Of a DNA stretch of 35,091 nucleotides, positions 1 to 35,091 are shown piece after piece (position 1 is the stretch's first letter; the number at the start of each line of letters is the position of its first letter). The notes below the pieces were generated by a model. It ran no database searches. It was not told where the DNA came from and worked only from the letters and a program-made list of their open reading frames with translations. The DNA is from a virus (taxonomy: Duplodnaviria; Caudoviricetes). Where the stretch lies: the IMG/VR virus record IMGVR_UViG_3300037423_000781, positions 1-35,091 of that record. One strand, given 5' to 3'. The position numbers and the translations under genes were made by a program.

Positions 1-3000
1 ATGGATCGCTTCGTGATCCAGCACCGCATCCGGGTTCTCGGCGTCGAGCGATACGCTGATCAGCTTGCGGAAGTAGGAGCCGTCGGCGGCGTGCATCTTG
101 CCTTCGACCATGAGGCCGAGGTTCTCGCTGATGCGAAGGCCGATGTCCTTCAGGCCGAGCCGGTCGAGTTCGGCCCGAAGCCGCTTGCCGACGTCCTGCG
201 CTTGGGCGGTAAAGGCGTCGGTTGGCCTGAGTTCTTTGTCGGCAACCTTCAGGCGGATGTTCGGATTATTGGCATCGAAAGCGCCTTGGTTGTTGACGGA
301 TTTGATCTGCGTCGGATCGAAGACCACGAAGCCATATTGGGTGTCCATGCCGTCGAACCCGGCCGCGCGGATGATATCGACGCCCTCGGCTCCCGGAAGT
401 TGGTAGAGCACGTTGTCGCCATTGGCCTTATACGCATGGTCAAAAATGCTGGCGAGTTCGCCTTTCTTGAAGTAGCCGGGATGCTTCTCGTTGGTGGCCT
501 TTTCGATGGCGGCAAGATCGGCTGGCGAGATGATGCCGCGCGCGGGGAACAGCTTCTTCGCGCTAAGATATACCGGCATCACATTTGGACCGGCATTGCC
601 CGAAAGCGTTACGCGGTTGACGTTTTCGCCGGTCGCGTAGTCTGATGCCTGCGCTGGATCTCGCGTGAAATAGAATCCTTCGCCGTAGGCGTTGCCGCCG
701 TCGATGCGGCTGAATTCATCGAAGTCTGACCTGGTCCCATGATAAACGACGAGCGGATCGCCGTTCTCATCAACCACCTCGCTGTCGCCGAACCAGCGTT
801 TGAAGGCTGGCGTATCGGTGATGTCCTTCCGTAGCGAGAAAAGTTCATCCTGCCGCTCGGAACGGGCCTGCCTGTCGAAGAGTTCGCCGGCATCCTTCTG
901 CGGCGCCTTGGCGCGCAACGGCTTGTCTGCCTCACGCTGGGCCTGCTGGCCTTGGGAAATCTTCTCTGCCCCGGGAATGACCGACTGGGGTTTGCCCTCG
1001 GCGCCGGCCTCGACGGTCGGCTGCTTCGGATCTGGCTTTTCGGCGGGCTTGCTCTTGGCCGCCGCATCGTTGGCCTTGTCGACCAGATACTTGAGGACAG
1101 TCGCATCGGCTGCGCCATAGGCAATGCGCGTGCCGTTCGGATCTATCAGCCCAACCTCTTCGCCATCCTTGCGGAAGGTGTAGCCATCCGGCAGCTTCTT
1201 GCCCCACTCGGCGACGATGCTCTCGTGCTTGGCGCTATAGTCCGGCGCCGTGTTCGGCTTGCCGCCGGCCGCGCGGTGGATCGCCTCCGCCACGGCATCA
1301 TCCCATTCAAAGCCCTCGTCGAGAATTTTCATCGCACGGCGGGCCACCTCTGGCGTGACCATGCGGCCATTTGCGCGGATCGGGCCTTGAGGCTTCGCCC
1401 CACCATCTGGCGCAGTCGCCGGCATGATCGAATCGATGATGCTGTCGAGCTTGGTCTGAAGCCGATCGGCGCGCTCGGTGTCGCCGGCCGCGCGCATTTC
1501 GTCGATCTTGCGACCGAGACGAATGGCAATGTCTCTATTGGCAGGCTGGATCGCGTCGAAGGCCGCACGGCCCTCTGCGTTGAAGCCTTGGAGGAAGCTG
1601 GGCGCTACTTCGCCTTTCGGCCCGCTTCCATCCGGTTCAGCGCTTCCAGATTGCTCGCGCTGCGGCGCAGCCTCTCGCGCTGATCCTTCGACAGACCCTT
1701 GCCGATCACGGCCCTGATCCGATGGTTTTTCGCCAGTTGCGACCGCTGGCCCTGCGTCAAATGGGATTTCTTCGTCAAGAGCCTGTTCTCCCTGCCCATT
1801 CATATCTTCCGTCTCATGCTCGATTGCAAGAGACTCGCGCTCGAGCACGTCGACAATGGCCTCGTCCGCCGCCATGCCGCTCGCCATCCGGTCGAGAATT
1901 TCGGAGGTCAGGCTTTCGGTGAGTTGCAGCCCGTGCACCTTCGCCAGGGCCTCGATCTCCTGCTGCTGGCGATCGACCTCTTGCGGCGCCGCGCCCGTGC
2001 CCTGCTCTCCGGCGACATACTGGCGGTTGCCGCGGCGCGTCTCGGCGATCAGATCCAGAAGATCGGCAACCGTCGATTTCTCGGTTGCGGTGGCCCGGTC
2101 GCCGTAGAGATGGTCGAAATAGCCCATCTCGGCCGCGGCCTCTCGGGCGGTGTCGAGCGGCACGCCCTTCTCGCGCATCAGCTTGCCGACGCCAGGAACG
2201 AAGGTCTTGTGCGCATCGATCGCGCGCAGCTCGCCCTTGAAATCCTGTACGCCGCCCTGCTGGGCGAGGAACTGGATGATGTCGCGCGGGCCTTTCTGGA
2301 TGGGCGCATTGCGCTGCCTGACGTCGACCGGCGCCGGCGCGGAAGGTGGTTGACCTGGGACGGCGGTTTCGGGAACCTGGTTTACCGAAGGCGATGTCGG
2401 GCCGGTATAGGAAAGCGGCTGCGTGGTGTCGCCGTTCTTCAGCCACGACTTGAAGCCGAACATCGGCATCTCGGTCACGGCGCCGATCCTCTGTGCGCCC
2501 TTGCCGTCGCTGAACGCCTGCTCGTAGGCCTGCACCGCCGCTTCGCGCGACGGGAAGTCCATCATCACCTTGTGCTCGTCGAACGCCTTGGTGCCGGCGT
2601 CGATCTGGTCGATGACATAGACCTTGTCGCTGTGATGATCGCCGAGATAGGTGTCGACCTGGTCGCCATCGGCGCCACTGGTACGGCGGATGTAGCCGTA
2701 GTGGGCCGGCATGGTGACTTCCCAGGGCTCGGCCGCGCCTGGCTTGGAGCGGCGCGTGCCGCCCTTCTCGTTCTCGATCGAGACATCGAGCCCGTGCACC
2801 TGGACTTTGCGCTTGGCGTAGTTTCCTGCCTCGGCCTGACCCGGCGTCGGTTCCGGGTTGGTCTGCCCTGTGGTGAGGAAGGCATGATCGGGGAGGAGCG
2901 CGGATGCCGGATTTGCACGCGGCATGACACGAAGGCGCGCGGCTTCGTCTGGTTTCAGTTCGAAATTGAACGTGAAGCCCTGCTTGACGCCTTGCTCTGG

Positions 3001-4917
3001 GATATCGGCATTGTTGATGCGTGGGTCATTCGCAGGGATGTCGAGATAATGCAGCGGGAGATCGCTCCGATAGTCGGAAGCATATTTCTGGTTGGTGCTC
3101 ACCCAGCGACCAGAGTCACCTTCGCCAACTGATCCGCTGTGATAGACCCTGACCATTCCTGGCTGCACGGGAGGCGCAGGCGCCGCTTCCGCTACAGCCG
3201 GACCGGCGACAGGCTCCGCGCTTGCTGGCGGGGCTGCTGGATGGCCAAGCGGCGGGATTTCGGCCGCTGGCTCGGTGGCCGCCTGCTTCTTGCCGGCGCC
3301 GAGCGCCTCGTCGAAGATCTTCTTGCCATCGTCGATGAGATCATTGGGCAGCGGCGACGCCCGGTCTTCCGGGGTCAGGCGCGGACTGTTCGGCCGGTCC
3401 TTCTCGACATCGATGGTGGCCGCAGGCGGGGGAGGAGGTCCGCCTGCGGCCGTATCTGCGGACGGGGGAGGAGGTCCACCCGCAGATTCCTGCCCGAAGA
3501 GCGTGTCGGCCGATGCCGCGCCCTGCGGGATACCCTGTTCGGCAATCGGTGGCGCCGCTTCATGCGCCTGGTGACCGGCAGCGGGAGATGCGCCCGCGCT
3601 CATGGTTCCGCCGGCGAGCGCGCCACCAATGGCGTTGTCGATGACCGATACGGCTTGCTGGGCCAGCGTCTTGTCGCCGCCCGCCACGTCGATCGCCGCT
3701 TCCTGGATGACCTGTTGCACACCTTCGGTAGCACCTTCCGTCAGCGCACCGGTGACGACGCGCTGCATCAGGCGCTTGACGATGTTCTGCTTCAGGCCCG
3801 TGGCGTTGAGCCCGACCACCCCTTCCAGCGACGCCGCATCGAGCGCCGCCATGGGTATAGCCGCCTCGGCCGCGATGCTGGCGACCTGCTTTCGGGTGAT
3901 CTTGCCGTCCGCGATTGCCTTCTTCACGCCTTCGTTTTCAAGAAGGGCGCCGTAGGTGTCGCCAAGGTTCTGGACGTAGGACGGGCCGGCGGCGCTGGCG
4001 ATGAAGCCGAGCGGGCTCTTTGTGACTGCCGCGCCAGCCACGCCGGCGGCAAGGCTCGGTGCCGATGTTCCGGCACCTGAGCCGATCAGATAGCCGGCAT
4101 AGTCCGCCGCATCGCTGATCATGTTGGACAGGGAGTCCGTCCTGATCGAGGTGACGCTCGGCACGTTCGGCTGGCGCGTCTCCGCGCCCTGCGCGCCCCA
4201 TGCCTTGACCTGATCGGCGAGATTGCGAAGCGTTTGCGGGGTTTCTTCCATGGGGCGGATCTTGCCGCCCGGTTCGGTGGGGACCATGCGGCCGACGATA
4301 TCGCCGGCATGCGCCGCGCCGCTCGGTTCGCTCAGTTCGGCAATCGCCTCCATGGCGTTGCCGACCATCTGCGGATTCTGGTCGACGAGACCGCTGATGA
4401 AGCCCTTCTTGATCTGGTCGATGAAGCCGCCGCCGCTGGCCGGGGCAGAGCCGCCACCCATGAACTCGTCGTCGCTCATCAGGTCGGAAGCGGGTTTTCC
4501 AGAATAGAAATCCGCCTGCGCGCCGTGCAGCGCCTGCGCATAGGCAGTTGCATCGTCCGGGTTGTCGAACTTGCCGAGGTGCTGGCCGGTCTTGTGATAG
4601 AGGTCGATTGCCGCCTTGTCGTCGAGAAGCTTGCCATCCGGCGAGACAGTCGGGATCAGGATTTCCTTGCCATCTTCCTCGAATGACATCGAACGCACGG
4701 TGCTGACCGAGCCGTCTTCATTCTTGACCACAGGGCGCTTGGCGAGATCGACATTGCCAGGTTCGAGGAGACCCTTGAAATCGCCGGTCGGGGCGGCAGA
4801 GCGCTCGGCTGGCTTGGCTGGCGCTGTCGCGCCGCCCATGAACTGATCATCGTTCAGCAGCGTGCTGCCGCCACTCGCCGGCTCGCCGAGAAACTCATCG
4901 TCGGAAAGCAGGTTCAC
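1..4917 (-). CDS. Large polyvalent internal virion/ejection protein (3'-truncated by window edge, >1639 aa)
   Basis: Hand translation from GTG at 4917 (GTGA overlap with upstream stop) has no stop down to base 1. It begins MNLLSDDEFLG. It contains GNVDLAKRPVVKNEDGSVSTVRSMSF (about 4505-4758), a RVYHSG..WVSTN..YA ART-like module (about 2920-3156), an InPase domain (AGNY..SIENEKG..HYGYIRRTSGADGDQVD..FDEHKVM, about 2420-2850), an ART-PolyVal domain (FKRWFGDS..VVYHGT..GFYFT..VMPVYL..GFDG..VVFDPTQIKS, about 250-820) and HEAIH at 1-15. Confidence 0.92.
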   Translation of the reverse strand, partial: MNLLSDDEFLGEPASGGSTLLNDDQFMGGATAPAKPAERSAAPTGDFKGLLEPGNVDLAKRPVVKNEDGSVSTVRSMSFEEDGKEILIPTVSPDGKLLDDKAAIDLYHKTGQHLGKFDNPDDATAYAQALHGAQADFYSGKPASDLMSDDEFMGGGSAPASGGGFIDQIKKGFISGLVDQNPQMVGNAMEAIAELSEPSGAAHAGDIVGRMVPTEPGGKIRPMEETPQTLRNLADQVKAWGAQGAETRQPNVPSVTSIRTDSLSNMISDAADYAGYLIGSGAGTSAPSLAAGVAGAAVTKSPLGFIASAAGPSYVQNLGDTYGALLENEGVKKAIADGKITRKQVASIAAEAAIPMAALDAASLEGVVGLNATGLKQNIVKRLMQRVVTGALTEGATEGVQQVIQEAAIDVAGGDKTLAQQAVSVIDNAIGGALAGGTMSAGASPAAGHQAHEAAPPIAEQGIPQGAASADTLFGQESAGGPPPPSADTAAGGPPPPPAATIDVEKDRPNSPRLTPEDRASPLPNDLIDDGKKIFDEALGAGKKQAATEPAAEIPPLGHPAAPPASAEPVAGPAVAEAAPAPPVQPGMVRVYHSGSVGEGDSGRWVSTNQKYASDYRSDLPLHYLDIPANDPRINNADIPEQGVKQGFTFNFELKPDEAARLRVMPRANPASALLPDHAFLTTGQTNPEPTPGQAEAGNYAKRKVQVHGLDVSIENEKGGTRRSKPGAAEPWEVTMPAHYGYIRRTSGADGDQVDTYLGDHHSDKVYVIDQIDAGTKAFDEHKVMMDFPSREAAVQAYEQAFSDGKGAQRIGAVTEMPMFGFKSWLKNGDTTQPLSYTGPTSPSVNQVPETAVPGQPPSAPAPVDVRQRNAPIQKGPRDIIQFLAQQGGVQDFKGELRAIDAHKTFVPGVGKLMREKGVPLDTAREAAAEMGYFDHLYGDRATATEKSTVADLLDLIAETRRGNRQYVAGEQGTGAAPQEVDRQQQEIEALAKVHGLQLTESLTSEILDRMASGMAADEAIVDVLERESLAIEHETEDMNGQGEQALDEEIPFDAGPAVATGEKPSDQGRDRQGSVEGSAREAAPQREQSGSAEPDGSGPKGEVAPSFLQGFNAEGRAAFDAIQPANRDIAIRLGRKIDEMRAAGDTERADRLQTKLDSIIDSIMPATAPDGGAKPQGPIRANGRMVTPEVARRAMKILDEGFEWDDAVAEAIHRAAGGKPNTAPDYSAKHESIVAEWGKKLPDGYTFRKDGEEVGLIDPNGTRIAYGAADATVLKYLVDKANDAAAKSKPAEKPDPKQPTVEAGAEGKPQSVIPGAEKISQGQQAQREADKPLRAKAPQKDAGELFDRQARSERQDELFSLRKDITDTPAFKRWFGDSEVVDENGDPLVVYHGTRSDFDEFSRIDGGNAYGEGFYFTRDPAQASDYATGENVNRVTLSGNAGPNVMPVYLSAKKLFPARGIISPADLAAIEKATNEKHPGYFKKGELASIFDHAYKANGDNVLYQLPGAEGVDIIRAAGFDGMDTQYGFVVFDPTQIKSVNNQGAFDANNPNIRLKVADKELRPTDAFTAQAQDVGKRLRAELDRLGLKDIGLRISENLGLMVEGKMHAADGSYFRKLISVSLDAENPDAVLDHEAIH
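1605..1799 (-). CDS. Candidate 64-aa basic protein nested out of frame inside the polyvalent gene
   Basis: ATG to TAG. By hand count 53 of 64 codons end in G/C, versus about 29 of 65 in the host frame over the same bases, where the host protein is a low-complexity linker. Confidence 0.55.
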   Translation of the reverse strand: MGRENRLLTKKSHLTQGQRSQLAKNHRIRAVIGKGLSKDQRERLRRSASNLEALNRMEAGRKAK

Positions 4918-5705
4918 TGGATGAGTTCCCAGCCCTTGCCAGTCCATTTCGCGATCTTGCCGTTCGGAGCCTTGTAGATCTTGCCGATGACGCGCTTGGC
5001 CGGATCGGCAGGGATCACATCACCCGGGCCTTCGACACCGCCTGGCTTGACTCCGGCCGCGCCGGTGTCGCCCGGCTTGGCGCTGCTGTCGGCCGGCTCC
5101 GTATCGAGATAGGTCAGCGTCTTGTCGGTCGCTTCCTGCGCCTGCTTTTGCAGTTCTACCGGATCGGGCGTGCCCATCGCGCCCTTGGTCAGGGCATCCA
5201 TCCATGCCTTGTAGATCGAGGCGCGCGACTTGTCGGGATCGGCGCGGGCCGCGCGCACCATCTTCCAGGCTTCCGCCGGGTTTGTCGCGACGCCCTGCTG
5301 GATCAGCCATTCGGCGGTCGACACCTCGGCCGGTTTGTCCGCCGCCTTGCCGGTCACCATCACCTTGACGGGGTTGCCCTTGTCGTCGACGAGCGGCTTT
5401 GCCGTCGAACCGGTGCGCGAGTAGCTGTTGCCCTTGTCGTCGGTGATGAGGTCGCCGGACGCATCGCGTGCCTTCTGGGCCTCGTCGCTGCGGGCTGCGA
5501 GGGCCTTGTCGGTCTGACCGGCCTCGAAGTTGCGGCCGATCTCGGCCTCCTTCGAACGGAAATCACGCTCGTCGGCAGCGCGGCGGTCCTGCCGTTGCGC
5601 CTCGAGCTCCTGCAGGCGCGCCTCACGCTCAGCCTTGATCTCGTCGAGCTTGGCGTCGCTCCATCCCGACATCGCGCCGCCAAGGATCATGGCAAATCCG
5701 GCCAT
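4914..5705 (-). CDS. Internal virion/ejection protein
   Basis: 263 aa, Gly-rich N-terminus followed by charged coiled coil. Coupled to both neighbours and directly upstream of the giant protein. Confidence 0.75.
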   Translation of the reverse strand: MAGFAMILGGAMSGWSDAKLDEIKAEREARLQELEAQRQDRRAADERDFRSKEAEIGRNFEAGQTDKALAARSDEAQKARDASGDLITDDKGNSYSRTGSTAKPLVDDKGNPVKVMVTGKAADKPAEVSTAEWLIQQGVATNPAEAWKMVRAARADPDKSRASIYKAWMDALTKGAMGTPDPVELQKQAQEATDKTLTYLDTEPADSSAKPGDTGAAGVKPGGVEGPGDVIPADPAKRVIGKIYKAPNGKIAKWTGKGWELIQ

Positions 5706-6478
5706 CAGTTCATCTCCCGCGGCGCCATGCCGCCCTGCACGGACGGCCCGTTGTCGTTGGCGGCAGGCTCCTCGACGCCGCCTTCAGCCTGGTCCTCGGC
5801 TGGGGTTTCGGCCTCTCCGCCTTGCGCCTTGTCCTTGGCATCGAGGTCTCGGAAGACCTGCTCGAGCTCGCCCTTGGCATCCATGCCTTGCAACTGCTGC
5901 AGCGCCTGCTTCGCCGACGCCTCGTCGACAACTCCGGCATTCTTGAGCTGCTCCATGGCCGTGTCGACGGCGAGGAAATAGGCACTCTCCAACTTGTCGC
6001 GGTCGTTCGCGTAATCGCTGATGCCCGCCTTGTCGCTGATTTCGGCGAGTTGCCCGAATATCTCGGTGCCGCCATGGAACAGGACATCGGGCGAAAGCTG
6101 TGCCCCGGCATCGCTCGCCGCCTTGTAGACGCGGGTGATGATCATGGCGGTCGCATTGGCAAGGCCGCGCGCCGGGCCAGAAGCGGCGCCGGCCTGTTTG
6201 GGATCCTGGCCTTCGGCGTGGCCGCCGCGCAGCATCTCGACCACCTGCGGGAACATCTTCTGATTGTAGATGAGTTCCATGGCACGGCCGACGAACTGGT
6301 TGTATTGCGCTTGCTCCTCGGGCGCGGCCTGCTGTGCAGCGCCGGTGTCCTGCTGCTGGGCGTCCGCCTCGTCGCCGGAAGGCTCCGGGCCGCCTGTATC
6401 GTCGCCGGTAGGTTCGGGAGCCTGCTGCGCAGCGCCGGCTGGAACCGGGCCAGGATCTTGCATCATTGGCTTTTCCAT
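5705..6478 (-). CDS. Acidic hypothetical protein of the ejection module (257 aa)
   Basis: ATG at 6478 (MEKPMMQDPG) chosen over the track's 6616 start, which overlaps a plus-strand gene. Helical core with Q/P/E-rich ends; TGATG coupling downstream. Confidence 0.75.
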   Translation of the reverse strand: MEKPMMQDPGPVPAGAAQQAPEPTGDDTGGPEPSGDEADAQQQDTGAAQQAAPEEQAQYNQFVGRAMELIYNQKMFPQVVEMLRGGHAEGQDPKQAGAASGPARGLANATAMIITRVYKAASDAGAQLSPDVLFHGGTEIFGQLAEISDKAGISDYANDRDKLESAYFLAVDTAMEQLKNAGVVDEASAKQALQQLQGMDAKGELEQVFRDLDAKDKAQGGEAETPAEDQAEGGVEEPAANDNGPSVQGGMAPREMN

Positions 6479-6551
6479 CTGCCACGCCCCATATTGATTG
6501 GGGAAGTCATGCCACACCGGGGCTGACAAAACCGTGCAGGAGGAGAGACAG

Positions 6552-6875
6552 ATGACGAAGACCTTGATGGCGCTGGCTCTGATGTGGACAGGACCAGCAT
6601 GGGCCGGCTGCAGCAACTGGGCGGAGGATCAGGCTTTCCTCGGGCCGGCGCCACGCGCCAACCTGTGCATTGCCGGCGACTGCGCGGAAACCAAGCTGGA
6701 CTTCAACTGCGGCAACGCGACCAGCGCCCAATGGGGCTATCAGAATGGCCTGAAGATCGAGGTCTCGGCGGATGGCTCTGCTGTCGCCTTCAAGAACGAC
6801 CATGAGATCGCCCTGCGCCAGATCAAATGCACGGAGATCGACGAAGGCGCCTGCTTCATCCGGCCAAAGCTTTAG
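6552..6875 (+). CDS. Secreted Cys-rich moron protein (107 aa)
   Basis: Strong RBS (AGGAGG/GGAG) before ATG 6552. Signal peptide MTKTLMALALMWTGPAWA, six Cys in the mature part. Fills a gap in the minus-strand operon; stop overlaps the convergent stop at 6872-6875. Confidence 0.8.
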   Translation: MTKTLMALALMWTGPAWAGCSNWAEDQAFLGPAPRANLCIAGDCAETKLDFNCGNATSAQWGYQNGLKIEVSADGSAVAFKNDHEIALRQIKCTEIDEGACFIRPKL

Positions 6876-8710
6876 GCGTAGCCGGGCGTGTTGTAATCCC
6901 ACTTCTGCGCCGGCTTCGGCCGCGGCGTCGGGTCGATAAACTTGATATAGCGATCCTCGAAGGTTTCATCGCTTTTAGGCACGGTCGACTTCTGCTTGTT
7001 GTCGACGACCTGGCCGCCCCGGCCGCCGCCAAGGCGATCGGCACCGCTATCCGGTCCGGCCCCACCACCCTCCCCCGTAGCGATGGAACCGGCGATCCGC
7101 TCGCCAAGTGTCTTGTTGCCGGTGAGCGCCAGGCCGCCATTGATCAAACTGACCGGCGTGCCGACGCCAGGCAGCATCCCTAGGCCGACATCGATAGCGC
7201 CGGCGGCGACCTTCTCGGCAAGCGAACGCTGGCGCGGCGGGGCCGGCGTTGGTGTGGGCGCCGCAGGCGTAGCCTGCTTCGCGGGAGTGGAAATCGATGG
7301 AGCTATACCATTACCAACGACGTGCGCCGGATAGTTGCCGGCCGGCAGACCGCTCGGATCGTTCTGAACGCCCGCCTTTGCCGCCTCCTGCGCCGTGGCG
7401 CGCGCGGCGTCCACTGATGCCGCCGATGTAGACTTCCCCATGTAGGTCGAGGAGAACCGGTCAACGCCAGGAGCCTTTGTCTGGAACGACGAGACGTCCT
7501 TGGATGTGATGCTGTCGAGCGACTTGTTGGGGGAGACCACGCCATTGGCGACGAGGTCCTTCGCCATATCGCGCGCGGCGGCAACAGATACGGATGCCTT
7601 GTCGATGCCGTTCTTGGCGTAGTGGCTCACACCGGTCGTCGGATCGGCTACGGAGGCCCATTCCTTCGACAGTTCCTTGGCGAACTTGTCGACATCGATC
7701 TGGCCGTTGACGGTCGCCTTGTTGGCGCGCTCCTGCATCAGCCCGACCGCAATCTTGTCCTGAACGGCCGGCGTCATCTTGGCATCCATCAGGCCCATTT
7801 TCGTAGCGACGGCTGCCAAGGTGGTGTCCTTCACCTGGTAGGCTCCGACCACGTTCGCCAGCTTGCCGTCCCATTGCGTCTTGGACAGCGCTATCGCATC
7901 CTTGACGGTCATGCTTGTGAGGTCGGCTGTCACCCCACCGCTAAGGGTGTTGTACGGGTCTTTGACGCCGACTTCGGCTTTGCTGATGGTGCCGAGCGCC
8001 CGCTCGCGCGCCAAATCCTTCATGCTCTGGGTTTCGGAGTCCCGCGCCTGCTGCGCCAGATCGCCCTGCCTGGTCTTGTCCTGGCTGGCATTGAAGGACG
8101 CCATGCCGCCGCTGAGCGTCGAATTGGGAGTGCCACCATAGCCGGCGCCGGTCGTTGTCCTATTGCTCGATGCCCCTGGACCCGCTCCGCTGGCGCGATT
8201 CCCGGCCGAGTTCAGCCCAGCCCCGACGCCTGGCGAGGAGACGCCGCCGTATCCGTTACCGGTCGTGCTTCTGTTGGCTGATGCGCCAGGGCCTGCCCCG
8301 GAGGCGCGATTGCCTGCGGAATTGAGCCCGCCGTTGCCGCCGCCCAGGCTCGAAGAATTTCCGCCGCCGAGCCCGCCGCCATTGCCGCCGCCATTGGCAT
8401 TGCTGTTGCCGCCCGACCCGCCTGGCGAAGACCCGCCGCTGGGTGAGCTTCGATTGCCAGAATTATTCGACGTAGGCCCGCCGAGTCCGCCATTATTGCC
8501 GCTGCTCGATGGAGACGATTTGCTGCCGCTATTACCGGAGTTGTTGGACGTCGGCCCGCCCAAGCCGCCATTATTGCCGCTGCTCGATGGCGAGTTGCCC
8601 TTGCTCGACGAGGAATTGCTGTTGCCGGAGTTGTTGGAATTTGGGCCACCGAGCCCGCCGTTGTTCCCGCTGGCAGAGGGGGAATCGCCGCTCCTCATGC
8701 TGCCGACCAT
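6872..8710 (-). CDS. Ejection protein with lysozyme-like (lambda R/GH104-type) peptidoglycan hydrolase domain
   Basis: 612 aa. ISKAEVG..YNTLSGG..VGAYQ..TPAVQDKIAVGL..LSKEWAS (about 7615-8010) matches the lambda-R-like transglycosylase pattern. Gly/Ser/Asn-rich N-terminus. Confidence 0.8.
   Translation of the reverse strand: MVGSMRSGDSPSASGNNGGLGGPNSNNSGNSNSSSSKGNSPSSSGNNGGLGGPTSNNSGNSGSKSSPSSSGNNGGLGGPTSNNSGNRSSPSGGSSPGGSGGNSNANGGGNGGGLGGGNSSSLGGGNGGLNSAGNRASGAGPGASANRSTTGNGYGGVSSPGVGAGLNSAGNRASGAGPGASSNRTTTGAGYGGTPNSTLSGGMASFNASQDKTRQGDLAQQARDSETQSMKDLARERALGTISKAEVGVKDPYNTLSGGVTADLTSMTVKDAIALSKTQWDGKLANVVGAYQVKDTTLAAVATKMGLMDAKMTPAVQDKIAVGLMQERANKATVNGQIDVDKFAKELSKEWASVADPTTGVSHYAKNGIDKASVSVAAARDMAKDLVANGVVSPNKSLDSITSKDVSSFQTKAPGVDRFSSTYMGKSTSAASVDAARATAQEAAKAGVQNDPSGLPAGNYPAHVVGNGIAPSISTPAKQATPAAPTPTPAPPRQRSLAEKVAAGAIDVGLGMLPGVGTPVSLINGGLALTGNKTLGERIAGSIATGEGGGAGPDSGADRLGGGRGGQVVDNKQKSTVPKSDETFEDRYIKFIDPTPRPKPAQKWDYNTPGYA
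8132..8690 (-). repeat. Coding repeats in the Gly/Ser/Asn-rich N-terminus
   Basis: Three copies of SPSxSGNNGGLGGPxSNNSGN and two copies of GLNSAGNRASGAGPGASxNRxTTGxGYGG. Confidence 0.9.
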
Positions 8711-8713
8711 GGA

Positions 8714-9388
8714 TTACGCTCCCTTCTTGACGATACGCCCAAGCTCGGGATCGTAGACGAAATCGAAGTCTCGGCTGTACTGGGTTGCAGGTGCCGGACG
8801 CTGCGTCGGATCGGCAGGACCGGCTGCGGCCCCGTTGGGCAGAGCGTCCGGCGCGACGTTGTAGCTGTCGCGAATCCGCATTTCCTTGCCAAGCAGATAG
8901 TCGCGATCCTTCTGCTTTTCCTTCGCGTCTGCCTGCATCTGCTCGTAGGCCATCAGCCCCTTGCCAATGCCGCCGACCAGCCCTGCCCCTGTTTCACTGG
9001 TGAGGAAATCGCCTGCCTTGGACAGGAAGCTTGGCGCGATCGCGGCACCTCCGGCCGCTGCTCCCGCTCCGGCCGCGGCCCCTGACGCCATGCCGCCGCC
9101 GAGCGCCGAGGTCGCGCCTCCGACGAGTTGCGAGCCTGTCTCGACCAGGCCGCCCAGTCCCTTGCTGGTGACGTTCATGACGCCATTGAGCAGGTTGCCC
9201 AGAATGCCGCCGCTTCCGGTAAGGCTGCCGAGGAGAGAACTGCCCCCACCACCGAACAGGCTGGCGCCCGCCGATGCCGCCGTGCCGACAATGGCGCCGA
9301 CACCCGATACCGCGCTGCCGATGGCAGTCGAGACGCCGCTGACGACGCTCGAGAAGACCTTCCCGATAGAACTGACCACGCCGCTCAT
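8714..9388 (-). CDS. Gly/Ala-rich small ejection protein (P22 gp7/T7 gp14-like position)
   Basis: 224 aa with long Gly/Ser/Ala hydrophobic N-terminal region; follows the GNAT gene with ATGA overlap. Confidence 0.75.
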   Translation of the reverse strand: MSGVVSSIGKVFSSVVSGVSTAIGSAVSGVGAIVGTAASAGASLFGGGGSSLLGSLTGSGGILGNLLNGVMNVTSKGLGGLVETGSQLVGGATSALGGGMASGAAAGAGAAAGGAAIAPSFLSKAGDFLTSETGAGLVGGIGKGLMAYEQMQADAKEKQKDRDYLLGKEMRIRDSYNVAPDALPNGAAAGPADPTQRPAPATQYSRDFDFVYDPELGRIVKKGA

Positions 9389-9879
9389 GTTTGTGTCCTT
9401 TCAAATTCCATCCTGAAGATCGATCCATAGCGCTTCATGCCAAGCCTCTGAAGAAGCTTGCCTGCACGTTCTGGATCGCCGATTACCGCTGTCACGCCGC
9501 ATTTGATCTCGACGCAGAACGGCGAACGCTTCGCCCACTGGACCATGCCAAGAAGCAAACGTCCTGCATCGCTCGGCTGGGCGAACCCGTTGGTCGCGAA
9601 GATCACGTCGGTAGCCATTAGCTTATCGCCAATCGAATACACGCGCGCCATCGTGGCCACCATCAGGCCGCAAATCTGACCAGCGTGCTCTACCACTTCT
9701 GCCCAGCATGCGTTGTCTGTCTTATGTCCATGCCGATGGATGGCCATGAGGAGAAGTTTCTTGGTGTGGACGACATCGACGTTGACCAAGCCGCCGCCGT
9801 AGTGTGAGCACGCGTGGCACTCGATGAGGAAGTTCACGATCGCCGGGATATCGGTGGCTTTGGCTGGGCGTACAGTCAT
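9385..9879 (-). CDS. GNAT-fold protein of the ejection module (T7 gp13-like position)
   Basis: MTVRPAKATDIPAI start, AGRLLLGMVQWAK and LLQRLGM GNAT-like motifs. ATG 9879 overlaps the HNH stop (ATGA). Confidence 0.78.
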   Translation of the reverse strand: MTVRPAKATDIPAIVNFLIECHACSHYGGGLVNVDVVHTKKLLLMAIHRHGHKTDNACWAEVVEHAGQICGLMVATMARVYSIGDKLMATDVIFATNGFAQPSDAGRLLLGMVQWAKRSPFCVEIKCGVTAVIGDPERAGKLLQRLGMKRYGSIFRMEFERTQT

Positions 9880-10481
9880 GCCACCCATCCCCACGCCTGC
9901 CGTTTTTGGATTCTCGATATCTGGCTTTTTGTCACGTTGAACCGCACTGCAGTATGCTTCTGATGCTGAACACCGCGAAGCGCCCTGATCTCACGGATGT
10001 CGCTTTCAGTTAGCTTGGAATTCCATTGGGACGTTCCGCGAATGCGAGTACCGTGGATCAATTGGTCTGCCTTGTTGCCTGCTGATGTCTTCCACGACAG
10101 ATGACGCTTGGCGACGCAGCCTTGATGTCCGCGACCGCAGGAGTGGGCAGCCTCATGCTCAGATGTTGGCGCCAGTCCATGCAACTCCTCACAGACGAGA
10201 CGATGGACGTACCGATTGGCTCCGCTTTCATCATGAATGATGCCATAGCCAAGACCTGCCTTGCCGTACGGCCAGATCAGGCAGTCGATGCCGTCGTATG
10301 TAAGTACGACCTCGCGGTAGAACCGTTGGGCCTCGCCCGGCGCTGTTGAGCCGCATGACGGATCGCCATGCCGGCGCCACCGGCTGTAGTGCGCATTGCA
10401 CCAGCCATGCCCAAACACGGGCTTGCCGCAGCCTTCAACAGAGCATATACGTGCTGGCTTCAAGTATATCTCCGTCACCAA
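9876..10481 (-). CDS. Free-standing HNH (homing-type) endonuclease
   Basis: CSVEGC..GWCNAHY zinc motif, CLIWP, VHRLVCEELHG..AAHSCG..CV..HLSW.T..N, C-terminal HTH-like segment. More AT-rich codons than flanking genes. Confidence 0.9.
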   Translation of the reverse strand: MVTEIYLKPARICSVEGCGKPVFGHGWCNAHYSRWRRHGDPSCGSTAPGEAQRFYREVVLTYDGIDCLIWPYGKAGLGYGIIHDESGANRYVHRLVCEELHGLAPTSEHEAAHSCGRGHQGCVAKRHLSWKTSAGNKADQLIHGTRIRGTSQWNSKLTESDIREIRALRGVQHQKHTAVRFNVTKSQISRIQKRQAWGWVA

Positions 10482-11218
10482 TTCAAATCGATGTTGTACA
10501 TCTGCTCGACGAAGTTCAACTGCTTGTCCCGCATCGTCTTGGCAGCAGTCAGTTGCGCCGTTCGCTGTGTAGCGTCAAGATTAGGATTGGACATTACTGA
10601 CTGGTAGGCCGACTGATACATTGTTTCCATGTTCGTCAGGAACTGCGCGGCCGCGTTGCGGTCGGTGCTCTTCAAATTCCAGCTTGCCAACTTCTCCTGC
10701 GAAGCGCGGTCGAGCGCGCCCTGCCCTGTCCTGAAGCCGATGTCGGCCTGCTGCAGAGACTTCTGAGACGCGATGTCCTTCTGCTGAAGCAGTTGCGCCT
10801 GCGCCCGGTCGGCCGCAGCCTGGCCTTCTCTGCTCCTGATATCCCTGATCTGAGACTGCTCTGCCGCGGTAAGCGACTTCTGCTGCATCAATTGCTGCGA
10901 TGCGATGTCCTTTGCCTGCATGCCTTCGGTCGAGGCGCGCTGAAGCCCGGCTTCGTGGCCTTGGAACGCCTGGCTGGATTCCTGACTGGCGATCGGCACC
11001 GCCTGGCGCAGCACCGCGTCCTGCGCGGCGCCGGCATACATGGAGGAGTTGAGCATGCCGCGCGAGTTCATCACCTTGGCGGCTTCTGTCCTCGCCATCT
11101 GGTTGAGCGCCGAGTCCTGCGAGGCGATGTTCTTCACGCGGTTCTGGACGTCGTTTTCGCCATAGGTGGTAGGGGTTGCGGTAGGGGTCAGCGTCGGCGT
11201 TGCAAGAGGACTAGCCAT
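10475..11218 (-). CDS. Gln/Ala-rich internal virion (pilot-like) protein
   Basis: 247 aa helical, NSRGMLNSSM motif, repeated KDIASQ; first gene of the ejection module. Confidence 0.72.
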   Translation of the reverse strand: MASPLATPTLTPTATPTTYGENDVQNRVKNIASQDSALNQMARTEAAKVMNSRGMLNSSMYAGAAQDAVLRQAVPIASQESSQAFQGHEAGLQRASTEGMQAKDIASQQLMQQKSLTAAEQSQIRDIRSREGQAAADRAQAQLLQQKDIASQKSLQQADIGFRTGQGALDRASQEKLASWNLKSTDRNAAAQFLTNMETMYQSAYQSVMSNPNLDATQRTAQLTAAKTMRDKQLNFVEQMYNIDLNW

Positions 11219-11284
11219 GGAATGCCCTTTCGATGTCCGGCAGAAGATATTGCCAACCGCCGAAAAGTCCGTGCGCGCCGGGGA

Positions 11285-11320
11285 TTGTAGAAATTCCTCG
11301 CGCGCCTCATATTAGAGAAA
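11285..11320 (+). promoter_or_regulatory. Candidate sigma70 promoter for a leaderless moron transcript
   Basis: TTGTAG (11285-11290), 17-bp spacer, CATATT (11308-11313), with ATG starting 7 nt later and no good SD. Confidence 0.4.
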
Positions 11321-11658
11321 TGCTGCGCGCTCTTGCCCTGGTCTTCTTCTGTCTGGCGATGGTCGGCCCTTCATTCGCAGGGAAGATGGACCCGACATGG
11401 AACCCGCCGGCCAGGTTCGACCATCCCTATTCAGGGAAGCTGATCATCCACCGCTTGCCACAGCCGCAGATTGTCGATGTCTGCGAAAAGCTGCTCGGCA
11501 AGCGCTCAATGATCCAGCACGGCTGCTCGACAAAACCGCAAAATGGCCGATGCGAAATATGGATTGTCGACAAGACCTATATGCGCGCCACGCCACGAGC
11601 GGTTCTTCGCCATGAGGTCGGGCATTGCAACGGTTGGCCGTCTGACCATCCGGACTAA
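11320..11658 (+). CDS. Secreted minimal zincin-like metallopeptidase (moron, 112 aa)
   Basis: Signal peptide MLRALALVFFCLAMVGPSFA; VLRHEVGHCNGWPSDH zinc motif; stop overlaps the convergent stop at 11655-11658. Confidence 0.78.
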   Translation: MLRALALVFFCLAMVGPSFAGKMDPTWNPPARFDHPYSGKLIIHRLPQPQIVDVCEKLLGKRSMIQHGCSTKPQNGRCEIWIVDKTYMRATPRAVLRHEVGHCNGWPSDHPD

Positions 11659-12455
11659 GGCTGGGTGTGGCTACTTACTCCGAAAGCGCAGGCGGCCGAT
11701 CCCGTGGATGAGAAGCTGACCGCCAGCCCAGATTGTAGCGACAGACGGTTATCCCATCCCCAAGCGATTTGATACCCAGCGAGCGGGGACTGTTGCCCTC
11801 GCAGCGTGATGCCGGAATAGCCGATGGTGTTCGTATTATTTTTGACAGCACCGCTGATCAAGATGCCGTTCGTCGGCACATTAAGCGACGTGGAACCGCC
11901 AGTTGAACTGACGCCGGCCGAGCCAGAATCAGTGGACGTCAAATGGCAGTTCGCGATAGAGAGCACCGTGCATATGCATCTAGTCTGCGTAGCCGTGTTG
12001 AACGAAATCGTCCCCGATGTTCCGCTGGGTTGCGCCCGCATTGACGCGCTGCCTGTGAAAACGGTTGATCCGCTCCCTCCTTGAAACCATACCATGCCGC
12101 CCGGACCGGCATCCGCCTGCCCACCGATAGTTCCCCCCGAAAGAGACCATCCCGAAGTATCAGCCGATGCTTTGGTCAAAGCGGCGACAACGACAAAAAT
12201 CACCCGACCGGTAAAATCCGTGCCGAAGTTCACTCCTGCAAAAGAGTGAGAGGTCCCCAGGGCGCTCAATGCGGTGACGTCGACCTGCTTGATTGATTGC
12301 TTGTTCGCGAAGCTGGTCGGAAACACGATGTTGCTGGCAGTAGTCAAATCAGCCAGCCACCAGGGCTTTGGATCGGATTTCTGGAAGGTGTAAGGCAAAC
12401 TCAGTCCGAGTTCGGCCACAACATCCGCAGGCTGTGGTGAAGCGCCGAGCGTCAT
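11655..12455 (-). CDS. Putative receptor-binding/fibre tip protein
   Basis: 266 aa, Ser/Gly/Thr beta-rich, more AT-rich codons, ATGA-coupled to the fibre gene. Confidence 0.6.
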   Translation of the reverse strand: MTLGASPQPADVVAELGLSLPYTFQKSDPKPWWLADLTTASNIVFPTSFANKQSIKQVDVTALSALGTSHSFAGVNFGTDFTGRVIFVVVAALTKASADTSGWSLSGGTIGGQADAGPGGMVWFQGGSGSTVFTGSASMRAQPSGTSGTISFNTATQTRCICTVLSIANCHLTSTDSGSAGVSSTGGSTSLNVPTNGILISGAVKNNTNTIGYSGITLRGQQSPLAGYQIAWGWDNRLSLQSGLAVSFSSTGSAACAFGVSSHTQP

Positions 12456-13366
12456 CCTGTCACCGTCAGCGTGCCGTTGATGGTCGTATTGCCGTTGATC
12501 GACGTGGCACCGGATGATGCCACCAGGAGCTGGCCGGAGGTTGAACCCACTCCATTCGGTCGCAAGTATACGCCGCCGGAAGATCCATTGTTTGCGAGGA
12601 ACGCATTGACCCCTGAACTCAGGAAGCTGGAGCTCGATGTGACGGAACCGGAAAACGTGCCGGTTGTTCCGGAAACGGCGGCAGAAAAGGTGCCGGCGGC
12701 AGCGGAAAAGTCGCCGCTCGCGGCCAGTGTGCCGGTGATGGTCGTATTGCCAGTGAGCGCAATACCGCCCGAGCCGTTGTTCACTATTTGCAGAGACCCA
12801 TTGGCTCCGCCGTTTCGAATAATCCTGGCGTCATAATCGGTGCCGGTCTGGCCGTGGAGATCGATAACAGCAGCACCGTTGGCCGTGCGGCTCTGGCCAA
12901 TTTCGATCGACGCCGTGCCGGTACTGGTGTCACCGCCGCCGATATAGATCGCTGGATTTGCGCCCGTGCTGCGAAGAATCCCCCCCAGCGTTAGATTGTT
13001 GCTATCGTCGACGATGATGCCAGAGTTCTGGATCACCCCGCCGCCGGTTCCATTGAAGCGGGCGATCGCATTGTCGGTCGACGAGGCCGGGCCTGTCACG
13101 GCGCCGGTGATGCCTGATGCCGTCAGCGTGCCAGATACGGTCAGGTTGCCGCTGATCGTCCCATTGCCGGCGATCGACAGGTTTCCCGCCCCGGTGATGG
13201 TGCCGTCCTTGCCGACCTTGAACTTGTCGCTGCCGCCGACCTGAAACTGCAGCAGCAAGGACGCAGCCGCCGAGGCCGTGTCGGTGACGTTCATCTTGAC
13301 CGCAGAGAACGTCGTGCCACCCGAGTTCCAGATGACGGTCATGTTGTTGATGTTTTGGTCGGCCAT
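12452..13366 (-). CDS. Tail fibre/needle-like protein
   Basis: 304 aa; GNLTVSGTL-type beta repeats, GPASSTDNAIARFNGT and DYDARI segments typical of phage fibres. Confidence 0.75.
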   Translation of the reverse strand: MADQNINNMTVIWNSGGTTFSAVKMNVTDTASAAASLLLQFQVGGSDKFKVGKDGTITGAGNLSIAGNGTISGNLTVSGTLTASGITGAVTGPASSTDNAIARFNGTGGGVIQNSGIIVDDSNNLTLGGILRSTGANPAIYIGGGDTSTGTASIEIGQSRTANGAAVIDLHGQTGTDYDARIIRNGGANGSLQIVNNGSGGIALTGNTTITGTLAASGDFSAAAGTFSAAVSGTTGTFSGSVTSSSSFLSSGVNAFLANNGSSGGVYLRPNGVGSTSGQLLVASSGATSINGNTTINGTLTVTG

Positions 13367-13395
13367 CGGGTGGTGCCCCTTTTAGTGCGCCTGCG

Positions 13396-13557
13396 TCAGT
13401 CTTCGCTGGTTTCGGCCGGCGGCGCTTCCAGTTCGGCGATGCGCTTGCGCGTCTGCTCAAGCTCGGCCATTGCCTGCCCGAGCTCGTCGGTCAGGGTCTT
13501 GACCTGAAGGCTGAGAACGCGCTGCGTGATGAGATCGAGTTGATTTATTCCGTCCAT
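13396..13557 (-). CDS. Small coiled-coil protein (53 aa)
   Basis: GAGGAG RBS before ATG 13557; MDGINQLDL..ELEQTRKRIAELE. Confidence 0.65.
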   Translation of the reverse strand: MDGINQLDLITQRVLSLQVKTLTDELGQAMAELEQTRKRIAELEAPPAETSED

Positions 13558-13628
13558 GGCTGCTGGCTCCTCGTATTGCCTGGCATTTCTTATCACGCGG
13601 CGCCTGTCGATTTTGTTGGCTGGGCCGA

Positions 13629-13874
13629 TTACGCGCCGGCTGGATGGGCCGCCTTGTAGGCGGCGACGGTCGCCGCATCCCAAACGACGTTGGCGATCCT
13701 GCGAACCTTTGCCGGAAGGGTGGCCGGGTCCATGTCGGGTGTGAAGACGGATCGATTGTACTTCCGCGCAACTTCGTCCGTACCGTCCAGAATCACGCGG
13801 TCCATTCGGACCTGGATCACGCCATCCGCATTGATGCTTATCGAGCCGAAGTCGGTTCTTTCGGTGAGCGCCAT
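13629..13874 (-). CDS. Small fibre-associated protein (81 aa)
   Basis: AAGGGG RBS; follows the DDYEEGT fibre gene; good codon bias. Confidence 0.7.
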   Translation of the reverse strand: MALTERTDFGSISINADGVIQVRMDRVILDGTDEVARKYNRSVFTPDMDPATLPAKVRRIANVVWDAATVAAYKAAHPAGA

Positions 13875-13886
13875 AAGTGTCCCCTT

Positions 13887-14585
13887 TTAGACATGGTAGG
13901 CAAAGCTACCGCCAAGGCGGGATGTGCTCGTAAAGGAAGTGTCGGAGATCTGAGAAACACCCGTCGCGGCAGTCTGGCCAACTTGCATTGTTGTGGCGGC
14001 ATTGGGGATGAGTCCCTGCAAAGCGCCGGTTAAGCCCGTCATGGACTGAAACCAGATCACGTTAGCGGCATAATGGCTGGCGGTTATAGCTGACGTAAAG
14101 GGAATGGATATCAGAGCCGTGCCGGTCGATGACCCTTTCGCCGAAAGCAAAATCTCAAAACCACCAACAACAAGATTGCCTGTCTTGGTATACCATCCCC
14201 CATTCCTTGTGTAAGTTATCCCTGTCGAACCACCGCCGAATGTCAGCAAGGGGGTAAAAGTCCCCTCCTCGTAATCATCCAGATCATTGGCGCCGGCAGA
14301 CGGAACCTGCGTTGCCGGGAAGGACAATGCGCCGCCGGCAAGCGAGGGAATGCCCGAGAAGATCGGAATGCCGGTGATCGTGGGCGCGCCGGCAAACACC
14401 GCCGCTCCGGTGCCGGTCTCATCGGTCAGCAGCGCCCGCAGATTCGCCGAGGATGGCGCTGCCGCAAAGGCATCGAGGCCCGCCGCGCGGTTGACCGCCG
14501 CCCAGGATGTCAAGTGCGCATCGAGCGGCTGGCGCTGCTTCAAATCAGCGACGACCTTCAGCAGCTCGGCGCGCCAGAAGGCCAT
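13887..14585 (-). CDS. Short tail fibre-like protein
   Basis: LTDETGTGAAVFA and LDDYEEGTFTP..YTKTGNLV motifs common in phage fibre C-terminal domains. Confidence 0.75.
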   Translation of the reverse strand: MAFWRAELLKVVADLKQRQPLDAHLTSWAAVNRAAGLDAFAAAPSSANLRALLTDETGTGAAVFAGAPTITGIPIFSGIPSLAGGALSFPATQVPSAGANDLDDYEEGTFTPLLTFGGGSTGITYTRNGGWYTKTGNLVVGGFEILLSAKGSSTGTALISIPFTSAITASHYAANVIWFQSMTGLTGALQGLIPNAATTMQVGQTAATGVSQISDTSFTSTSRLGGSFAYHV

Positions 14586-16457
14586 CTATCGCACCAGGCC
14601 GCGCGGGCTGAAGTTGAGTGTCGAGGATGGGAAGGTGTGTCGTGCCTTGTCGGTGGCAGACGTCACGAGCGTCACCGCGACATTGCGGCCGAAGCCGTAG
14701 AGATAGTGGGTGAGTTCGCCCTGCACGGGCACCGTCCAGTCGACCGCGCCGTAGACCTCCGTGGTTATGATTGGAGACCCTGCAGAGGCCACCTCATTGC
14801 CCTGCGCGCCGCCAAGGTTGCGTCCATAATCGACGTCGAACTTGACGCCAATGGCAATGGTGTCGTCGCACAGCACGTCCGCAGTGAACTTGTGGAAGGT
14901 CTTGTTCTGCGTGCCCGATTTCAGGTTGTTGAAGGCGAGCCTCAGGTAGGTGGAGATCGCCGCACCATCGAAGGACGTGCCCTTGTCGAGCTCGTAGACA
15001 TAGCCGTCCGTGCCGCCGGCAAACAGGCGGTCTCCCAGACCAGGATTCGTTTCGCCGACACATGAGGAGAAGAACGTGACCGGCAGTTTGAAGGGCAATG
15101 TCTCGGGATACTTTCGCCCTACATAGACCACGACGCCGGAACCATCGTTCCAGTACATCCGATATTGATCCTTGGCCGTGACCACCAGCGAGGCGTTCGG
15201 CACGACCATCGCCATCCGCTTCTCCCTAAAGAGAGGCTCCAGCAGTTGCGTGACGGTCCCAGACCGGAAGTCGCCATAGGCTGCGCTGGATGTCAGGCGC
15301 CGCAAGCCGCCATCGTCCAGATAGATCGGGCTTTCGCCGAAGACCTGCGGCGATCGCAGCACCGCGCCGGCGGAAATCGTAATGGACAGTTTTTGGAAAT
15401 CATCGACGCTGTTGCCGGCAACATATTCGATGAGACCGCGGCCAAACACCACGAGCGCCGTGGCGGCGATAAGCAGGCCGGTCAGTTCATCGCCGACGGC
15501 GAATGTGCCGGCGCCGGCGGCCGTGCGGTAATCGAGTGGCAGACCGGGGCCTGAGAAGACGATTGCCCCAACTGAATAGCCTAGGAACAGGTGATTGCGG
15601 TATTCCTCGATATAGGCCGGGTTGTCGATATCGTCGCTGCCCATGATGATGCGGTCACCAGCGGCGGTCAGCACCCTGTCCGGCGGTCCGCCGGCGGTCA
15701 GCAGATAGGAGAACGTCGTGCCCGTGCTGGTGCCACTCTTGATCGGCGCAAGGGTCGTGCCGTCCCATTCGAAGGCTGAGCTCACCCCGTTCGCAAAATA
15801 AAGCCGCAGCGACTTGGCCGCGCCGTAGAAATTGTGGGTGACGAACTCATAGGTGCCGCCAGGCGGAAGCGTGATCGCCGCCTGCGCGCCGGACGCCTTT
15901 GCGCTGCCCGGTGTCGACGTGATGGTCTCGGCGGCCGAGAAAGTTCCGGTAACGCCGCTGAGTACGAGGAACCCAGCGGCGCTACCGTCCCAGGCGCCTG
16001 ACTGCACGACGACCCTTTTGATCGTCGCCGTGGCACCCGAAGTCCCGCCCGTCACCACCGTGTCTTCCGTGAACGCGGCGGTGCCGAGCGTAAATGCAAG
16101 GGTCGAGCCAAATGTCTGCTGCACCCAGCCGGCGTCCGTCGACTTGAACATGGCGCCGGTGCCATCGTTCTGGTCGCGGAAGGCCCAGACCACGCTGTTG
16201 TAGACCGTGACACCCCTGACCGGGCCAGTGCCCGGCACGGCTGCGATGGCCGCGCGTCGCGCATCGATGTCGTCTTGGGTTACGCCGTCGGACGGGGATG
16301 GCTTGCCGCTGTAGCGCTCATAGCCGGCCGTCGAGGTATAGCCGTTGGTGTCAGGCTCATAGTTGAGCGCGGAAATCACACGGCCGGGCGGCATGGAGAC
16401 CTGCGGCGTCACCAGGTCCAGGCCGCCCTGCATGAGGATGGTCTGCGTGGTCTGCAT
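14586..16457 (-). CDS. Tail nozzle/stabilisation protein (P22 gp10/T7 gp12-like, 623 aa)
   Basis: ATG 16457 (MQTTQTILMQGGLDL, TGATG coupling); beta-propeller-like composition; follows the adaptor. Confidence 0.78.
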   Translation of the reverse strand: MQTTQTILMQGGLDLVTPQVSMPPGRVISALNYEPDTNGYTSTAGYERYSGKPSPSDGVTQDDIDARRAAIAAVPGTGPVRGVTVYNSVVWAFRDQNDGTGAMFKSTDAGWVQQTFGSTLAFTLGTAAFTEDTVVTGGTSGATATIKRVVVQSGAWDGSAAGFLVLSGVTGTFSAAETITSTPGSAKASGAQAAITLPPGGTYEFVTHNFYGAAKSLRLYFANGVSSAFEWDGTTLAPIKSGTSTGTTFSYLLTAGGPPDRVLTAAGDRIIMGSDDIDNPAYIEEYRNHLFLGYSVGAIVFSGPGLPLDYRTAAGAGTFAVGDELTGLLIAATALVVFGRGLIEYVAGNSVDDFQKLSITISAGAVLRSPQVFGESPIYLDDGGLRRLTSSAAYGDFRSGTVTQLLEPLFREKRMAMVVPNASLVVTAKDQYRMYWNDGSGVVVYVGRKYPETLPFKLPVTFFSSCVGETNPGLGDRLFAGGTDGYVYELDKGTSFDGAAISTYLRLAFNNLKSGTQNKTFHKFTADVLCDDTIAIGVKFDVDYGRNLGGAQGNEVASAGSPIITTEVYGAVDWTVPVQGELTHYLYGFGRNVAVTLVTSATDKARHTFPSSTLNFSPRGLVR

Positions 16458-17176
16458 CAGGCAAGTGGCCCCGCGAAGGTGATTGGTGGAAGCTGCCGCG
16501 CCTCGAGCCGGCAGAAGTCGAGGTTCTCCCGCAGTTTCCACAAGGGCAGCAACTGCAGGCCCTCGTCGTGCAATTGCAGGAAGGAGGTGGCGACGGACGA
16601 AATCACATCGTGGAAGTCGGCCGGCATCTCGGGGACGTCGCCGTCGGCTGCCAGCGTCTGCACGCTCTTGCGATACGGGCCGACCACGACGTAGTTGGCG
16701 CTGTCGGGCACCGGCGACAGGCACAGATTGTTGGCAGGGTCGATCGAGAACATGGTCGGCTTGCCGCTGGCGGCGCTGGTGTTGACGCGCACCGGGTAGA
16801 ACTTCTCCCACGGCACGAACCGCAGCGGGCCGATGTCGGCGAGACCGATGGTGGAATCGTAGAGGCGGAACCGGTCCTCGCGCAGGCCGGAGTTGATCCA
16901 TTCGGCAAAACGGGTGATCGGCGCCGGCGGTACGACCAGGGTGTCGTTGGCGCTGGTCCCGGCATAGCGCTGGGTATCGATCACGGTCGAGAGAGAAAAC
17001 TCCGACTGCATCCAGCGCCACGCGACATGCGCATTCTGGATCGAGCGCCAGGCCATGTTGGTCCAGCGCACGACCTTTGCCTGACGCCCGGTCGCGGCGG
17101 CAACGGTAGAGATCGCGTCCTCGCCGAACGTAGCGCTATCGGACGCGACCTGGTTGCAAAGCGTCAGGAAGTCCAC
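16457..17176 (-). CDS. Head-tail adaptor protein
   Basis: MDFLTLCNQV..W..I...WRWM N-terminus, GKP..F, LSPVPD, PEMPADFHDVI; typical podoviral adaptor pattern and position. Confidence 0.78.
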   Translation of the reverse strand: MDFLTLCNQVASDSATFGEDAISTVAAATGRQAKVVRWTNMAWRSIQNAHVAWRWMQSEFSLSTVIDTQRYAGTSANDTLVVPPAPITRFAEWINSGLREDRFRLYDSTIGLADIGPLRFVPWEKFYPVRVNTSAASGKPTMFSIDPANNLCLSPVPDSANYVVVGPYRKSVQTLAADGDVPEMPADFHDVISSVATSFLQLHDEGLQLLPLWKLRENLDFCRLEARQLPPITFAGPLA

Positions 17177-17178
17177 TG

Positions 17179-17661
17179 TCAGGCGGCCTTCTCGACGATC
17201 GGCTCCGGATCCTCATGGACGATCGAGAATGGATACTCATGCGCCTCCGAAGGATTCGGCAGCAGCGACCCGTTCTCGTCGGTCGCGTACAGCAGCTTCT
17301 TGGCGTTGTCGAGCGCGTGCATGTATTCCCAGGGGATGGTCTGCGGCGTCTGCCGCGGGATGAAGAGTTGCCGCCCGTTGACGGCCACGGGAACCGGCTC
17401 GGTGCCGCCGGCCTTTTCCTGGTTGGGGATCATGATCGTCGCCATGCGGCGCCTGCTTTCGCCCGCAGGCGGGTCAATGCGCTGGATCGGCGCCTCTTCA
17501 TCCGCGACCTCGATGAAGTCCTTGTCGTACATCACGGCGCGCATCTTCTCTTCGATCTTGGCCTTGCCCAGTCGGTAGTCGACGCCTTCGATGCCGAGCG
17601 ATGTTTCGGCGAAATCGGCGAGCTGCTTTGCCGACGCGTCGGCGATTGCGATCTTCTGCAT
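17179..17661 (-). CDS. Conserved phage head-module hypothetical protein
   Basis: 160 aa, VPVAVNG..IPR..IP motif, GAGGA RBS. Confidence 0.7.
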   Translation of the reverse strand: MQKIAIADASAKQLADFAETSLGIEGVDYRLGKAKIEEKMRAVMYDKDFIEVADEEAPIQRIDPPAGESRRRMATIMIPNQEKAGGTEPVPVAVNGRQLFIPRQTPQTIPWEYMHALDNAKKLLYATDENGSLLPNPSEAHEYPFSIVHEDPEPIVEKAA

Positions 17662-17691
17662 GATAGTGGTTCCTCGTTGATGTCAGTGCGA

Positions 17692-17985
17692 TCAGGCCAG
17701 GGCGACCTTGGACCGCTTCAGGAAGGCGAGCTCGGCCGCGGAGACCTTGACCGGCTTGCCCTTGGGCAGGCGGCGCATGGCGCCATCGCCAAAGACGGGG
17801 AGTGTGCCTTCGCCCTTGATGGTGACGGTGTTCGGGTCGCGTGCCGGCTTCGCAGCCGTTGCGGCCTTGGCAGGCGCTTCCGGCTTTGCGGCCGGCTTCT
17901 TCTTGGCTGCCGCCAGCGCTGCCTTCTGCTTGCCCTTGGCGGGATTGCTCGTGCCGCCGACACTCTTGAAGGTGGTGGTGGTCAT
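17692..17985 (-). CDS. Lys/Ala-rich small protein
   Basis: 97 aa; GAGG RBS; basic low-complexity N-terminal half. Confidence 0.7.
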   Translation of the reverse strand: MTTTTFKSVGGTSNPAKGKQKAALAAAKKKPAAKPEAPAKAATAAKPARDPNTVTIKGEGTLPVFGDGAMRRLPKGKPVKVSAAELAFLKRSKVALA

Positions 17986-18007
17986 CGTCAGACCCTCGTC
18001 GTTGTTG

Positions 18008-18042
18008 AAAAGGAAAGAGCGGGGCGATTGCTCGTCCCGCCC
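18008..18042 (-). terminator. Rho-independent terminator after the capsid/decoration genes
   Basis: Minus strand GGGCGGGACGA-GCAA-TCGCCCCGCTC-TTTCCTTTT just after the stop at 18049. Confidence 0.7.
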
Positions 18043-18048
18043 GAAAGA

Positions 18049-18567
18049 TCAGACCGTGGCGCTGAACGGCGTGGCCTCGGTGCCGGTGCCGGCAAGAGCG
18101 CCGCGCACGGCCCAGAAGCCGACTGCGATGTCCTCGACGTCAATCCATTCGCCCTTGATCGTGCCACCAGTGGTGGTGCGATTGAGCGTGATGGTATCGG
18201 ACGAGGCCGCAGTCTGCCACGCCAGCGTTGCACCGGCGCCGCCATCCTGGGCCTCGAGGACAATGCCCGACATCACATCGGTCGAGTTGGCGACCTTGAT
18301 GATGTGCGAGTTCGAGGTCGGAACGGTGCTGACGAAGAAGCGATATTTCGCACCGCCTCCCGTCGACGCCGGCAGCGTCACGGTCGAGCCGGCCGCGGTA
18401 TCGAGCAAGATCGTCTTGCCTTCGTGGAGCGATTCCACGAGAGACAAGGTGGACCCTGCCGGGATAAGCGTGGCTTCGGTGTAATGAAGCCACAGCCTGT
18501 TGAGAGCACGCGTGTCGCCGGCCCAGGCTTCCTGAGCAAACTGCCGGCGTTCAGCTATATTGAGCAT
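18049..18567 (-). CDS. Putative capsid decoration protein
   Basis: 172 aa, Thr/Gly beta-rich, TVTLPASTGGGAKYRF; two genes after MCP. Confidence 0.62.
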   Translation of the reverse strand: MLNIAERRQFAQEAWAGDTRALNRLWLHYTEATLIPAGSTLSLVESLHEGKTILLDTAAGSTVTLPASTGGGAKYRFFVSTVPTSNSHIIKVANSTDVMSGIVLEAQDGGAGATLAWQTAASSDTITLNRTTTGGTIKGEWIDVEDIAVGFWAVRGALAGTGTEATPFSATV

Positions 18568-18609
18568 TTGAGCCCCTTTCTATCCTTTAGAGGTTGAAAG
18601 CGGCCCGGC

Positions 18610-19167
18610 TCAATCGCCCTGGTAGGCGACGTAGCGCAGGCACTTGGCCGCCTCGGCGATCACCGAGCCGATGGTGAAGCCAGCGCCGGACGTTCCAGCG
18701 GTGCCTTCCAGGCGCGAGATTGCCGAAGTGCCGGTTGCGCCGGCCACCGCTGTCGTGGTGGCGACGTTGTGCACCACGTTGACGGTGACTGTGGCATCGT
18801 CGATGCCGGCGGCCGCCTGGGTCGTGGTGTCGTAGACGTTCTCCGAGCCGAAGGTGCCGACGAGCGAGCCTTCCTGCACGACGAAGAAGCCTGCAGCATC
18901 GCCACCGGCCCACGAGCCGGAGGCAAGCAGCACGTCCTCGACGATCGCGGTTGCGCCAGAGGTCGCGCCCTTGATCTTGTCACCGATCGATATCTGATTG
19001 GTGCCGCCCGACGAGAACGGGATGACCCACTGCAGGAAGGCGGACGTGATGATGTCGCCGTCCGTCATGTTGAAGAGTTCCACGAACTTCGGCACGAAGC
19101 CGAGCTGAACGTTGAGGGCTGCGCCAAGACCGACGACCTGCCCGATTTTTACGTGACCACCATGCAT
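18610..19167 (-). CDS. Putative capsid decoration/cement protein
   Basis: 185 aa; AAGGAG RBS; LGFVPKFVELFN motif; directly after MCP. Confidence 0.65.
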   Translation of the reverse strand: MHGGHVKIGQVVGLGAALNVQLGFVPKFVELFNMTDGDIITSAFLQWVIPFSSGGTNQISIGDKIKGATSGATAIVEDVLLASGSWAGGDAAGFFVVQEGSLVGTFGSENVYDTTTQAAAGIDDATVTVNVVHNVATTTAVAGATGTSAISRLEGTAGTSGAGFTIGSVIAEAAKCLRYVAYQGD

Positions 19168-19218
19168 TGGATGGCTCCTTCATTGAACTGCCCGGTTCAA
19201 GGGGCTGGCTAAGGTTTC

Positions 19219-19243
19219 AAGGGCGGAGAAACACTCCCCGCCC
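19219..19243 (-). terminator. GC-rich hairpin after the major capsid gene (weak terminator or stabiliser)
   Basis: Minus strand GGGCGGGGAG-TGTT-TCTCCGCCC followed by only TT. Confidence 0.4.
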
Positions 19244-19261
19244 GGCAAATCATCAGAGCGC

Positions 19262-20275
19262 TTAGCTCAGGAAGGTCGCGGCCACCTCGATGCGGGTCAT
19301 CCAGGTCTGGTTGAGGATGAGGCCCGCGTACCAGGTCTTCCAGCCGACATAGCCGCGCTGGCCGAGCGGATCGTCCTTGGTCTTCTGACCGACCGGGATG
19401 ATCGAGGGCGAGATCGCGCCTTGCCCGCGCAGGGCGACCATCCCCCATGCGTCCTGTCCAAAGATGATGATCGGGTAGACGTCGGCCGAGGTGCCGGAGG
19501 TCGAGACCATGGTGCCGGAAGCACCGGCCTTGGCGCCGCCGGCATCGGCGAACGGGGCGAGGTCGGCCGAGGTGATGAAGCGGATTTCCTCGACGGTGCC
19601 GAACTCGTTCTCGGAGATCGGCGAGCGCTGGCCGTATTCGGCAACGGGCGTGAAGCCGGCCAGGTTGCGGATGTCCGATTCCACGTCGGTATGGCAGACC
19701 GCGACGAAGGACGCCTCGACCGGCCGCGTGGCGAAGTCGGAAGAACCGGAGAGGATCTTCGTGATCTTCATCGCCTTCTGCGACTTGAGGTAGCGGACGG
19801 CGGCGCGGAACTTGTTGAGTGAGACCGGCGTGTTGACCGCGGTGCGGGCGGTGCCGTTGGCGTAGAAGACGCTGGTGCCGGCACGCACGACGGCATAGTT
19901 GAGCGCCTCGATGGTGCGGCCGATGTTCTCGCCGGCCTGGATCGTGGCGTCGTTGAGGACGGGATCCTCGTGCATGTCCTCGATCTTGTCGGTGATCTCG
20001 ACGACCATGCCGTACTGCTTCATGGAGACCTGGACGTCTTCATAGGAGAAGGCGACGGCGGTCGGGGTAACGCCCTCGACGAGGGGCACGTTGACGGCCG
20101 CGAAGACACGCGGACGGCGGAACTTGATGGTGTCGGACTTGTTCTTCGGCATCTGCTTGGCCAGGCCAAGCTTCTCGAGCACCATTACGGGCTTGGCCCA
20201 GCGCAACATCTCCTTTTCGGCGTAGACGTTGGTGCGCTGGGAAATGCCGGGTGAGGCATAGGCTGTGGTCGTCAT
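19262..20275 (-). CDS. Major capsid protein, N4-gp56 family
   Basis: MPKNKSDTIKFRR, PLVEGVTP, QYG, DVYP, DPLGQRGYVGWK motifs; very strong codon bias. Confidence 0.93.
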   Translation of the reverse strand: MTTTAYASPGISQRTNVYAEKEMLRWAKPVMVLEKLGLAKQMPKNKSDTIKFRRPRVFAAVNVPLVEGVTPTAVAFSYEDVQVSMKQYGMVVEITDKIEDMHEDPVLNDATIQAGENIGRTIEALNYAVVRAGTSVFYANGTARTAVNTPVSLNKFRAAVRYLKSQKAMKITKILSGSSDFATRPVEASFVAVCHTDVESDIRNLAGFTPVAEYGQRSPISENEFGTVEEIRFITSADLAPFADAGGAKAGASGTMVSTSGTSADVYPIIIFGQDAWGMVALRGQGAISPSIIPVGQKTKDDPLGQRGYVGWKTWYAGLILNQTWMTRIEVAATFLS

Positions 20276-20309
20276 TGAAGCGGTCCTATCGGAGCCGCTC
20301 AGTCACCCC

Positions 20310-21368
20310 TCACACACGGCGTCTTGTCAGCCTGTCGTCCGCGTTGTCGTCACCGAATGCGGCCCAGATTGCCTGGGGATCGCCTTCCTTCGGGATCCCT
20401 GACACCCTTGGCGGTCCGCCTGGCGTCTTGGGAGAACGTGAACCGTCCAGTTGCGCCGCGCGCTTGGCACTGAGCTCCTGAGTTTGCCCGTTGCCGGGCG
20501 TCGGGCCAGTCCCAGACATGTCAGCTTTGAAGGCATCAAACACTTCGATGGCGGCAGAGGCGTCGAAGATGTGGTCGGAGTTGGTCTCGAACACGGTCTT
20601 GACGAATTTCACGGGGCGGTCCGGTGATTTGATCCAGTCGTAAAACTGTTTGGCCAGCGGACCTTGAATGTACTCTGCTTCCCAATTCGGATGTGCCTGC
20701 TCCAGAAGCTGTTGCTGCGACTGAATGTGCCTGTTGACCTCTTCGGTCTGCGCGGAGCGTTGGTCCGCCTGGATCCGGTCGAGGACTTCAAGCCGCTTTT
20801 CGATCGGTGCGAGCGCGTCTTTGACGGGCTGGGCGATCTCGGGATAGTCAGCGAGGCCCTGGTCGAGCGTGTCGCCTAGCTTGGAGCCCGGTTTGTCCGC
20901 CGCCCTGTCGGCAGAGACCTTCAGCTCCTCGAACTGCTTGCGCATCCGACCTGCGTGCGCCTTGGCGTCGTTCGCGGTCTTGCGGAGAGCAGCCATCTCG
21001 GCTTCATGCGCTGCCCGGAGCTCGGGGGACGCGTCGGCCCAGATGTCTTTGCCGGGAGGGGGAGTGGCTGCCTTGTCGCCTGCCGGCGCCGCTGCTGCCT
21101 TGTCCTGCTCACCAACGGCAGCATCCTTACTCTTATCCGCTGGCGATTCTGTGAATTCGTTCGAAACCGTTTCGCCGTTGGTCTTTTCCGGCTTCTTCTC
21201 GGCGCCGTGATCGGGGAACTCGGCCCACAGTTTCGCGGCCTCGTCCTCTTCCTGCTGCTCGGCCGAGAGCGCCTCGGCTGGCGGATCGGCCTGCTGCTGC
21301 TCGGCCGGCGGCGTGTTCGGTTGAGTTTCGACCACCTTGTCGGCGGCGTCCTTGTCTTCAGTGCTCAT
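20310..21368 (-). CDS. Scaffolding protein
   Basis: 352 aa acidic/helical, HPNW..FYDW motif, immediately upstream of MCP. Confidence 0.78.
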   Translation of the reverse strand: MSTEDKDAADKVVETQPNTPPAEQQQADPPAEALSAEQQEEDEAAKLWAEFPDHGAEKKPEKTNGETVSNEFTESPADKSKDAAVGEQDKAAAAPAGDKAATPPPGKDIWADASPELRAAHEAEMAALRKTANDAKAHAGRMRKQFEELKVSADRAADKPGSKLGDTLDQGLADYPEIAQPVKDALAPIEKRLEVLDRIQADQRSAQTEEVNRHIQSQQQLLEQAHPNWEAEYIQGPLAKQFYDWIKSPDRPVKFVKTVFETNSDHIFDASAAIEVFDAFKADMSGTGPTPGNGQTQELSAKRAAQLDGSRSPKTPGGPPRVSGIPKEGDPQAIWAAFGDDNADDRLTRRRV

Positions 21369-21383
21369 GTGCTGGCTTCCTCG

Positions 21384-21626
21384 TTAGATTCCAGACCGGT
21401 CCTTGCGCTTGGAATAGTCGCCGGCCGGCTCGACATTCAGCGGCTGGCTCAACGCCAGGATGGCGCGATAGGCGGCAATCTCGCCGCGCGCGGCATCGTA
21501 TTCCTGGTCGCTGAGGCCGGTGCGCAGGACGATCTCGGTCCGTGCCGCGATGCTCTCCTCGCAATACCGGCGCACCGTGCTCCATGTCTCGCTGGCGATG
21601 TCGATCTTAGAAATAGCCGCCTCCAT
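21384..21626 (-). CDS. Small conserved post-portal protein (80 aa)
   Basis: SETW..ARGEIAAYRAIL; lies between portal and scaffold. Confidence 0.7.
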   Translation of the reverse strand: MEAAISKIDIASETWSTVRRYCEESIAARTEIVLRTGLSDQEYDAARGEIAAYRAILALSQPLNVEPAGDYSKRKDRSGI

Positions 21627-24027
21627 GCTGCTCGCCTGCCGGCTGCTTCTGCGTCACCGCAGCCTCGACTGCCGCGACGCGCTCCTTGGTGTTGACGTCC
21701 ATCTGCTTGATGGCAATGGCGACCTGGTTGTCCTTGTCGCTCTTCTCAAGCATGGCCCGGAGCTTCTCCATGTCCATGTTCTGGGCGGCGGCGAGCGTCA
21801 TCATCGCGGTGTCGCGGGCGAACTTGGCGGCTCTGAGCTTGTAGTCGCCATCCATGTTGGCGATCTCGATGTCGGCCTTGATGCGATCCATCTGGGTTTG
21901 GCGCTTGATCTGCGCGAGCTCGGCCGAATTGTCGGGCTGGGCGTCTTTCTTGGCTTGCTCGGCGGCGATCGCCAGCACGGCGTCGATCTGCTCGTCGGAC
22001 AGCATCACCTCGTCGGCCGGGATCATGTGCGCCTGGAATATCTTCCTCAACAGGTCGCGGTTCTTCAGCATCGGGCCGTAGACCGGGTGGCCGCCGAAGT
22101 TCATGGCAATCGCCATCAGGCTCTGCGCCTGCATCTCGCGCACCAGGAGCACCGAGGAGCCGGTCGCCTTGACGTCGTAGTCGCCCTTGATCTCCTGGTT
22201 CGGGTTGAACTGCATGTTCCAGTCGTAGAGCCGGCGAAGGTCGGGCACGGTGACGTCGTCGTCGAAGTTCTTGATGCCGTCCCGGAAGACAACATTGGCG
22301 TTGTTCATGGTCAGGACCGTGGTGCCGAACGGCGTGTTCTTCGGCACGTCGCCGACCTCGCCCTGCGCCATCTGCGGGATCGTCGACACCATGTCGGTGG
22401 AGCGCTCGGCGAGCACGATGATGTTCATCAGCTCGGTCTGGTTGTTCTGGATCTGGAAGACCTGGAACGGCGGGTTTTCCTTGGTGATGCCCTTCACCGC
22501 ATTCCAAATCTTGCGCGGCCTGATCTTCCAGTCGCCATCGGCCGGCTCGATCGTCTGCTTGTCGATCACCACCTGCGGACCCGACGAGATGCCGGCATTG
22601 TCCATCATCGTGCGCCAGGCGGCGTTGTAGGCGGACTGCAGGTCGCGCAGGATCGACGGCATGCCGTAGCCGAAGACGCAGGACTCGTCCTTGACCAGGT
22701 TGAACACCGAATACATGCACTCGCCCGAGTCGTAGGGGTAGAGCGCGAATTTCAGCACCTCGCCTTCGCAGAACCACACGCAGGCATTGACCTGCGCCAG
22801 CGGATCGACTTCGGCGGTCAGGGTGTAGGCGGCCTCGTTGCCCGTCGCCAGGGCCAGCATCCGCATCTGTTCGGGTTCCAGCGGGCCGTTATATTCCCAC
22901 ACATGATAGACCGGGCCGGAGACGCCCTGCGCCTCGCCGCGGATGTTGCGAAGCTGGGAGATATAGGCCGGAACGCCGGTGATCGGCTTCGATGCCAGCA
23001 GCCGGCGCAGCGCGTCGACATCGAAGCTCTTCAGCCTTTGCAGTTCCCTGAGCTTCTTGGGATTGAGCAGATGGCGCTCGAACACGCCGTTGCCGTCCTC
23101 GATCTTGGCGACGTCCATGTCGGGGAAGAAACCCCATGGATCGACGAGGCGGAAGCCTGGCTGGTCGCCTTCAGCAATGTCGAGGTAGTGCTGGCCCTCG
23201 ACCTTGGGCTGGCCGGTGACAGGATCGACGATCGGCTGGCCGTCTGGGCCTGCGACCGGCTTCTGCTTCCAGCCGCGGCGGACGCGATCGCCGGTGACCG
23301 GCCCCTTGGTCACGCCGGTGCCAATCTTCATGGCCCAGTCGATCTGGTCGCGCTTGATCGACTGGTAGCGGCATTCGGTAAGCTGGTCGTCCATGGTCTC
23401 AGACATCAGGCTCGACCGGCGGCGGGCTTCTTCGAGCACGGCATTGAGCTTTGCCCAGGCTTCCTTGGCAAGCTGCGCCTGCTGGGCGAGCTGCTGCGCC
23501 TGCTGCTGCTGTGCCGCAGGGTCTTGCGGCGCGCCTGGCGGCTGTCCCGGCTGCGGCTGTGCCGCCTGCTGCTGGGCTTCCTTGGCCTGCTGCTCGAGTT
23601 GCCGCGCCTGGTTGGCCGCAGCTTCGGCCGCCTCTGTCATGCGCGGTACCGGCGTCGGCTGGATCGCCCAGTTCTTCTCGTCGGTCGGGAAGAGCAGATC
23701 CTTGAAGCGGGCGCCCATGGCGTTGGTCTTGGGCCGCGTCAGGTTGATGAACAGCCGCGAGCGCTCTTCGGCGACGAGGTTCTTCTCGGTCTCGCTGTCA
23801 TAGCGCGAATGGTACTGCTCGAGGTCTTCGATCCAGCGGTTTTCGATCGCCTGGCGCAGGCCGACACGGCGGTTGGCCTCCGATAGCAGGTCGCCGACAA
23901 TGCCGCGCATGGCCTGGTTGAGCTTCTCGGCCCCGACCGATGCCCGCGCGTCGTCGAATTCGGGGGAGTTGGTCGGCTGCTGATCAGCCTGCACAGGCTG
24001 CGATTGGTAGGCGAACGGCTGTCCCAT
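21607..24027 (-). CDS. Portal protein
   Basis: 806 aa; FINLTRPK, GTGVTKGP, VDPWGFFPD, FGYGMP, YDWNMQF; coiled-coil C-terminus; directly follows the TerL nuclease gene. Confidence 0.88.
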   Translation of the reverse strand: MGQPFAYQSQPVQADQQPTNSPEFDDARASVGAEKLNQAMRGIVGDLLSEANRRVGLRQAIENRWIEDLEQYHSRYDSETEKNLVAEERSRLFINLTRPKTNAMGARFKDLLFPTDEKNWAIQPTPVPRMTEAAEAAANQARQLEQQAKEAQQQAAQPQPGQPPGAPQDPAAQQQQAQQLAQQAQLAKEAWAKLNAVLEEARRRSSLMSETMDDQLTECRYQSIKRDQIDWAMKIGTGVTKGPVTGDRVRRGWKQKPVAGPDGQPIVDPVTGQPKVEGQHYLDIAEGDQPGFRLVDPWGFFPDMDVAKIEDGNGVFERHLLNPKKLRELQRLKSFDVDALRRLLASKPITGVPAYISQLRNIRGEAQGVSGPVYHVWEYNGPLEPEQMRMLALATGNEAAYTLTAEVDPLAQVNACVWFCEGEVLKFALYPYDSGECMYSVFNLVKDESCVFGYGMPSILRDLQSAYNAAWRTMMDNAGISSGPQVVIDKQTIEPADGDWKIRPRKIWNAVKGITKENPPFQVFQIQNNQTELMNIIVLAERSTDMVSTIPQMAQGEVGDVPKNTPFGTTVLTMNNANVVFRDGIKNFDDDVTVPDLRRLYDWNMQFNPNQEIKGDYDVKATGSSVLLVREMQAQSLMAIAMNFGGHPVYGPMLKNRDLLRKIFQAHMIPADEVMLSDEQIDAVLAIAAEQAKKDAQPDNSAELAQIKRQTQMDRIKADIEIANMDGDYKLRAAKFARDTAMMTLAAAQNMDMEKLRAMLEKSDKDNQVAIAIKQMDVNTKERVAAVEAAVTQKQPAGEQHGGGYF

Positions 24028-24774
24028 CTACATCCCTGCCCGGCTGTCTGCTGCACGAAAGGCTGCGACGGAAGGCCCGGCAGACGGCAGCGACGCCACC
24101 TTGTCCCAGGTCATCCAGAGGTAACGCATGGTGTCCATGAGGTGGTCGTTCTTCTTCACGACGGCTCCGTGCTCGTCGCGACGGTATACGCGATACTCCA
24201 TCTTGAAATGCTGAAGCGTCTTGAAAATCTTGAGCCGGCCGAGCGCCAGCGCCTGCCAGACCTGTTCAAGCCCGGTGGCTTGCTCATTGTTCGCTGGAAT
24301 GAGTTTCAGCTTGCAAGGCTCGCTCTGATACTCCGACATCATTTTGATCCCGTCGCGCTGTCCGCTACCTGCGGAAGCAGGATCGATGCAGCCGCGAATC
24401 CAGTCGCCGCGCGCCCTGATCGCCGCGGCATGGATGATCGGCAACTGCTGGCCCTGGTAGTGCTCGGCATAGAGATAGATGACGCCGGTCGCCGGATCCT
24501 GCGCGCCCCAGATGGCGGCGGTGCGATTCCAGCCGACGTCGAGTGCATAGCCGCGCTTCCAGAACTTGCCGATCGGGAACGGGTCGACCTCGATATCGGA
24601 GATCGGGATCGGGTAGATGGCGCCGGCGCCCATGGAGGGCTCTCCCTTGGTGCGGGCATCACGCAGCCATGGCGGCGTGGCGGCGAGCAGCTCGGCCTGT
24701 GCCTTAGGATCGATATGCGGCACGTCCTGCCAGCCCGCCTGCACGACATACTTGGATGAGGAGATTTCAGGCAT
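24028..24774 (-). CDS. terL: Terminase large subunit, C-terminal part (lid + RNase H-fold nuclease, 248 aa)
   Basis: ATG 24774 (TGATG coupling); WQDVPH..RDARTKGEP..GAIYP, ALDVGWNRTA, IDPAS, KNDHLMDTMRY (P22 gp2-type). Confidence 0.9.
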   Translation of the reverse strand: MPEISSSKYVVQAGWQDVPHIDPKAQAELLAATPPWLRDARTKGEPSMGAGAIYPIPISDIEVDPFPIGKFWKRGYALDVGWNRTAAIWGAQDPATGVIYLYAEHYQGQQLPIIHAAAIRARGDWIRGCIDPASAGSGQRDGIKMMSEYQSEPCKLKLIPANNEQATGLEQVWQALALGRLKIFKTLQHFKMEYRVYRRDEHGAVVKKNDHLMDTMRYLWMTWDKVASLPSAGPSVAAFRAADSRAGM

Positions 24775-25379
24775 CAGCCCTTCATCTCGCCCATCTTCTG
24801 CATCATCTCGCGACGGCCGGGAGGCGGATCGCCCATCAGGCTGGCGGTGACGTTGCGCTTCGGTTCCGCCGGCTGAGCCTTCAGCGGTGCATCGCGCGGC
24901 TGCTCGCCGGAAAACAGCTTGGTGACGCCATGCGCGGTCTTGATGTTGGCGACGCCTCCGGTGGCCTGCTTTCTCGGCGCCGTCTCGTCGGCCCATTTCG
25001 GCAGCACGATCTCGATGAAGCCGTTTGAGTTTTCGACCGGTTCCCACTTGCACCATGCACTCGGCTCCGAGCGATTGACGAAGGCGGCCTGGTGGCCGAG
25101 CTTGATCAGGAAGAAACCGCCCTTGCCGGTGGTGCGCTCCTCGGCCTTGGTGTTGGCGGCGCTGTTGTTCTTGCGCAGACGGACGAGGCCGTGGTCATCG
25201 CCCTCTCCGATCATCACCTCGATGCCGTCGCCATTGCCGATGTTCGCCTGCTTGGCGACAGAGGCGTTGAGGCTCAAGGTGATGGCGGCTGGCGATGCCT
25301 TGCCCTTGCGCAGGCTGCACTTGATGCCGGTGCCGACGCTGGCCGGCTTGAACTCGATGGTGGCTTTGACGAATGCCAT
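24774..25379 (-). CDS. Hypothetical protein, possible AbrB/SpoVT-like fold
   Basis: GAGGAG RBS; ITLSLNASVAKQANIGNGDGIEVMIG..LVRLRK resembles a swapped-hairpin pattern (tentative). Confidence 0.65.
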   Translation of the reverse strand: MAFVKATIEFKPASVGTGIKCSLRKGKASPAAITLSLNASVAKQANIGNGDGIEVMIGEGDDHGLVRLRKNNSAANTKAEERTTGKGGFFLIKLGHQAAFVNRSEPSAWCKWEPVENSNGFIEIVLPKWADETAPRKQATGGVANIKTAHGVTKLFSGEQPRDAPLKAQPAEPKRNVTASLMGDPPPGRREMMQKMGEMKG

Positions 25380-25440
25380 GGTCTTTCACTCCTCGTGTGA
25401 AGTGGCGACACTGGCACGGCGCATCTGAAAAACGTGTGCC

Positions 25441-25617
25441 TCAGCCGAGCTCGCGCAGATCCTTGGCTTCCTGTTCGAGAATTTGCGCTGCCTCTTCAGC
25501 CGACATGCTGGTGAGCATCAGGGCAATGCAGGCTTCCAGATAGGTGGTGGATGAGCGGCGCAGATAGTCTCTTACCGCTTCGTCCGACATCTCGTTGATC
25601 CGGCGGATGTCTTCCAT
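25441..25617 (-). CDS. Small helical protein (58 aa; below ORF-track cutoff)
   Basis: Hand translation MEDIRRINEMSDEAVRDYLRR..EQEAKDLRELG; AGGAAG upstream; fills the gap. Confidence 0.65.
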   Translation of the reverse strand: MEDIRRINEMSDEAVRDYLRRSSTTYLEACIALMLTSMSAEEAAQILEQEAKDLRELG

Positions 25618-25627
25618 GGCTTCCTGC

Positions 25628-26839
25628 CTACGCAGTCATTGCGACGAGTTCGGCATCGGTGAAGGTGAGGTTCGGACTGATCGCGAACCGCTCATTGATG
25701 CCGTAGATTGAATTCTGTCCTGCGCCATTGGTGCCAAGGTCGAAGTGGTCGAGCGCGACTTCAAGCGTTGCGTCCGTGTCGAGGTTTCCGAGCACGCCAT
25801 TGGCCGCCACTTTGATCTGGCCAGATCCGCTTGGACCGGTCACATATCCGGCAACCTTGTTCACTTGGTTGAGCCCGACGCGCCACACACCGTCAGCCGT
25901 CTTCGACAGGCCCGGGCCGTTGGAGAACTTTACCGCGCCGCCGGCGCCGGTAGCATCGACCGAGCAGAACAGGTTGGTTGCGCCGGTGATGATGAAGCCA
26001 CCCGTTGCCCGCTCGCTGCGGCCTTGCCAGTAGAAGGCAAAAGCGTTCTGCGCCACGCCGATGATCGGGCCAGCGTCGGCGATGTCGGCGCTCGGACGCG
26101 ATTGCGAGCCGAGGATCGTGGCACTGGTCGTGGCTATGCGGTACTGGGTTCGGACGTTGAGCGAGTTGGGCGGGTTCGAGTAGATGTTGACGAAGTCGGC
26201 GTCGATGGCATCGCCAGCGGTCTGCAGCCTGATGCCGACAACCGGGTTCGTGACAGCCGCCTGGACCGCGACGACCTGCGAATAGACACCGGCGCCCGGC
26301 GTGACCGCGAACCAAGTCGTGCCACCATCGACTGTGACATCGACGCCACCTGTACCAGTGATGCGCTTCAGATCCATCTGGATGAGGATGGTCGACGAGG
26401 CCAGGGTGATTGTCTGCAGCCACGTCGCGTTCGCACCGGTCGCCGTTAGGCGCGTCGCCGCATTGGCAACGCCGTCGGCACCGGCGGACGTCTTGGCCGC
26501 CGTGCCAAGGCCACCACCGTTGACCCAGACGGCATTCGTCAGGTCGCGCGCCCACAGGTTCCTGCAGGTGCCATACGACGGGTACTGGTAATGGCCGGCG
26601 TCCGTGCGCCGCAAGCCGGAACTGGCCTGCAGAACCAATATACCGGACGCATTCGGGATGTAGGTAGCGGTGATGTTGTTTGGGTCGCGGAAGGCCCGGC
26701 CGTCGTTGTTGTTGTTGCCATATGGCTGGGTGACACCCTTGGCGGACGGTGTCATGAAGTCGATATCGTATTGGAACCGCGACAGTGGCGGGCCAAGATT
26801 GCCCACGCCCATTGTGGCAAAGAAGAGCGCCTGGTCCAT
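25628..26839 (-). CDS. Putative head fibre/spike with carbohydrate-binding-like beta-sandwich domains
   Basis: 403 aa Gly/Thr/Ala beta-rich; RNL..DLTNAVW..ATRL module followed by a LamG-like C-terminus (NKVA..AANG..LGT..TDAEL). Confidence 0.62.
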   Translation of the reverse strand: MDQALFFATMGVGNLGPPLSRFQYDIDFMTPSAKGVTQPYGNNNNDGRAFRDPNNITATYIPNASGILVLQASSGLRRTDAGHYQYPSYGTCRNLWARDLTNAVWVNGGGLGTAAKTSAGADGVANAATRLTATGANATWLQTITLASSTILIQMDLKRITGTGGVDVTVDGGTTWFAVTPGAGVYSQVVAVQAAVTNPVVGIRLQTAGDAIDADFVNIYSNPPNSLNVRTQYRIATTSATILGSQSRPSADIADAGPIIGVAQNAFAFYWQGRSERATGGFIITGATNLFCSVDATGAGGAVKFSNGPGLSKTADGVWRVGLNQVNKVAGYVTGPSGSGQIKVAANGVLGNLDTDATLEVALDHFDLGTNGAGQNSIYGINERFAISPNLTFTDAELVAMTA

Positions 26840-27315
26840 CAGGTCAGGACACCGCGCAGCCTGACCGTCACGTCCGTGGTCGAGGTGAGCGTGAAGCCGG
26901 TTCCGTCGATCAGCAGGCCATAGAGGTTCTGGCCATCTACCGGACGCACGGGGACATTGATCGCATCGGTGCTGTAGGCGTTGGGCGTGCCGCAGTCAAA
27001 GAGCGTGGTGACAGGGATTGCCTTTGCCAGCTTGAGCATGTCGGCCCCGGCGAGCGCCAGGGCGGCATTGTCGGCCACGCTGCCGCCATTGGTCGGGATG
27101 CTGTCGAACAGCAGCAGAGTGAGCGTGGAAGTCACGGCGGACTTGATGCCAACCTGTACGCCGGTGATCATGACGATGGTCGGCGGGCCGCTGTTGCTGG
27201 GAATGGGGAAGGTGAGCAGGCCGCCGACGATGTCGTTGGCGCTATAGGCGCCGTTCGTGGTCGTCAGCGTCTGCGCATAATCAATGCCGGACGACCCGAC
27301 TTTGGAATTGGACAT
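26839..27315 (-). CDS. Beta-rich virion accessory protein (possible fibre base)
   Basis: 158 aa; AYSANDIVGG..LLLFD..DNAA..LYGLL; TGATG-coupled to the 403-aa gene. Confidence 0.62.
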   Translation of the reverse strand: MSNSKVGSSGIDYAQTLTTTNGAYSANDIVGGLLTFPIPSNSGPPTIVMITGVQVGIKSAVTSTLTLLLFDSIPTNGGSVADNAALALAGADMLKLAKAIPVTTLFDCGTPNAYSTDAINVPVRPVDGQNLYGLLIDGTGFTLTSTTDVTVRLRGVLT

Positions 27316-27349
27316 GCTTGCTTCCCTCTTCGTCTAAGGTCGAGAGGGT

Positions 27350-27535
27350 CTAACATGGCGGCGCTGGCGAATGTCTGAAGCGGGTTGGGTCAGCATGATG
27401 AGGGCACGGCTCGACCAGGTATCCGCCAAGCTCATACCCTGTCTTAACGACTGGATCGCTTTCCGCGCGATATTTGCAGCCGCACTTGCGAACGGAAATT
27501 CGTCTGCGAATGCCAAGTTCGAGGGTGGTTTCCAT
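27350..27535 (-). CDS. Possible small Cys/His protein (61 aa)
   Basis: ATG 2 nt after the TerL-N stop; CGC..CPHH; atypical codons. Confidence 0.4.
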   Translation of the reverse strand: METTLELGIRRRISVRKCGCKYRAESDPVVKTGYELGGYLVEPCPHHADPTRFRHSPAPPC

Positions 27536-27537
27536 CG

Positions 27538-28338
27538 TCAATCTCCAAATCCCGGCATGAACTGCATAACAGTTTCGGTCAGGCCTTCCAACGGCGTGAA
27601 GGTCAGCATGATGATGCCGCCGGTGGTGGCGGTGCGGATCAGGCATTCGCCGTAGATGTCGAGCGGGCATTCCTCGTCGAGCCAGATCAGATGGCGCGCC
27701 GTGCCTTCGAACGAGCCGCGCTTCTGCTCATAGGCCTTGAGACCCAGCCGCGACCAGCCGCCCGACACATGCTTGACCAGGATGGAATCGACCAGGTCGT
27801 CGACACCGCGCTTCCAGATGATGCGGCCGATCAGGTGCGCGGGGATCATGCCCTTGCCGGCGAAACCCTTGCGGCCGTCGTCGGTCTCGTATGTCACCTC
27901 GCCCAGCAGAGCGTTCTGCACGATGTCGCGCGTGGTCTCGTTGGCCTTGCCGCAGGCCCAGGCCGAGATCGGAGCGTCGAAGCGCCGGCCTTCCCACCAG
28001 TAGGGATAAAGCCCGGTGAGGTGCGCCGTGGTGGCGTAGGCGCCCGCCAGCGTCTTGCCGACGCGGTTCGCGGCGAGGAAGCATATCTCGCGATAGGTGG
28101 CGCTCGCCTTGAAGAACTCGATGTGCTTGGCATAGCGAGCCCTGGCATAGATGACGCGGCCGTCGGCCTGCACATTGTCATTGTCGGGGAAGAGATCGAA
28201 GAACTGGCGGCGGCTCTGGCGCCGGTTCAGCGCGGCCAGCAATGCGGCGAAGCGCTCCTGGCGATCGCGCGGCCACATGGCGAAGGTGGCGGCGTCGACG
28301 TCCTGCAGCAGTTCCGCGGTGGATGGCAGGGCGTTCAT
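27538..28338 (-). CDS. terL: Terminase large subunit, N-terminal ATPase part (266 aa)
   Basis: ATG 28338 (ATGA coupling); Walker A AANRVGKT, Walker B LIWLDEE, coupling motif LTFTPLEG, then a stop 13 codons later. Confidence 0.92.
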   Translation of the reverse strand: MNALPSTAELLQDVDAATFAMWPRDRQERFAALLAALNRRQSRRQFFDLFPDNDNVQADGRVIYARARYAKHIEFFKASATYREICFLAANRVGKTLAGAYATTAHLTGLYPYWWEGRRFDAPISAWACGKANETTRDIVQNALLGEVTYETDDGRKGFAGKGMIPAHLIGRIIWKRGVDDLVDSILVKHVSGGWSRLGLKAYEQKRGSFEGTARHLIWLDEECPLDIYGECLIRTATTGGIIMLTFTPLEGLTETVMQFMPGFGD

Positions 28339-28811
28339 GTCGGCGACCGCTCGAGGATATGCAGGCGCTTCTGCGTGAGCCCGGCGAACGTCCAGCCATC
28401 CTGGTAGAAAATGTGCCCCCACGTCGGGCGGCTGGCTCGGAAGGTTGGTGAGACGCCAAGCGGATCGACGAAGGTAAACAACCGCTCACCCGGCCAGCGC
28501 TGCCATGCCAGTTTCCTCGCCTCGCCCAACAGCGGGATAGCCTCCTCGCCGCTCTCCCGGCGATAGATGCAGCATTCCACGCCGACTTGCCCGTCGCGCC
28601 GGTGCTTTTCCTTGCGCCACGCGCACAGCGCGCCGCCATCGGCCGTCAGCAACAGATATTTCTCGCCGGGACCGATGATGAGTTCATTGACGCGCCGACC
28701 GGCAACGCGCGGGCGATAGCTGTAGTGCCGCTTGAAGATGTCGCGCGCGGTGTCGTTGCCGTCGAGGACTTCGACCCAGCCTTCGCCGATGAGGAAGGGC
28801 TGGACGTTCAC
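28335..28811 (-). CDS. Mom-like GNAT-fold putative DNA-modification protein
   Basis: RHYS near the N-terminus and LFTFVD..GHIFYQDGWTFAGLT resemble Mu Mom-family motifs; coupled at both ends. Confidence 0.58.
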   Translation of the reverse strand: MNVQPFLIGEGWVEVLDGNDTARDIFKRHYSYRPRVAGRRVNELIIGPGEKYLLLTADGGALCAWRKEKHRRDGQVGVECCIYRRESGEEAIPLLGEARKLAWQRWPGERLFTFVDPLGVSPTFRASRPTWGHIFYQDGWTFAGLTQKRLHILERSPT

Positions 28812-29287
28812 TTGTCGTCGTCCTTCTTCGCCGGCAGCGCAAGCGGCGGTTGCCCCTTCATGGCGCGCAGTTCGTTGACCATCGACGCCACCTCGAAGCG
28901 CAGCTCGTCGTCGGTCAACTGGTTGAAGGTGCCCGACAGGTTGACGTTGAGATTGCGGCTTGGCGCCTCGAGACCGAAGAGCTTGGCCTTTGCCATCGCA
29001 CCACTGATCACTGCGGCCGGCTGGTCGGTCTGGTGCGCCAGGACGATGCCTTGATTGATTTCAGCGGCGAGCGATTCCCGCGTCACTGCCATGCTTTCGG
29101 CAAGATGGTCGAGCAATTCCCTTACCCGATTTGCCACCTGAGCATTTCTCAGCAGGCGCGGTCCGTCGGTCGAAGCGGCCGCTACCGAGCTTTTAAACCC
29201 CGCATCGAGATAGGCTTTGTACGCAGGCAGGCCATTGGCCACGCCTTGCGCGAAGATTTCCCAGCGTGGGTTTTTCAGTGCTGGCAT
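28808..29287 (-). CDS. terS: Terminase small subunit (159 aa)
   Basis: LKNPRWEIFAQ..AYLDAGF..RLLRNAQVANRV HTH, AKLFGL, LTDDEL; ATG 29287. Confidence 0.85.
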   Translation of the reverse strand: MPALKNPRWEIFAQGVANGLPAYKAYLDAGFKSSVAAASTDGPRLLRNAQVANRVRELLDHLAESMAVTRESLAAEINQGIVLAHQTDQPAAVISGAMAKAKLFGLEAPSRNLNVNLSGTFNQLTDDELRFEVASMVNELRAMKGQPPLALPAKKDDDK

Positions 29288-29577
29288 CAGGCTGCTGCCT
29301 CCCGCATGGACGCGACGAGATCGCCGAGCCACACCGCCCAGCTTGCGGGCTTGGAGCCGGCAAAGATGTAGAGGTCTTCCTGGTGTCGCATGGCGCGGCG
29401 CATCCCTATGGCGTGGTCGGAGATGCGAACCTTGAAACTGCGGCGATTGGTGAAGATGAACACATAGTTCGAGCGGCCGGCAGCATTGCTCGACTTGCTC
29501 ACCTGGGTGCGCAGGCCAGGCAGAGCGTCTTTGATGGACGCGACGAACAATTGCGTGGTGCGGTCGACGGCGCGCAT
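29287..29577 (-). CDS. Hypothetical protein with SxY..RISDH motif (96 aa)
   Basis: TGATG coupling at both ends; SNYV..KVRISDH. Confidence 0.65.
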   Translation of the reverse strand: MRAVDRTTQLFVASIKDALPGLRTQVSKSSNAAGRSNYVFIFTNRRSFKVRISDHAIGMRRAMRHQEDLYIFAGSKPASWAVWLGDLVASMREAAA

Positions 29578-29840
29578 CAGGCTGGCACCTTGTCCTTGTT
29601 GAGCATGGCGGTGAACACCGAGATATCGGTCTTGCGCAGGTGGACCGGGCGGAAGCGAGTGTAGAGCCAGCACGGCTCCGAACCGTGCTCGTCCGACCAT
29701 GTCGACGGCTCTTCAAGGCCGACGAACTCCGGCTCGAGACAGCCGATGGTGTAGACCTCTCCCTTGCGCAGGCAGCCGCCGGAGCCTTTGGCGTCGACGC
29801 AGACGACTTTCATTCCGACATGCCAATGAAGATGGCTCAT
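29577..29840 (-). CDS. Small phage hypothetical protein (87 aa)
   Basis: VGMKVVCVD..GEVYTI..RFRP..TDISVF; coupled at both ends. Confidence 0.7.
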   Translation of the reverse strand: MSHLHWHVGMKVVCVDAKGSGGCLRKGEVYTIGCLEPEFVGLEEPSTWSDEHGSEPCWLYTRFRPVHLRKTDISVFTAMLNKDKVPA

Positions 29841-30121
29841 CAGTGCCCCCGCTTGCCTGGGAACGCATAGGACGCGCGCGGCGCGAACTTTTCATGGGTT
29901 GCGGGCTCGATCGGCGCACGGAGCTCCGTGCCGTCGACCGATACCCTAGGCTCCGCGAAGTGATTGCCAGCGTCGAGGCCGATGAAACGGAACGCCAGGC
30001 CGCATTGAGCGCAGGAGACCGTGACATCCGCGCTGTAGCCGGTCACCGGGCCGTCATCACCTCGCGTCAGGCGGCCGACGCGAACGTTGGCTTTAAAATT
30101 CTCGTGCTCGCATGTCGTCAT
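29840..30121 (-). CDS. Small Zn-ribbon-like protein (93 aa)
   Basis: GGAG RBS before ATG 30121; CEH..CAQCG. Confidence 0.7.
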   Translation of the reverse strand: MTTCEHENFKANVRVGRLTRGDDGPVTGYSADVTVSCAQCGLAFRFIGLDAGNHFAEPRVSVDGTELRAPIEPATHEKFAPRASYAFPGKRGH

Positions 30122-30136
30122 TTTCCACTCTCCGCG

Positions 30137-30198
30137 TGTATGCACACCTTGATAAATGTACATACAAAATGGTACAGATTGCCTGTACATACAAAATG
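30137..30198. promoter_or_regulatory. Operator-like boxes in the divergent intergenic region
   Basis: TGTACATACAAAATG repeated exactly at 30157-30171 and 30184-30198; related inverted box TGTATGCACA at 30137-30146; AT-rich island. Confidence 0.75.
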
Positions 30199-30211
30199 AG
30201 AGGCATAGCAG

Positions 30212-30673
30212 ATGACCGGCATTGAACTCCCCAACGACGAGGACGAGGTGTCCTTCGCTCCCGCTCCGTCGCCTGAAGAAGCGCGGGCGCGGCTCGCGGC
30301 GCTGCGGGGGAAGCCGCTCGACGGGCCGAGCCGGTTGGTGACTGAGCCTGAGGTGGTCAAGGCTTCTGAGGAAGGTCTGACGCTGCGGCCGACCGCTCCG
30401 GCCGACATGGTCAGCCTCGAACTGCCTGCCGACAAGATGGCGCGGCTCATGGCGCTCCTGGAAAACGAAGAGCCGAAGGCAGAGCCGCAGAAGCCGGCCA
30501 GCGCCGTGAAGAAGGCCGACAGCCCGTTGTTCAAGGCGAAGAAGGTGCGCATCACCACGCGCATCGATGCCGACGTGCTGGAAGCCTTCAAGGCTGGAGG
30601 CGATGGCTGGCAGACCAGGATCAATGATGTGCTGCGCGCGAACATGCCTAGTGCTCCAACAGCCGAAGATTGA
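30212..30673 (+). CDS. BrnA-family (ribbon-helix-helix) antitoxin-like regulator
   Basis: KVRITTRIDADVLEAFKAGGDGWQTRINDVLR C-terminal signature; GAGAGG RBS; no BrnT-like gene upstream. Confidence 0.85.
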   Translation: MTGIELPNDEDEVSFAPAPSPEEARARLAALRGKPLDGPSRLVTEPEVVKASEEGLTLRPTAPADMVSLELPADKMARLMALLENEEPKAEPQKPASAVKKADSPLFKAKKVRITTRIDADVLEAFKAGGDGWQTRINDVLRANMPSAPTAED

Positions 30674-30875
30674 GGCGCTGCACGGCTCCTATCAGGGTGG
30701 CGATGTTTTCGCCTGCCTCATAGACCGAGGCAGTGCTGCCGTCGGCGTTCACCATTGCGATCGCCACCCCGGTGACACCTTCCCGATCGGCTAGTTCTAA
30801 GACTTCCGCGAGTTTTGCCTTGACGCCTGCTGTGGCTTTGCGCGCTGTTGGGACGAGCGTGATCGGATCAGGCAT
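30648..30875 (-). CDS. Small hypothetical protein (75 aa)
   Basis: GGAG RBS; LELADREGVTGVAIAMV..LIGAV. Confidence 0.68.
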   Translation of the reverse strand: MPDPITLVPTARKATAGVKAKLAEVLELADREGVTGVAIAMVNADGSTASVYEAGENIATLIGAVQRLNLRLLEH

Positions 30876-31077
30876 TGGGTGTCTCCGCGCAAATCTCTGC
30901 GATCGCGTCGGCCAACGCTCGGGCGGTCCGCGCTTTGTGAGACGCTATGTGCAGCGCCTGCCAGTCTCCGCCGCCGGCCCTTGCCTGCTCGGCCGCCAAT
31001 GCCGCTTGGTCGGCGCGGGCGGCCACGCGCATCGCTGCCGCATGGAAGTCCGCCGGGCTGAAATTAACGCGCTGCAT
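30868..31077 (-). CDS. Ala-rich small hypothetical protein (69 aa)
   Basis: AAGGAG RBS; overlaps both neighbours. Confidence 0.62.
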   Translation of the reverse strand: MQRVNFSPADFHAAAMRVAARADQAALAAEQARAGGGDWQALHIASHKARTARALADAIAEICAETPNA

Positions 31078-31294
31078 TGGCTATCTCCTTGGGCGGCGCC
31101 GCGCTGACTGCGAAGGTGCGCAGCCTGACAACCGCCTCGGGCAGGTCAGCGGGCGCGCCGGCATAGTTGCAGAACATCTCCGCGCCCCACGGCTCGCCGG
31201 CATAGATGTCTCTTACGGCCACAGCGACCAACTTTCCGTGCTCCCATACCTCGAAGCCGGCGGGTAGGATGACCTGGCGGGCTGCCCTGCCCAT
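31064..31294 (-). CDS. Small hypothetical protein (76 aa)
   Basis: ATG 31294, 2 nt after the EndoVII stop, GGAG upstream; MGRAARQVILPAGFEVW. Confidence 0.55.
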   Translation of the reverse strand: MGRAARQVILPAGFEVWEHGKLVAVAVRDIYAGEPWGAEMFCNYAGAPADLPEAVVRLRTFAVSAAPPKEIANAAR

Positions 31295-31296
31295 GG

Positions 31297-31881
31297 CTAC
31301 ACCGCTCCGACATTGTGGCCGTGCTGCATGATCAGGCCAGCAGGACGGCACAGATACTGGATTGCGCTTTGCATCAACTCTTGGCTGTCTCTGAAGCAGC
31401 CAAGGCCCATGTTGCAGTGGTGGCAAAGCAGACCGCGAATTTCGCCGGTCTCATGGTCGTGGTCGATGAACAAATGCTTTGCGCGCGGGCCTTGCTGTGG
31501 CTTTCGACACACCTCGCATCGCCCGTCGCTTCTTGCGAGTAGAGCCTGGTACGTCTCAAGCGAAATGCCGTAGTTATCGAGTAGCTTCTTGACTCGAATG
31601 GCTTCGCGGTTCTTGGCGCGCCACGCTTTCCCCTTTTCGGAGTGGGCCTTACGGACAGCAGGATCCTCGGCATACCGCTGGCGTTTGTAGACTCTCTGCG
31701 CGGCCTGAAGTTTGTCTTTGTTCCGCGCCTTGTAGCGCCGAACTATTTCGCGCCGCCTCTCTGGATTCTTGGCAGCCCACTCCTTGTCAGCAGCGTTCTT
31801 GCGCGCTTTGTTATCGTTGTACCATTGCTTGCGCCGCTCGCGACCGCGCGCCTTCGATGCTTCTGAACGCACGTAGGCCAT
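31297..31881 (-). CDS. Endonuclease VII-family nuclease (probable free-standing homing endonuclease)
   Basis: Basic helical N-terminus, YGISLETY..CEVC..IDHDHETGEIRGLLCHHCNMGLG..AIQYL. Confidence 0.9.
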   Translation of the reverse strand: MAYVRSEASKARGRERRKQWYNDNKARKNAADKEWAAKNPERRREIVRRYKARNKDKLQAAQRVYKRQRYAEDPAVRKAHSEKGKAWRAKNREAIRVKKLLDNYGISLETYQALLARSDGRCEVCRKPQQGPRAKHLFIDHDHETGEIRGLLCHHCNMGLGCFRDSQELMQSAIQYLCRPAGLIMQHGHNVGAV

Positions 31882-32768
31882 TAGATCGCACCCACATTAA
31901 GACCAGCAGGGATGATGCTCAGTTGGAACCCAGCAGCGTTTCGATGGCCTCCTCCCCCAAAAGCCGCTGCCACTTCCGAGACGTCGACGCGGTGCGCCTC
32001 GGAACGCAGCGAGAACTCAAGCAGGCCGTCGCCGCGGCGGAACCATGAGGCGACGAACGGCGACACCGGGAAAAGCTCGAGCAAGAGATGGCAGGCGTCG
32101 CTCGCAAACTGCTTGGGCACGTTGACCAGCGGTACCGTGTGACCGGCGATATCCCCGGTGTAGGCCTGCTTGAGCATGGTCTCGACGGCGGCGGCGTTGG
32201 CGCGCAGGATCGGCTCGCCCTCGTCGACCAGCGCGTCGAACGACCGGTTCAACTGGTCCCATACCTCGAAGTCCTGCGGGTAGCTGTTCAGCGCGGCGAT
32301 CACCTCCTTGGTATCGGGATAGCGGAAGCGCCACAAATCCCGGTCCTCGATGCGGGTGATCAAATCCGGCACCTCGGCGCCGGGATGCGCGAACTCCCAC
32401 GCCAGGCGGGCGCCGCTCTTGTCCATGTCGAACCAGACGAGGATCGGATGCAGGCGCATGGCGTCGAAGTGATCCATGTCGCCCGAGAACGTCGGCAAGC
32501 CAGCCAGCGCTGCGGCCGCGCTCTTGTGGTGGTCGAGCACAACGACAGAGCGTGCCTTGCCCTCGTCGACCATCGCGCGCAGCACGTCCGCCGGCGCGCT
32601 GAAGTCGACGAACAGGATGTTCTTGCCCTCGATGTCGTCGAGGTCGAGCGGCTCGCCATAAGTGGCCGGGATGAAGGTGCATGTCGGCCAGCGGCGCCAG
32701 ATCGCCCAGGCGGCGCCAAAGCCATCCGTACAATCGGCATGAAACAAGCAAATGTTGGGCTCGTACAT
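31881..32768 (-). CDS. DHH/DHHA1-family phosphoesterase
   Basis: HADCTDG, FVDFS, LDHH, DRDLW, FSLRS, GGGGHRNAAG. Confidence 0.92.
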   Translation of the reverse strand: MYEPNICLFHADCTDGFGAAWAIWRRWPTCTFIPATYGEPLDLDDIEGKNILFVDFSAPADVLRAMVDEGKARSVVVLDHHKSAAAALAGLPTFSGDMDHFDAMRLHPILVWFDMDKSGARLAWEFAHPGAEVPDLITRIEDRDLWRFRYPDTKEVIAALNSYPQDFEVWDQLNRSFDALVDEGEPILRANAAAVETMLKQAYTGDIAGHTVPLVNVPKQFASDACHLLLELFPVSPFVASWFRRGDGLLEFSLRSEAHRVDVSEVAAAFGGGGHRNAAGFQLSIIPAGLNVGAI

Positions 32769-32781
32769 CGGTCTTTTCCTT

Positions 32782-34263
32782 TCACATCCTATTGAGGAAA
32801 CTCATCTCTTCCTGGTCGATCTCGGTCTGCGGCTCGACGGATTCCAGCAGCGTGAACTTGGCGTTGAAATCTAGCGTCTCGCGAATGTTGGTCGGGCCAA
32901 AGCGCACCTTCAGCGCGCCGATCTCGGCAATGTCCTTGCCGCCGTCGCGGACATCTGACGGGAACACACCGCTGTTGATGATCTTCCAGTCGGCGTTGGT
33001 GGCGGCGGTCGCCTTGCGCTCGTCGAGGAACTTCTTGAAGCGGTAGAGGTAGAACACCGCGTCGTAGGATTCCTTCGTGCCCTCGCCGCCGAACAGGTCG
33101 GATGCGATCGGGCGCGGGTTCGGGCGCTGCATGCCGGCCGTGTTGCGCTGGTTGAGCATCAGCCATGCCGCCCCGACGGAATTGGCCCCGGCCTTCAGGA
33201 TGCCGTTGATGGCGCCGGCCTTGGTGCCGGGGTCGGAGCGTTCCGTGCTGCGCTCCGGCGTGATGCGCTTGATGTGGTCGGTGACGATCAGCGTCAGCCG
33301 CTCGCCGGCATGGCGGCGCTTGAAGGCGCGGGCATAGCTCACAAGCTGCGGCGCACCCTCCATGGTGCATTTGACGACCTCGAAGGGCTGCTGGTCGATC
33401 CAGTCGGCGAAGGCCTTGGCGTCCATCCACTCGGATTGGCTGAGGTCGCCGAAGCGCTGCCGCCTGGCCTCGATGCGATGGCGCTGCGCCACCATCTGGC
33501 GCACGATCTGCTCGGCAGACTGGTCATAGGACTGGAACTGCACCGCGCAGCCGGCGGCAAGGGCATGGTAGACGAGTTGCACGGTCAGACTGGTCTTGCC
33601 TTCGCCAGAGCTCGATAGCAGGCCGTAATAGTTGCCGATCTCGAAGGACGGCTCGGAGATGACGCGCTGGATTTCCTTCAGGCCGATCGGAATGCCGATC
33701 ACGGATCCGCGCTCCTTGGCCGTCTCCATGTTTTCCAGGTAGTTGCGGCCGGCGCCGCGGCGGGTTTCGGCCTTGACGCGCATGCCGCGCAGTTGCGCCA
33801 TCCTGTCTTCGAATTCCGAGCGCTCGCCGATGACGTCGACGCCGGGCGGCGGGTTGTAGGCAAAGGAGAGGAACTCGGTCGCGGCGACGATTGCCTGTCT
33901 GGCAAGCCATGCCTCATGAACGGCTATGGCGATGTCGCGCGCCGCCATTGTGCCGATGGCGGCCGATGCCAAGGTGACGAGATATTGCAGCACCGTCATG
34001 TCGCCGATCTTGGCGTTGGTCGGCAGGTAGGTTTTCACCGTGATCGGGGTTGCTATCTTGCCCATGCGGATCAGTTCCCCGCAGACCAGGTAGATGCGCT
34101 GGTGCAGAGGCTCGAAGAAATGCTCTTCCTCGAGGAAGGTCGCCACGCGGTCGAACGTGCGGTTGTCGATGAGGATCGCCCCCAACAGACCCTGTTCCGC
34201 TTCAATGTTACTCGGCAGTTCGCCAAGCACATCGCGGAGTTTGCTGCGAAGATTGTCACTCAC
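32782..34263 (-). CDS. dnaB: DnaB-like replicative helicase (divergent)
   Basis: NIEAEQGLLGAIL..HFFEPLHQRIY N-domain; Walker A SGEGKT; VTDH; NQ; RP..SDL; KVRFGPT. Confidence 0.88.
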   Translation of the reverse strand: MSDNLRSKLRDVLGELPSNIEAEQGLLGAILIDNRTFDRVATFLEEEHFFEPLHQRIYLVCGELIRMGKIATPITVKTYLPTNAKIGDMTVLQYLVTLASAAIGTMAARDIAIAVHEAWLARQAIVAATEFLSFAYNPPPGVDVIGERSEFEDRMAQLRGMRVKAETRRGAGRNYLENMETAKERGSVIGIPIGLKEIQRVISEPSFEIGNYYGLLSSSGEGKTSLTVQLVYHALAAGCAVQFQSYDQSAEQIVRQMVAQRHRIEARRQRFGDLSQSEWMDAKAFADWIDQQPFEVVKCTMEGAPQLVSYARAFKRRHAGERLTLIVTDHIKRITPERSTERSDPGTKAGAINGILKAGANSVGAAWLMLNQRNTAGMQRPNPRPIASDLFGGEGTKESYDAVFYLYRFKKFLDERKATAATNADWKIINSGVFPSDVRDGGKDIAEIGALKVRFGPTNIRETLDFNAKFTLLESVEPQTEIDQEEMSFLNRM

Positions 34264-35090
34264 GGTCTCTCCGCCATCATCCGAACAAGGCGAGCTGCGC
34301 CGGCGGAGCCGCGCTCGGCGAGGCGAGTTGCGAGAGTGCGGAACGCATAGCCGCCTTCCAGCGGGACAACGCCGTTGCCGAGCATGCGAAGTCGGTCCAC
34401 CCGGGAGGCCAGCCCATCAGCCACTCGACGAACAGCGGGTTCAAGGTGCGGCGCTCGGTCGAGGACGAGACGCCATGTGTCGAGGTCGTGGGGTCCGGGA
34501 GGGAATAGAGCAGGATTGCATCGTTCAGCGTCACCCCGTCGTGATGCTTGCTGTTCGGGTCCGAGCGGCCAGACGTCCGATTGCGCGCCCCGTTGCTGTC
34601 CGTCACCGCAGGTGTCGGCCTGGCCGACACCTTTTCCGAGACAATCGGCGCCAGCCCCTTCAGAAGGGGCTCGTTCGCTCGATCCCCCGAACGCGACATC
34701 CTGCCCCCTGTCGTATCCGCCACCGATGGTGTGGGCCACTGGAATGCTTGCGACGGCAGCGGCAATCCTGCCCCGTTCCGGAAGCTCTGGTTCGGGCCGC
34801 CCTTCTCGCCATCCGTCGCGCGAGGCGTCGACCAGGTCGACGCCTGCCAGATGTGTTCCACGAAGTTCGGAAGCTGATCGAGATGCAGTCGCCCGGTACC
34901 GTTCTTCAGGTGCTCGGGGCCATTCGCTCCCTTCTCGTCCCTGACCGAAGGCGTCGGCCAGGCCGACGCCTGAGATGCCGAGGATGAAGATGCGCTCCCG
35001 CTCGTGGCTCGCGCCAACTTCCGCCGCCGTGAAGAGTCCTCCCTCAACCGCGAAACCCAGCTTGCGAAGGTCTCGCCAAACTCTTTCCGC
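34260..35090 (-). CDS. C5-cytosine DNA methyltransferase, alpha-type frame (5'-truncated by window edge)
   Basis: Frame is open from 35090 by hand translation: LRKLGF..FTAAEVGASHERERIFIL (motifs VII-VIII) through RLRMLGNGVVP (motif X). No motif IX in this frame. Confidence 0.88.
   Translation of the reverse strand, partial: AERVWRDLRKLGFAVEGGLFTAAEVGASHERERIFILGISGVGLADAFGQGREGSEWPRAPEERYRATASRSASELRGTHLAGVDLVDASRDGWREGRPEPELPERGRIAAAVASIPVAHTIGGGYDRGQDVAFGGSSERAPSEGAGADCLGKGVGQADTCGDGQQRGAQSDVWPLGPEQQASRRGDAERCNPALFPPGPHDLDTWRLVLDRAPHLEPAVRRVADGLASRVDRLRMLGNGVVPLEGGYAFRTLATRLAERGSAGAARLVRMMAERP
34277..35089 (-). CDS. Overlapping beta-type methyltransferase polypeptide (TRD-like repeats + motif IX)
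   Basis: Second frame is also open to the window edge. Four W(P/S)TP/RPTP..D repeats and RTLNPLFVEWLMGWPPGWT (motif IX-like). True start not determinable. Confidence 0.75.
   Translation of the reverse strand, partial: RKEFGETFASWVSRLREDSSRRRKLARATSGSASSSSASQASAWPTPSVRDEKGANGPEHLKNGTGRLHLDQLPNFVEHIWQASTWSTPRATDGEKGGPNQSFRNGAGLPLPSQAFQWPTPSVADTTGGRMSRSGDRANEPLLKGLAPIVSEKVSARPTPAVTDSNGARNRTSGRSDPNSKHHDGVTLNDAILLYSLPDPTTSTHGVSSSTERRTLNPLFVEWLMGWPPGWTDFACSATALSRWKAAMRSALSQLASPSAAPPAQLALFG
34610..34971. repeat. Three perfect 23-bp palindromes AGGYGTCGRCC-W-GGYCGACRCCT
   Basis: 34610-34632 AGGTGTCGGCC-T-GGCCGACACCT; 34823-34845 AGGCGTCGACC-A-GGTCGACGCCT; 34949-34971 AGGCGTCGGCC-A-GGCCGACGCCT. Confidence 0.95.
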
Positions 35091-35091
35091 G

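What the first reader, a model, noticed from the sequence alone, without database searches (positions are those of the whole stretch)
1605..1799. Codon-optimised 64-aa gene nested out of frame in the giant protein's linker
Seen: over exactly this interval the G/C third-position bias moves from the host frame (about 29/65) to an alternative frame (53/64). That frame runs ATG to TAG and encodes a basic helical peptide with an internal echo (LTQGQR/LSKDQR), while the host frame becomes linker-like. Inference: a gene within a gene, possibly captured and read through. It could be an inhibitor or chaperone for the injected enzymatic domains. The SD (GGAAG) is weak.
Basis: partly seen in the sequence, partly recalled or inferred. 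Interest (0 to 1): 0.72.

Follow-up and report, generated by a model that had tools for sequence, protein, structure and literature searches.

The report
Nested gene grips its host protein
A small gene hidden in a shifted reading frame inside a giant phage virion-protein gene is conserved under selection in many related phages, and its two-helix product is predicted to bind the stretch of the giant protein encoded just before it, likely as a built-in chaperone or subunit.

Summary
An open frame there is itself expected by chance (87%). Relatives show a real gene: 23 of 50 distinct related loci carry a homologous ~55-aa +1-frame peptide in the same slot; 20 of 23 have a start plus Shine-Dalgarno there, against 3% of background windows; dN/dS is 0.32 in the nested frame and 1.63 in the host frame, mirroring the flank. 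The product is a predicted helical hairpin. It is predicted to bind the host helix encoded just upstream (score 0.63, best control 0.00). An ART/InPase-inhibitor role is not supported: many carriers lack those domains. Free-standing homologues exist in Mesorhizobium islands. Expression is untested. This scan found +1 genes nested in giant virion genes before, on other DNA; I found no paper.

The parts
1..4947 (-). Host gene: phage large polyvalent / internal virion protein, 1649 aa, cut by the contig end; InPase at residues 703-837, ART-PolyVal at 1393-1554
   Evidence: relatives are 2900-4700 aa
1605..1778 (-). Nested +1-frame gene, most likely extent (TTG to TAG, 57 aa, net charge +12, predicted helical hairpin H9-25 and H31-56)
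1779..1799 (-).
1788..1793 (-). Shine-Dalgarno-like AGGGAG, 9 nt before TTG 1778
   Evidence: sequence
1759..1767 (-). Host-frame Ile-Pro-Phe motif (residues 1061-1063), dual-coding with the nested N-terminus; LPGW/PPGW in hosts without the nested gene
1798..1866 (-). Host helix (residues 1028-1050; family pattern DALERAxxEDY) predicted to be gripped by the nested hairpin; the best contacts (1031-1043) lie outside the dual-coding stretch
1744..2292 (-). Unnamed host domain with the AREAAAEAGY motif that precedes the nested gene in the phage carriers

Best explanation
A conserved 57-codon gene sits in the +1 frame inside the linker of a phage giant virion-protein gene, is likely translated from its own ribosome-binding site on the same late mRNA, and its helical-hairpin product is predicted to bind the host protein's helix encoded immediately upstream, likely acting as a dedicated chaperone or small subunit. 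Shown: the reading frame, its conservation, the switch of purifying selection to the +1 frame, and start/SD signals across the family. Predicted: the hairpin fold and the complex, in which the conserved I/L-A-x-N-L-x-V-L stripe of helix 2 and residues 12, 15, 19 of helix 1 pack on host residues 1031-1043. Inferred: translation from the host mRNA, and a role in keeping the amphipathic host helix covered while the ejection protein is made, packaged or ejected. The host frame pays for the overlap with a disordered acidic, Gly-rich linker that is largely the shadow of the nested gene.
For: Host GC3 dip z = -5.8, 0 of 2000 simulations. In two close relatives, differences in 1605-1760 fall 13/5/4 on host codon positions 1/2/3, against 3/2/15 in the listed flank differences (Fisher p = 5e-4); TAG is kept in the one relative that covers it. 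Eight pooled pairs of relatives: core dN/dS 0.32 nested and 1.63 host; flank 0.22 host and 1.58 in +1. Leave-one-out profile: window peptide z = 7.3, 0 of 300 shuffles; same DNA in host frame z = 1.7, 22 of 300. Start plus SD in a fixed window before the conserved Ala in 20 of 23 loci against 48 of 1610 background windows; starts are ATG 19, TTG 2, GTG 2 with SD spacing 6-9 nt in 22 of 23. Free-standing homologues up to 62% identical over 47 aa. AF2 hairpin, pLDDT 85.6. Complex score 0.63, best of 3 controls 0.00; the mark was reached by 116 of 157 solved complexes and 2 of 215 mismatched pairs (counts hold only roughly, own alignments); runs share at least 78% of contacts, partner pLDDT 78. 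The contact residues are conserved on both sides, and no like solved structure was found by sequence.
Against: No expression data. The start is not fixed: one close relative has lost TTG 1778 and its GGGAG and has a new ATG one codon on with a weaker AAGGG. 27 of 50 related loci have no detectable nested copy; six such hosts aligned keep a similar helix, and two near-complete proviruses among them have no copy anywhere, so the partner is dispensable or replaced. The closest relatives of the window peptide are free-standing genes in chromosomal islands with no virion gene detected nearby, which suggests the hairpin can act without this host domain. The complex is one prediction with three controls, and amphipathic helices pair easily.
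Confidence: 0.6

Rival explanations
1. The nested gene is real but is a passenger: a small basic protein with its own target (nucleic acid or a bacterial protein) that only uses the linker as a safe, late-expressed slot.
For: Free-standing homologues in islands with resolvase (4 of 6 regions) and XRE HTH genes (3 of 6), no virion genes detected; net charge mostly positive, up to +16; many hosts lack it.
Against: Complex prediction passed with the adjacent host helix; the conserved face is hydrophobic, and net charge is only 0 to +4 in 10 of 22 nested members.
Confidence: 0.25
2. The +1 frame is reached by a programmed frameshift near the Ile-Pro-Phe motif, giving a shortened virion protein that ends in the hairpin, which then folds back on the helix in cis.
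For: The slot follows a conserved IPF motif; one database protein (P0037) runs from the host domain into a weakly matching hairpin (E 0.005); the predicted partner helix is adjacent.
Against: Starts with SD at proper spacing in 20 of 23 loci; in L013 and L015 a +1 stop lies between IPFF and the ATG; L020 and L041 have no IPF.
Confidence: 0.06
3. The peptide is an inhibitor of the host protein's ART or InPase domain.
For: The window's host and some carriers (L013, L020, L035) have these domains.
Against: Six carrier host ORFs have no Pfam domain, five of them closed 660-800 aa ORFs; the predicted site is another helix.
Confidence: 0.04
4. The frame is an untranslated shadow of a low-complexity linker.
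For: An open +1 frame is expected here (87%); the ATG is not conserved.
Against: and free-standing homologues.
Confidence: 0.04

Closest known systems
Embedded spanin genes Rz1 within Rz (phage lambda)
   Same: A small gene embedded in another gene whose product forms a complex with the host gene's product (PMC5295617, PMC6139136: search listing and start of abstracts, for the complex; the +1 embedding is recalled).
   Different: No lipoprotein or membrane features, not in a lysis cassette; the host is a 660 to over 3000 aa virion protein; here the complex is only predicted.
Large polyvalent proteins of phages (Iyer et al. 2017, PMC5512222)
   Same: The host gene is one: InPase and ART-PolyVal domains; the paper says InPase-bearing ones are likely packaged and injected (passages).
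   Different: The word search of its main text found no nested or overlapping gene; its supplements were not read.
Gene E nested in gene D of phiX174
   Same: Internal overlap in a phage (PMC8227390, passages).
   Different: Here the nested frame is the constrained, folded one and the host frame is the disordered one, and free-standing homologues exist.
DUF6381 (PF19908) and similar small helical-hairpin proteins
   Same: Weak similarity: one nested member E 0.0037, one short free-standing homologue E 1.6e-5, 25 bits.
   Different: Both are below the curated cut-off of 26.6 bits; the window peptide has no match.

Membership tests
Internally overlapping (nested) protein-coding gene | Complete ORF inside an intact host ORF in another frame | tested here: met
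Internally overlapping (nested) protein-coding gene | Purifying selection on the nested frame | tested here: met
Internally overlapping (nested) protein-coding gene | Own translation start signals | tested here: met
   family level 20 of 23 against 48 of 1610; the exact start in the window is uncertain
Internally overlapping (nested) protein-coding gene | Protein is made | not testable with these tools
   only DNA contigs were available
Embedded two-component spanin (Rz/Rz1) | Nested product is an outer-membrane lipoprotein (needs a Cys lipobox); host is an inner-membrane spanin | tested here: not met
   the peptide has no Cys or signal-like stretch; host is a polyvalent protein
Embedded two-component spanin (Rz/Rz1) | Nested product binds the host gene's product | tested here: inconclusive
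   predicted only: 0.63 against best control 0.00
Phage large polyvalent protein (host gene) | Several characteristic domains in one giant ORF in the virion module | tested here: met
   InPase E 2e-44, ART-PolyVal E 8e-24; capsid, portal and terminase upstream
DUF6381 (PF19908) | Score above the Pfam gathering cut-off | tested here: not met
Any solved helical-hairpin family | Specific structural match | tested here: inconclusive
   best Foldseek E 0.44 (viral) and 2.1 (PDB); best VIA Z 7.7, rmsd 2.9, 57 aligned, generic

The most novel reading that the evidence does not exclude
Giant podophage ejection-protein genes carry their own chaperone gene inside them: the linker right after a sticky helix is a +1-frame gene whose product caps that helix, so client and chaperone cannot be separated by the domain shuffling these proteins undergo, and the many other linker-nested genes may each serve the domain next to them.
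Probability: 0.4. Interest if true: 0.85.

Novelty: new variant of a known kind. Interest (0 to 1): 0.68.

Why it matters
Gene callers suppress such ORFs, so a whole family of small phage proteins is missing from annotation: the database search with the family profile returned only 7 proteins, 5 of them on contigs of about 1 kb or less. It shows that a 'disordered linker' of a polyvalent protein can be the shadow of a folded gene. If the predicted binding holds, it gives a reason for the nesting (an Rz/Rz1-like client and partner pair locked in one gene) and a direct handle on how giant ejection proteins are kept foldable and packaged. Prophage carriers in cultured Mesorhizobium and Aquamicrobium strains make it testable.

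Tried and rejected
Single-sequence searches with the peptide found nothing; nor did single-sequence locus scans with the host region or plasmids; phages gave one distant record whose +1 peptide the final profile does not detect (leave-one-out z 3.0). No RNA holder listed: no evidence either way. No significant Pfam, PHROG or NCBIfam family for nested peptides; PDB sequence hits are designed helical proteins; fold searches give only generic hairpins; ESM Atlas gave no usable hit. The idea that the free-standing 150-aa proteins carry a fused copy of the host helix was tested and rejected (shuffle P 0.18-0.48 in 6 of 6). A second hairpin repeat in them is seen by eye and in a low-confidence model but is not significant (E 0.22). 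The idea that the IPF motif is only a shadow of the nested gene was not adopted: hosts without the gene keep LPGW/PPGW there and changes just upstream are host-synonymous. No sigma-70 promoter or terminator in 1300-2400. The tree (61 columns, long branches) cannot give the direction of transfer. Literature: searches listed no report of genes nested in polyvalent or ejection-protein genes; the library lacks most subscription papers, and supplements of PMC5512222 were not read.

Full report
Setting. The window is a whole 35-kb phage contig with terminase, portal, capsid and tail-like genes on the minus strand. The last gene, 4947..1, is a large polyvalent protein cut by the contig end, with InPase (703-837) and ART-PolyVal (1393-1554) domains. 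Its closest named relative is from Mesorhizobium sp. B2-1-2, 81% identical over the region.

Observation. The ORF is 1799..1605 on the minus strand, in the +1 frame of the host. Host GC3 is 29/65 where 48.9 is expected from amino-acid-conditioned codon usage (z = -5.8); it is the minimum of the gene and 0 of 2000 synonymous resamplings reached it. The open frame alone means little: it is open in 87% of resamplings, and about 5 such ATG ORFs are expected.

Close relatives. Contigs of two public runs cover the stretch. In 1605-1760 their differences fall 13/5/4 on host positions 1/2/3; the 20 flank differences listed for one of them (a subset, 108 rows were not shown) fall 3/2/15 (p = 5e-4). Host position 1 is nested position 3, so selection moves to the +1 frame. 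The ATG at 1799 is AGG in both. TTG 1778 has AGGGAG 9 nt upstream and is kept in one relative; the other changes it and its SD but gains ATG at the next codon. TTG 1760 is invariant but has no GGAG/GAGG/AGGA before it (sequence). I take 1778 as the likeliest start.

The family. A profile of the upstream host domain fetched 63 loci; with one phage record these are 50 distinct loci. 23 carry a related +1 peptide about 110-170 codons after the AREAAAE motif. This count is partly circular: 22 of the 23 were picked by their GC3 dip and built the profile. Independent checks: leave-one-out profiles over 25 sequences give mean z 21.9 for the nested frame and 9.4 for the host frame, and for the window 7.3 (0 of 300 shuffles) against 1.7 (22 of 300). 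In 8 pooled pairs (a ninth left out because it reuses L004; the first 10 codons skipped in most) dN/dS is 0.32 nested and 1.63 host in the core, and 0.22 host and 1.58 in +1 in the flank; values above 1 are the mirror effect, not positive selection. A start with SD lies in a fixed window before the conserved Ala in 20 of 23 rows against 48 of 1610 overlapping background windows. In L013 and L015 a stop precedes the ATG, downstream of IPFF, which excludes a frameshift at that motif there.

Hosts. Carriers include giant InPase-bearing proteins (L013, L020, L035) and 660-800 aa proteins with no Pfam domain, some matching phrog_342, internal virion protein. So the peptide follows the unnamed upstream domain, not the enzymes. 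Six short relatives aligned without the gene have LPGW/PPGW in place of IPFF and a shorter acidic stretch.

Free-standing homologues. The profile matched 9 of 401 genomes of the order and 11 of 202 of the genus of the L031 genome. Inspection showed further nested copies, seven free-standing 140-150 aa genes whose first 50 residues are the hairpin, and seven weak matches in short free ORFs. The window peptide is closest to the free-standing group (62% over 47 aa with L080; 51% over 45 aa with L081), in a supported clade with nested L020 (97/96). Their neighbours are resolvases (4 of 6 regions), XRE HTH genes (3 of 6) and an integrase. Exchange between nested and free states has happened; the direction is unresolved.

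Structure and partner. AF2 with the 23-row alignment gives a two-helix hairpin, pLDDT 85.6; fold searches are generic. Helix 2 has more conserved hydrophobic positions (37, 40, 41, 44, 46, 47, 48, 50) than a hairpin needs. The one complex job paired the host domain (residues 886-1068) with the peptide: score 0.63 (0.63, 0.70, 0.62), best of 3 controls 0.00; the mark was reached by 116 of 157 solved complexes and 2 of 215 mismatched pairs, roughly applicable as my own alignments were used; runs agree in at least 78% of contacts; partner pLDDT 78. The best contacts join host 1031-1043 to nested 12, 15, 19, 37, 40, 43, 44, 47. That host helix is upstream of the overlap, so the signal is not forced by shared codons, and positions 1034-1038 are among the most conserved in that half of the domain. 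This supports binding; it does not show it. Against an obligate role: hosts without the gene keep a similar helix, two proviruses rated 92% and 100% complete have no copy, and the free-standing proteins have no significant copy of the helix.

Mechanism. Most likely ribosomes initiate at the nested SD on the late mRNA while others read through in the host frame (inferred). The hairpin would cap the adjacent amphipathic helix of the virion protein, as a chaperone during synthesis and packaging or as a small subunit carried in the head (predicted, inferred). I put the gene's reality at about 0.93 and this partner role at 0.6.

What is known. The logic matches lambda Rz/Rz1 (PMC5295617, PMC6139136; listing and abstract starts; +1 embedding recalled), but it is not a spanin. 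PMC5512222 (passages) describes the host class and has no hit for overlapping genes in its main text. PMC8227390 (passages) covers phiX174 E in D and disorder in overlaps. PMC13299392 (passages) was irrelevant. Seven searches listed no report of this arrangement. This scan has noted +1 genes nested in giant virion genes in at least 16 genomes (unchecked notes); none matched this family by sequence, and none of the eight shown mentions binding to the host protein.

Verdict. A real, unannotated nested gene family with a corrected start, free-standing relatives and a predicted partner site on its own host protein. New variant of a known kind; interest 0.68.

Noticed in passing
L035:782-1327 (+): An HNH-endonuclease-like ORF (by recalled motif; no family scan) lies in the +1 frame while the giant host frame stays open across it for about 180 codons: a possible inserted gene read through as linker.
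   Followed up: partly
L039 near 1345 (+); L020 near 3601 (+); L018 near 1894 (+): Further GC3 dips in host genes with protein-like +1 frames; the L039 one (z = -7.6) lies upstream of the domain and holds an NLEAL-like stretch but is not detected by the family profile.
   Followed up: no
P0037 residues 543-606: A database protein runs from the host domain into a weakly matching hairpin in one frame (E 0.005): frameshift, assembly error or true fusion.
   Followed up: no
L071 (G270:C37:673-819, minus): A family member whose host frame is open only 56 codons up and 71 down but keeps an EEEVPF motif: possibly a nested gene outliving a decayed host gene.
   Followed up: partly
L089, L090, L092, L095: Free-standing homologues often lie near an oppositely oriented 88-aa XRE helix-turn-helix gene and a resolvase.
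   Followed up: partly
   Followed up: no
window 9876-10481 and 31297-31881 (minus): Two free-standing endonuclease genes (HNH-like, Endonuclease_7) in the phage.
   Followed up: no
window about 3030-3300 (minus): A second, weaker GC3 dip in the giant gene (z about -3) with no protein-like shifted frame.
   Followed up: partly

Follow-up and report, generated by a model that had tools for sequence, protein, structure and literature searches.

We believe, at a probability of roughly 0.6, that the perfect palindromes at the cassette junctions of a phage methyltransferase gene are scars of template switching at a recombination seam, inherited with the cassettes beside them, and not the sites at which those cassettes are shuffled. 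The gene lies at the end of the window, by which we mean the whole stretch of 35,091 nucleotides that was analysed. To judge from the sequences compared, the exchange point is the 12-bp WxTP block of each junction and not the palindrome. An earlier note on this DNA had read the palindromes as recombination or template-switch sites; template switching stands as the best-fitting source of their symmetry, but the view of the palindromes as the shuffling sites does not.

The window is a single phage contig with head, portal, terminase, DnaB, DHH and endonuclease VII genes and, since its closest named relatives are mostly rhizobial, the phage likely has an alphaproteobacterial host. Two separate ORFs (24031-25056 and 27538-28422), with other ORFs between them, match terminase large-subunit families as nuclease-like and ATPase-like parts, and a BrnA-like antitoxin (30212-30673, plus strand) is coded in the opposite sense to the remaining genes. 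On sequence evidence, the gene that holds the palindromes is a predicted phage C5-cytosine methyltransferase read in two frames, like M.EcoHK31I (Table 1). Its catalytic-chain (alpha) frame is truncated at the 5' end by the contig end, and the window holds motif VIII onwards only; it matches PF00145 over residues 4-40 (E = 0.0016, 18.3 bits, under the curated cut-off of 22) and four PHROG DNA-methyltransferase families (best E = 4e-13). The second (beta) frame matches the DNA methyltransferase family phrog_1008 (E = 8e-18) and has 1395 relatives at E<=0.001. Full-length relatives contain G-x-P-C-Q, match TIGR00675 at an E of 4e-14, which is under the cut-off, and also match M.HaeIII/M.HhaI. 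What we take to be motifs VIII, IX and X are named by C5-methyltransferase conventions. Both frames are open in 120 of 128 relatives, alpha reading on through motif IX, and the frame offset is the same in 124 of the 128.

Table 1. Coordinates of the methyltransferase frames, motifs, cassettes and junctions in the window.
Feature	Position	Strand	Remarks
Alpha (catalytic-chain) frame, split C5-cytosine methyltransferase	34260..35090	-	Open frame; PF00145, PHROG
Beta (second) frame	34277..35089	-	Open frame; serine-rich N-part, four WxTP cassettes, motif IX
Motif VIII region HERERIFILG	34977..35006	-	Alpha frame, inside PF00145/TIGR00675 match
Palindrome, junction 1	34949..34971		11-1-11, reads QASA-WPTP
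Cassette 1 (WPTPSVRDEKG..., cluster 6)	34835..34960	-	18 copies, 12 different upstream neighbours
Palindrome, junction 2	34823..34845		11-1-11, reads W-QAST-WSTP
Cassette 2 (WSTPRATDGEKGGP..., cluster 0)	34739..34834	-	67 copies, 29 different upstream and 25 downstream neighbours
Plain junction 3	34727..34738	-	WxTP block without mirror arm
Cassette 3 (WPTPSVADTTGGR..., cluster 2)	34622..34738	-	31 copies, 17 different upstream neighbours
Palindrome, junction 4	34610..34632		11-1-11, flipped centre, W to R, KVSA-RPTP
Cassette 4 (RPTPAVTDSNGARN..., cluster 20)	34508..34621	-	7 copies, 4 different upstream neighbours; ends at degenerate terminal junction YSLP
Motif IX RRTLNPLFVEWLMGWPPGW	34397..34453	-	Beta frame; aligns with single-chain Shauna1 gp67 stretch
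Motif X RVDRLRMLGNGVVP	34341..34403	-	Alpha frame; PHROG methyltransferase matches, residues 217-244 and 158-256

Here the exchangeable modules, which are conserved, belong to the beta frame; single-chain relatives have them in the reading frame of motifs VIII and IX. P0021, a database protein, is a frame-fused form in which motifs I-VIII run directly into the cassette array and motif IX; the fusion may occur naturally or may stem from a frameshift in the assembly. Gp67 of mycobacteriophage Shauna1 (L399:751-2118) is a single chain with three LLPTP repeats between motifs VIII and IX, one of which is homologous to window cassette 3. Because P0021 joins motifs I-VIII to the repeats and Shauna1 gp67 carries its repeats between VIII and IX, the cassettes occupy the position of the recognition region and, from that position only, are likely target-recognition domains. 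An AlphaFold model of P0021 (49-row alignment) had a pLDDT below 50 over most cassette residues, and a Foldseek search with the model matched the catalytic fold only. The Shauna1 gp67 gene also contains an extra out-of-frame cassette resembling window cassette 2, as if it were the remnant of a two-frame ancestor. At two further loci (L099 and L118, ~1100-2100) one frame encodes the cassettes together with motifs IX and X, and a second frame the catalytic motifs, an M.AquI-like split with two palindromic junctions.

Our array set of 399 sequences (398 fetched loci and the window) yielded 235 arrays, 189 of them unique, with 743 junctions. As the earlier note had expected of homologues, cassette number and order vary: the cassettes group into approximately 255 sequence clusters, a rough number that includes 173 singletons, and 179 of the 189 unique arrays are distinct combinations of 1-8 cassettes. 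The shared exchange block is 12 bp long (TGG NNN ACN CCN). Conservation at junctions is limited to positions 0 to +10, and in pairs of arrays that share a cassette (159 upstream-only and 579 downstream-only pairs) identity drops to background beyond positions 0 to +11; it is this drop across the block that marks it as the exchange point. The earlier note had proposed to look for breakpoints at the palindromes; the crossovers map to the 12-bp block of the junction. The further claim, that the palindromes drive the shuffling, is not supported, since 503 of the 523 junctions from protein-fetched loci are without a palindrome yet shuffled, the commonest palindromic cassette has 12 upstream partners among 14 palindromic copies compared with 13 among 16 plain ones, and one palindromic junction retains its two cassettes in 9 of 11 loci.

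The geometry described in the earlier note is accurate for all three window palindromes, with 11-base arms, centres at 34621, 34834 and 34960, and spacings of 213 and 126. On the minus strand, all three centres fall on the opening base of a WxTP W codon in the second frame (W44, W86 and R157), and each upstream arm is an inverted copy of the 11 bases that come after this base; the copy at R157 has indeed become AGG. What had been taken for a single arm at the fourth repeat (34738) is merely the ordinary WxTP block of a plain junction, which has a mirror arm of 0, 2 of 11 mirror matches and a folding energy of -1.2 kcal/mol, whereas the palindromes fold at -11.5 to -13.0. Across all 35,091 bases of the window, these three alone have arms of at least 10 around a 0-1 base centre; order-3 Markov copies of the window (n = 40) contained a mean of 0.1 arms of at least 10 and none of at least 11. 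The next-longest, a 9-1-9 palindrome at 34653-34671, belongs to the same gene; this fourth-longest of its kind in the window lies inside cassette 3 over the PLLKGL codons. The CCWGG core is not independent evidence, because symmetry about a TGG codon forces it.

Aligned with plain loci (L009, L138), the palindrome at junction 1 adds 15 bases to the plain first junction, and that at junction 2 adds five codons, a leftover W codon first (42 aa versus 37 in plain relatives). At the family rate, three palindromic junctions of four in one gene have a probability of ~0.0002, and hence independent scars alone do not explain the window. All three palindromes share a rare T at +11, which suggests that one ancestral arm spread along the array and was then re-mirrored; this would explain why three of the four junctions are palindromic. 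Elsewhere in these phages, inverted repeats built on TGACACC/GGTGTCA recur (window 26731-26754; flanks of loci L026 and L133).

Palindromic junctions are rare across the family, numbering 20 of 523 (~4%) in 131 loci fetched by protein, with arms of 7-16 bases and none of 5 or 6; a few N-terminal pseudo-junctions remain in the totals of 523 and 743, and the filtered palindromic count is 20 of 492. With junction halves swapped at random the rate was ~0.06%, and none of 98 identical blocks outside arrays exceeded an arm of 2. The earlier note held that the arms co-vary, and this is borne out by a pattern with four free pairs, which was symmetric at all four in 21 of 21 gene-linked matches as against 9 of 101 unlinked ones. 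When the outer bases were left free, 58 of 69 matches in IMG/VR lay in these genes, with arms of 7-19 and a mode of 11; the metagenome pattern scan took in 20 of 64 parts. The 84 palindromes represent 35 distinct arm sequences, and every arm is the mirror of the block beside it, be it WPTP, WSTP, WATP, WVTP or WLTP. In the unbiased set, 17 of 22 inverted repeats with an arm of at least 9 in 72 kb of arrays centre on the T of the W codon, the comparison being 1 such repeat in 67 kb of the upstream part of the same genes and 27 in 225 kb of neighbouring ORFs; in the arrays as a whole, 81 of 114 inverted repeats with an arm of at least 8 have the exact one-base centre. Plain junctions showed no more pre-existing quasi-symmetry than shuffled halves did, and a search for tandem WxTP-WxTP precursors found none apart from one palindrome.

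Arms tend to end at 11 bases: 69 of 75 reach 11 and 27 of those 69 reach 12, in a set partly fetched with patterns that fix 11. A requirement for CT at +10/+11 was considered and dropped, as the +11 base varies when the outer bases are free (G 21, T 16, A 11, C 6). T at +11 is found in 11 of 20 arm-11 cases, a largely rhizobial group, in 62 of 484 plain junctions and in none of 15 longer arms, an enrichment best read as shared descent. The palindromes occur in rhizobial, betaproteobacterial and acidobacterial records, always in frame, and are present in isolate genomes such as the complete chromosome CP147996 (L148). On a quick tree of 127 catalytic chains their distribution is scattered and requires 17 changes, at least 4 of which are forced by strong branches. 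Other symmetric elements accompany them. Three loci (L256, L332 and L393) have a mirror-image type with a CCWGG core, in which the inverted copy follows the block (WPTP-W/R-ASA) and the centre lies 12 bases past the T of the W codon; L122 has a likely imperfect precursor of this type with a 5-base loop, and L397, counted among the +12-centred cases, is a mis-assigned ordinary palindrome. Junctions of L380 and L122 hold off-axis perfect repeats (15-4-15 and 16-6-16) resembling ordinary fold-backs, and further perfect inverted repeats with arms of 10-14 and loops of 2-5 lie off the junctions in L189 (~2600-3050) and in the L059 array.

How the palindromes arise and change can be followed between relatives. 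They usually start out as an in-frame insertion, an inverted copy of the block placed immediately ahead of it: of 45 palindromic junctions that could be compared, 27 carry 3-6 additional codons, whereas 261 of 348 plain controls carry none (p = 1e-18). A leftover aromatic codon stands five codons upstream in 13 of 82 palindromic junctions, versus 27 of 654, although many of these share descent. Their centres invert, as the earlier note had surmised: AGG centres occur in 24 of the 84 palindromes and at no true plain junction, L099 and L118 differ in 421 bases by the centre base alone, and L370 and L381 show the same flip at 94% identity, all read from assembled consensus sequences and not from reads. 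Their arms are also remade in place. The junction from cluster 0 to cluster 8 keeps its length while its arms, 11, 14, 14 and 16 bases long, differ in sequence, and close copies of one cassette differ by mirrored GCG/ACG, GTG/ACA, GGG/ACC and TTG/CCA changes. They travel as well, cluster 3 having a palindrome in 14 of 30 copies with 12 different upstream partners. Five hits to orphan arms included one (L359) that is not a real junction; the other four are orphan-like upstream arms that no longer match their own block, and the arm in L139 mirrors another cassette type. In L007, the palindrome was lost through a deletion between short direct repeats. Finally, one-off cassette pairs make up 20 of 34 palindromic versus 100 of 282 plain junctions (p = 0.014).

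Mirrored arms, centre flips and re-mirroring at standing junctions together indicate that the symmetry is made by inverted DNA copying, and two signatures of template switching, mirrored changes within a lineage and spacer inversion, are present. In the excerpted accounts, template switching homogenises the arms of inverted repeats and inverts their spacers, also within genes (PMC8604942), and these two effects are the marks of polymerase template switching (PMC8604942; PMC5941160). We propose that cassette exchange would itself be ordinary short-homology recombination by phage or host. The edge of homology would be the T of the W codon, so that a DNA end or flap would form there; a growing strand that switched onto this end or flap and copied to its end would leave a one-base centre and an arm of about block length. 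Later switching between the arms would keep both perfect, with selection on two overlapping proteins acting as a filter. As the upstream arm resembles a WxTP block, crossovers 15 bases upstream may carry the arm to new neighbours, which would account for the T at +11 in all three window copies. The cassettes would serve as target-recognition domains in a multispecific enzyme by which the phage shields its DNA against restriction.

The exact one-base centre and the sharp arm end at 11 are only partly explained by such copying. The stop at 11 may reflect the block, a codon boundary under selection, and shared descent. Fold-back events in yeast, as excerpted, need inverted microhomology and leave long spacers (PMC11724301); both this and the lack of pre-existing inner symmetry at plain junctions count against the scar reading. 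The mild excess of one-off cassette pairs is compatible with a scar and with a hotspot alike, and one-base precision, a sharp end at 11 and one-off pairs would likewise be expected from a cutting enzyme or a selected hotspot.

The first of these, a dedicated junction-processing enzyme such as a nickase or hairpin-forming recombinase that would be encoded elsewhere on the phage or host and cut at the T of the W codon to exchange cassettes, we regard as doubtful. The palindromes would then be occasional products of hairpin opening, like the P nucleotides of V(D)J recombination, which would suit their one-base centres, an arm end close to one helical turn, their origin as insertions at the crossover block and the occurrence of both T and A centres. 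However, half of the block positions are freely variable and the arms run from 7 to 19, palindromes do not cluster within loci (12 of 202 additional junctions, p = 0.12), and no gene family is enriched in the 1.2-2.5 kb flanks of 72 palindromic versus 117 loci: among 1972 clustered flank ORFs the lowest p was 0.025, uncorrected and in the opposite direction. A recombinase is also absent from the 32 PHROG-scanned proteins (29 other window ORFs), the genome upstream being missing from the contig, and as regards site-specific recombination in general, no linked recombinase was found in the 1.2-2.5 kb flanks or the scanned window proteins. A structured site of the shufflon or integron type at every exchange point was rejected as a candidate, with only 20 of 523 junctions palindromic. 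The boldest version, to which we assign the same low standing as to the enzyme itself, is a programmed, V(D)J-like assembly of recognition domains, in which an enzyme would cut each cassette where its W codon starts, by way of a hairpin or 12-base staggered intermediate, and would put together multispecific methyltransferases out of hundreds of cassettes shared by phages as far apart as rhizobial ones and mycobacteriophages; its P-nucleotide signature would be the 11-1-11 palindromes, and the T/A flip would switch single specificities on and off.

It is rather unlikely that the palindromes are a selected hotspot, that is, chance copies kept because their hairpins attract breaks (by SbcCD or phage endonuclease VII) and raise exchange. 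Stable hairpins are predicted by folding, the window has an endonuclease VII gene (31297-31881), L007 looks like a hairpin-deletion product, one-off neighbours are commoner at palindromes, and with some cassettes the palindrome persists (14 of 30 and 11 of 12 copies). Nevertheless, cluster-3 cassettes have equally diverse partners whether or not they carry the palindrome, the cluster-0/8 junction keeps its two cassettes together, 96% of junctions manage without a palindrome, and endonuclease VII genes are unlinked to palindromic arrays in the flanks examined.

We hold it to be very unlikely that the methyltransferase itself, bound or trapped on a target in the block (GGCC, GTCGAC or CCWGG), stalls the fork and so causes template switching in cis. 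Trapped Dcm stimulates template switching in E. coli, but the excerpted study trapped the enzyme with 5-azacytidine (PMC6357072). The CCWGG cores of the +12-centred palindromes (L256, L332, L393) and the confinement of the remaining long perfect repeats in the unbiased arrays to two loci would fit this idea; against it, the inner arms differ (GGCC, GGTC, GGGT, GGGC, GGCT) with no one shared site, and CCWGG is forced by TGG-centred symmetry.

RNA hairpins, acting in pausing or in frameshifting between the two frames, and operators for a dimeric protein were the alternatives that the earlier note had named; both fit poorly, and we judge them highly improbable. The elements can fold, and there are Rfam frameshift-hairpin matches, albeit weak (24-25 bits against a threshold of 40). 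But the symmetry extends through three loop positions that are unable to pair, G-U substitutions are absent within the arms and account for the first mismatch in only 9 of 82, a slippery heptamer lies upstream in 0 of 79, and no terminator was found; an operator would not be expected to vary freely while staying mirrored (35 types), and neither function suits elements that only some 4% of junctions have, and not always the same ones. Chance, a codon bias that favours Ala-Ser-Ala ahead of Trp-Pro-Thr-Pro, or an artefact of assembly is negligible as a general explanation. Although GCG TCG GCC are common codons and L021, whose arm is 9 and which has gained no codons, may be an instance, an arm of 11 arose in 0.07% when codons were redrawn for unchanged amino acids, and the palindromes are present in isolate genomes including CP147996, always in frame and with 35 arm types.

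The scar reading combines elements for which precedents exist singly, namely a split C5 enzyme, arrayed recognition domains and template switching. M.EcoHK31I is a two-chain C5-methyltransferase in which an alternative frame inside alpha encodes the beta chain and, within it, motif IX, according to the excerpted reports (PMC2836561, PMC3404938); as there, the window family has motifs I-VIII and X in one frame and motif IX in an overlapping one. In those excerpts, however, the predicted recognition domain of M.EcoHK31I is in alpha, only motif IX is in beta, the specificity is single (YGGCCR), and neither a cassette array nor palindromes are mentioned, in contrast to the 1-8 exchangeable cassettes of the beta frame in the window family. 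The window enzyme would thus work like the split M.EcoHK31I layout without being the same enzyme type.

Trautner and colleagues are said to have described, in 1996, multispecific C5-methyltransferases of the Bacillus temperate phages SPR and phi3T. The multispecific enzymes of Bacillus phages are single-chain, with few tested domains. The window family resembles them as a phage-borne orphan with tandem modules between motifs VIII and IX, as seen in P0021 and Shauna1 gp67, and differs from them in its dual-coded array, its ~255 clusters, its apparent exchange at a 12-bp block and a specificity that is so far putative. Another account, as excerpted, has Bacillus phages arraying several recognition domains in one enzyme (PMC12707154).

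For the palindromes themselves, templated insertions at breaks or flaps in yeast offer one parallel: as far as the excerpts go, these are inverted duplications of 5-34 bp beside a DNA end, they are joined with little homology and they can be lost by slippage over a hairpin, but they are eukaryotic, need inverted microhomology, have spacers of tens of bases and show no tie to domain exchange (PMC11724301, PMC13334657). Quasi-palindrome correction, as in the Ripley model, is another, sharing arm homogenisation, spacer inversion and repeated events in coding DNA; its excerpted cases are scattered and perfect an existing repeat (PMC8604942; PMC5941160). In contrast, the window-family palindromes recur at one base of one motif family-wide, have a one-base centre and start as an insertion. 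In Helicobacter domain movement, hsdS shufflons and integron attC sites, modules are exchanged at short shared sequences. The exchange of specificity modules at such a sequence is common to these systems and to the present family; unlike hsdS shufflons or integrons, the latter has no linked invertase or integrase, most of its seams are not hairpins, and its cassettes are in-frame parts of a protein. We found no description of the palindromes or of WxTP arrays in the literature covered, which excluded most subscription journals and the 1990s work of Trautner. Nor did that literature yield the combination seen here, in which an array coded in two frames draws on hundreds of cassettes and its seam repeatedly acquires an inverted duplication that is exact to the base.

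The palindromes pinpoint, to one base, where the members of a widespread family of phage methyltransferases swap their likely recognition domains. They also constitute an unusually sharp natural hotspot, with inverted copying far more frequent than in the coding DNA nearby, in which the W/R flip is a built-in reporter of how intermediates of short-homology recombination are processed in bacteria; if a dedicated enzyme does lie behind them, it would represent a new diversity-generating system. The cassettes form a natural library of ~255 short candidate recognition modules in near-free combination, compared with the handful tested in Bacillus phages, and the code that relates module to target could be read by expressing a few dozen genes. 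For temperate phages, the exchange of such modules is a likely route by which protection against restriction is re-tuned.
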